A stretch of 64,000 nt of DNA from assembly GCA_051362555.1 (NCBI GenBank), contig CM120644.1, positions 5,340,954 through 5,404,953 of the forward strand. The letters are read 5' to 3'. Shown here in pieces: positions 1 through 64,000 of this stretch (its first letter is position 1; each line of letters starts with the position of its first letter). This stretch comes from Lingula anatina. Taxonomy: Eukaryota; Animalia; Brachiopoda. The notes below the pieces were generated by a model. The model did not search any database. It had not been told where the DNA came from and was given only the letters and a program-made list of their open reading frames with translations. Made by a program: the position numbers and the translations under genes.

Positions 1-214
1 AAGATCTATTGATATTTTATCACCCTCCCAGTGACAGTTAAATTTTCCTATTCGAATTATTTTACCCATACAATGTTTATGAAAACACACCGTCACGTTT
101 AATTCCGATACAAAAGCATTATTGGTCAGCCTCAGTCTATACGAGACAGTATTATACATGAGTTTGTCCCTGTGTGTCTTATGGTATATAATAAAGATAT
201 ATGATTGAACGCAG

Positions 215-277
215 AGGTCACTCATCTTCGCCATTTATTTCTTCTTCTGGGTTTACCTACTGCGATCTCCTCCTTGT
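215..277 (-). other. Probable 3'UTR exon of the chitin-binding gene
   Basis: Donor CGG|GTGAGT at 1007/1006, 21 nt after the stop; acceptor ttttatgttttcag| at 278/277; AATAAA on the minus strand at 239-234. The 3' end is approximate. Confidence 0.5.
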
Positions 278-1027
278 CTGAAAACATAAAACTCGATTGT
301 CATGCATATGTTCACAAAACATAAAGACAAAGGCTAGGACTGTGCGTGTTGATACTCTCTGTAATCTTAGTGGTGGACGCTGATGTCCCCTACAAGAACG
401 GACAAAATATATAAATCGCCCATCCTGTACTTAAATGCACTGGGTATTGGCAGTGAAGATAAAAAATATATATATATAAAACTAGGTCCCTGAGGCACCC
501 TATATTGGTCACTGGGTTTATATAAACTTATCTATTCCATGCAGGGGTTAAGGTCTATGTAAGTATCCCCCGTCCCTAAAAATATGAATCCTAGCCCACA
601 TTGACTATCTACGTTCTCAAATAGTTAGGAAATCTGACTGTAATTTTAGACATTTTTTTGTTTCACTGCTAACACCTTTGATTAAACACTTAAAAGCATT
701 GTAAAAAGGTTGACATTTGGATAATATATACTATTTTTTACCACAACCTACAATGTAAGGTCATAATCGTCTTTGTTTTTCTTAAATAACATTAAAATTC
801 GTGTGCGACTTTATAATTTCAAAACCAACAAAAAATAAATTCAAACATTTGCTTTAGAAATAATAATTTCTATAAGCAGAATTTCTTTCTTGGACATATG
901 AAAAAAAAAAAGAAAAGAAAAGAAAATGAGCACAATGGTCTGACTATGGAGAGTTTCAGTAACGCCACACCACAATAACCACACGTGCACATGCCTGCTC
1001 ACTCACCCGAACAAAACCCACCTTAGC

Positions 1028-1260
1028 CTAATGATTCGAAGCGAACTTTGGCGACTTCACACCACAAACTCCGTACTCGTCGTGCACCTGGCAGAAGCCT
1101 CTCCCAAAGTCGTTATTTCTTGTCCCCGAGCCGCAGCGAACACGGACGCTCTTGCTGTAGGAACACTTAACGAAGTTGCACCTGCTGTCGATGTACGGGA
1201 ATACTGCCAGCCAAGGTCCCTCTAGGTTATAGTCTCCGTCTGGGAGATGAGCACACGGAT
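1028..1260 (-). CDS. Secreted chitin-binding-like protein, coding exon 2 (CBM14/peritrophin-A-like domain)
   Basis: Acceptor ...aacacgtag|AT joins the phase-1 G to give D-PCAHLPDGDY...SRCNFVKCSYSKSVRVRCGSGTRNNDFGRGFCQVHDEYGVC...NH*. Cys spacing CX24CX4CX9CX13CX8C with PDGxY and CxxGT motifs. 151+233 nt = 127 aa plus stop. Confidence 0.82.
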
Positions 1261-1653
1261 CTACGTGTTCAGAATTCAATAGAAATATCTTGTGTTGAAA
1301 TTAGTTCACCTTTTCACTTCTGCGGTATTTTTGAGTAAACTTATCAAAGTTAAGGAGATAAAGTCACTAAAAGGCGTGAATAGGATGATTATTGACGGTC
1401 ATACTTTATGGGAGGGATTTTGATCGTGTTTAATTTAGAATAAAATACATTTCCATGTTATGCTATGCGCCATATTTACCTGCGTCATTCATTCAAATTT
1501 ACTCTTTTTACGAAACCAATGAAGATCAAATGTTTATAAAAAGATACATTTAAATAATGCTTTTAATATCAGTCACGAGATCGCCTTCTTTTGGAATAAA
1601 TCGCTCGAAATCGATGCCTTAAACTGTGTGTATGCGCGTGAGCGCGCGCGTGC

Positions 1654-1705
<52 letters not shown>

Positions 1706-1722
1706 GGTGTGATATTATCTAC

Positions 1723-1873
1723 CTGCAACGACAAGCCCTCCAGACGGAATATAAAATCCACCACTTGGATAATCTGGGTGTTTGTCTCCTCCGACTGCAT
1801 TCTGATACCAGCTCTTGGCAGATGCTCCTGCTGCGGATAGACCTACCACCAAAATAAAAAGGAGACTTTTCAT
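1723..1873 (-). CDS. Secreted chitin-binding-like protein, coding exon 1 (signal peptide and N-terminal linker)
   Basis: ATG at 1873 (minus) reads MKSLLFILVVGLSAAGASA-KSWYQNAVGGDKHPDYPSGGFYIPSGGLVVA, a typical signal peptide ending A-S-A. Ends phase 1 at CAG|GTAGAT. Not in the ORF track. Confidence 0.85.
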
Positions 1874-3808
1874 CTTGATTTTTCCACTCACTTTTCTTGT
1901 CTTTCAACGGCAACAAAGAACCTTTCAATTCCTCTCTGATTCAATTTCTGTTTAACTGACCACACGGTGCTTTATTTCCCGTGACAGAGGGGGTCGGACG
2001 GGGGTACCGCAAGGCCATCAAAATCTCCTTAAATACCCAGCCAAGGAAAGAGACTGGCAAATAAATGAATAAATCATCGGATAACGAAATATCCAAAATT
2101 GAGCACGACGCCAGATGCACGCTAATAGTAAAATATATGTAAACACTTCAGACAGATATTCTTAATTTTAAGGATAATTTCAAAATAAATTAAAAAATAA
2201 TAACCCTTATGTAGGTTCTTAGATCTTACAAATAATGCATTTGTGAATTGTTAATATTTTGCGGAGTTCCTATCTCCCCTTTTCACCCTCACCTGTGGCG
2301 CCCATATCCTGTTCTTATGGCGGAACAATTGACGAAAAAGTCTGCCAAGCGCCGAGGGGCGTTTGTACAACACGAGAGTCATAAAATTAATACACCTGAT
2401 TGTAAACGCTATGCTATTTACTATGGGTAAGTAGCTGTCATACATGTTAATAATGTATTATTGGGTATAAAAATAAAAATGTTTCACATTCCGAAATCTT
2501 CTTTCGAAGATTAATGATTTGTTTATTGATCGTAAAAATGTGTTTAGATTTTGGGAAGGAGCACCGCAATACCTACAGGTAGGATAGTGCGGTGAATCAA
2601 GGAGTTATAACTCCTTGGGTGAATGCAATATTAGTGCAATATCACTCATCTCCTTCCAAGAAAGCATTCTATTGTCTCATTAACTGCTATCATTACAAAC
2701 GCTCTATTTGTCGTCCTTGAATCTCTTAAAAGACCATTACAAAAAGAAAAAAAAAATAGAAGAAAATCAGGGACTAACTTTGAACGTAGAAATGGATTCA
2801 TTAACCATTGGCAAGTATGGAAAAATTGTTGGTACATATGAACCGAGCGTCGGTGGAGCATGGATTCCCAGTAACACATATAATCCACTTCTAATAGTTT
2901 CTTATACAACTCAAATAATTTCGACATGCCAAGGGAAACGCAGCATAAATTACTCGATCAGCCATAAAAGAACTTTGGACTTCTCTTTAATTTTTTGGTC
3001 AGAAATTTAACCTACTTTTAAATTGTAACCTGCTTTTCTACCCCATTCATATACAGCATAGAAAGCTAGCAGAAAAATGTGTTCAAATATCATTTTTCGG
3101 GTAATATTAAACAATGTCCTTTGGTAATTATCTTAGTTTTACTTTTTGAAACTATATGCTGACATGTGGCTGGCTTTTGTGCCAACAAATTGACTCCATA
3201 TGCATCTTTAAAAACTGGACAATCACTGCAACTAACAGCAGCTGACGTAATGCTTGGGCTATGAACTGTAATGCACTTAACAGATTGCTGATTTTAACAA
3301 AAGTTAGTTTATACAAATGTAATATGAAAAACATTACCCTACAAATAAAATATATTGAAATGTAATGGAGACAGGCCTACATCGCAGAGAGAAATATACC
3401 GTAAATAAGTGTAGCAAACATGACAAGAGACAAATTTAATAAGAAATGGAAAAAGTTGCACCCTCTCCTCTTAGAGCACCACATCACACCAACTGTAAAC
3501 CGCGTTAAACAGTTAAAAAGGCATCTTCCGGGCGGAATTATCTGCCAAATATTTTTTCTCAAAATTCACTCTGAAATAGTCATATTTATTGCCATGTTTT
3601 ATTAGATAATTTTAAATTTTTATTTAAAAATATTCTATATTTGCTTTTTTATTGATAGATGTCCATGTCTGACAATGAAAGTGCATATACATGTACATGC
3701 ATGTTATGTGAAATAAGCACCTCAATGCTGTAAGAAAAACAACTATCGCAACTATCGTATTATTTTCAAAACCTCTTAAATAAAGTTCTTCTTGATTTCT
3801 TGTAAAGT

Positions 3809-3867
3809 GCTGCCATCTAGCGTAATTAGGTCACGTGACTTTGTTGTACTCAGGTAGCCGCCATTTT
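3809..3867. promoter_or_regulatory. Candidate core promoter of the PTPN3/4-like gene
   Basis: Cluster of a CTCF-like TGCCATCTAGCG (3811), palindromic E-box GTCACGTGAC (3830-3839) and YY1 consensus GCCGCCATTTT (3857-3867), at the edge of CpG-retaining sequence. Confidence 0.6.
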
Positions 3868-3998
3868 TATTGACGCCGCCAACGTTGGCAATATTACCGT
3901 ACAGATTTAAACAGCGCATTTACAAAACATAAACGTTCAGTGTTTAAATTATCACATGGATTTTACTTATGAAAGGCAGGGTTAACTACTAGAGATCG
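3850..3998 (+). other. Putative non-coding first exon of the PTPN3/4-like gene
   Basis: Follows the promoter motifs and ends at strong donor TCG|GTGAGT (3998/3999). Start is approximate. Confidence 0.55.
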
Positions 3999-4825
3999 GT
4001 GAGTACAATCGAGTGTTGATATTCCCTAGAAACGGGCATTGTTTTGAGGGGGCTGTGCACGTGAGAACAGAGAGGGGGTAGTACCTGCTATAAAAGAGAT
4101 GGTGTGAGCGAGGGAAGCGTGAGTCATCAGCTCTCATACTGTTTACCTGACCCCGGTCTTTTATGTCTTATGTATAGGTCAAACTTCTGTCGTATAGAAT
4201 TGTGAGGGTTTTGGCTGGATTTGTTAAAATTATACGTGCTGTTCTCGCTATGATTATCAAAACAATAACTTTGCCAACAACCATTCTCTCTCTCTCTCTC
4301 TCTCCCTCTCTCTCATATCAAAATCTGCAAGCTAAGAATGAACGTTTATTAAGTGCAGTTAGCATAAAGCCCTTCTGATTCCTATTTGTGATATTCAGTA
4401 TATGTGGCGATATATGGAATTTACATAAAAAGATATGTCCAAGTTCTAGCAGTGATACCGTGGCATCAAGAGACTATTCATCCCCCTTCCTGCTGTGGTC
4501 AACCTACATCCTCTCAACCCAGGATTTAGGACAGCCAAATATTTACCCTCCTCCTTCCTTTGGGCCCTTACCCTCTGTTTACACCCCTGTGTTGTTGTTG
4601 TTATTGATGTTGTTACAACTTTTGATAACTGTTGGTCATCTTGAACAAGGGCTTCGTAAGCTAGGTGTGGAAGAAATGGGGTGCAGTACCACACACCTGA
4701 AGTATACATGCTGCAAAACCCTCATGTACTTCACTTGGTGTTTAAGACTTTTTGTTTGTTTCAGTATGGTTTTGTTTTACATTACTTTTCATGTATTGTC
4801 CTTGCCCATAACTATTGGTCACCAC

Positions 4826-4856
<31 letters not shown>

Positions 4857-7800
4857 ACTTACAAATATGCACTGTTGACCCCTATCACTAATGTGGCTGA
4901 AATTGTTTGTTTTGCATCCTGTTAACTTTGTAAACAACTGATAAGGCATGTGCTGTCGATAAACAGTGACAGAAATAGATAAATCTGAACTTTACATAGC
5001 AGACATGATGATTTAACTTAATTATGATCTTCTTATCAGTTTTCATGTCCAATTTAATTATTTTGAAATCTGAAGTGCTCTTTATCATGTAATGTCTGTG
5101 TAAAAACAACTTTCGTTATCTTCTCCCTGTTTCACTTCAAAAACCATTTCCCCAGTAGATAGTATGATAATGAAAGATGGCAGTCTGAACCATTTGCTAT
5201 CAAGCAATACTAAACAAAATGATGAGAGCAGTCAATTAAAATTTGAAACAAAAAAAAAGTAGCTTTGAAAGCCAAATATAGTATATGATGTGCTGAACAT
5301 TTGGCTGTTAGTGACAAGTGTAATTGTAGTGGCAGAGCTCTGGCTGACAATGAACTAGATATAGTGTAATTATACCAAGCAACCTTTCATTAGACATCAT
5401 TATCAGTATCTCTCTGTAATAAAAACTGAAGATATCTGGCAAATGAGGATAGGTACACTAAATAACACTGAGATACATCTGAACATATTGAGCTAGAACA
5501 CTGAACATGACCAGCCTTAATATCCCAATTATATAGATTGGAATTTCAAAGAGAGAAAACAGACAGCTTTTTGGTAAACATCATTATTTGTTCAAGAGGT
5601 TCAGACATGAAGGCAGTCATTTACTGGCATTTAGTGGGAAGGTTTGGTATGTGCTGGATATCTTCTGAATAGAATGACTGAATATATAAGTTCATGAAAT
5701 AATGTCTTAATAATTGAAGATCTGTATTGATGAAGTACAGTGTGATATTTGGTATTGCCTTATCACAGGTATAAAACTGGACAGCAGTGAAGGCATGTGT
5801 ACAGACACCAAACATAGCTGAACAAAATTCAGTGATGTTATTTTTACCAAGTGTAACATATTACCATAACACCTAGAAATGGGGGGTTTAAAACCTTAGA
5901 GTTGGATTTTATGAAGTTATTCTTTTTATCTGTAAGTGAACAATGGTTGAAATGTGTAGGGATCATTGTGTTGGTGATCATCTGAGATAAGTACAGGTGT
6001 CAGGAGGGAGTGATATTTGTAATTGAACAATAATAGATAATGATGTCACTGGTTGATACTGTGTTACTAGTATGTGATTTGTGCCATTTGTGATTGTTGT
6101 AGACAAAATGCTTTGCTTTTGTTGAATTGGTTTAAAATACTAAAGTGCATGTGTGATGCTGATTTTAGAAAACTATTTAGAAAAACATTGTATGTCAACT
6201 TGGTAATACTATTGCCTAAATACCATAATTTATTTTTTGGGGTCAAATTGAGAAAGAATTCGGTTTGAGGGGAAAAAAAACATGAAAGGACTCTCTCTAA
6301 TATGATGCTGTGACACTATAAAAATGAGCAACATATGCCAGCAAATAGAACCTTCCTTATGTAGAACATACACCGCCATTTTTTCATAACTATGCAGGCC
6401 AGCGCAGTTGTTACTGTCCCGCAGGCTATTGACCACTCACCTTTTGCCTTTGTACAGCCTGCGAGCCTCTTAAACAGAGGGACATAATAGATAATAAAAA
6501 CCCCTATCTGATCTCGTAGTATAATTTTTCATCCATTAGAATGATTAGAATGATTACAATTTTGTCTGTCCAAAAAAGTATATTTGGTAGTGCTTAAATC
6601 ACTGCATGCATTATGGATCATTTTGTGTGGAAAATCATGAATTTAATTTTCTTTGTAAATCCCGGAATGAAAATTTGAATAGTTACATTTGAATGGCAGA
6701 TTAGTGAAAAAAGAAAAATTGAACAAAAGGCATCAGGTGTGGCTGCAACATTTTTTTATCGAAGAAAAGGATATCTGGCGCAGAAGGTACTGTATCAGTT
6801 TCTAGTTAGAAAAAAAATCCTGCTTTTTGACCTTTACATGTCCTCTGATAATTACTGTCATTGTTAAAGTGAGTTATCCTTTGATGTATATTGTCTACCA
6901 GTAATTGCTTTTTGGTTAAACTTTGTTTTTAGATCAATTCATATTGGGTGACTACTTCTTGCTGAAACAAAATAACTTCGTAATTCTCAAATGAAGCAAA
7001 ATATTTTGTGGATGAAATATTAGTCGTAAACTAAATAAAGCATTTCTACTATAACTTTTCTCTGCCATAAAAAAAAAGCTATTTTCCTTGAAGCATTTGT
7101 TATAATGACACCATGCCTGATGATGCATTTGTAGCCAAAATTATTATTAACTGCATATTAGGTGAATAATAATTTTGTATGATAAAGTCAATGAAAAATT
7201 TGGGAAACTTCAAAGAAAATGTAAAAAAAAACATTTTCTTTAAAAATAATATTAGAATTTGTTCAGCATTTGACAGAAATTGATTCCAAGAGAGAGAGAG
7301 AGCCCTGAGTTATGTCTCATTTAAAAACAAGCAACTCATCTAAATGTTATTCTCCTTGCCCTGTAGACTTTCAAATGACCTTGTACATCATCGGTGTGTT
7401 GTACTATAACCATGTTTCTCACACTGTTAACTGCATTTTGGCTGCTGCTGCATCGCGGTAACTTCATTAACTCTGGCTGACAAGATGGCTGGCCAGATGG
7501 ATGTTCACATTTCCATTTTCTTCAGAGAAAATGTTTTTTTACGGGCAAGCATGAACTGCAATTGTTTATTTGCGATGTCAGAAAACTCCCATTAATCTTT
7601 CTTTATTTGATTGATTGATATTACAGTATCCTGTATTGAAACTTATTGCTGAGAGTTTTGTGTTTTTCCTTGTTCTTAAGGGGTAAGCTGGAATAACAAT
7701 TATCTTCTACATCAATAAACCTTCCGTCTTTAATATTGAGATTTCAGAGCCCTGCATTGTTAATTGTTGATGACTTTGGTGTTTTACCTCCAATTCCACA

Positions 7801-8316
7801 ATTCAAGTATTAAAAACATGTAGTATCAAAGTTTTTATTATTATATTTATTTGCAGAAACTATGAAGAACATTTTAAAAATTTAAATCCTGGAATTATTT
7901 TCACCAAAGTTCAGTTGCAACTTTGTTTTTGTGCTTCATATCAGGAGCCTGGCAAAGGAACTGTGGTGCAAACTTATGCACTTTAAGGAATGTATACTAG
8001 TATAAATCAGCATATATGTAAGATTTGTATGTCTACAGCCATAGCCTTCTCTTCAGCTGCAAACTTTGAGACTAATCATTCATCCTGGAAATTCATTTTG
8101 TTTGTAGGTTAATGTTTGCTGATCTTTTAGGCTGCAGTTTGTTTGGTTCTGGCCCAGTTTATAGTACAAAACAATAGTTCTGGAAACAGTCTTGCAAAAA
8201 AAAAAAAAAAAAAAAAAAAAGGAGGAAGCCGACCCACTTTCACACCTAGATATTGATATAGATCTAAAAAGAACTACTAGTAATTCTCTTCGAATTTCAG
8301 GGTGAAGGTAGACCTA

Positions 8317-8527
8317 GGGTGCATTCCCAGAGATTTAGATTTAGATGTCCAGACCTAACTCCCTGGGGGTTCACGCTAAATTGCAGTCAGCCGAGCGCGC
8401 ACCATAGTGAATTACCCCCTTACAGCTTTCAGTAGGCGGGACAGACACTTAAGCCGGCTAAGCTGACTGTAATCTAGTAAGACTCCCCACAGGGATAGAT
8501 CGATCTAAAATCTATGGGAATGGGGTC
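8317..8527. mobile_element. MITE family A copy 1 (PIF/Harbinger-type)
   Basis: Imperfect TIRs (ATTCCCAGAGATTTAGAT / ATCTAAAATCTATGGGAAT), flanks CTA/TTA, core GACCTAACTCCCTGGGGGTTCACGCTAAAT shared with five other copies. Confidence 0.85.
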
Positions 8528-8537
8528 TTAGACACTA

Positions 8538-8615
8538 CTGATGAACCAGCATTTTTCTATTAGTCTCCTAGGACCTGATGAACCAGCCTATTTCTATCAA
8601 TCTCCTAGGACCTGG
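8538..8615. repeat. Tandem duplication, ~37 bp x2
   Basis: CTGATGAACCAGC...TTTCTAT...TCTCCTAGGAC occurs twice, next to MITE copy 1. Confidence 0.8.
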
Positions 8616-9438
8616 AAAAGCAAACTAGAGACCTGGATATGTATCAGTCTGCAAGGAACTGTCAAGGGAATGAAGAGCATTGAACCTTTCATCTGTGTTA
8701 TTTTTTTTTCCCAAAGCCTACTGGAATAACTAGTAAATTGTCATATTTTTCCATCATTATTATTATTATTGGTGAGGGTATTTCTCTCCGTTTCAGTTAC
8801 TGTCTGGAAATCTGACTTTTAAAGAACATCTGGCAGAATGAAGATAAAATATTTTTCTGTACAATGATTATTGAACAAAATGTTGAATGGTGATTCCATT
8901 GCGTGTCAGTAAGTTCTAGTATACGTGTACAAATTCTGTACTGGTAGGTGTATGCTGGTGAAATGAAGAAATGAATTATTGAGTATTGTGTAAGAATATA
9001 AAGCCAGGAAAATTTAAAAAAAAAAAAAAAACTGCCACAAAGGATTGACTAAAAAAAAAAAAACAAACAACTCGTATCACGATGTCTCAGATGATAATTG
9101 GAAGGACACCTTGCCATAATTTCTGTATTGAGCGGTCATATTAGCTGACTGAGGACTGGCAAATCACCTCGTCTGTCGGTGCTCAGCACACTGGTAATAA
9201 CTGTAACAAGATTTATGATGGACTGTAATGTCTTTTCTATGGTACTTGCCCTCCCATTTTTTAGTTCTTTATGAGCACAATTTAAGTTTGAAAGAGAGAG
9301 AGAGAGAGAGAGTTGAGGGGGGGAGGAAGAGGGTACAGGAGGGAGTGGGTTACACAGTGGTTGGTCTTCCTGTGAAAAATTTCTGTCTGAGTGTTAGTTT
9401 TAATTAAAATTTAAATGGGTGTGTTGCAATACAATAAA

Positions 9439-11378
9439 GGGCCAATCCGTGGTATTTGTGTCCTGGGCATAAAATTTTCAAATGCACAAAAATCAATCAA
9501 AAGTTGCATTTTCTGAAAGAAGAGACTTCAGGGGATAAGAATTTGTAAAAGATTTATCTGTATTTTTTGAATTCATGATTTTATAGCGCATTAAACTTGA
9601 AAAATGTGAAAATTAGCATTACGGACGGAATTTTTTATTTTTTGCATATAACACTCAAAATAAATTTTAATCAATATCTTTCAATTGAGACATAAATTAC
9701 AGCAAGTCCTTGGGGTAAACACATAAAAAATCAAGTGAAATCTTTAAAAAATAGTTAATTAATCATTAATCCAAAGTCATTTTTTCCGTCCGTAATGATT
9801 TGGGCTCTATTTTTTAAGTTTTTTTAAAGACTACTTGGCAGAAATAAATTTCCTTTCATATTCTCCTCATACTAGTCCTATGTTTACCAAATATCCAAAA
9901 AAATTTTTTTTTAACATATTTGAAGACAAATTAATTTCATAATTAAAAAATCATTACGGACGGAAAATTAGCATTACGGACGGAAAGGCATAGCTACCTG
10001 GCTATAACATTTCTACTGAGTGGTTTCATGTGGCATACTCAAGTAATTGATTTATGAATTTTAAAACTAAAGAAGAACTGTTTCCCGAATAAAGATTTAT
10101 TCTAAAAAAAAAAGATTATTCAAAAATGCAGGATTTAAAGTCAAAAAGTGCTTTTTCTTACCTGGCAAGACTTGTCAACATCTGTCGCACTTGTCAATTA
10201 GTGGCATTTGAATTGTGCATTAAGGATCACTTATGATCATGGCTTCTCCTGGATATTTTTAGTTACTTTGATTGCAATTTGAAGATAAAATGTGCTTTTG
10301 ATCACTTACCTGTCATATACAAGTTGCATATACCTGGGAGATGAGCAGTTAAGATAATTACTGACCGCAGTTAATCAAAGATTACTAGAGGCCATGCCTT
10401 TGTTCCGGCACCATGCCACTTACCTGAAATTATCCTATATCCTCAGAAAATTTATTTAGGTCAAATTACATTCATAGATGGTGGTGATATAGAAGTAACT
10501 TTTCTCTGAGCAAAGGACAAGTAAAAAAAACTATTTGCCTTTCCTTCTCAAGAAGACAGAGCATGGATTTCCAGTGACCAAATTATCAAACCTGTATCAT
10601 TCCCTGTGATGGACCAATGCCAGAGATACAAATTCTATGTTGGTCTTAATGTGTCAGAATAAAAACAGTGTTTAAACTTTAGCATGAGAAAAAAGGACTT
10701 AAAAATGTAGCTTTTCTGAATTAGCATTCAACACAGAATTTTAAACAATGACAATATGAGAACACAAGGGATCTCTTATTTCTGAAAGTGTAGACTTTAG
10801 TTAGTTTTTGTAATTTGAAATAGCTCACAAAAATATTTGAGTTGACATCAAAAATAACTTCCCATTATGTACATATTTAGTAAAAAGTTAACTTTTACCA
10901 TGAATAAATGATTAATTGTACTTTTTTAATGGCTTCTGTGTAAGTTTTGCACTCTGGACAAATTTTCCGTCCGTAATTTTCCGTCCGTAATCTGACATGA
11001 TTTTTTAAACTTCAAAAATTTCCTAACAAAAAAAAATTTTTTAACTAACCTTTTACATTTCTAGTAACTAGAATAATGAAATTGTCATGTCAAAGCAGTT
11101 TTATCTTTAAAAAGCCACAAACAGAGCAGAGTTTTGAAGTTGAAGTTGATTAATAAAAATGCTTGTCCATTTTTTTCCGTCCGTAATGGTGATCAATAAC
11201 CAATATTTCTCAAAAACTAATAGATGTTATTTCAAGTTTTTTGGTCACAAATTTAGGCTTGCACTAATCAATATTCCTGCCAAATTTGAACAATGTATGT
11301 ATTATAGTTCTTGTAGAATTTATTTTTAAAGTGTCAAAATTCCGTCCGTAATGCAAAACGAATACCACGGAATGCCCC
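9439..11378 (+). mobile_element. Non-autonomous DNA transposon (~1.9 kb) with TIRs, repeated subterminal motif and decayed ORF
   Basis: TIRs GGGCCAATCCGTGGTATT / AATACCACGGAATGCCCC; eight copies of TTACGGACGGAA in both orientations; stop-interrupted frame at 10441-10662. Superfamily unassigned. Confidence 0.8.
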
Positions 11379-11860
11379 TAATACTCATGAGTGATTTCAA
11401 CGACCTATCTTCATGTTAATCAGTGGGTGTCACTGTATCTGAGGCAGGGGTCATTCATCTATCAAAGATGATCTGCTGTCACCTGTGACATCACAGGGTC
11501 CCCTCCCCCCACCCCCACCCCCACCCTGTATTACTTGCATTTAGACATTCATGGAATTGGTCATTGATAGCAATTAATCATAATGCTGCCAATAATCATT
11601 CAGACTAGTGCTGATTGTCTTGAATACCGGTGGTCATTACCTTGCAACAGGTTTTTAAAGGTGTGTTAATGGGCCAGGCCTTGTGGATGATGGTCACTCA
11701 TCTTTTGGACAGCTCATTATTACTGAGATCAAAGAGGACAGAAAGAGAGAGAGAGATGGGGAAATGATGCCAATTTCAAGTTCACATTTCCTGTTGACAT
11801 GTATGTATATCATACCCAACTGTTATGTTTCTAATGATGCTGTCCTTCCACTGAGATTAA

Positions 11861-12058
11861 GACCCTGTTCCCACAGATTTTATATTGATCTATCCCTGTG
11901 GGGAGTCTTACTAGATTACTGTCAGCTTAGCCGGCTTAAGCATCTGTCCCGCCTATTTAAAGCTGTAAGTAGGTAATTAACTGATATCAATTTAACATGA
12001 ACCCCCAGGGAGTTAGGTCGATCTAGATGGATTGATCTAAATCTATGGAAATGCACTC
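11861..12058. mobile_element. MITE family A copy 2 (inverted relative to copy 1)
   Basis: Same core in reverse (GAACCCCCAGGGAGTTAGGTCGATC); flanks TAA/TTA. Confidence 0.85.
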
Positions 12059-15000
12059 TTAGGGCCCATTCCCAATGAACCAGCCGTTCAATGTAAATCA
12101 ATCTACTAGTACTTAACTCTGCAGGGTCTCTTGCTGAATGCATTCAGTTTAAAAGATTTGCAAGCCTCCTCTTGTTTCTAACATAATTTTATAATTCCCA
12201 GCTTTTTCTGTATTCCTGTATTCTGCTCAATGTCCAGAGAGGGGGGAGGCTATCCTGCAACTAAATCAAAGCAGGGAACGGCATTATGCAACAGTAACCT
12301 TGTTTGATCTGGGCTTGCATGTTGTTGAGTTTGTATTTGCAAAGTAGGAAAAGCTTCCACAAATATTGAAGTGTAATGCTTTTATTTCCCACTTCAGTGT
12401 AGACCGGTGCTGTGACCTGATATGGATGGGTGCCATCTATGTGGTGTTTTAATGTAATAACTAGAGACTTATTGATGGCATTTCTCGCACTCTGCTGCGA
12501 GGCAGATTCATAATTGGGTTTTGAGCAGAGAGAGAGGAAGGAGAGAGAGAGAGAGAGAGATGTGGTATTTGGGAATTACCACAAATGCATCATTTGTAAA
12601 GATGTTGGGTTTGTTTCTTTTAAGGATTTTAAGCAAGATTTAATTTTAGTGTTTTCACATATTTCCAAATTAGTAATAAATTAATGTAAGTTTATACTTT
12701 TTTATATGCTTTTTTCGTTTTAAAGGAAAAAAGGGAATTTGGCAAAAGACTCGGAAAATGACACCAAAATTGTAGTAAAAACATTTCACTTTCTGATTGA
12801 AGTGTCTTAAGACGTGGATGAATTCTTCCTCTCTTAAGACTAAATGCCATGCTGTAGCTCTGGGTACTGATTCATTACAGAATCTTATCAGTCCCACACA
12901 GCCTTCACTCCAGTGGTGTCCCGAGATAGAGAGGATCTGGGCCAGAGTGAACACAGAGAGTTAATAAGCCAGAAAATTAGCCAGGTTTGAGGTTCTCTAA
13001 CCACAGGTTTGTGCTGAAGGTGACATAGTTAATGCTTACAGGTGGTTCAAGGTGTCGTGAGGGGCAGACTTCATAATGGGTTTCTTTTGAAGGCTCTGGG
13101 TTATTAGGTGGTCTTCACCTGAGGACAACAGGTGAGTCATGCTGGAGTAGGAGGCCGCAGGTAGACCTGAGTGAAGTGTGCCAAGTTGTGGACCTTTGCA
13201 TACAGGTGTCAGGTGGGATTGTTATCAGACACAGTCTGTTTGTTGCCTACCTTCCTTGGATTCATGTTATCTTTCTCATTTTATTTCTCTCTCTCTGTCT
13301 CTCTCACACACACACACACACAGAAAAAGAATAAAAATTAAAAAAACTTGAAATTTGTGGCTTCAGCACCTCTCTCCTCCAACACACAGATACCCAGATC
13401 TTTTCATTTCTCACTCTTCTCGCTTACTCTATTTCCTTCCATTAGTCCTTCCTCGCCTTCTCTTTATCAATTGATCTGCACATTCCTGCAATGATTTTGT
13501 ATTCATACACAGTTTGACAGATCAATTAAACCCCATAGCCTCTCACTTAATTCATTGTCTAGCCACCCTCTGTATTAAATGGGCAGTATTGACCCATGAA
13601 ATTAGATGATGACGGCTCTAGCACCAGGATGTGTTTGTGTGTGTGTGTGTGTGTGTGCTCATTTGCATAAAGCTCATTTTTTCTTTGCAATCTGTGCTGA
13701 TTTTCTATTCTATGTTTCAACTTGGTGCTCAGCTCCATTAAAAAAAAAGGGAATGCAGAAAGATGATTTCAGATAATTAGATCTGTTTAATATTGTATCA
13801 ATTACCAGACTTAGCATGCGGCCAACCTCTTTTCAAGCTGTCGTATCTCAAATTGTTTCCATTCCTTGACTGTTCTGAGATGTTCTGTTTTTGTTTCAAA
13901 GGAGAATTGACACACATTGAAAAGACAAGGAAAAAAAAAACAAGATTGACAAAAAAGTAGGACTCAAACTAAAACCACAAATCCAGCTTGAACATGCCTT
14001 CAGAGTAGTATCAATAATTCTATCATCACATGACCTTCAGCTTAACAGAACATAGGAAAAAAAAATCTAGTTGATTAATGCAGCTGTTTTTCCTTGATTG
14101 AAGTGCAGTTATCTGTCTTTATGGCACTTCTGTGGCCGTTTTCCTACACTTATGGGATGGAGGTTTCGTGTTTGTCATAATGAAAGTGCTGTGACCAAAG
14201 CAATAGATTTGTTGCTGATGAAAGCCTAGATATATGTTTCTGGTATTTACTGGGGCTTGTTTTACAAAGCACCAAGCTGGATGGCTAATCGAAAAACATT
14301 GAGGTTAAAGCCTTCCCGTCTTTCCTGTGCAGGATGTGGTGGCCATTTCCTTTACATCGTTCAGCATCGTCATTATGGTATGACATGGTGTCTGCCTGCA
14401 TCAGAGGCCACTGGGAGTCTTGAAGGGCACTGCCTATGTGTTCTTCCAATTATTTCAAGAAGTCTCATCTTTTAGACCTTTAAATAAGGGAAGATAGTTG
14501 AAATAAGCTGATAAATTTTGAGGTAAATTGACTTAGGCATGAAGTTTTGTCCAAAAGTGCAGGTTGAGCATTTGATCAGTTAGCCATATTGTGCAGATGG
14601 ACACTCCTTAACGAACCTGTCCTTGTCATCCATGAGACTTGTTTAGAAGCTTTAATTTAGGGCTTGTTTTCCTTATCTTATTATGAATGTTTAAAAAAAT
14701 ACAACTGCCACACCCTTTATCTGAGAAAAATATCTGTGGGACAGTGTTTTTTGCCAAAATTTATCTATTGGACTCTCTCAGAAATTAGATGTACTTTAGC
14801 TAGATTGCTGAACAGCTTTGAACTTTATCTAAGTTAAAATAAAATATAGTAAGTTTATGGTAGTGTGATTTGTATGTTTAACTGGAAAAGTGAAGCACAA
14901 GACAAAATACACTGGAAGAAGCATGCTGAGGCCTTAGTACAAAGGAACACATTAGGCTCTGAATAATGATGATGGTGATTATGATGTCATTTTAAATAGA

Positions 15001-16573
15001 AACAGATCCTCCCTTCCTCCTCTCCACTGTAATATCTTTACATAGCACATTTTCTGTGTTTTAGGGCTTCACAGAATTGATTAGAACTGCAAATATTAAT
15101 TTCAGCCAAATTGAATAATTGTAAAACGGTATTCCCTGGAATTGTGTTTCGTTCCATATTTATAAGATTTTTTATCAGAAAATTTCGAATAGAGAGTTGG
15201 GTTACCTGTCTATATTAGGTCCCTGTATTGTAAATCTTGAAAAAAATTTGTAAGGAATAAGTGGAATTGCATTTGAAATTTCAGAAGATTTACCATAATC
15301 GTCATCATCTCTCTTCATGCTCAGCTGAAAGTGATAATCATGCTAGTCCGTTATCTCGAGCAAAACACATGATTAAAGAAATTCTTGTGGTCGCCAGTCA
15401 TCATCTCTTACTTCCTGTGACATCATGTTGAGTTTGATGTATGCAACCAGTTGGGACATGCTTGGACTGATTCAAGATAGGACATTTTGGTGAAAGGGTG
15501 TAAACCCCCCCCCCCTTTCTCTCTCTTTCAAACACACACACACACACACTTCCCTGGCTAAGTGTAAATGTAAGTTAATGCAGTCCTCATCAGCTATGAC
15601 ATTTGCTTCTTCCATGATTTAGATTTATAGTACCTCAGCAAATTTTTTCTTTAAAATTTTGGTACCTTTTCTTTGTAGTCAATGTTTTCTATCAATGAAA
15701 AAAGGTTTGAATGTAGATAAATAATAATAATAATAATAATACTAATAATGATGATTTTTAAAAATTTATGTAGTGAGTGATAACTGGAATCAGTTTGATC
15801 ATCTTCATGTCTAGTTTCTGCTGTTTCTTTTCCTCTTCATGATCTTTATCACTGATGTCATCACTACACTTAAAATGTTCATTTCCTCAGTGGGATATTC
15901 TCCAGAACTTCCTAGTTTCATTTGGCACCAGTAACCAAAGGTGTAATATGGTTATGTGTTGACCTTTACAAGAGCTGACTGCCCAGATTTACTGGACATT
16001 ATTAGATCAAAACTGACCCCTGAAAACCAAGGATGTTACCAAGATTTATTCAGATTGAACCAAACCATCTGGAATCTCTAATTTGCCCTGTTTTATGTGG
16101 AAAAAGAGGTTTTTTTTAAGGTAAAGGGAAGAAAACTCAATTTATATGCTGATCAATATAAAGATGTATTTAGTTTGAAAGATATTTTAAAAGACAAACA
16201 TTCCAATCTCTTTGAATTATTGACATTAAAACCAGGTGTCTTGGGAAGCTGCTGGTTAGAAAACATAAAACATGTCAGGTAATGATGGAGTTGAAGCGGC
16301 TTTGATGTTTTGAGTTGATTTTTCCCTTATTTTTATGGGGCACACCTGCAACAGACTGAGAGTGGAATTAAGCATGCTTACTTATAAAATAGAGACAATA
16401 ATGAAAATGATAATAAGAAAATTAAAAGAAAAATGTTTTATGGCAGCATGTTTGTGAGGGAAATTTTCACGTAAATCTTTCATCTTTATTTTTTTGACGC
16501 AACTACTGGAAATGTTTTAAAAACTGTTCAACACACTTGTATTGGCTGGTCATATAGTTCTGAATTCCCTTTG

Positions 16574-16672
16574 TAACAACTTCATTACTTATCCAGATCC
16601 TCAGCCTTCTCTAGATTGCAAATAACAACTTCATTACTTATCCAGATCCTGAGCCTTCTCCAGATTGCAAAT
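16574..16672. repeat. Tandem duplication, 49 bp x2
   Basis: TAACAACTTCATTACTTATCCAGATCCTxAGCCTTCTCxAGATTGCAAA repeated with two mismatches. Confidence 0.9.
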
Positions 16673-17034
16673 CTATATCCTTACCTAGATCCCGATTTAA
16701 ACTTCTACTGGAAGAATGTTAGTTTTAATCCAATTTTCCAATAATGCACCTTTAAAAAAACTTATCAGACTTAATTTGACAAATATCTCTGTATCTAAAT
16801 GGGAAAGGATGATTAAATCAACAGATATGAAAGGCATTTGTGCATTAGAGATAGCTTTGCTCTTCGGAGTCCAGGGTTTAGCAAATAGAACTAAAACCAG
16901 TGAATGTCATCCTGTATGTGGAGGCTGTCCACAATATTTATACCCACTGTATGCTTGCTGGAATACATAATATAGAAGCCAAGGAAGCCTGTGCAGTGCA
17001 GAATTTTACCAGTGTAAATATGGTGGAAAACAAA

Positions 17035-17249
17035 GGCTCTGTTCTCACAACTTTTAGATCGATCTATCACCGCGGGGAGTCTCACTAGATTACTGTCAGA
17101 TAATCCCCCTTAAGTGTCCGTCCCCGCCTACTACAAGCTTTAAGGGGTAATTAACTTTCGTGTCCGCCCGGCTGACAGCTATTTAGCGTGAACCCCCAGG
17201 TAGTTAGGTCGATCCAATGTAGGTCGATCTAATCTATGAGAATGGGGTG
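17035..17249. mobile_element. MITE family A copy 3
   Basis: Same core and TIRs; flanks AAA/AAA. Confidence 0.85.
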
Positions 17250-17300
17250 AAAGTCTCTTCAGCAGAACTGTGCCCTTGGAAAACAGTCTGTGGACTTTTC

Positions 17301-17345
<45 letters not shown>

Positions 17346-20105
17346 TGCAATTTTTGATCAGATCTGCCCTAAAAAATGCCCCTATGTCATAATATATGAT
17401 AAAAGTACTAGTAAGGCATTTGAATTATAGCATTAAGATTTGGAATGCATTCTACTTAGTGTTTTCAGCTATTTCTTTTATACGAGGGAGGAAGTGGGTA
17501 CAGTTTAACTCATATTGGTTTCTGTACCAAAGGCAGGCTGCCACAATGCATACTGGTTATGATAGGATCTTCCATCAGATAAGAACTTTCCTATAAAACC
17601 ACAGGCAATGACCCAAAATAACCCCCACAACTGATCTCTAACGTGGACATGCACTGGGACAAAATAACTTCCATGTTAACAAACATGACGATGTCAGCGG
17701 TCAATACTGTGGTTCACAAGAGATGGGGGTCGTAGAGAGGCACGGCTGCGCTGGTTCAAGGTTTTCAGCGTAAGGACAAAAGTGGATTGTTCCGACTTGT
17801 TATGTATGCTTAATGACCGTCAGTGGAGGTGTGGGGGACTTGTTTGTTGGTGTGCATAGGATGCTTGGCTTCTGAGTCGGCTTCTCGCTCTGTGGTACAA
17901 ATATCAGCCTGATTTGTATGGAGGAGAATTCCCTTGAACTAATGTACAGTGTGATTGGTCTGAGTACACTGAAAGTGAGAAAGAAATTTTGTCAAAAAAT
18001 GGTGTTGGTTTAAAATAGGATCTACTTAGACTCGAGATAAATCATTGGAAGACTACGGTGATGACTGGATCTTTTCCATGAGGATGAGGCGTCACTGCTC
18101 TTTCCACAAGGTTTTCTATAGTGTTATTGTTGTAGACTGCAGTTCAGTTTATAAATAAGTTTTATTATAGTAAAGATTATTGTTTGAAGATCTGTGTGAG
18201 TTGAAGGCAAACACAGCACTTTTACTGAATTCTTGTGGACTTGTGCTGATAAAGAACAGTCAAAGCAGGCTTAATTTTTTGGTCTTCAAGTTAAGTCTGG
18301 TTTTGGGTGGTTTATCCTGAGATTTGAAATACGAAGAAAGTATGACAATCTGCCCCTTAAAAATAATTTGGTCAACTACTGATGACATTTTGATTAAAGT
18401 ACTAGTAACTGTTTTCTAGTTTGCACAGTTCTGATCTTGTTTTACAGCTGCTTTGACATGTATGCGTTACGTAACTCATTTTTCTTCTATTTTTTCTCTT
18501 TTCTTTAATTTGTAATGTTTCTTCCACGTTAGTGATATTTCTCAGTTGAATGGGTGTGTGTGTGTGGATGTGTGCGTGCGTGTGTGTGTGTGTCACTGTG
18601 TGTGTTGGGGGGAGGGGCTTAGGATTCATAAAGTGTTACACGCGATACATTTTTCCTGCATGGCTGATATTTTCATTTGTTTAAAGTGCTGAACAGACAA
18701 AATAAGGGGTTTGACGAAGATGAAATTTAGTTTTAGATTACTAGTACTAGTAATTATGTGTCATAGCTGAAGAATTTAGGTCACAACCAGGTGGTGTGAA
18801 ATTGACATATATATTTTACCTGGAAACCAGGTGTTCCATGTTACAGTTGTTTTTCCTAGACTTTGCATGATAAAAAATAGACATTGCATGTTTAGCATGT
18901 TTCACCAACATTTCCATTCATGTTTACAGCAGATATGAACCACAGGCCCACAGTAAGAATACTCTGGATACCTTGGCATTTCATAGGGAAAAAATAGAGA
19001 AAAAAAATACAAAGACAAAAAAAAAAAAAAAATTCAGTAGTAAGCATATTAATTTAAGTTGCTTATCTTTACTGACTGTGTATATTTCTGTTTGAATCAT
19101 AATTAGTCTAAATTTAGCTAAAATTAACCACTAGTTTGGGCTGAAATAAAATTTAGAAAGTAATATTTGAAAAAGAAGTAAAAAATTGAAAACAATTTAC
19201 CATAATGGTTGTGAGTAGTTAGTATTTTGTTTAAGTCTGAAAGTGTACGTATTTGATAACTGAGAAAAGATAACAGAAAGAGGTGTACAGAATGTGCGAG
19301 TTAATACCGTACTGTTAATATTCTTTACTCTACATTGCATGCAATATGGACATTTCCAAGATTATATAATTTCTGAGAATCAGTTTCTTGGAAAAAGGCA
19401 GCCTTACTTAAGTGATACCATCTGATAGGAGGTGTGCGTGTTGGCTGTCTTACGTTTCCTACGACTGACTTAGTGAGCTAAAACGGCAGCATTTACCGAT
19501 TTTAACTCGTACAACTGAAAAGGTACAAAACCTTGTCATCAGAGAAAGGCAGTTGTCTGGTTCATACCAAAAAAAGGATTGCACTGGAGTATATAACAGG
19601 AAAACAAGGATTACTCTGGAATACTTCTCATGTCCCTTGTGGTTTAGATGAGAGTTTGGAATTGCACTTAGTGAAAATGCAGTGGAAGATTTGATTGAAT
19701 TAGAACTCCAGGATTTCAGTGTTGTAACTCAGTTGTCATTGCAGAAGCAGCATAGCTGTTAAGTTGCATTCACACTCTGTTCTAACTTACAGCTGAACTG
19801 CAGGATTAGTAGCGCGTGGTGATTTTATTTAAATTCTTTGGGGTTCCCCCCCTCCCCCCTGATGGAGTCAGTTGAATGGATGACAGCTGCAGAAGGATTC
19901 ATTGTAAGTCTTCTTTGGTTTGGACATCATTATATAGGGTTTAAGCAACTGTTGATCTATCTTTGTGGAGGGAGGAGACAACATTCGTAGCAAAAAATTA
20001 AAAAAAAAAGTTATTGGTGGACTAATGTCATTACAGTCTAAATGTAGAAGGAATTTGATACATTTATAAGTTGCATTTTGCATTTTGCATTTTGATGTTA
20101 TGTTA

Positions 20106-20324
20106 GACTGGGTTCCCACAGATTTAAATCGATCCATCTGAATCGACCTAACTCCCTGGGGGTTCACGCTAAATTGCTGTCAGCTTCCGAGCGAGCACAA
20201 AAGTTCATTACCCCCTTACAGCTTTTAGTAGGCAGGACAGACATTTAAGCCAATTAAGCTGACAGCAATCTAGTGAGACTCCCCAAGGGGAAGGATCGAC
20301 CTAAATATCTGTGGGAATGGTCTC
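20106..20324. mobile_element. MITE family A copy 4
   Basis: GACTGGGTTCCCACAGAT...ATCTGTGGGAATGGTCTC with a TTA/TTA target duplication. Confidence 0.88.
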
Positions 20325-21311
20325 TTAGATGCACCTAAAAACATGGGTTCAGTGTCAAAGATCTATATATTTAATGAACCACGTGATAAAATACTGAGAT
20401 AGAGTACTGGTTAATTGCAATTTATGGTTACTTTCTATGAAGACAGAGAGAGAGAGAGAGAGGGGGGGGAAAAAGATTGGCAAATAAGTCTTGAGAAGTG
20501 GAACATACGTGTCATTATTAGCAAATTTTGGTTCAATTCTTGTTGAAAGGAATCTTAACAACAGTTATGATCCATGCCAAAAGTCTTCATATTAACGAGT
20601 TATCTAGTTATTTAGCCCCCCCCCTTCTTTACCCCCTCTCCCCTCACAAGTGTTACTTGGTATTTTATTAAATAACATCATTATTATCTGAATATTATTG
20701 TATATCTGAATGGTTTTTAACAAGGCATTGCTTTTTTGGCCTCTGTATACTTTCCTAGAAACTGTCTAGACCACAAATGATTCCAAGAATTTTGTTATGA
20801 GCAGTGCTCTAATGATGTTTCAAAAGATCATTTAATTTAAGACAGTGTCGAGGTTTGTTATATGTTGCTATCATGACATCGCTTTGTCTGCCTGCTTAGC
20901 CTGTACTGAAACAGACCACCTTTTTCTGTCATACAGCGAAGACCAACATTTATGTTCTCTGGGGTAGCACTTAGCAATCTTTTTCGCTTAGCCAAATTGC
21001 CACTTTTTTTTCAATTCGTAATACAAATGGTTCAGCACATTTAAATGAAAGAGTCAGAGGACATCCGGTGACTAGTAAGGATTTATTTTTGTGAAACTGC
21101 CCATAGAAATGCTATTGTGAAGAAAGGCCAGAAGACCACCAGTTTAGCCAGGTAAAAGATGTTCATGTACTATAGGCAGCTACTAATCAGCTGCTATAAG
21201 ACTAATGTTTGTCTACCTGGTTAATACTTAAGCACCAACCACAGGGCTGGAATTATACAAGGAAATGATACAGGCTGTCCATCCACCTGTTGAGGTGTCG
21301 ACACAGAGCAA

Positions 21312-21345
<34 letters not shown>

Positions 21346-23637
21346 TGTGGGGGGGTGTATGTGTGCTCACACACACACATACACACAGATGGTGGCCAAA
21401 TACAGGAGTTGTCTAGACAGACTAGGGAGAGAGGGGGTCAGCTAGCCATCCCACCCAGCCAGAGTATTGTCCCACCCAGTTATCCTGGCCACCCAGCCTG
21501 CTTACCACCCCACCCAGCCAGCAGCCAAATATGAAAGTAATAATTTCATTATTTAGACTAAAAATCACAGAAGCACAGAGAAAGGGGGCAGGGTTGAGCA
21601 GACTGGGCACACAAAGCCTCACCCATGTACTTGAATAGTGATATGTGAGCTGCTGTTTTCATACTACACAGCTCCAGTGACAAAGAACAGGGGCAGGGAA
21701 TAAAGCTGGGGTCACAGCTACAGGGAAAGTTATGTCAACAGAGAGGGAGAGTGTGACTTGTATGTATGGAGATCAGGCATGTAGTACTGGTAGGTATGGT
21801 GTAGCATGCTGTAGTGTCTGGTATAGGTGAGGTGTGTGTGTGTGTGTGGCTACGAGAGACAAAAAAGGAGAGACAGACAGAGAGAGAAAGAGAGAGAGAG
21901 AGACTGGGAGTTCTCAGTTGGGATGACGGGACGGGTCATATTTGGAGTCAATTTAGGGTGGATTAGACTATTAGGGTACGAAAAGAAGTGTCATCATCAG
22001 ACGCTGAATCTGATAGTTTTATAAATGTTATGCACATCTGTGTAGCAGTTTCTGTTAAGGAGTTAGACTGATGACATATTTGGACCTATTTTCTGTTAAA
22101 ACAGCCTTGGTCTGAATGCAGTTGATTACTGTCTAGGTACCTTATGAGTTAGAAATAATCCTTGACACTGTAGTATTGAAGTCTGCCTAAGCCAAGCCTT
22201 CAGCATCTTTATATATTAAAATGGCATGCTTATAAAAGAAGACTCTAATTTGGCTTGTAGATGTTAACCATTTAAATATTTATAACTAGATGTCTTTAGT
22301 TTGGTTCTGATTTATATTTGGCCACAATAACTTTGATATATTTGACTAAAGTAATTATTATCGCAGGCTGATCCCAGCAGGACCTGCACTGATACAGGTA
22401 GACTTCACATGCTGTGAAGTAAACAAGCTATGAAATCTCCCAGCCATGTTATGCCTGGCTCAGTCACAGCAGACAGTATTGATCAAAAATCACTAGTTGT
22501 CTGGATAGCACAGGCTGCTCAGTGCAGACACCATCAGCTTTCTGAATTCACGATCTTTTATTGTCATTTCGGACACGGTTTTGTTTATGAATTAATAAAG
22601 CTGCTGTGGGTGTTTAGTGCAGTTTACATTGCATTGTGTCTAATGCATCCAGGGCACTAGATTAAATATAGATGGTTGTATTTCTATCCTCGTGTTGCAG
22701 TTCTGCCATTGATTTTTTTGCAGAGAATGCACATATTTCTCTTGTGATTTAGATAAGGTATCATTTTGAACAATGCTCTTAATTGTCAGATTGATATCTT
22801 TATGCATGCTTTATCCTGTATTTTATCACTGAATTATTTTGATTAAATTTGATCCCTGTTATTATTCAAAACATTGTTAATAAGAACAGTGATGGTGGTA
22901 CTTTTTTGTTTGAATTCTATACATGAATGTGCCACTGAAATAAGTGCCATACAGATACCATGTTATTGTGTCCCAAAATGAATTAATGTTTGTAAATAGT
23001 TATAATGATACATGATATTAATGATGATGTTAATGAATAATATTGATGATGTAGAGGGATTGATAGTTTAGTAATATTGATAATAGAACTGGGCATGATT
23101 TTAGTTATTATGATGAGCTAATCATAAACCAGACAGACAGACAGATGATTTGAGCTGAACTTAGTTATGTATTTTCATTAAAGTGACTGACACCTATAAC
23201 GTTTAGCTTTAATTTAGTCTAGATAGTGAAGAGTTCAATCTTGTAGCATTAATGGAAACAGCCTAGAAAAAGAAAAAAAAAAAAAAAAAACATGATTTTA
23301 GCTGAACTGAGTTAGGTCCTCCAAACCTTACTGGAAACACAACTTCAAACCATGGCAACAGGTGACAAGAGTTCTATCCCCAGTTCACAGGTCCCAGGTT
23401 TAGTTATTTATATCATGGTATAATTAAGCACAAACCAGTTTCAGTCTAACCTCTGTTTCTCCCACTGGGTGAGTGGTAGGCTGTTATTAATGGCTCCTCT
23501 CAATATATCATGGTCCTCCACCCTATATTGTGTCCATGCTGGGGGTCATTATGTATATGACCAGGTGTCCAGTTAGAATAGCTGCCTCCAGGAATTCTGG
23601 CCACAGTGACCATAGATCTCTGTACACTTATTTCTAA

Positions 23638-23852
23638 GGCTCTATTCCCATAGATTTTAGATCGATCTATCCCCGTGGGGAGTCTCACAAGATTACTTTC
23701 AGATAATCCGACTTAAATGTCCGTCCCGCCTACTACAAGCCGTAAGGGGGTAATTAACTTTCGTGTCCGCCTGGCTGACAGCTATTTAGCGTGAACCCCC
23801 AGGGAGTTAGGTTGATGTAAAGTAGATCGATCTAATCTATGGAAATGGGGTG
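23638..23852. mobile_element. MITE family A copy 5
   Basis: Close to copy 3 and in the same orientation; flanks TAA/TTA. Confidence 0.85.
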
Positions 23853-23855
23853 TTA

Positions 23856-24037
23856 GAGAGCATTCAGAACAGTGGACTAACAGATCCGCGGATCAAATAT
23901 GGCCGACCCACTCAAATGCTGGTTGCCTATTCCCTGCGGGGAATCTATTCAGTGTCCAATCAGGAATTAAGCGACAGGTTTTTTAGAGGGTCGCCATATT
24001 TGATCCGCCGATCTGTTAGTCTGTTGTAAATGTGCTG
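23856..24037. mobile_element. MITE family B, abutting family A copy 5
   Basis: Inverted arms GACTAACAGATCCGCGGATCAAATATGGCCGACCC / GGGTCGCCATATTTGATCCGCCGATCTGTTAGTC. Confidence 0.75.
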
Positions 24038-24300
24038 TAAGATAAACAATGTTGATCATAGGGCAGTAGAGTTGCCTCTAGGATAAATTAGTAGTTAGTG
24101 GTGGTGAAATGTCTTCTTTTTGGACAGTTTTATCTTGACCAATGGTGATTTGGTCTTTTTTTTTTTTACAAAGTATTATTTGTTTGTCATCAACTCTATA
24201 AATGTTAGCTTGAATAAAGTATGATAGTACTCTTTTTAAATTCAGTTTTTCATTTTGAATTTTTTTATTTTTAACAGAGTACTTTCTTCTCTATTTGAAG

Positions 24301-24366
24301 GTGACTTGATGTCGGATGAAGAAAGTGACATCCATGGCCAGACTCTGGGATGCATATGACTGAAAG
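24301..24366 (+). other. Putative 5'UTR exon containing uORFs
   Basis: Pyrimidine tract plus gaag| acceptor at 24300; donor AAG|GTGAGC at 24366; five ATGs, all closing before the main start. Confidence 0.5.
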
Positions 24367-24649
24367 GTGAGCTACTTCATGTTGCCATGACAACCAACTT
24401 ATTGCCTATACAGACCGATAACATAATCACTTTATTAAATTTTTTAAGAATTCATTTTGTGGTGCTGAACAACTCAAGATAGTGGCATGGAATTTGATTT
24501 TTTAGAAACTTCCTCTGATCTGAAGGAGCTTTTAGATGAAGTGACCTTTTTTTTTTTAATAATTGTGTGCAGAATTTAATGCACTGAAGAATGTTTGGTA
24601 TATGATGAGTGTAGTAATTCAATGAACAGTAGAATGATATTTTTTGCAA

Positions 24650-24911
24650 GTCTAGTGAATATTGTCTGTCTGTCTGTCTGTTCTATCACCAGCCTAACTC
24701 AAGAGTTATTGATGGATTAAGATGAATTTAAGATGAAAGTGATTTCATTTTGGTGGTGATCGTTATTTGGATCGCCATCTGAATCTAAGATTTTTCAAAG
24801 GAGTCTTCTCTTTTGAAAGATGGGGCCAATGACCTTGACCTTGTACAGTGGATCAGCTCTCAACTACCACAATTGAGGGGGTGTCTGCCCTTTCTGGGTG
24901 ATTTTCTTGTT
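24650..24911. mobile_element. Possible Helentron/HINE-like interspersed repeat remnant
   Basis: (TGTC)n microsatellite near the left end, GGTGGTGATC...GGATC core and a GGxGTCTGC...CTGxGTG...TTCTTGTT right end resembling this repeat class. Recognised by pattern only. Confidence 0.35.
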
Positions 24912-24964
24912 ACGATTGATTTATTAATCAGTTATTATTTATCAAACCCATCAGGTGATCCACC

Positions 24965-25105
24965 ATGTCCATGAAGCTGATCCGCGCAAGCAGCGGCACG
25001 TACAATGTGCGTGCGGAGGAGATGGCTCGGGATCGTCCCCAGATGAAGACTGTGAAGTGCATTGTGCACTTCTTGGATGAGACCAAAGAGTCATTTGAGG
25101 TGGAT
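24965..25105 (+). CDS. PTPN4: PTPN3/PTPN4 (Ptpmeg)-like tyrosine phosphatase, coding exon 1
   Basis: Acceptor at 24954, in-frame TGA upstream, CACCATG start. MSMKLIRASSGTYNVRAEEMARDRPQMKTVKCIVHFLDETKESFEVD matches the PTPN4 N-terminal TYNVRAxExARDR motif. Donor GTAAGT. Confidence 0.93.
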
Positions 25106-25614
25106 GTAAGTATGGGACTGGACTGTAGGTGGCTCTGTTGGTGAGGTCCCCCAACTGTAGGTGGTGCTGCTGCTAATGTATGCAAGACAAAATTGTCTTA
25201 ATTCTCTTAACATTTATCTGACTTTTGGTGAAAAGATATTTAATTTAAATGTTTTTTGCTTCAAACAAATTAATTTAAGATAAATGCCCTCTAAAATAAG
25301 TTGCTTAGGTACCATTTTAGCAGCTATGCAGCAATGCTATGCATTTTTCATGTTGATCAAACTTAATTTGTGTGTAGATATGTCTATGTCTGATAATGAC
25401 CATTATGGCATGGCAGCGAATGCTTGTCATTAAATTTTGAAATGAAATTCCTTAAATATATAGATATGCAGAATTCTAACCAATAGTCCTTTTTCAAACA
25501 GAGTTTAGAGAACATCATGTTTGTCATGCTCAAGTTCCAGTCAGAATGATCACTTCTGAAGGAATCTTTCGTTATCATCCCACTTTATAATTTAAGATTG
25601 CAATCCTGTTCCAG

Positions 25615-25728
25615 AAACGTGCGAAGGCCGGAGCATTACTGGACATAGTGTACGATCACCTTGAGTTAATAGAGAAGGATTACTTCGGCCTTCAGTTTGC
25701 CGATGTGGCGCCTGCACCAGACGCTATG
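25615..25728 (+). CDS. PTPN4: PTPN3/4-like coding exon 2 (FERM F1)
   Basis: ccag|KRAKAGALLDIVYDHLELIEKDYFGLQFADVAPAPDAM|GTACGT, phase 0-0, with the FERM LxEKDYFGL motif. Confidence 0.95.
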
Positions 25729-25889
25729 GTACGTGCTGGGGGCAAGCAAGGACCAACAAGGGTAGATATTGATGTGATACACATAATCACAGGGTGTTGA
25801 GTTCTTGCATGGGTTTTTTTTAGTATTGTTTTTTTTTCTGTGTTTCAGTCCTTGAAATACTAGAAACTGTAGTTAGAGACTGTGTACAG

Positions 25890-26190
25890 GAGCTGTGGAC
25901 AGTGTTACCAAGTTAATGACAGCATTACAAAGTTAAGGGCTGCAGTACATAGTTACAAACAGTGTTACATAGTTATGGACAATATAACATAATTATGGAC
26001 AACATTACAAAGTTATGGACAGCATTACAAAGTTGTGGACAACTATGCAAAGTTACAGACATCATAACATGGTGATGGAGAATATTACATAGTTATGGAC
26101 AATATAAAGTTATGGACAAATGTACAAATAATGGATGGTATAACGGTAACGGACAGCATTACAGAGTTATGGACAATAGTATAGAGTTAG
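25890..26190. repeat. Minisatellite, ~20-bp unit (AGTTATGGACAxxxTTACAx), about 14 degenerate copies
   Basis: Recurring agttatggac / ttacaaagtt at ~20-bp spacing in the intron after coding exon 2. Confidence 0.85.
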
Positions 26191-27047
26191 CAACAGTGCT
26201 AGGGACACTACTTTTTATTGATTTTTGCATGGAGGAGTTCATACCATGATAGCAGAGTTTATTTATGGTGTTTAGTATTTGCATGGCATTAGTGAGATTT
26301 TGTATTAATAAGGACCACTTTGTGTGTCGTTATTTTTTTTATGATTATTCTACTATGATTTTATGTTGCAACACGGGTTATAGAATGTAATGTTTGTCTA
26401 GCATTATTATTTTTTATTTATTTTTTCATTTTCATGTGCATCTTACTACAATAACCATAAATGTAACTCACAGTTCTATGTAATTAAAAAAAAAAAAATT
26501 AGAATGTAATTGTTAGTTTACCTTATTTTCAAAATCAATTTAAACCATTTTTTTCTTCTATGATGATTCTTTCAAAATTAATTTTTAATAAAAGTTTTAT
26601 TAGACCAATCAGACGTCAGACAAGCTATATCCTATATGATGACATTTTAATTCACAGACAGACTCAAATATTGTCAAGAAATGTGATTTTAGTATCAACC
26701 TAAACTTTATTGCTAATAATAATCAGGATACGTTCTCTGGCAAGGAAGGGATAGATTGCTTTTGAAAAAAAAAAGAAGAAACAGAGTACTTATGTACTTT
26801 CACTTATCTTAAGGTGACCTCATATTCCCAAGCTAAAAGAGAGAGGACAATCGATGTGCCCATGGAAGTTAACATATCTTTTTTCTTTCTGATACAAGTT
26901 GAGGGCAGAGCGCATTTTTACTGTTTTCAAATAACAAAGTATTCATGAAATCAAGTGAAAGAGGCCATGTTTATAAAGCAGTTCACAGTCGTAAAAAGTT
27001 TATCTTTGACATCAAAATAAAATGCAGGTTGTCACATTGTACTGATG

Positions 27048-27300
27048 GGGCTATTCAGATTGAGTTAGGTAGACCTAGCTAGTGTGATTTTACTAAATTG
27101 GGACTCTCGCTGAAAGAAATCAGATAAAGAAATGAACATGCCTCCTTGCATTGAGTAGAATACAGAAAAGCTGGTGTTTATACAAGAACATTAAAAACAA
27201 GAGGAGGGGTGTTTATATGTCAATCTGACTGCACTCAGCGAGAGCTCCCTCAGAGCTGGAATGCTCTAGGCAGACCTAAAGTTCCACTGGGAATGAACCC
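27048..27300. mobile_element. Degenerate MITE related to family A
   Basis: Ends GGGGCTATTC...TAGGTAGACCTAG and CTAGGCAGACCTA...GGGAATGAACCC, with internal inverted CTCTCGCTGA / TCAGCGAGAG. Confidence 0.5.
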
Positions 27301-27749
27301 AAAGTCACTGTTAACACACAGCCCTCTGTTCTGACATCCATACTGAGAAAGTACTTCATGTATTTAGATGACAAATGTCATTTTCTCACAAATCAGATAT
27401 AATTTCTGGTGACATTTTAAAGAGATTATCTCCTTTCTGAAATGTCACTTCCTGACTGAAGTGAGAGCTGTAGTAGAGCTTGTGCTGTCATATTTCCTAA
27501 TTGGCTTAGGGGAAGTTAATGATGTATGCCAGAGAACGTGATCCCGTAGATCCCATACCTACGTCATGATAGGTTGTGCTCTTATGAAATGTGTTTTATG
27601 TAATTTTTTCTGCCTTCTCTGCACTGTATAAAAAAAATACCATTACACAACTGACATTGTACTAATGGATGAAATTAAATTATATTATGTAGAATTATAA
27701 AACAGTTGTTATGTTGTAAATTTAATAATTTTTTTCTTTTTCTCCATAG

Positions 27750-27792
27750 AGATGGCTGGATCCTCTGAAGAACCTTAAGAAACAGATACGAC
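27750..27792 (+). CDS. PTPN4: PTPN3/4-like coding exon 3 (FERM F1)
   Basis: atag|RWLDPLKNLKKQIR+C|GTAAGT, 43 nt, phase 0-1, with the FERM WLDPxKxxxKQ motif. Confidence 0.95.
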
Positions 27793-29416
27793 GTAAGTTC
27801 CTTCATTTCTGGTCTTAGTCACTTCAGATAGGTCAAGTAACCCATCAAAGACAGCTTTTAATACAGTCAACTTTAGGAACTTGAGCTAATTGTAGTATTG
27901 ATGAAGTTAATTGTGTATTTGATTATATCTATATATGTACAGCACTGTGGCATAGCTACTTCCAGTCAAGTTTCATTTTTGAGAAATTGGAGGAAATTAA
28001 TTTGGTTTTCTTACTGGTATCTCACAGGACTTGATGCCTAGTGAGCACCTTGGGTTCTGAGGTGATTTTCTATATATACAGTGTTATACAAAAATGACTA
28101 AACTGGTTTATTGTCTATGAAATGAACTGCTTCTTTATAGTATGTCAGTATATGAAATCTGTTTTTAAATTAGATAAATTAGCAAAAATTATAAAGTTTT
28201 TCAAGCATGGCTGCTGTTGCATCTGGCTCAAAAATAAAGCAACCCCACTTGAACAAAAGCCATGATAAGGCTTATGTGATCAAAATAAACCAAACACATA
28301 CAACCTGGTTTGAAATACATTGAAATTTCAGGTATGAAAATTAACTTTTTCGACTTGAAATTCTTTCTGAACCTGGGCCCTGTGTGGAGAAAACAATAGT
28401 CTTGGACCTTAACTGATCTCTGTGACTCGGGGTGGAACCCTGGTGTCTTCAACTAATTACCAGATTATTACTGCCTCCAGATCAATACCTAATATCTCAT
28501 ATATCTGTCATGGGGTATTAAGATGGACTCCAATATCTTGGACATCGGGGTCAGTCGGACCGTAAATTCTCTCTGAATTCGAACGAAATGTTTTTTCTTA
28601 ATAACACATTTATCAATGCAGTTGATTTGTTAGTGGTTCCTGAAATTGACGATTTTTAAGTTTTGAAAAAATTATATGTTATTAAATACTTATGTGGGAT
28701 GAATATTGAAAATGAAAGAAGGTTTGAAAAAGAATTGTTCGAAATTTGTTTATTATCACAATTTTTTCTAATCTGTTTACTTCCTAGGGTCCAGCACTAC
28801 GAGCCTATCAGCCTGATATTTAATAAGATAAATGGTATTTTGTGATGTAAATCAATAATGCACTTTACGTATTGAAGGTCATTTTATACTCCTTGGAATT
28901 TGCTGGAAGTTGTGTCCCTGTATTATTTGGGTACTTACGGAAGGTGTGAGTTTCCTGATTGGATAACTACAGTAAGCAAAATAATTATAAATAAATGAAG
29001 TGTCTGTTTTATTAGGTTTCCAGTCAACATACACTTCTAATATACTGATGAAACTACAAATTACCTGGAGAACAAACACAGAATATGCGATGCCAGCTTT
29101 GGTATACAATTAGAAACAAGAAAAGAACCATAATAGAATTTTTTTTTTCAGTTTTCAGTTAGACTTCTTTACACACTACTGTGCCAAGCAGTTCGACCAA
29201 GATTAATGAATTTATTTCAAAGAAATGTCATTTTGGTCTTTATTTTTATCAGCTTGCTGTTATATGTTTTCCAGCTTTCCTGGGTTACTGTGAACCAATC
29301 AGATGTCCAGGCCAATTATGAAATATCACGAAGGAATTATCAAAGTGAAAATGATTTACCATAAATGTTTATATTTCTTTCTTTTTTTTTTTTTTTTCTC
29401 GTTGGTCAAATTGCAG

Positions 29417-29495
29417 TAGGTCCACCGTACACACTAGAATTTGCAGTCAAGTTTTACGTCTGTGATCCATGCAAGTTGACAGACGAGTACACCAG
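29417..29495 (+). CDS. PTPN4: PTPN3/4-like coding exon 4a (mutually exclusive with 4b)
   Basis: Long T tract, gcag|(L)GPPYTLEFAVKFYVCDPCKLTDEYT(R)|GTAGAG, 79 nt, phase 1-2. Confidence 0.9.
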
Positions 29496-31574
29496 GTAGA
29501 GCCACTGTGTATACAGGGTCATATGTACACACATATATTGGCGATTTCTTTTATTATACTCACTGGGCTCACTCTGGGCAAATGCTCCTTTATATAAGCA
29601 AAATCGATGGTTGAATCAGGCCAAAAAAAAAAAAAAAAAATCCCAATGAGAAATTTGGCTAAATATCCATTTATAGTTGAAATGTGCTGAGCCAGACTGG
29701 GTCCAGATTTGATGCTTGCCAGAATACGCACATGGAATAGTCTGAGGCTGATAAGGTGTCAGGAGACGTTTTGAATGTTTACGGGATGGTCTACCTAATA
29801 TGCTTACAAAACAATCTATTGCTTTTAGAGGTTCTTTCAACCTTGGCAAATCATTGGAAGTGGTCTGTTAGGAATGTGTAAAATTGTATAGGTTTGTATT
29901 TCATTTTCATCCTGATACTGTTCTTCAGCATAGATACAAGCCCTTCATAGATAAATCCTCAGAAAAAAGTGTATGAGACAGTGAATCATAGCAGATGGAA
30001 TTATTTCTATAATACCACCTCAAACTCCCCTTGTTAAGAATACTACCAAGAACTTGGTTATAATATGCAACAAATCGTACAGTTTGTAGGATTTCCCTCT
30101 GTTCACCATTCTAAGAGTTCTCAGTGCTACATGTGGGCAGACATTTGTCACCTGTGCATAACTGCATCGTTGATAACCTTCAGCATAAATACGAACAAAA
30201 ACGTGCCACTCGAACAGTTGAAACTGGCATGAAATGGCCATATTACTTTTATTACTTGGAATAATTTGACAGATGCCTAGACTGAATGTGACACTTAGAT
30301 TCACAGAAATCTGAATTCATAGATAACCCTTGCCACAGTCTGGCTATTACCTACACTGTAGATATGAATTTTGTATTTTATTTCTCATGGGATTAAAGGA
30401 ATATTAATGTTTGAACAGAAGATACAAAATGCAAAAGATACAGTAAAAAAATTATTTATCATCGCAAATGCAGTATGTAATTTTAGGTGTCATCATGACT
30501 AGGCAATAGAATTTTTCACCAGGCATCTAAAAAATAGATGAAGGTCATTCTTCCCAAGACTTTCAAGGCTCAGTTCATCATCCTTTTAATCAAATTGCCT
30601 GGATGTTTCTAAGTTTCCAGAGAAATTTGCTGCTCCATCAAGGGCTGGATTACTGGGATAGACACCCGTCTTTTATGCCCTTGTTTCAATTTTCTCATCC
30701 ATTAATAGAACAGCATGTGCTTCCTGGTAGGGCTGCAAAAAAGTCATTTAGAACTGCACGTAATTTCAAGATGTATAGCTGAACTCCTGGAAACCACTGG
30801 AATTGTTAATGCTGCAGTCTTCCTTGTTGAAGTAAATTATCTGTGGCCAACAGAATGAATAGCTAAATGCCTTGAAATTACAGGAGTTAGTGCACTCGTA
30901 CTTGCTGAAGTAATGAATCCGTGACTGAAAATCAGTCTTACTTTTTTTATTGAATTTGAACATGTGTAGAGATGTATCCTGAAACAATAGCCTGTAAGTA
31001 TTTAATATATTGAGGAATGAAGTCTGAAGTTTTAGTTTAAATCATTTTTTTTAATGAGATATTTTGAATTGTTTAAAAAAAGATGTTTGAAAAAGGGAAA
31101 GTGTTTGGCCCTTGGAAATTTTATCTGGTTTGGGTAGCTGTATTTTGCTGCCTGTTTTTGAAATGACTATATAATAAATAGCATAAGGGAATGATATGAC
31201 TTTGACCTCTTACTCAAAGAAATGAAAATAAAAAATAGGTTAACAAATACAACAGGAAAGAATAAAAATATTAATTATTAAGAAACAAAGATACTGAATG
31301 GATAAGGAAGAAATAAGTTCTTTATAAAAGGTCTTCTTGACATGTAGAAATTGCCTGTTGTAGACTTTTCTTTACGCAATTCAGATAAATTGGATTTAAT
31401 TTAGTGAAAAATTGAATTGTAAAAAAAAAAAAAAAAAAAAAATCACCAGAGACACCTTATATGGGACCAATTCCATGTGTGTATATATGTGTGTACATTA
31501 CTGTTTACATATACTATATTTACTTTTTCAGTTTTATTTCAACTTTCCTCTTTTTCTTTTCCCTCCTGTTTCAG

Positions 31575-31653
31575 TTGGTCCGCCCTATTATTTCCAGTTT
31601 GGGGTCAAGTTTTATGTGTCTGATCCCAGTAAACTGAGTGAGGAATACACAAG
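31575..31653 (+). CDS. PTPN4: PTPN3/4-like coding exon 4b (mutually exclusive with 4a)
   Basis: Pyrimidine tract, tcag|(L)GPPYYFQFGVKFYVSDPSKLSEEYT(R)|GTAAAG, 79 nt, phase 1-2. Closer than 4a to the PTPN4 VKFFVSDPxKLxEEYTR motif. Confidence 0.93.
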
Positions 31654-32920
31654 GTAAAGTGGGATAGTCCCGCACAGAATCACTTGTAGGCTTCTGATTG
31701 GATGGCTGTGTCACATGATTCTGCATGTGCTTGCTTACTGGCTTTGGTCACTCTTGCCACTATTTAAGAGATATCTCTCCCCCCCCCCCCCCCCCCCCAA
31801 CCCCCAAAAATGTGTTTGTGTATGCTGTTTCACAAGAAATCTTAAATTCTTGATGGCAAACTTGTTTCGACTTTTTTTAAAACTGCTTACAGTCTCAGTG
31901 TATGGCTTCTTCCAACCTTTCTCTGTGCTTTGCTCTTTTTACTTAACATCTAATCGGAACGGTTTCATGCGATGCTATGTCTGCCAGCTTTTATAGTTTT
32001 AAGCTTGTGCAGGAATGACTACATGGTCCTTCTGCTGTTCTCCAATACCTTGAGCTGAACATGTGGTTATAGCACTTGGTCACATGATCTGTTGCTTGCA
32101 AGCTTTTGATTGGCCAGTTCTAGCATTTGACAGTCCTGTTCAGAAGCTTAGTATAATATCATTTTGTCAGTATTCTGGTGATTTGTGTCTTTTTACTGGT
32201 AAGCAGGCTGAGTCTTGGAACTGGTTTTTTAAGCCACTCTGTATCATGTGTTAGAAGGTATCTTTGGTCAGTCATGGGATATAAACTTAATTTGAAGTTT
32301 TATGGGTGTGGCTCCCAATGCACAAGATGTTTGTATAATTTCATATTGTTCAGTTTTTCTCTGCATAAATGTTTTGTTGTGATTTCTTTAATATGTCTAT
32401 TCGTGTTACTCTGTGCAAGGCTTTGTTCTTCCACCTTACAGAATATGACAGGTTGCGCCCAAATGTCTAAATGTATGATTGTATTGCTATTATAAACAGA
32501 ACATGTCCATACCAGTTGATTTGGTTTCATGAATGATAGTTCACCCCATGCATCCACCCCACCCATGTGACCAGGAGACCGTTAACTCTGCCCCCCCCCC
32601 TCTATCCCCCCCTCCCCCCTCCCCTTCAACTCCCTTGACTTGCTCTTTTCTTTGCTGTGCTTTCATGCTCAACTTTGCTTTTACACGTTAATTATCAGTC
32701 TATCACTGTTGCTTGGTTTTCTTTTTTTTTTTCTTTTTTTTTTTGCTTTTTTTCTTGAAGACAAATGAGTATGAATCTAAGTCTACAAGTAAAGAAATTT
32801 AAGTCCATTTGTTTTGCCAAAGAAAATCGTTGCAGCTGTGTTTGATCAATTTAGTATTAAGTTTTTATCTTTTGATCATTTCCATTTCTCCAGCATGTCT
32901 GCCGTTTCCCTGTGTTTCAG

Positions 32921-33018
32921 ATACCATTTCTTCCTCCAGTTGAAAAAGGACATATTAGAGGGCAAGCTTGTATGTCCACCTACCACGGCAGCACTACTGG
33001 CCAGTTACGCTGTGCAGT
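32921..33018 (+). CDS. PTPN4: PTPN3/4-like coding exon 5 (FERM F2)
   Basis: tttcag|(R)[32 protein letters not shown]+T|GTAAGT, phase 2-1. Confidence 0.95.
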
Positions 33019-33020
33019 GT

Positions 33021-33145
<125 letters not shown>

Positions 33146-33476
33146 TGAAGGGGAAGATGAAGGAATGAGAGAGAGGGTGGGAGAAGAAAGGGTGGGAGGA
33201 GAAAGGTTTGATTAGGAGCAGACAGTAAATAATGTGCACAAATACATGAGATTAGTGCTTGCAGTTACGGTTGCATACTGCAAAAGATATTTTCTTTATT
33301 TCACTGTGAGGCTACTTATCACATTATTAAGACATGATATATAAAAAAATTACATCAATTTAGCTCTTTGAATGAGCTAGGTGAGTGTATTCAGCCTGTA
33401 CTCTGCTTGAATTATTTGATTCGTGTTCTTTTTTATGTGTTCAATAAATTTACGAGTAAGCACCTCATGTTTTCAG

Positions 33477-33597
33477 CTGAACTTGGCGACTATAACCCAG
33501 AGGAACACACAGATGGCTATCTCTCAGAATTCCGCTTCATTCCAAACCAGACGGAGAATTTTGAGAGAGAGGTGTCTGAGTTACACAAGCAGCATAA
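33477..33597 (+). CDS. PTPN4: PTPN3/4-like coding exon 6 (FERM F2)
   Basis: tttcag|(S)[39 protein letters not shown]+AA|GTAAGT, phase 1-2. Confidence 0.95.
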
Positions 33598-33799
33598 GTA
33601 AGTTTGAGGATGATAAATATCAGGAAAACTGTTACACATTGGTTCATCTGGGTTTGAGCAAGTATATGGAGTATTATACAAATGATGAACATGTACATTT
33701 TTGGCTAAGGAAAAAATGTTTTTGTTATTCTTGCAAAATTAGTCATAAATCTAATCAACATTTTTGATTTGTTAAAAAAAATTGTAGCTATTTGCTTAA

Positions 33800-35011
33800 G
33801 GTAGATCGGTCGTTACATGTTCCAACGTTCGAATTTTTTTAAAATTTTTTTTGTTTGAAGAGACACCCAAGTACATTAAAAATTTGCAAAAAAAATTGGG
33901 GGTCACCGACCAAATAAGAGAACTAGCCCCAAATATGATACACCCTGCATATCGCACTAGTCCCCATTCAAATCAATGGGAAAATGGGTGTTTTCTCACT
34001 AAAGCATTATTTTTTATGACTTTCTGACGTTCGAATTTTTTTAAAATTTTTTTTGTGTAAAGAGGCCTCCAAGTACATTTAAATTTTACCAAAAAAATTG
34101 GGGGTCACCGACCAAATAAGAGAACTACGCCAAGTTGAAGTGCGCTACACCCTGCGTGACGCACTAGTCCCCATTCAAATCAATGGGGAAATGGGTGTTT
34201 TTCACCAAAACGTTATTTTTTATGATTTTTCTAACGTTTGAATTTAAAAAAAAACTTTTTTGTGTAAAGAGGCATCCAAGTTGATTTTAATTTTGCCAAA
34301 AAAGTTGGGGGTCACCGACCAAATAAGAGAACTACACCAAGTTGAAGTGCGTTACACCCTGCGTGACGCACTAGTCGGAAGTCCCCATTCAAATCAATTG
34401 GAAAATGGGTGTTTTTCACTAAATCGTTATTTTTTATGATTTTTTTTTTGTTTGTGTGTGTGAAGAGACATCTAAGTACATTTAAAACTTTCATTATGTT
34501 TAAAAGTTGAAGTGAGTATACTCAGCTATTTTCAGATTTGTCAAACTGATGAGAGGTGTAAGCCATTAACTTTACAACAAAATTATTGAAGAGAATAATA
34601 AGGGAAATACTCATGCATATGAAAATAGTTTATTGCCGTTGTTATTTTTTAATGAATATAACATGAACGTGACATCGTAAACACTGTGTTGTCAAGTAAA
34701 ATGAAGCGTCTGATACAAAGTATCAAATGCGGCATTCACGTGCATGCTTGCGGTGCGTTCAGTACACTTTGTTTACTCTGAGAAGTCAAGGTCAGAAGTG
34801 CACAATTTTTCTGTATAATATAACGCAGTTTTAATTTTGATTAGTGAATTTTCTTCAAGCTGTAGACCCTATGGCCATTTTCTGAACATTTGTATAAGCT
34901 ACGAAATATTTCTCAGTCCAAATTTCTCTAAGTCCAAATGAGTGGCGTTACGACGCACTTCCGGTTTTCGTCGAAATCTAAACTACAGCAGCACATTCAG
35001 GGCGTTCTACC
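33800..35011. mobile_element. Non-autonomous TTAA-type (Kolobok-like) element carrying a tandem array
   Basis: TTAA-GGTAGATCG ... CGTTCTACC-TCAA termini; CpG-rich relative to the host intron. Confidence 0.6.
33824..34490. repeat. Tandem repeat, ~205-bp unit, about 3.3 copies
   Basis: TTGGGGGTCACCGACCAAATAAGAGAACTA and GTCCCCATTCAAATCAAT each recur three times at ~203-210 bp spacing. Confidence 0.92.
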
Positions 35012-35239
35012 TCAAAATGTACGCAGCCGCTTTGATTGGAATTTACAACACTTATTCTTTACATGACATAGCACCTACGTGCATAATTTGTGAGCTTTAG
35101 CTGTCATACATTTTCTAGTGCCAATTCAAATTGGAAAAGGAGCTATGACATCACAAGCAAAATTGATGAGGTCACATGCAGGATTGATGATATCACAAGC
35201 AAACTTCCCTGTAATTTCTCTCCTCTTCTCTCTCTCCAG

Positions 35240-35327
35240 GGGTCAAATGCCTGCAGACGCTGAATATAACTACTTAGACGTTGTAAAGCGATTAGACATG
35301 TATGGTGTAGACGTCCACTTGGCGAGG
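35240..35327 (+). CDS. PTPN4: PTPN3/4-like coding exon 7 (FERM F2/F3)
   Basis: ctccag|(K)GQMPADAEYNYLDVVKRLDMYGVDVHLAR|GTAAGG, phase 2-0. Confidence 0.95.
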
Positions 35328-36346
35328 GTAAGGGTAAGCACCACTTTATTGCCTGTAGAAGTAGTAGCCGGTGTGTTTGGGGGTGGGGGGGGGGGGGGGA
35401 GGGGTGAATAATACAAATGTTTTAAAATTTTACTAAGACCATTCACGCATGACCTGGAGATTTCGAGTAGTTTAAGCTGTGGGAAATGTGCTACGGTGGC
35501 CCTTGTATAACATCGGGCTAAAGCTCTGCATGTGAGCCTTCATGTAACACTAACTAGGAACTAGGGTGTAAAGCTTATATCACGGGAGGGGGGGTGCTTG
35601 CTAAGAGTTCTTTACATCATGTATTAAGCCCTGAACCCTGGCCCCTTGTTATAGGGTACATACTATGACCCTTGTTTATCACCTGACTGGCCTGCACTGT
35701 ATTGTTATCAACTTACACAAGACACTATTTCAAGGCTTAGATCTCCTTAGCTCTTGGCACTAACAAATTATAAAGAGTATTAATTGAGAAAATAGTCATT
35801 CTACCTGCAAACTGCACAATATTAAAATGCTTGCACATTTTTGATTTTTGCTCTGCTGTGTTAAGACACGGGTTTTACAACTGTACACAGTGTTATAATA
35901 TAACCAAAGCTTTTTAATACCATGCACATGACTGTTGTTTGGTTTGGAATTGGTTTGCTGTTTCTTTTCTACTAAAAACAGAGCAAATTTATGTTGGTGA
36001 TCATTAAAATTTGTTTTTTTTTCATATCCTGAGTTAAGTTATTGCATTTAATATGAAACAAAATACTTAAAGTTAAACCTTCTAGTAAGTGATAGTTTTT
36101 TCTTTAAAAAATTGTGAAATTGAAAGTATTAGATATTAAGCTAAAATCATGAAGGCATTAACCCTTTCAAATGTTAAACATGGTGTAGACTGCACCCTAG
36201 TTGGTGCCAATAACTGTACGTTCTTATGAATTCTCTATTAGCATAATTTGTTCTTTCTTCAAGCATACATTTAGATCTAGCTGTCTTTGCTGAACTTCAC
36301 CAATGGCAAAATTGATTGAATATTGATTTTTTTTTTCATCTCTCAG

Positions 36347-36435
36347 GACCAAAGTAACATGGACATCCAGCTGGGTGTGGCGTCAGCAGGACTGGTGGTT
36401 TTTCAGAATAGCGTAAAGATTAATACATTTTCCTG
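36347..36435 (+). CDS. PTPN4: PTPN3/4-like coding exon 8 (FERM F3)
   Basis: ctcag|DQSNMDIQLGVASAGLVVFQNSVKINTFS+TG|GTGAGT, phase 0-2. Confidence 0.95.
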
Positions 36436-36472
36436 GTGAGTTTTAGAAAAATTTCGGAAGGGATCTTTATTT

Positions 36473-36488
<16 letters not shown>

Positions 36489-36559
<71 letters not shown>
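36489..36559. repeat. (AT)n microsatellite
   Basis: About 35 AT units following a poly-A run. Confidence 0.95.
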
Positions 36560-36562
<3 letters not shown>

Positions 36563-36946
36563 ATGGTGAGAATAATATGAAAAAGTTGAATTCAGAACAA
36601 TTATAAAAAAAAATCAAAACAGATTGATCTCCAAGATTTACAGAAAGTATTCATGTGGAATATGGAGAGTTAAAGATTTAGTCAGTGATATTTGGAAAGC
36701 AGGTTAAAGGGTAAAGTGAAAAAGAATGTTAAGGTAAATTCATTAACGTAGACTTTAAAAGGAACTTCATGGCAAGGCTAGCGGAATTTGTTCATACTAT
36801 TTTTATAAAGTTTGCTGGCATTTGAACTGATTTTAAGAGTAAAAAAAATGTTATTGTATGAAAAAAAAAATAGACAAAGTGCTACGCATATAATGCATGT
36901 TAAATCAAATCTAAATTGATTTCCTCCCATTTTTTTTTTTTCTCAG

Positions 36947-37022
36947 GGCGAAAATAGTGAAAATATCTTTTAAAAGGAAACAATTTTTTATCCAACTCCG
37001 ACGAGAGATAGGAACTAACAAT
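36947..37022 (+). CDS. PTPN4: PTPN3/4-like coding exon 9 (FERM F3)
   Basis: ctcag|(W)AKIVKISFKRKQFFIQLRREIGTNN|GTAAGT, phase 2-0. Confidence 0.95.
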
Positions 37023-38097
37023 GTAAGTACTGGGAAAGAGAACTCCTTTCAGCTGGAAGCATGCTATGTAACCAGACTGTGGTAATAACTCCTCCTTTTA
37101 AAAGGGGCAAAATGTGAATTTTACAAATACTGTATTTCTAAGTCATAATTTATTCAAATAAGAACATTCTTATCGAGTGGTAGCAACAAAATTAAAAAGC
37201 AGGGTCTTCAGTTGTTCTCTTCTATGCAGTAAAAACACCACATATTCTATACAGAAATATGAATTTTTTTATTACAAAATTATGTATCTGGAAGTAGGAT
37301 AAATTTTTGCCCATTGAAAAGATCCAGTAATTACCATAATTCATACAGAGATTTCCTCAGATGACAGTCCCATTAGCACTCTGGCAGAGATTTCAGCTTG
37401 AGTACCTAGTTAATGGCCCATTACAGGTGTTTTGATGTCTTAATGCCATTTTAATATTGCAATATACTTGAAAGCCAATTTACCAGTCAGTTCCAACATT
37501 AATGCTCCACATAGCTTTCCTGTTCTTTCTTGACTACTGCCTCTCAGTATTGAATATGTTGCCTGATTCCATTTGGAGTCTCAGTGAAAGCCTTAACAGC
37601 AGTGCTTTCCCTAGAGAACCATCCTGGGTAATGAAAGGTTGGGGACTTGACTTGCATGGGTGACACTCCCTGTAAAATTGGTGACACCATTACAGGTTCA
37701 CATTTTGGGCTCACTGTATTCTGAATTCTTTTGCTTCACACAAACTCTTCTGCTTCGCAAATACTCTCCCTCCATGGACTTATTAACTGTTATGATGAAA
37801 TGATGGTGTATGTGAAGCCTGCTTATTGTGGATTCAAGGTTTTAACACTTGCCTCAGTATAACATCTGTTTGCCATGGTGACGGAAACCCACTCATTGGG
37901 ATAAATTGGCAATTTGAGGCGTGATTTGTGACTCTGTTGTCATGGTTCCTGTGTCAGTAGTTTGTTTTACTTAAACTTAAATCTTTGAATATCAGGAATT
38001 TTTAAATTCCAGCAATAGTCTTTAAATCCATTTACTCTGGTACAAGATTTGTTTTTAATATTTATTAATATGATTGTGTTTCTTTTTATGTCTTCAG

Positions 38098-38261
38098 AAC
38101 GACAACATAGACAACCTCATCGGTTTTTACATGACAAGTTATCGGTCGTGTAAAAACTTGTGGAAATCTTGCGTAGAGCATCATACGTTCTTCCGATTAC
38201 ACAAACCCAATCCTCCCATTAAGAAAAAACTTTTGTCACTAGGGTCAAAGTTCAGATACAG
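38098..38261 (+). CDS. PTPN4: PTPN3/4-like coding exon 10 (FERM F3 end, start of FERM-adjacent region)
   Basis: ttcag|NDNIDNLIGFYMTSYRSCKNLWKSCVEHHTFFRLHKPNPPIKKKLLSLGSKFRY+AG|GTATGT, phase 0-2. Confidence 0.95.
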
Positions 38262-38274
38262 GTATGTAGCCTTA

Positions 38275-38499
38275 GAGACCATTCCCACAGATATTTAGAT
38301 GGATCTTTCCCCCTGGGGAGTCTCACTAGATTGTTGTCAGGTTAACCAGATTAAATGTCTGCCCCTTCTACGAAAAGCTGTAAAGGGTAATTAACTTTAG
38401 TGCACGCTCGGCACCTGGAAGCTGACAGCAATTTAGCGTGAACCCCCAGGGAGTTAGGTCGATCCAGATGGATCGATCTAAATCTGTGGGAACCCAGTC
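38275..38499. mobile_element. MITE family A copy 6
   Basis: Near reverse complement of copy 4, TTA/TTA target duplication, 13 nt downstream of the end of exon 10. Confidence 0.88.
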
Positions 38500-38751
38500 T
38501 TAACCTGTTGTGCTCAAGTCTGAGATGTCCTGTGATACTCAAAGCTACAACTGACTGTTGTGAAAAAATTAGATGTGGTGTAAGCACCTGCCTGACGAAA
38601 AACTGTTAAAGCAGTATTTTTCTTTTCTTTGGAAGATGAATTGATGGCTATTGTTGACCTGTTTATTTGCAAGATAACCAGTTGCATGCCTTAACAATGA
38701 AAATATTTTTAATCTTCACCAGTAAATTTCAAATTAGCTCTTGTTTTCTAG

Positions 38752-38820
38752 TGGCAGGACAGAATTTCAAACGTTAGAAGATGGCAAAAGAAGAGCAAGG
38801 ATAGAAAGAACATTTTCCAG
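38752..38820 (+). CDS. PTPN4: PTPN3/4-like coding exon 11 (FERM-adjacent region)
   Basis: ttctag|(S)GRTEFQTLEDGKRRARIERTFS+AG|GTATTA, phase 2-2; completes GSKFRYSGRTE. Confidence 0.93.
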
Positions 38821-39535
38821 GTATTATATCTTGCTCTGTGTGCTAAACCAAAACTAGAAATTATGCTGCTTGTATTTCAAAGGATTTTAAGAGAGAGAGA
38901 GAGAGAGGCTTCACAACAAACATATACACAATCTCTTCTCAAACGAATTTCTTGCATTTAGAGAAAATAGCCTTTTTTTGTGGTTTTATATTCTGCAGTG
39001 TAGAACATCCATTTCTTTCGTGCCCTGGTTGCATGTCTCCAGCTGGAGAAATAATCCATCTTGGAAGTGTCTGGTTACCAGGTTGATCTGTAGATCTCAT
39101 TACTTAGAGATGGTGTGGGTGTTGAGGTGTGGTTTGTTAGCAGTGAGAGAGAGAGAGAGAGAGAGATAGAAGGGAGGGGGAGAGAAGGGAGAGAGAGAGA
39201 GAGGTAGAGATAGAAAAAGAGAGGGGGGTATATATATATAGAGAGAGAGAGAGAGAAAGAGAGAGAGGAGTAGAAATACAAAAAAAGAGAGAGAGAGAAG
39301 AGAGAGAATGGAAGAGAAAGAGAAGAGCCAGAGAAGAAATTGAAATGAGACAATATGCTTCCAAAGATCAATGCTGTAAACATGTCATGTCATGAAAGTG
39401 GTAGGATGTATCCCATTGTGGATCTCAAATGTAACAGATATAGTGGCTTTGAAAACCACTTATGCAGAAATCTGTCTGAAAAAGAGCACATTATTGTTTT
39501 CTGTAGTTCCTGTGGGAGTACAAAGGCTGATATTA

Positions 39536-40042
39536 AGGGGCCCGCACACGGTGAGCATTCGGCGCGCGCCACTTGCGTCCAGATGCTCGCGCTCCTCAGC
39601 TCCCCGCAAACGATGCGCTCTTTGCTCAGCAGAGATGCCTCCCGGCCTGCCCCTATCGGACGCACCGCGAACTGTGGGATCATGTGATTAAGGAAACATA
39701 ACATATTTATTTTTTTTCTGAAAGTAATGGCAAATGGTGACCACGTTAATCAATCAGACTAACTATAACTGTGTACATTTTTGTTTACTTCGCTGGAGGC
39801 TGCCATTTTTCTTTGTTTCCGGCTACCGGCACATGCCCATTGTTGACATGGCATGAGCAATGGGCGCTTGCACCCCGCACACGCTGAGACATTTGCCTCA
39901 AGAGACCAAAAATATCAAACACGTGAGATATTTTGCTAAGCCGCGCGAGAGGCAAAAATCTCACCAAAATAGCCCCGCACACGATGAGAAAACGGCGCAG
40001 CACAAGTGGCGCGCGCCAAATGCTCACAGTGTGTGGGCCCCT
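39536..40042. mobile_element. PIF/Harbinger-type MITE (~507 bp)
   Basis: ~40-bp TIRs AGGGGCCCGCACACGGTGAGCATTCGGCGCGCGCCACTTG / CAAGTGGCGCGCGCCAAATGCTCACAGTGTGTGGGCCCCT; TTA/TTA target duplication; CpG-rich. Confidence 0.9.
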
Positions 40043-41693
40043 TTAGACTTTTGTCAACCTGATGTACATACTAAGTGTCTTCTTCTCTCTGTTGAGGTGT
40101 GTGTGTGTGTTTTTCCTTATGTAGATAATTTTCTAATTTAATAATAATCTTTATTAAGCACTAAAATGTGTACAAGTTACATTTTACAGGCCCTCTATTC
40201 TAATCATAACATCTTTATAAATACAAAATATATATGGAATGGTTATTGGGAAGTGAGTAATTTAATACTGACTAGGGCCATTCCGTGGTAGTTACCAATA
40301 TTTTGGGTATCCTTCCCAGTAGATAGTATGCTGTGATCTTCCAGTTGCTGACATTGTGTTGTCTCACCTGTAGCATTCCAAGCTGCTGATAGGTTTTATT
40401 CCCTTCATGACAGGGTAGGGTAATGCTAATATCTCACACATAATGAGCTGAATAATTATCTTGATACTTTTCTCGTGCATTAAAAGTCGTTATGTTGATT
40501 TCAATGGTCTATGGAAATTTAAATTGCTAATTTGATATGACATTTCTTCTGGATGCAATATTCATAGTACGTAACTGAAGATGCATCTAAAGGAGTACTG
40601 TGACGTTAGAACCAGTTTGTTGAATTAAAGCTCCGAGACAAGAACAAAGTTAATAATCAAGAATGACCTTGAGCATTTAAGAGGAGTTTGTGAACATTAA
40701 TGTGGCATGTGATGTTAAAACCTTGTATAACAAATTATGCTAATATAGGTGATACATTTGAGAAAGATAAGCTGGTTTTTTTCTACAATTATGGAGAGTT
40801 AAAATAATTTTATCCCTTTAGAATGAAGCATTTGAAGTTGATAATAAAGTCCATGTAGTATTATACCTTAATATTTTGATTATAAAAATAGAGCAGTAAA
40901 TTTTAGTAAATCAGCAACTAACAGTGAAATTGTTGTTCACCGACTTTTCTTATCCGATTATTAAATAACTGATCTTGATTGAAGATTAAGAAAAAAGAAA
41001 AAAAAAAGCGTCTAATTCCAACTATGACAATATCATCTGGCTTGCCTCCCTAACTGGATTACTGTGCTCCAGGGGCTGAGGAATTGCTACTTTCACTAAG
41101 CTTATTCCGCCCACAGACTGGTGGAGAGGCTCTCAGGGACAGAATCCAAGTAGCAGTGGAAGTCGAGGAAAGACGCAGCTCCAATTGATACACATGTATT
41201 TTTTTATATGACATTGATCAAACTTTGTGGTGTCTCACAAGATATTTTTGAAGTGAGAGTTGTCACTATCAGCTGATATGATTTGATGATAATCAAGGGC
41301 ATGGGTTGCTTGTTTATTTTTTTTCTTCAAAAGTTTGAGCTGGTCCCTTGTCTTAAATCCATGCCTAATCCACCAAGGTCTAAGCCTTGTGTTAAGAAAG
41401 AGGAAGGCCTTTTTTTTTGTCTTAAATATCACATTGATTTACAGGGATGCGTGGAAAACTGGGGAGATTTAAATAGCAGGACATTTTAGCAATTAGTAAT
41501 GAGGAACAGGTTGCTACGTGTTTCTGACTCCACTGAGAAAAACATACTCTCCGTAGTGCATCAACATGCATGCGCGTGGGCATGCACACAACATGCAGCT
41601 AACATGGAAATGTGTACATATTCATGTTCACACACATTTACATTAACACACATGAAAACATTTGCACATGCATACTATAGTGGCCATTAGATA

Positions 41694-41724
<31 letters not shown>

Positions 41725-42396
41725 TTCATGCATACAGTGATTTCTATTTCAATTCCACATAGAGATTCAGTTGACTGTATAATATCATATTAAATTAACC
41801 TCATTACTGAGTCACCACCCATGTCTGGCAGGCTTTCAGTGGGTGGAATTATATCATGACTCCATAATGACAGTAACCTCTTACATCAGCTTACCTCAAC
41901 CAGGGCTCTGATGACAGCTGGGATGAAATGAGTTTATGTAGGGAGAAAAAATATAACGGTGATAATGCGTGATTATTGTGCCAGATTACGCCAGCCAGCA
42001 GTAGACTGTAAATCATTACCATAGCAGTGCCTTGTGATGACAGTGGTTTATAGTGAAGCAGTTACATTGGACATTTATTTGAAATGGATGGTGAAAAAGG
42101 TTTTGCATCTTGTGGATTGAACTTATTTCTTTATTTATTCATTTATTTTTTGTTTATTTATTATGTTATATTTATTTTGCTTATTGACTATTATTTTGTT
42201 TATTGGTTATTTGAACAAGGTGCAGATGAAAGTTTACTTCTGCAGTATTGGGTTATTTTTTACCACTTTTGTGTAAGTTAAGAAGAGTTGCACACAGTGG
42301 AATTTTAATTTACTGAAGTGTAACTTATAAAGCTATGAGAGATTTTAATCTTTTTTTAAAAATGAGTTATGTTGAATTTTTCCTTTAAATTTCCAG

Positions 42397-42663
42397 GTCA
42401 CCAAGTAAACGATACGCAAGACGCACTGTAGGTGGCACCACCAGAGATGTGATAATGGACGAAAAGAATGTACTTGACGGATACAGGAACGCACCAGTCA
42501 ATAATGGACCAGTCAATAACCATGTCAAACAGTCGAGGTCTATGAACAGTACGATAAACTTAACCAGGAATTATGATGGTTATGGAAGGTCACCAAGGTC
42601 ATCTTTTCAGGATTATAGGCGGAAGAGCAACACGCAGTGGTCAGACAACCAATCAGAGCCAGA
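42397..42663 (+). CDS. PTPN4: PTPN3/4-like coding exon 12 (end of FERM-adjacent region and linker)
   Basis: ttccag|(R)SPSKRYARRTVGGTTRDVIMDEKN...QWSDNQSEP+GA|GTAAGT, 267 nt, phase 2-2; RSPSK is a PTPN3/4 motif. Confidence 0.9.
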
Positions 42664-44332
42664 GTAAGTGCTTAGCAGTAGCCAATCAAAAATGATAACG
42701 AAAGAACACAAATCGTGTATAGTGTTACATAACTGTGCCTGTCTCTGCAACGAGGTTTCTCAGCTTCTGGTTCTAGTAGAGTGATTTCAATAAGATTAGA
42801 ATATACATAACATTTCACTATAATTTTAGAGAATTAGTCTAGCAATGGAGTACAAACTCCACCCCCCCCCACCCCCCCACCCCCACCCCCACTCCCCTCA
42901 AGTTCATAGAAATGGAAGCTACATGGTAAACATGTTATGCCTTTGGTAGCAATTCTCCACACTACTTTATTGATGTTTGGCTTCCATTAGGCGTGATTGG
43001 AAATCAGCAGGCAAAGTGCAATTTGATTTCGCTTCTAAACTAATTTCAAGTCTGCCAGAAAACCACGTAATGATGGTTGATTTATCACTGTTTTTTTTTT
43101 CCTTTTTATGAGAAATGAAATTCTGATGATAAATGACAGGGAAATAGGTCAGTTCTTCTCACGGAAACTTAAAAAGGCGTGTTCACAATGAAGCCAGGAG
43201 AGACGGTTTGTCTCTCCTGGGGATGGTTGGTGTAAATCAATTGTCTGAGGAAAATCAACTTGCCAAAGACAGTTATTATCTCTGAATCTCTCTGCTGGCA
43301 TTGGTGTCCATTAGTGGGCGGGGCACGTCACTGACCCTTTGGAACAAGGAGATTAGATTTGGTGCAAGTGGTGGGCTCACACTGAAGCTAAATCAGGTGG
43401 CCTGTCTGAAAGGTTGACCAAGAAGGGTAGGCCTTAATTCAGTGTGAATGTGACTGTGATTTGATGCACCCAAAATCAATTTTCCGTTGCTTTGAGTTAC
43501 AAAGCAGACTTTGATGGACTAATTCAAAATCAATAAATTCCCAAAATTTTCTCTTTTAAATAAATAACTTATAAAGATATCCATGTGTCTATCCACATAA
43601 AACAAAGAGAAATGAGAGAAATACACATTTAAGCACTGTCAAATGCATTTTTAAAACTTTGAAGATGAAAGTTGTCCTTGATGTTTTTCATTTGGTTTTA
43701 TCAGAAGAAACTACATTAGGCTGATTTGCCGAAAGGACATATTTATCATGGATATTAGAAATTATGACAGATGTGAAAAAAAAAAGACCAGTGCCTTATA
43801 ACTCTTCAAAACAGCTAGTGGTCACAGAGAAATTTACACCTACAGATGTCATGTCTTTTCTGATGAAAAGGGAATACCGTTCTTATTTGTCTCATTTGGA
43901 TGTAACACTTCTCAAGGTCTTGCATTTGCATTTTTTTTCAAAAGCATAAGTTGTCAGATATTACAGTGGCAAATTCAGCAGGGACACAACACGCAGGAAT
44001 GGTCCTGTTTTTTCTCCAGTTGTAAAATCAATAAGAATCTGTTTTGAAGAAATCCCATCCCTACTTGTCTGTAAAATTATATCAGTTGATGAGACGAGCA
44101 TGTCTCCTCCAGTTTGGCAAGTTTAACAAAAGTTAATGAGAAGTGCGTGTGGGTTTGTGGTTTGGAAACTCGGTCAATTCAGCAACCCTTGTGGTGTTTT
44201 TATTACCTCTGCTTATGGCTTAGCTACTTCGCCCACTTGCATACTACAAAAATTCAAGAGACACTATGGCTAGTTTGAACTAGGTAGGTTACATATGATA
44301 CAACTGTGGAGTGTTTGCTTTCCTGACGAAGG

Positions 44333-44333
<1 letters not shown>

Positions 44334-44428
<95 letters not shown>

Positions 44429-44429
44429 G
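44334..44429. repeat. Compound (TG)n(AG)n microsatellite
   Basis: Read directly; a similar compound repeat lies at ~1659-1706. Confidence 0.95.
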
Positions 44430-44692
44430 CATACTTGTACACACACATGCGTGTGTGTTAGTTACGTAGATAGTGTGGGTATGTTAACTGTTTAAGAAGA
44501 CAGACTTAATGAAACCAAATTTTGAACTATTTAATGTATGGCAGTGATGGGTTATGCATTTTTATTTATTAAGTAATTTAAATTTTAAGCAAATTTCTTT
44601 GAGATTAATTTTTTTTCTAAAGCTAGATAACACTCAGTGCCTATTGAGTGACACTGCTGTATTTCTTATGAGTTTGAAAACATACACCCCTC

Positions 44693-44866
44693 ACCCACCC
44701 ACCCACCCACCCACTGCCTACCCATCCATCCATCCACCCACCCACCCACCCACTGCCTACCCATCCACCCACCCACCCACCCACCCACCCACCCACCCAC
44801 TGCCTACCCATCCATCCATCCACCCACCCACCCACTCACCCACCCACTGCCTACCCATTCACCCAC
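44693..44866. repeat. (CCCA/TCCA)n repeat with a higher-order CTGCCTA-punctuated unit
   Basis: CACC/CATC runs interrupted four times by CACTGCCTACCCAT. Confidence 0.9.
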
Positions 44867-47189
44867 TCAAACCTGATACTATTACTTCTGTACAGTAATT
44901 AACCCCAAACAAACTATATAATAGCAGTAAAGCCTGCCTGGCTGCAAGCCAGAAGAGAAATCAAGGGCACGGCTCAATAGATAGAAATCTTCCATTTGAG
45001 ATGGTGTAGATATTTTTTTTGATGCAATGTGAGTCTGAAAGCTAGGACTGCTGCCTGACTGGTGATGTGGAAAACCCCAGAGAGAAATCAAGTACATCGC
45101 TTACTTCATAGCCGTCTGGTACTAGATGCATTGTTGTCAAATTGTATAAAGGAGTTTGATCTTGGTGGACATTGCTTATACCAAGAAGCCAGTCATCTTG
45201 TGTTGTCTTATGGATATTTTGGGGTATGTTCACAAAAAGATCAACTTGGACTGTGGATAGAACACTAAGCAGAGATTCCCGTCATGCGTCAGACGATCAA
45301 AGAGGGGGTAGGCTTAATTTTCACTTGTTCACGCTTCTACAGTTCTAGCCATTTGCTGGTCTGGTAACATTTGTTAGTGGGTTTGTAGTCATAACCTATT
45401 TCTTGTGTGAATGTGCCCTGAATTCAGCCAGATGTTGGTGTCATTGGGGAGATGACAGTCTCCATTGCTCAGTGTATATGTAGCAGTATGTGAAGACAGA
45501 TGTGGTAGGTTGTGGTGACACAGGTGATGTATTATAGTTTTATATTTTATAGTGGATTATATGGTTGGACAGAGAAAGAGAGAGAGAGAGAGGAGAGAGA
45601 GGAGGGCAAGGCAAGAGAGAGGGAGTGAGAGAGGGGGGAGGTTAAGGAGAGAAGGAGAGGGGCAGGAGAGAGGGATGAGGAGAAAGGAGAGAGGAGAAAA
45701 AAAAGAAAAGGGAGAGAAGGAGAAAGAGAGAGAGAGAGAGGAGGGGGTGAGAGGGGAGTCTAGTGGGGGGAAGGAAGAAGAGAGGGGATAGAGGGAGTAA
45801 TGTTTTATAGTGTGAACGTGAAAGATGACACTCATTAGCATAGCTGAAAAATGACTATCTAATAGAGATAGGAATGATTACTGAGGGGGAAGAATAATTG
45901 AGAGACAAGATAAACCCAAGTAGACATAAGACATGGCAGTCGTCATTCCAGCTTAAAGAAGAATTAATGACTTAGTCATCGGTAAAATATATTCCATCCT
46001 TATTATTCAAAATTAATAAGTTCATCTGAGTGAAGAGGTCGTCCACTGTCAGTGTGGGCAGAAAGATGAGGCGGGTTTCATTGAATCATCTGTGATCACT
46101 TCCTAGATTTCACCACAAGTATTCTCTGATGTTATTTGTAGTTCAATCCATTGATTAATACATCTGTCATAGGACTGGTGGTTATACAGAACCTTGCTTT
46201 ATGGGATACTATTGGGCTCAGTAAGTAAAAAAAGAAAAAAAAAACATAAATAACAGGATTTATTGTCAATTTCACATAACATTATAAGGCAATTAATTTT
46301 TTTATAGATTGATTGATCGATTTTTGGACTAGGCAGATATACAAAGGAAGTTTATCACAAAATTGAATTCTACTAAGTTGTGGTAAATGACTTCTTTGTA
46401 TATTGTTATCAGCTACCAAATTACCATAACTTGGGTTGTGCTATATTCAGTATGTTCTAATTACTGTATTCTCCACTGGTATATAGTGGGTGTATGTATA
46501 TGTGCAGTACAAGCTGGGATCATCATGTCTCCACAGCTGTGATATACTGAGACATAGATACTCCCACAGTTACTTGTGCAAGATGTCGGGCCGAGTTCAC
46601 ACGTTTAGAATTTTAACTGCGTTTAAACCAGCAGTGTGCCAGCTGTAAAGCGAGTGGTACCTTGCAGTCATCCATTTGCTACTCTCAGGGACGGATTGAG
46701 ACCGTATTCTGGGTCTTCCCGATAACTGTCAGATTTTTAAGTTAACATTGACAGGTGTCTATTTTTTTCTGTCTAAAGACGGTCAGAAATGGAAGATGGA
46801 TCAATATACCGGATCCACCCCTGACTGTGATGGAAGTTAAATAACATGAAGATAAAACTCAGTAAATACTAAAATGTTTGTAGTCATTGAGGGATTTCTG
46901 CAGAGTTCTGTAAACAGTGGGCAGGTTTCACAGATTGGCTATAGTCCCAAAATAAATCTAAATTTTCAGACCCAACATTAGGTCTACTTCTGTTCAAGGT
47001 AAATAATTATAGGTACTGGTCTAAATGATAAGCCATGTCTCTCTTGTTACAAAACAAGTGCAGTTTATTATTTATGTAGACCACAACTAATTTATCTTGT
47101 GGAAAAAAAATTGGTGACAGTGCTTCAAACAGTTTCCTGGTAATCGATCTTTCAACTGGTGAAACAGGCCTCAGATAGGCAATTTCTGA

Positions 47190-47585
47190 TTGGTTCCCTG
47201 TTTGATAACACTCGGAACTACTCGGATGTCTCCGCACTCGACAATAACCTCGGACGTAATACGGAGGCAGCCATATTTGATTGTTGATTGTTGGGAAGGA
47301 ACTACTTTCAACCTCGCGCTAATTTAAACCTAATTCTTTCAACGCCTGTATCTATTTATCCTTTAAATCAAACTCAATCCTAATGCATTGTTTGGCAAAC
47401 TGTAGATTATCATAAAAATCAGGGGTATTGACAGCCATCTTTATGAGCAGAATAATTGATTGAGTGAGAAGGCATTTCCGGCGGACAAAATGCATGGATT
47501 TGATGCATATTTCTCCGCCTATCACATCCGAGGTTAGTATGGAGCTTGCGGAATGAGCTGAGGATTGCCGATTGGTTTGATAACT
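47190..47585. mobile_element. Degenerate inverted-repeat element (MITE-like)
   Basis: CCGCACTC...TAACCTCGGACGTAATACGGAG versus CTCCGCCTATCACATCCGAGGTTA...GAGCTTGCGG; CpG-rich patch in the intron. Confidence 0.6.
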
Positions 47586-47620
47586 TAATATATGACTGGT
47601 TCCCTGTTTGTTCATTCCAG

Positions 47621-47732
47621 TGAGGGAGGATTTGTTCCACCAGTGCCAGCTAAGATGCAGGATTACTATCTAGATGAAAATACTAGTATGTCCCAGCAGT
47701 CCTTTGAGCTGCCCGATTACCATGAATTTGTG
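47621..47732 (+). CDS. PTPN4: PTPN3/4-like coding exon 13 (linker)
   Basis: ttccag|(D)EGGFVPPVPAKMQDYYLDENTSMSQQSFELPDYHEFV|GTGAGT, phase 2-0; PPVPAK resembles the PPALPPK linker motif of PTPN4. Confidence 0.82.
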
Positions 47733-49729
47733 GTGAGTACAGATTTATTTTTCCTTCATATTGTCTCTCTTGTCTCTCTATTGACTGTGTCGATGTCTTT
47801 ATCCATAATACATATTTCTTTTTCAAAATATAATAACCAGTTGTAACATTGCCCACGTCTACATACCTACCCTCCAAACTCGCTTTAGCCATGACACCTT
47901 TTTCTTATACATATTTGCTTCAAATTGTACGTGTCTTATTCACATTTGACTGAGTTTATTGCCATCATACCCTATGTGAAGTTAAATGCAAGGCGACCCT
48001 AGGATTCTTTCAAGGATTCTTTCAAGCAGGGTTCTGTATATTTTGTTTCTTTAAATGATTTATGCGCTCATCATTGTTTTGCATTTCAAGAACTTTTTGA
48101 ATAATAACTGTTAGTTTATCATTGGTGTGCCTGTGTAGTACTACACATGGTTATATATTGACATTCTTTTCATCTTTTATTGTGTGTTTATTTGACTTTT
48201 CTTAGACTGTGCTGATGTTCTTATAAATATTATGGTTTTATATTGATATAGAAGGTTTATGACATATGTGAAAATATTTATTGGTTGTTCGTATCATTGA
48301 TGTTTTTTCCAGTTCCCCGTTCTCTTTCAGCTGTTGTTAAAATGGTGTGTATGATTTGTATGTTCTCTTGACATGTGATTGGTAATGTTCTGAGTGAAGG
48401 AGAATGAATCACTGGTGTGTGTGTCATCAGGTAGAATGGATTTTTTGCTCACTTTCAATTTTTTTTTTTTTTTTTTTTTTGTTGTTGTTGTTGTTGGAGA
48501 GGTATGAGCTGAGACTTTCACTTGAAATACAAAATGCTATGCGTCGGTTGTTTCCTGATGTATCTTCAAATAAATGTAATTAACTGTTGAAAACATGCAA
48601 TCAACATTTTACTTCGCTGTCAATTTTTTTTTTCTATAATCATTGTGGCCCTAATATTGGCCACACCCAGCTGTCATTTTGTCATAAATTATAACATGTT
48701 ACTAAGGCAACACAGAATACAAAGTACTAATTTCTCCATATATGAAAACATACCATCAGCAGTAAATACTGGCATACTTATTGTATGTTTTTTCGGGACT
48801 TTTTTAATTAAACTGTTATCTACCAAAGTAAAGTACCCCAGCTGTTAATCCTATTCTGTCACAAACAAGACACCTTCTTGTATGGACTTATTACTATAAT
48901 TTTCCTGGTCTGGTAGTTTTGACTGGTCAAGATGTTTGAGACTGGCTTTCAAGCTTTGTGGCTACTTCACAGTCATTAATTAGTGTTATTATCATGTTAT
49001 GACTTTGATATTATAGAGTTGGTCTTTAAAGACCACATAACACACTTGCATGGGTAAAAAAAAATAATAATAAAACTTAGCTTATATGCTGAAAGACTAT
49101 GGTTGTAACTTGTCTTCTTGTTATCAGATATTTTTATTTACTTTTATGATGTTACTTATTCCTTTCCGTCAAGATGTTACAATTCAAGAGTGAGTGGCCA
49201 AATCAAGAAGTATAGAATCCTTTTTATTTGCATATTACTATAATTTTACTGGTCAAGCAATTATAAGTTGGACATCCCTGTGGCTATTTCAAATAAAGTG
49301 TTGATGTTATCATGGGTATTTAGGTTGTCCAGTGGTACCAGTAAAGGTAGAGCACAGGTTGGTACCTTGTTTTGAAAGTTGATACACCTGTCTGTGGACA
49401 TGATTGAGAAAAGGTGGATCATCTAATTCTGTGGTATTGTAGTTATTACGACAAAGGGTGGGAGTACAAAAGTGTTATTAAATTGAGTAGGAGGAATGTT
49501 GAATGCTTGGTGCATTATCTGTTAAGGTGACCGGCAATCAATGTGACAGAAGGCCCTAGGGGTGATATAACAATCAAAATATCACATTCACAGGTATGTG
49601 GCTGACTTGGTGGAATGTTTAGAAATGACCGCATTGACCAGCTTACTGACTGTTTGACTTCAGTTAAGTCACCAGTACAAAGTACCACTTGACCTAAGAG
49701 TGACCAATATGCTTATGCTATCACTTCTG

Positions 49730-49764
<35 letters not shown>

Positions 49765-50019
49765 GAATTTTAGCTTGAAGAAAGAATAAAGCAGTCCATG
49801 TTTTGCTTTGAAAAGTGAATTCTGTGTTTCAGATGTTGCATGCTATCTGCTCTACAAGAAACTTGAATAGTAGGAAAAAGGGTATAAAAATGACATATAT
49901 TTTCCCTTTTACCCCTGTACTTCAGAAAATCAGAATATGGACATGTCCTTAAAAAGGAGCTTTTAAAAATCAGTTACCCAGAATTATCATTTTTCTTCAA
50001 AAATTATTTCATGTTTCAG

Positions 50020-50196
50020 CCAACATCGCCATTCACAAGAAATAGAAGCTTTGTGAAACATTCTCCCCGCCTGCTCCACTATAGGCCTTCCCTTCCCAGG
50101 ATGCCTTTCAGACCCCCCATGGTGCCTGTCACCAGAGGGCGCCTCTGGCAGCTGGGCAGACAGCAGGTGATTACAGCACTGGATTGTGTTAGTTGA
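50020..50196 (+). CDS. Putative coding exon 14, possibly an alternative terminal exon
   Basis: tttcag| phase 0, open frame PTSPFTRNRSFVKHSPRLLHYRPSLPRMPFRPPMVPVTRGRLWQLGRQQVITALDCVS*. GC-richer than its flanks. Weak internal donor CAG|GTGATT at 50166. Confidence 0.6.
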   Translation, partial: PTSPFTRNRSFVKHSPRLLHYRPSLPRMPFRPPMVPVTRGRLWQLGRQQVITALDCVS

Positions 50197-52374
50197 GCAC
50201 TCTGCAGTGTGGTAGTTGAGACTGCTGTGGAGATCATAGAATAGCTACCACAATGTATGTGCATACCATACTCATGCTGAAATCTCCATTGGCCTTTAGC
50301 TGCTTGAATGAGATGATACTGATGTAGATTTTGCAGAATTTTTTTAAGGAATATAATTTGGTTGCGCTCTCACTTAGTTGCTGTTTTGCTGCTTGTTTGC
50401 TTTGTGGTTTATAATGACGGTTGGTTTTGTAACTTGTCACTTACCCCTCCTCCCCTTTGCCTTACCCTTCCACTCCCAGGTCATTTTATATATAGAATCA
50501 CATATAGAATCCCTACCTCCAATCTTTTATGTCTGGAATCACATACAGAATCCCCCCCCCCCCCCCCCCCCCGTCCCCTTTTCAGACATTTGTCATTTTT
50601 TAATTGAGACCAGATGCAAGTTTATTCTGAGACACGGCTTGAGTTAATGACATAAAGTGGTGTGACATTCTTTCCCCCTTTTACACCTCCCACTTCAATC
50701 TGTGCCAAGCTTACAGACACTGTCACTCTGTTAAAGAACATACCAAAGCCAATAAGGAATTTGAAAGGATACAGATGGTAAATCCAAACCTGCCTTATCT
50801 AGAGTAGAGCAAGGGAAAACTTCAAAGGAATGATCTCACACGTGTACCTTGTTAGCACAGGTGTTTTCCCTGCATTGCTCAGTGATTGGATCAAGGGCGT
50901 TACTAGACCTTGTAGCTGCTTTGTCATGGGTCCTAGACACACGTTTTGGAGTGTTTTTTGGTTTTCAGTATAACCCATATTATGTGCTGTGCGTGTTATT
51001 TTGGGTTTGTTTTACTAATGAACTTGTTTATCCTGGCATAATGCTATAATGTGGTGTCATGTGGTATGATAATAAAGAGGAAGGATCTGATGCACAGTAT
51101 TAAATGTTTTATATTTTAATATGTTATATCACCTATTTTATTGTGTTGCCTTTAGGTACAACAAGCTGATTGATCTGAAGAAATTTTGTATTATGTACAT
51201 TGCGGATTCAATCTTTGTTTTCATTTTTTTTTTTTCACACTCGTATGTCCTTCAAAGCAAACACTGCATGTATTTTTTTATCGATCTTAAAATGTGTGTA
51301 TGTGTGTGTGATAGGCATGACACAAGCATGACAATTACAAATGTTCTGCATCTGCTACCTTGTACCTTTATTTCAGGCTTAAAAAGAATTGAATTCACAA
51401 CTTTCTTTTTCATGGCAAATTTACTTTTGAGCAAATTAACTGAGAAAATGTCTTTAGAGGATGGTACATGTACATTTTTCCTCCACAGTTGAAGTGGTTA
51501 TGCCACAGATCAGCCGAGGACATGATATATTCCCAGTACTTGCTGACCCCTCAAGTCTCTCTTTTCATCAGTGACCTTTGTCCTGTGACCTTTGACCTGT
51601 CCTGGTTATACCTGTGCACACCTGTTCACAGTTATAAATATAACAAGATCAGCTCTACTGGTTGACAGTGCCGTTGTAACAATATAACAATGATACTGGT
51701 GTGAGCTCTTACGACCAGACATTGATAGCGCTGTTTTGGAGGGCACAACCTCTTCTTTTGTGTCCGTAAAATCCTTCAGACAAATGTAAAATCTTTTAGA
51801 CCAACTGAAGAATAATTGACCAAGCAAACATGTTTTTCTTCTTTAGGTGGCTACATTTTTTATACAATGGAGGGCTGAGTTGATAATTGGCTGTACTGTA
51901 GATTGGAAGTATTGTGTGTAGAGTAATTGGTGCGCCAACCTTGTAAATATTGTCATACATAGATTGGATTATTGTAGTGGAAAGTAATTACATTTGGAAG
52001 TGTGGGGTTGTGATTCAGTAAGATCAGGAGTGTGGGTTTATGTTCTGATGTATCCTATGTCACTATGTGCAAAAGCAATGTTGTTGGCAGTGTGTGTGTG
52101 ATCTCTTTTCTGTTAGATGGTGCCAGAAGTCGATAAGAGTATGTCTAGTATTTATATAAGTTTTGCTATTTTACTAGAATATCCCTTGTAATGGAAATTG
52201 ATCACTGATGATCTGTGATGTTTGTTTTATGTAGAAACATGTAGCAGTAGTTTTTTTTTCTTTTCTTTTTTTTTTCTTAGAAGATTTGGTCAGATTTGAG
52301 ATCTCGTTCTGAACGTAAAACTATACTTACAAATTCTGAACCTTTTTTGGACATGGAAGGGGGGGGGGGATTTA

Positions 52375-52636
52375 GGCTTCGTTCACATGGAATGTCTATT
52401 TTCTAAAAATCTATTTTCTATTCGCGCTATCTTATGATCACGGTCTGTGCCCTGAATATCCCGCCGCGTAATTACTGGCAGCGCGAGCCAGTTACTTATA
52501 GTGACTTACGTATAGTAACTGGCTCGCGCTGCCAGTAATTACGCCGCGGGATATTCAGGGCACAGACCGTGATCATAAGACATACCGCGAATAGAAAATA
52601 GAATTTAGAAAATAGACATTGCATGTGAATGATGCC
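52375..52636. mobile_element. Palindromic (foldback) MITE, PIF/Harbinger-type
   Basis: Two ~120-bp near-perfect inverted arms around a short loop near 52497-52512; GGC...GCC ends with a TTA/TTA duplication. Confidence 0.9.
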
Positions 52637-54123
52637 TTAAACTATATTTGTCACTAAATTGGATGAAATTGCGACAAATTTGGTGGCATATTTTGCTGTG
52701 GTCAACTGGAAACAGTGACAGTTCATTTGTTTCAGTATTTGTCAACACTGAGCTGAATAATGGGAACAAGTTTAGGGACAATTTTTTCACTGGCCGGGGG
52801 ACAACGATAACATCCTTTGTCAATAGATTTGCTCGGATTTGCAGACATTTGTTAAGACCGACAAGAGACAATAATACACCTCTTTGTCCCCCAACCAAAT
52901 TTGACCAAATTTGTAAACAGTTGTGTGAATTAGGGACCGAGTTTTGCGACATTTATGTTGTTAAGAGTGGGGCACACAGTATGATGTGTTCCGCGTCATT
53001 GAAGAGAATGAAAGGCAAATATTTTCTTATTGTTGTGTGCTGGGAGGGTTAGAATAGCAGTGGGCTGCTAAACATGCTTACTTTCACAACCACTACAATG
53101 CTAGGCTGATGAAGGAACTGTATCAGATCAGGACGGTTGTTCAGTAAACGGAAAAGCAAATAACAGGTCTCAGTTTGGGTTTTTTACATCATCGTCATCA
53201 GAAAGTGGGAGTTTTTCATCAATAACTACATTACTCTAGCTGGGTACTTGATCACGTAACAGTTGTGTGAGGTTAAATTTGAGATTTGAGTTCTGTTTTT
53301 ATCACCATCATCAGAAAGTAGAGAAAAGTGTAAGCTTTATCATCCTATAAAGAACCATATCAGATGATATTGACAGATCTGTTGTACCGAATAGGAGATT
53401 TGCTGAATCAAATAACCATCATTGTTGTCATTGTGATCATTATCGGAAATTGGGGGTCGACGCCGGGGCTGTGTTTGTCCCAGATTTATTCCAGACAGCG
53501 GGAGGAGTGAAAGCGGAACAACCTCGGTCAGATTAGAGAAAGCTTTGATCTTTTGTGAACACCACAACAAGAGCAGAGATTCTAAGCTTTTGTGTATAAG
53601 AAACAGGAAAAGATGTATTTGTTGATAGAAAAATACAAGGGCTGAGATAGCTTTTATTGTGTGTGTGTACAGACACAGAGCCACTCACTCATTGCCGAGT
53701 CTATCTGATAGATATTTCAGACAAAAACACACAAATATAGACACTGTGACCAGAAGACGAGAGGTTGACACAGGAGTCTCATATTCCTCACTTGAGACAC
53801 AGTATTAAAGTACCTCCCGACTGTATTGATATTCTTATTGAACCCAGCCTAGGCAGTATTCTACCCCTCCAAAACACTGCCTGCCACACACTGGGTGATC
53901 AACAAGGCGCCAGGATCAATAGTTTTACCAATGAGTTGATTGCTGAGATTTATTGTGGATTTTGACACAGGATGTTGGGCATTTTGAGGTTCTATGGTAT
54001 GCTTGCATACACCACCAGATATAAAGTAAGTGTGGGCTCATTGGGGTGAGTATTAAGGTTTATATAGTGATAGGGAAGTTAGTGATAGTTGAGGAATAGT
54101 AACTGTCTTATTTATTTTTATTT

Positions 54124-54129
<6 letters not shown>

Positions 54130-54187
<58 letters not shown>
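54130..54187. repeat. (CT)n microsatellite
   Basis: Read directly. Confidence 0.95.
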
Positions 54188-54190
<3 letters not shown>

Positions 54191-56835
54191 AACTTTATCT
54201 GAATTTCTACTCTATGTCACAATGTGAATGAGCAAGCAGTTTTAGGTCCTTTTATATTTAAATTGTACTACTTCTGTAATATGTGAATGCCACCAAATAG
54301 CTTTATTTCCGAAACATGCTTGAAAAAAAAAGGCAAAAAGAAATATTTACACAACCTTTGTTGGATGAGGTTAAAGGTATGATGTGTAACCTTACATGCA
54401 GTTCAGATTCATAAAATTTTTAGGGCGCACAGATCATTTTGTTGGCAACACGTTAAAAAAAATTGAAAAGAAAACATTTGTGCAGCCTTTACAATGTGGG
54501 CCTAAAGTTTTCCACCTGGGTATATTATTTACCAGTAAAAGGAAGGAACAAATCCATCAAAGCCAAGTCAATAAGAAAACTGAACCAAGGCTTGGGACAG
54601 ACAAGATTCCGTAAATATTTTCTTTACAATTTTTGGGTGATGAGGGGTGACTTGCATCTGGAGGGGGCTGGTAAGATAAATAAATAAGTCATCTTCTGTT
54701 TTGTGCTGCTGTTTGGAAAGTCGTGCCACCCAAGAAAGCTGACTCTTTAGTGGTAAAATCTGATACAGGTGGATTGATGAAGATAGAGTTTCCCAGTTGA
54801 CTCGGCTCCTTTATTTGTTGTGGAGTTTGAAAAGGAGTAAGCACTTTAGAAAGGCAATTTGTGTGGCAACTTTTTATGAAGATTTACTGTGGCCATTAGA
54901 CCATTTTATTATCATAACTAATGTTTCCAGTCAGGGTGGATTTAGCTAACTCTCTACAACCTAACTCATTCAGCTTTAGGAATACAGTGAGCTCTCTGTA
55001 GGAAGCCATTTTTACCTCTGAGTCTGTAAAAAATAGTATCAGGGGGAGGACATATTTTAGTAAAGATCTACCTTTGAATAAAAACAATTTAATAAAGATA
55101 GTAACCCCTTGGAAAGTAGTGCAAAAAAGAGATCAAAGTGAAATTACCCCTTAGAAAAATTTTATATGAAAAATTGATCACTGTCAGAGAGAAATTATTT
55201 ACCCTCTCCCCCCCTCCCAGGTCATTCCCTGGCTACAGTCAGTGGTCAGCAGGTGCTTTATTGGATAAGGGTCAGTCTGGTCAAGTGGTCAGTCAGTATG
55301 TTAGGCCTGGTCAGTGAGGTAACGGGGCTATGTCAACATATATAAACAGTATCAGTGTGAAGTGGGGAAAGAGGGCAGGGAGAGGGGGGTGGGGGGGGGG
55401 GAGGCACATGTCAGACTAGTTGATCTAATGTTATGGATGAAATGAGGTTTGGACTGGATACAGTTTTAGGGAAATCTTTCCCTTGTTTAGCCCGATTAAG
55501 CAAGGAATTTGAAATAAATTTGATGAAGTAGGCTAGTTTGTTATTTTTCCTTACTATTAGCGTGTTATCTAGATGCACATGCCCATATTTTGCTGTTTAT
55601 CCAACCTGTGTTGCATGTAATTCTGTTGTTTTGAGAGGAAAATTGTTGTTTTGATGAGAATTTCATAGTTTTTATTAAAAGTCTGAAAATTTACAGTATT
55701 TTCTGGAAAACCAGTAAACTGATACAAATAAAGGTAGAAATTAAGTGTTAGGGAAAGCCACATCAGTGAGGTCATTTTATAACCAATAAAATGATTAGAA
55801 AGAGGAAAAGCTTGCAGCTGCCAGACTGGCGAAAATGGAATAGAAAGAAAACTGCAATTTGATGTACAACTAATGACAGTAACGGATGATACCGAAATGA
55901 AAAGCTTTCAGTTGTCAGACACATCTGAATAGAGAGAAAGAGATGATGTTCCAGCATGTTACACAAGAACAGAGGCAAAAAATTCTTGAAAAGGAAAAGC
56001 TTTCAGGTGCAAAATGTGCTGAAATGAGAAATAATTGCTATTTTCACTTAGGTTTGGTAATTGGGCTAGCTATTTCTGTTGTGTTTGACTCACAGTAATG
56101 GTAGTTGCCATGGTAATGAATTACTCTAACAGATACCTGTTGTGAAAGACAATTGAAGCTGATACAAGTGAAAAAACTGAAACTTTTGATCAATAAGCGA
56201 TGTGTATTTTTTTGTCTAGTAAGGATGGTTATTCTTTGGGAAAGAGTGTGTGTGTGTGTGTGGGGGGGGGGGGGGGTGAAGTAGTAAAAAGGAAAAAAAA
56301 TGTGAAATTAGACAATTTTTCAAAAATCTAATATCTTGAGCTTACATTGAATTTTGAACTTACTGGTGCTTTTGACATCTTTACACCCAGTATTAACAGT
56401 AACTAATACTGATAGGTACAGAGCCCTGGTTCTGAGACCAGCGAAACCACGCACGCAATCACGCTATTGTGTGTGTTAAAAGATCAAAAGGATTGGGACT
56501 GAGTCAACATCTACCATCAGTACGTGACATGTGACAGAGACAATAGACGTTGTCAGTAACAAGATGTCACACCTCACGCGCCCGGCACAGGTGTCCTGTT
56601 ATCAGCCACAGAGATCTCAGATTATAACAGATTTCACTGTACAAATGATAACACACCTGGGTCCCCGGCTTCACAAAGGAACTGGAGGCCATAGTTTGTG
56701 TGCAGCTTTAGTCTGATGTTGGAGTGGTCTGTGATTTCAATCCTGATAATTCATCATCATTCAAAACAGATAGCATTTATATTACTTTAATTTAATTAAA
56801 TTTTATGTTATGTTTTATTTTTTTGCATTCATCCA

Positions 56836-56883
<48 letters not shown>

Positions 56884-59136
56884 TGGGCCGATGTTGTCAT
56901 CTATTTGGACCACTGTATTATGTGTGAATCTAGTGAATGACTAAAACAAGCAGATATCTGGAGGAGAAATTGCCGGCGAGTGTTGAATTATAACACTATA
57001 GTGTGATGTGCACACATTATAGCGTACAGCATAATATGCAATTCACATCAAAGAGGTGGAAAATTACTGACATGGTACAGAGCTTTCTGAAGATAATTTA
57101 TTACAGAACTTGAACAAATTTGATTCATTGCATGTTAGTATATGCAGTGCCTTTATGGTGATATTTAGAAAAACTATTCCAAATTTTCATATATCACTAT
57201 GAATACAAACAGTTTTGACAGCTGACTTTGTGCTTATAATTTCTAACTTTAGGGAGCCACCCCAAGCCCTGCTTTGTCCCACCCACCCCCATTGTAACCA
57301 TGGCGACATGTGGTGCTAGATTGGCTTCCTCTTTTGTAATCACATGATCTGTCATTATAACACACACACACACACACACACTGTAACGTTTGCCCAGGTG
57401 AATATGGTAAAAATCTACAGGTCTGATAGTAATACAGTGGTGTATAAAAGTTAGTATAACAAACTGTTATTAATTATGACAGAAACACAGACTGCCTTTG
57501 AAATACATATGGACTATTAGTTTAAGTCAAATTTTTGTCTAGTTGGTAGACATGAATGGATGTGCAACTCAGTGTTAGTGTTTTCTGATAAACTAGGATG
57601 AAATATGTCTGTTACTACAGTAGAGAGTCAACATTCTCAGTCCAAAAATTCGATAACTGTATGTGCAAAAGGACAAAACAAGATAGATTTTCACTTCCTC
57701 ATGCGTCAGGTGTGAAGGTAGATCTTTGTTTAAAGGCTTGCAAAACACAGGAAAAAAATAGAGTTACTGAAGTTATTAACAGTCGAATAGAGATTGGTAT
57801 AGGGTAGGGGCCATATTTGATGACCTGTGATTGCTTTTGATCTGAAGTCAATATTGATATCGTCTCATATTTCTCAATAGTATTTACAAATTGCATTACC
57901 GTCAACAAAACTTGTTTACAGTCTTCTTTCTTCACTTAAGGCAAAAATTAGCTCACCAGAGAGAAAATTAAAACATTCATGTGTATTGTTGAAGACAGTT
58001 TGTTCTTTGATATGTGCTTGTTGACATTAATTTAGTGTTTGTAATTGTATTGCCAAATGAAAAAATTGTCTCCTGATTTTAATTAGTAAAAGGAAGTGGT
58101 TTTGTCAGCCATTTTGATATTTTATTGAGAAAAAAAAATGTAGTCGTATTAATGTTCATTGACTGTTTGAAAATGTTTGATTGTCTTGGAGAGCATTTGT
58201 CCCTGAAAAGAAACTGCCATAAAAGATGATTGAATCTTAAGAAGTCTTCATAGCTGAGGGAAATCTGACAACACTAGCAACCATTTATAGTAAATTCAAC
58301 AATGCCTCTCTGAAGTATCCTAAATACTTGGGCAGAACTATTTATTGCAGGTTAACACTAAATATTTTCAGTGACCCTAAATCATCTTAAAGTGAGTTTA
58401 CTTAATAAACACATGTCTGTGTTAGTGTCCATATTGTTGTTGTTTTAGAACCCTAATGATGAAGGAGTTTGCTATTTTTATTGCCCCTTGTTGAAATATC
58501 ACTGCCTGAATTGCTATTTAATGACAGTAAGGGGTTGGTGGCACTGAGGTCCTGGTGAATCTTCTATTTTGGAATGTTGTCTTAAGAGTAGGCATGTCAG
58601 TATAACACAGACTTGACAGATGAAGAGGTCATCCTTCATGACTGCTTGACTTTTTTCTTTTCTTTCTCTTTTTATGAAGGGCAGAGGGGGAAGTTGTAAA
58701 AATAAAGGTATTAAGCAGCACTTTTAGCTAGGCGACTATTTTCCCCACCAGTCACAAGTATGTCTTTTATTGTCGTGAAGTTTATAAAACATCAAGTATT
58801 CTCAAATATAAATACATACAAGAAAGCTATTAAAATGCCATGTCCCTTGTTATTAATTTATAATACAGCTACAGTTATCTTTTGTATTGTGTTTCCACTG
58901 GCCGTTATGGTTCCACTGTTATAGTACAAGTCTAGGTTGGATCACCTGTATTAAAACATATATTATGAACAAACTGCATTACTTCATACAGCAACCTAGT
59001 ACATTCAGATAATAATGGATCTAGCTTAAGCTGCCCATTGCCTGAAGGCTGCTGTGAACCAGGATCGCAGTGAGGATTTTGGTAGTGTAAATGTTCCTAG
59101 TGTGGTGAATGGACCATGATGACAGGGCACAGGGTC

Positions 59137-59167
<31 letters not shown>

Positions 59168-61347
59168 AGGGGAGGTAGACAGACAGAGACAGATCAGGAA
59201 GAGGTCGCTACAGGTCAGTTCACACTAGGATTACTGCTAAACGTAATTACAGACCAACTCATGTTATAGATGTCTAAGGTACAGAGGGAGCTCATAGTTG
59301 TCCTTCAGATAGAGACCATGTTATGCTTCATTTGTTGGAGTTTGTGGTAGGTTAATTTGCTGCTCTAATGGCATATTTAAGGCACACTTTCATTTTAGTC
59401 TGACCTTGTCTAAACACGCCCAGATTCTCTGGCTCCCAACATTTGATTGGCATCAGATAAAGCAGCAGTCTCAGGTAGCTGCTACTGTGGCAGAGCACTG
59501 AGGTGTAGTTGTATGTTAACAGTTAAGACCTGAGGATTCCACAGTTAACAGTATCTGGTACAGGAGGAAAGATGTGAATGAAAGCTGGTATGTCAGCTAT
59601 GACGGACATGATGATGACAGTTTAGGAAGTAACGAGATCAGGAGGAAGGAATTCCCAAAATTTACCTGTTGGAAAGAGAGAAGTAATGTCTTCATCAGGA
59701 ACCTCGGATTTATGAATGAGTATTTTTGTTGACAAGAGTAAGAATAATATAGTTTTTTTTTTTTTCCTTTTTTTTTTCGAGTATTAAATATTTGTTTTTC
59801 CCTGAATGGAGAAGGATTAAAAGTATTACATATTTTCCCAAGCATTAAAAGATGGCATTTGGAATGAGTGACAAAGTCTAGAAGGAATTTTATCAGCAGT
59901 CAGGAAGTGACAACATGTTTTACAGGTGTTAGATAGAGAGGGGTGAGGAAACAGTCCTTAGGGTAAGACTTTAATTGTTGCCGGACAGATTTTATATTTA
60001 TAGAAAAAAACATCAGATAATTTTCTTTAGAGATATGCAAAATCCAGAGTAAATTCTAGTTCAAAACTGAGAAGTAGAACAATAAAGAATAACATATATT
60101 ATAAAAAGAAGATTTTGTTGCCATGTAAAAAAAAACTTAAATCAGTGTACATTGTTTTGATATGTATAAGAATAAAAAACTTGCAGTTTAATATATCTTA
60201 ACATAAGAACTGATTTTTTTTCCGATAGGTAGTAAATTAACAGACAGGAGAATCTGAATTTGAATTTGAGTAAAAATAAACGTAAAAGATCAGTGAAACA
60301 GACAAGTGAAATAGAAGAGATTTGTACATTTCAAAAGAAAATAGGTCACGACATTGACAGCAGCATAGAAAAAGGAGCCGGGCTTTAGCAGAGACAACAA
60401 AGCCTGGGAGAGAGGGCAGAAAGGCAGAGAGAATGGCCAAAAGACACAAAGAGAAACACGGTGAATGGAAACCAGAGGAAACCCCTTTTATTGAACTAGT
60501 TAGATGAAACTGTAAAAGAGAACGGTGCACAAGACACAGTAGCAGCTGCTGGCCAACTGAAGGTGGTAGGGAGGTACGCACATAAAAATTAGTGTTGCAA
60601 AGTACAGTTTGGGCAGAACATTGATGATAAAAATTAGTGATTTTAAGATAATTTCTAGAGGTAGGTACTTGTAGGGTATTCCAAGGATATTTGGAGATAT
60701 ATACTTAATGGAAGGAAAAAAAAAATGCTGCTTAAGGAATCCCTGTTCGTATGGGCTCCACAGACTATTAACAACACAAGTTTGTAGAGAGATAATGGTG
60801 GAATACAGGGAATACTTCCATTAGGGACCAGCAAGGTTGCACAGAATTTTTTTTTCCATATATTCAAGGTTTACTTTGAGGTAAAAAAGTATTAGTGGAT
60901 GGCTGTTCTTCATAACATTTGTAAGTACTGATCCAATGTAGCAAGATTTTTTTTTTTGTTAACTACAGGCTGGGTGGAGTGATTACAAGAGCAGTCCTTT
61001 TATGAGGACAGCTAATTCATTGTAAACAACAAGATTAAGTATTTGATATAGAACGGTACCAGGTTTGTGGTTATAACTGGGAAGTGAAAAGGACTAACTA
61101 TATTCTGCACAAAGATTTTAGGAAGAAAAATGTTGAGGATATCTCTCTAGTAATATGCCAGTTGGCTTCTTTTTGTTACTTGGTGAATTTCAAAATACAG
61201 AGGTTATGCCAAGGCATCTTTCCAGTGCTGATGTGCTATGAAACATGGTCTGTATGAGTATCACAATATTTTCAGAAAGCTGAGCCTGGAAAATATTGAT
61301 ACCAAAGCTTCTTACCACTAAATTCCACCTTTAATCTGGAGACTTAA

Positions 61348-61586
61348 GCCCCGTCCCCGTACCTAGATTGATCTAATAGGATCGATCCATCTCCGAGGAG
61401 ATTCTCACTGAATTGCACTCAGCTTAAGTGGCTCAGATGTCTGTTAAGGGGAGTAATTAACTATTGTTTAGCAGCTTCAGAAGACACGCCAGACATCTTA
61501 ATCACTTAAATTTAATCCAATTTAGTGAGAATCCCTTCAGAGACAGATCGATCCTGCTGGTTCGATCTAGGTATGGGAACAGGGAC
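61348..61586. mobile_element. MITE related to family A with long inverted arms
   Basis: CCCGTACCTAGAT...AGGATCGATC...GATTCTCACT versus AGTGAGAATC...GATCGATCCT...ATCTAGGTATGGG; central GTAATTAACT as in family A. Confidence 0.72.
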
Positions 61587-62306
61587 ATAAATTTGAGATT
61601 GTCCAATGTTTGTGCCACCAGCAGACACAGAGGCTGTATTGGTCAAGTCAAGTGTCCAGTAAGTCCACTCAAGGGGACACACAAGTGGTCTGGACAAACA
61701 AGCCCAAATTGTCTTGACTCTATTTTTGAGGTAGCCCACTGGATCTGTGGCGCTCCTGCAGATTGTGACCAGTGCAGTTCCTGAGTGCCCCTACAATGGC
61801 CTATACATTGTGCGGCCGTGGGTGAGAAAAAGACATTTTCCTCTGCAGGTGTCTTGAGTTTGTTGTAATTTTGCTGAGGAATGAACCCCTTGTAAGGTTT
61901 AATTTTAAAACTGTCTCCTGGTATTATCACTGTCATTGTCAAGTGGTCATCATTGGGAAATGGCTACTGTACTTCTGTCTATCCATTCAGAACAGATGAT
62001 CTGCAGACTAACTGATTTAATATGCTCAATAATTCAACAGTGACCTTTATATGGTACAGAGGAGGCAAGTATCTTTTTGCCCTTTACGTTGTCACACTGG
62101 AAATATACATCGCCTTTAATGTCTTTCTGTTTAACTTAGTGAGACTTATCTTGAAGCTCCCACGGACAGATTGGAACCTTTTTATCAAGGACCCCCCTTT
62201 GTGACTGAAATAGGTATAATTGTTTTGTTGGTATACTTGAACATGTGGGGGGTGAGGGGTTTGCCCACTTGGGGAAGTCAGCCTAAACACCTCTTATCAC
62301 TGTTAA

Positions 62307-63902
62307 GGGATCTTGGATATTAACAAAAAACTCCAAAACTAATGCAGCTAATGAAATTTCCTATTAACTTAAAGATAAGGTCTGGCAAGCCAAACAATTT
62401 TTCAAAGTTTGTAGTCACAGTGTAACACGAGTGACGTAATATCAGCGTTTTGAGGCTAAAATTGTCCTTTTTTTAATCAAGAATTTCTCTTAAACAAAAA
62501 GCCCTATTAATACGATTGAAATAGCTATCTAAAAGTTAGCACAAACTCCAGTGATCTCTGTCAGGATTTTCTCTTTTTATTTTTGCTTTTGATTTTATTT
62601 TGATAAAACGTGAATTTTACGAAATATATATGGACCTTCCAATTTCAGTATTAATAACTTCAAAAATAAAAGGTCAATCCAAAAACCAAGACTCAGTCGA
62701 CTAGATATTATACTGAAACAGAGACACATCAAATTTCATGTCAATCTGACAGTTACAGAATGAGATATGGGTATTGAAGTTTAGACTATGTTATCAATCT
62801 TCAAAGCTGAGAAATCGCTCCTAAACCATTTTGCTCAGGTAATTGGGCTATTTAAGCAAAATAATTGCACCTCCACCTTACCTGTTATCATCTTGTTGAT
62901 CGGGAAGGTCTATACACCATTACGTGTTAAAATTGGGTTGTTTGTTTCTATCTAGATGCCAGAAAATCTTACTTTTGTACGCAAACTTATTCGTACCACG
63001 AAAGCCGCTCTTCGCTGAGAAATGATTGACAGCTGAGTAGGTCTACCTTCTCTCGTTTCACTGACGTAATTAATCATAATTGTGCCTGACGCAGTAGGAG
63101 TCTGTGCACTGTCTAGGAAGTGTCTAAGGAAGCGCTTACAAACAAAAAGAGGATCACTTGGTGTGCCAGCAGAGGAAATTTGCCACCCGTAGTGCGTGGA
63201 CGCCGCTCTACACGCCAAGACGCGAAAATTGAGAAAGCAAAGCAAGATTTACTCCGAGAAATGGCCGAATGTGGGTACGCATATGCCATGATGCCACAGA
63301 GTGCCAAGACCGTAATATGCGAATTTGATAATGTTTTGGGTGGCAATATTACTAAAAAACTTGCTTGCTATTACAATCTTTATTGTGCATAAAATGATTG
63401 CCTAACGATTTTTTTCTGACAACCCCAGACGTTGTACGAATACTCAGCAGTTCAAGTGTGATCTCGAGTCTTTACCTAGACGTGATTTAGACGCTATAGG
63501 AGAAAATTTAATATATCGTACACTCTCTTTCAAAATTCTCTTGCTTTCCTCGCTCATCCGTTTTCTCACGACTTTCTTTCTTCCCATGACTGTTTATATA
63601 ACTGTGTTCTGCTTAGCTGACGTAAGACTTATGAGCTGCCAGGGCACGCGTAACAGCTTAAGAAATTAGACAACCATTCCTGCCCCGCCTCACCATAGTA
63701 ACGGTGCTTGACAACGGAGGCGGAGCCTAAAGCCTGCCACCCGTACCAGTCAGGACAGGTAGAAAAACTCGTCCAAATGTTTATTTTTAGTCCGTGTTTC
63801 ACAAATATAACTTAATTGAGTATTAGATACAAAATTGATTATTTCTAACGTATAAAAAACTAAAAATCGAGTTTTAGACGTATTTTTAATATCCTAGACC
63901 CC
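62307..63902. mobile_element. Non-autonomous Kolobok-like DNA transposon (~1.6 kb)
   Basis: TTAA|GGGATCTTGGATATTAACAAAAAACTCCAAAACT at the left and AGTTTTAGACGTATTTTTAATATCCTAGACCCC|TTAA at the right (~30-bp imperfect TIR, TTAA duplication, RR...YY ends); CpG-rich. Confidence 0.8.
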
Positions 63903-64000
63903 TTAAGATAATGGGACAGAGAAGTCACAGTGTGGTGGACTGCCCCCCTCCTTGTCTGCCCACGCCACTGGTGTAATAGTACAAAGAGGGACAGTTAGTT

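What the first reader, a model, noticed from the sequence alone, without database searches (positions are those of the whole stretch)
29417..31653. Tandemly duplicated, mutually exclusive exon pair in the FERM domain of a PTPN3/4 (Ptpmeg) gene
Seen: two 79-nt exons with identical phases (1-2) and intact splice sites encode the same FERM F1/F2 junction, LGPPYTLEFAVKFYVCDPCKLTDEYTR and LGPPYYFQFGVKFYVSDPSKLSEEYTR (19/27 identical). Eleven of the 19 conserved codons differ silently and the flanking introns show no evident similarity. Including both exons gives a stop at 31621; skipping both gives a stop at 32941. Inference: an old duplication with both copies under purifying selection, producing two FERM variants with exclusivity backed by NMD. 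I do not recall this being described for PTPN3/4 but cannot check the literature.
Basis: partly seen in the sequence, partly recalled or inferred. Interest (0 to 1): 0.85.

Follow-up and report, generated by a model that had tools for sequence, protein, structure and literature searches.

The report
Switchable exon in brachiopod PTPN4 anchor
A lamp-shell (brachiopod) gene for the signalling phosphatase PTPN4 carries two intact, long-diverged copies of one small exon, and RNA reads show samples using one copy, the other, or a mix, so the gene likely makes two versions of its membrane-anchoring domain for different tissues or stages.

Summary
Confirmed and now supported by RNA. Exons 4a (29417-29495) and 4b (31575-31653) are 79-nt, phase 1-2 paralogous exons (19/27 aa identical, synonymous sites saturated, pN 0.17) in the PTPN3/4 (Ptpmeg) gene; the window matches Lingula anatina RefSeq proteins at 100%. 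In 7 of 9 listed RNA runs laid, 4a joins exon 5 while skipping 4b (5 runs), exon 3 joins 4b while skipping 4a (3 runs), and 4b joins exon 5 (3 runs). No 4a-4b or skip-both junction was listed in the four runs with a complete table. The exon 3-4a junction was never listed and is inferred. Use switches by sample: about 95% or more 4a in one study, only 4b in another, both in a third; tissues are unknown. 4b is the ancestral-like copy; 4a is derived. No second copy was seen in other animals' isoforms or genomic contigs; no other brachiopod was available. RefSeq models 4b only as a first exon, which these reads contradict. No docker/selector structure was found; NMD is untested. A new member of a well-known kind. 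The scan's earlier notes held nothing on this gene.

The parts
24965..25105 (+). First coding exon of PTPN4 (start of FERM F1)
   Evidence: 100% to RefSeq residues 1-47; junction 25105-25615 in 4 of 4 runs
25615..25761 (+). Coding exon 2 with two donors, 25728 (short) and 25761 (adds 11 aa to an F1 loop)
   Evidence: Both junctions to exon 3 seen; both keep the frame
27750..27792 (+). Coding exon 3 (43 nt), upstream constitutive exon
   Evidence: Reads; RefSeq residues 97-110 of P0001
29417..29495 (+). Exon 4a, derived copy; last F1 strand, F1-F2 linker with two cysteines, start of F2 helix 1
   Evidence: Junction to exon 5: X1 86, X2 105, X7 5 reads; X3 56, X8 6; model strand 104-110 and helix 123-138
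31575..31653 (+). Exon 4b, ancestral-like copy of the same segment
   Evidence: Exon 3 to 4b junction: X4 1, X5 1, X8 7 reads; 4b to exon 5: X4 6, X5 3, X8 3; closer than 4a to 38 of 45 orthologs
31621..31623 (+). Premature TGA if 4a and 4b are both included
   Evidence: Translation
32921..33018 (+). Coding exon 5, downstream constitutive exon (FERM F2); holds the premature TGA at 32941 if both copies are skipped
   Evidence: Pfam FERM_M; reads; translation

Best explanation
The PTPN4 gene holds two tandem copies of the 79-nt exon for the FERM F1-F2 junction and splices one or the other into its message in a sample-dependent way, so it likely makes two equal-length FERM domains in different cell types or stages. 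Shown: the two exons, their frames, junction reads for each, and the switch between samples. Inferred: the exon was duplicated in place within the brachiopod (or Lingula) lineage. 4b, which has the stronger pyrimidine tract and the ancestral-like sequence, is the low-level default. 4a is switched on by trans-acting splicing factors in samples that also express about ten times more of the gene. Messages with both or neither copy would be removed by NMD. The eight residue changes, four on the last F1 strand and four in the linker and F2 helix cap, are predicted to tune lobe packing or membrane and partner binding, and so where the phosphatase acts, not its catalysis.
For: Anatomy and stops. Junctions. 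Reads leaving 4a vs 4b for exon 5: X3 56 vs none listed (depth 1), X4 0 vs 6, X5 0 vs 3, X8 6 vs 3; X3 against X4+X5 p 3e-10 (reads are not fully independent). X1-X5 share the variant at 27779, so the P1/P2 switch is unlikely to be a lineage difference. Read variants inside the two exons are 4 silent and 1 Tyr-to-Phe. Both copies share odd states at residue 107 (E/Q, 0 of 45 orthologs each) and 109 (A/G, where 40 of 45 have R). Pyrimidine content before 4b 96%, before 4a 77%. Exon 3 depth 40-59 in X1-X3 vs 3-13 in X4, X5, X7, X8. The human PTPN4 FERM domain sets membrane and spine localisation (PMC8439436, passages).
Against: The exon 3 to 4a junction is listed in neither call; both calls say one joint was dropped at skipped repeats, and a T-run lies just before 4a, so this junction is inferred from depth and from RefSeq models. 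Rows need 3 reads, so up to 2 double-inclusion reads per run could be hidden (95% upper bound 5-10% in X3), and hid 84 joints. 4b counts are small (3-10 reads a run). Tissues are unknown. In a 26-column tree 4a and 4b do not group together; 4a falls beside band 4.1-like 4 (94/59, not starred), though their monophyly is not rejected (p-AU 0.37). No protein or functional data.
Confidence: 0.82

Rival explanations
1. The splicing switch is real but the two proteins are functionally equivalent; both copies persist because each is the only copy used in some cells (subfunctionalisation of splicing).
For: Most of the 8 changes are conservative (L/F, E/Q, A/G, T/S, D/E, two C/S). Cys at 115 occurs in 3 of 45 orthologs; Cys at 118 in 1 of 45 and in 7 of 7 band 4.1-like 4 peptides. 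Purifying selection fits this reading equally well.
Against: 4a has moved further from orthologs than 4b (mean 15.0 vs 17.9 of 23 columns), and no other fetched protein of 223 has both cysteines. This is not exclusive of the splicing model; it replaces only its last step.
Confidence: 0.35
2. Exon 4a was not copied from 4b in place but taken or converted from a paralogous FERM gene of the band 4.1-like 4 (EPB41L4A) type.
For: 4a matches 7 band 4.1-like 4 peptides at a mean 18.4 of 26, more than it matches PTPN4 orthologs (17.2), and groups with them in the best tree at 94/59.
Against: Its best single matches are PTPN4 orthologs (20 of 26). It keeps Tyr124, found in 43 of 45 PTPN4 orthologs and 0 of 7 band 4.1-like 4 peptides, and Val114. 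It shares the unusual acidic/amide residue 107 with 4b. The tree has 26 columns and does not reject a 4a+4b clade.
Confidence: 0.07
3. 4b is not an internal alternative exon but the first exon of a short isoform lacking F1, as RefSeq isoforms X8 and X9 model it.
For: 2 of 6 RefSeq sequences start at an ATG at 31487 in the intron and read into 4b; none of the 6 joins exon 3 to 4b.
Against: Exon 3 to 4b junction reads in 3 of 4 runs, and zero depth over 31327-31477 in 4 of 4 runs.
Confidence: 0.05
4. Assembly artefact, or one copy is a dead pseudo-exon.
For: Only one assembly window was seen; no whole genome is held.
Against: Copies are 67% identical with saturated silent sites, so not alleles; both are read in RNA from a reference-like and a diverged set of animals, with mostly silent variants.
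Confidence: 0.01

Closest known systems
Tandem exon duplication-derived substitutions / homologous mutually exclusive exons (PMC8373072, PMC9741552, PMC5740500; passages and supplement searches)
   Same: Two homologous internal exons of one length and frame, one used at a time, mostly conservative changes, sample-specific use; length not divisible by three, as in 377 (60%) of human MXE clusters (PMC5740500).
   Different: No PTPN, FERM, EPB41, FRMD, FARP or NF2 entry in the human table (controls PKM and FYN found) and no Ptpmeg, ptp-1 or cora entry in the fly/worm tables (control Mhc found). Most human cases are shared with fish; this one was seen only in Lingula.
PTPN3/PTPN4 (PTPH1/PTP-MEG1; fly Ptpmeg) FERM-PDZ-PTP phosphatases
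   Same: Same domain order; phosphatase domain scores 467 bits to PTPN4 and 400 to PTPN3.
   Different: Other animals' isoforms showed one version of this exon per species (193 of 218 listed isoform sequences carry it).
Docker/selector MXE clusters (Dscam, 14-3-3 zeta, Mhc, srp; PMC6071210, passages)
   Same: Tandem duplicated exons with long intervening introns.
   Different: No competing pairing above background here.
PTPN21 FERM-PTP autoinhibition (PMC10901363, passages)
   Same: A FERM-bearing phosphatase in which F1 governs activity and the F1/F3 groove binds lipids.
   Different: Its interface uses F1 alpha-1 and beta-2, not the last strand and linker that these exons encode, so it gives no direct mechanism.

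Membership tests
Homologous mutually exclusive exons (criteria of PMC5740500) | Neighbouring exons of similar length and sequence in the same frame | tested here: met
   79/79 nt, phase 1-2, 19/27 aa
Homologous mutually exclusive exons (criteria of PMC5740500) | Junction reads from each exon that bridge over the other | tested here: met
   4a to exon 5 in 5 of 7 runs; exon 3 to 4b in 3 of 4 runs
Homologous mutually exclusive exons (criteria of PMC5740500) | Junction reads tying each exon to its adjacent constitutive exon | tested here: inconclusive
   4b to exon 5 seen in 3 of 4 runs; exon 3 to 4a not listed, probably filtered beside a T-run; present in 4 of 6 RefSeq sequences
Homologous mutually exclusive exons (criteria of PMC5740500) | No reads joining the two exons, unless joining shifts the frame | tested here: met
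   None listed in 4 of 4 runs (threshold 3 reads); joining gives a stop at 31621; table was cut
PTPN3/PTPN4 (Ptpmeg) family | FERM, FA, PDZ and PTP domains in order | tested here: met
   Pfam on P0123; only residues 1-506 map to the window, PDZ and PTP exons were not found in it
Docker/selector RNA-structure MXE | One intronic site pairing with competing selector sites | tested here: not met
   Best duplex -31.5 kcal/mol was matched or beaten by 11 of 30 matched control pairs; no second partner stood out. No cross-species covariation test was possible.
Steric or U2/U12 exclusion | Branch point within about 50 nt of the upstream donor, or incompatible splice sites | tested here: not met
   Intron 2079 nt, AG-free zone before 4b only 41 nt, donors GTAAGT, GTAGAG and GTAAAG
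NMD-backed MXE | Double-inclusion and skip messages rise when NMD is blocked | not testable with these tools
   Only the stops at 31621 and 32941 are shown

The most novel reading that the evidence does not exclude
Exon 4a is a brachiopod invention that puts a Cys-Asp-Pro-Cys pair at the F1-F2 hinge of the FERM cloverleaf. One cell type would then make a thiol-switchable (redox, metal or lipidation) PTPN4 whose membrane targeting responds to conditions, while other cells make the inert Ser-Asp-Pro-Ser form, with the short exon 2 donor co-selected.
Probability: 0.1. Interest if true: 0.65.

Novelty: new member of a known kind. Interest (0 to 1): 0.4.

Why it matters
It is an RNA-supported case of a swappable structural exon inside a FERM domain, which I did not find in nine literature searches or in the human, fly and worm catalogues checked. 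It gives a natural pair of variants for asking what the F1-F2 junction does for PTPN4 targeting, a property tied to human neurodevelopmental variants (PMC8439436). It also corrects the RefSeq model of this gene. The mechanism class is familiar and the case looks lineage-restricted, which limits its reach.

Tried and rejected
No whole genome held. No RNA holder listed by the index; the nine runs came by species label, and 7 of 9 were laid (X6 and X9 not). One search's joint table was swamped by poly-C artefacts at 31779-31799. Docker/selector pairing: a 27943-27972 / 31688-31718 duplex looked strong against 4 shuffles but not against 30 real control pairs; inverted repeats were mostly A/T runs. 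Splicing-factor motifs: one TGCATG at 31722 and mild YGCY excess, not convincing (motif assignments recalled). A second copy in other animals: 0 of 26 metagenome loci, of which 2 hold exons 3, 4 and 5 with both introns (L003, L022), 8 lack one flanking intron, 8 are transcript-like and 8 are incomplete. No other brachiopod or phoronid among named hits of three protein searches or the representative search, whose 8 hits were band 4.1-like 4 or unnamed fragments. Single-sequence fold useless (pLDDT 29.6); the alignment-based model gave secondary structure only, no distances. The tree cannot settle origin. Ten other exon peptides showed no clear duplicate. PMC5740500 supplements gave 0 hits for PTPN3, PTPN4, FERM and EPB41, but without a positive control.

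Full report
Observation. The two exons are as described: 79 nt each, AG/GT ends, 53/79 nt and 19/27 residues identical, with 8 identical, 11 silent and 8 replacement codons. Either one alone keeps the frame from exon 3 to exon 5; both give a stop at 31621 and neither gives a stop at 32941. The match is far above chance (cross-score 99, next best 26) and the flanks share only homopolymer runs.

Gene and organism. A downstream exon matches a Lingula anatina RefSeq PTPN4 protein at 100%, and residues 1-506 of the RefSeq isoforms map exon by exon onto the window. The product has FERM, FA, PDZ and PTP domains, its best PDB matches are PTPN3 and PTPN4, and the model matches PTPN4 and FERM structures. 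In the model the exon covers residues 100-126: strand 104-110, the linker and the start of helix 123-138. Of the 6 RefSeq sequences seen, 4 use 4a and 2 use 4b only as a first exon read from an intronic ATG. Isoform names X2 and X3 were not seen.

RNA. Seven of nine listed runs were laid, X4 twice. In one search the 4a to exon 5 junction had 86 (X1), 105 (X2), 0 (X4) and 5 (X7) reads; depth in 4a vs 4b was 78 vs 5, 92 vs 0-4, 0 vs 6 and 6 vs 3-6. That table hid 84 joints. In one search, on a stretch without the poly-C run, exon 3 joined 4b in X4 (1), X5 (1) and X8 (7). Loose ends reading into exon 5 came from 4a in X3 (56) and X8 (6), and from 4b in X4 (6), X5 (3) and X8 (3). No 4a-4b joint and no exon 3 to exon 5 loose end was listed, at a threshold of 3 reads. 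The intron before 4b had zero depth over 31327-31477, against the first-exon model. The exon 3 to 4a junction was not listed in either call. Each call reports one joint dropped at skipped repeats, one of which lies just before 4a. X3 has depth 40 on exon 3, 52 ten bases into 4a and 0 in the intron before it, so I infer the junction.

Regulation. Study P1 uses almost only 4a, P2 only 4b and P3 both (X3 vs X4+X5 p 3e-10; X3 vs X8 p 0.007; reads are not fully independent). P1 and P2 share a variant at 27779 that P3 lacks, so the P1/P2 contrast is more likely tissue, stage or condition than lineage. 4b depth is low and similar in most runs, while 4a is high where the gene is about ten times more abundant. 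The short donor of exon 2 follows the same samples (35 short vs 32 long in X1+X2; 1 vs 8 in X4+X7; p 0.03). The samples are coded, so tissue is unknown. Human PTPN4 is highest in neurons (PMC8439436, passages), which makes a neural 4a a guess only.

Selection and age. Between the copies pS is 0.83 (saturated) and pN 0.17. Of 13 exonic read variants I tested, 12 are silent; inside 4a and 4b 4 of 5 are silent and one is Tyr to Phe (one search hid 57 further rows). 4b is closer than 4a to 38 of 45 orthologs, 4a closer to 1. Both copies carry states rare or absent elsewhere at residues 107 and 109, which suggests duplication after a lineage-specific change. Of 218 listed isoform sequences from 19 non-Lingula clusters (at most 15 listed a cluster), 193 carry the exon, and the small differences inside clusters followed species labels. 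None of 26 metagenome loci held a second copy, though only 2 have the same exon layout complete. The same 76-79 nt phase 1-2 exon appears in 8 of these loci, so the duplicated unit is the ancestral exon. No other brachiopod was available, so the age is bounded only loosely.

Against a simple origin: 4a resembles band 4.1-like 4 peptides (mean 18.4 of 26) slightly more than PTPN4 orthologs (17.2) and sits beside them in a 26-column tree at weak support, though a 4a+4b clade is not rejected. It keeps the PTPN4-type Tyr124 and Val114, so I read this as convergence and leave 7% for a paralog origin. The same result weakens the cysteine-switch idea, since Cys118 is normal in that paralog family.

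How exclusion works. Steric and U12 routes do not fit, and no docker/selector pairing beat controls (model from PMC6071210, passages). What remains is regulated choice by splicing factors with frame-shift and NMD as backstop, the commonest arrangement among human clusters (PMC5740500, passages). This step is inferred.

Function. Four changes lie on the last F1 strand and four in the linker and helix cap. F2 and F3 both pack on F1, and the F1/F3 groove binds lipids (PMC10901363, passages; PMC6515277, passages). FERM variants mislocalise human PTPN4 (PMC8439436). I therefore predict tuning of targeting or lobe packing, and give about one in three that the two forms are equivalent.

Literature. 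Nine searches listed no paper on this event, judged from listings and abstract starts. Supplement searches of PMC8373072, PMC9741552 (passages) and PMC5740500 (no control) found no PTPN3/4 entry. MetazExp (PMC8728262, listing only) mentions Lingula and may hold the event in its database, which I could not see. Subscription papers are not covered. The scan's notes had nothing near this place and nothing on this gene.

Verdict. A real, expressed, sample-switched pair of homologous mutually exclusive exons in a PTPN4 FERM domain; a new member of a known kind, seen only in Lingula so far; interest 0.4.

Noticed in passing
window 25728 / 25761: Alternative donors in coding exon 2 add or omit 11 residues in an F1 loop; the short form is common in the 4a-rich samples. 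Several bivalve and nemertean orthologs also carry insertions at this loop.
   Followed up: partly
window 31615 onward, run X3: Four reads carry about 25 letters not found in the window before lying on the second half of 4b: chimera, allele or insertion, unexplained.
   Followed up: partly
window 29605-29647: Weak likeness to the exon 3 peptide just after 4a (score 32, self 76, next 22), much of it from an A-run and with no splice sites; a decayed copy is possible, chance is more likely.
   Followed up: partly
window about 35324-35330: RefSeq isoforms differ by two residues at the end of this exon, consistent with two donors 6 nt apart.
   Followed up: no
window 27115-27190: Short intronic stretch heavily covered by reads with unrelated loose ends, probably a dispersed repeat.
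   Followed up: no
runs X7, X8: These animals differ from the reference at many fixed silent sites, suggesting a distinct Lingula lineage that also uses both exons.
   Followed up: partly
window 29417-29419: 4a begins with TAG, giving a tandem acceptor 3 nt downstream that would keep the frame; use could not be seen.
   Followed up: no
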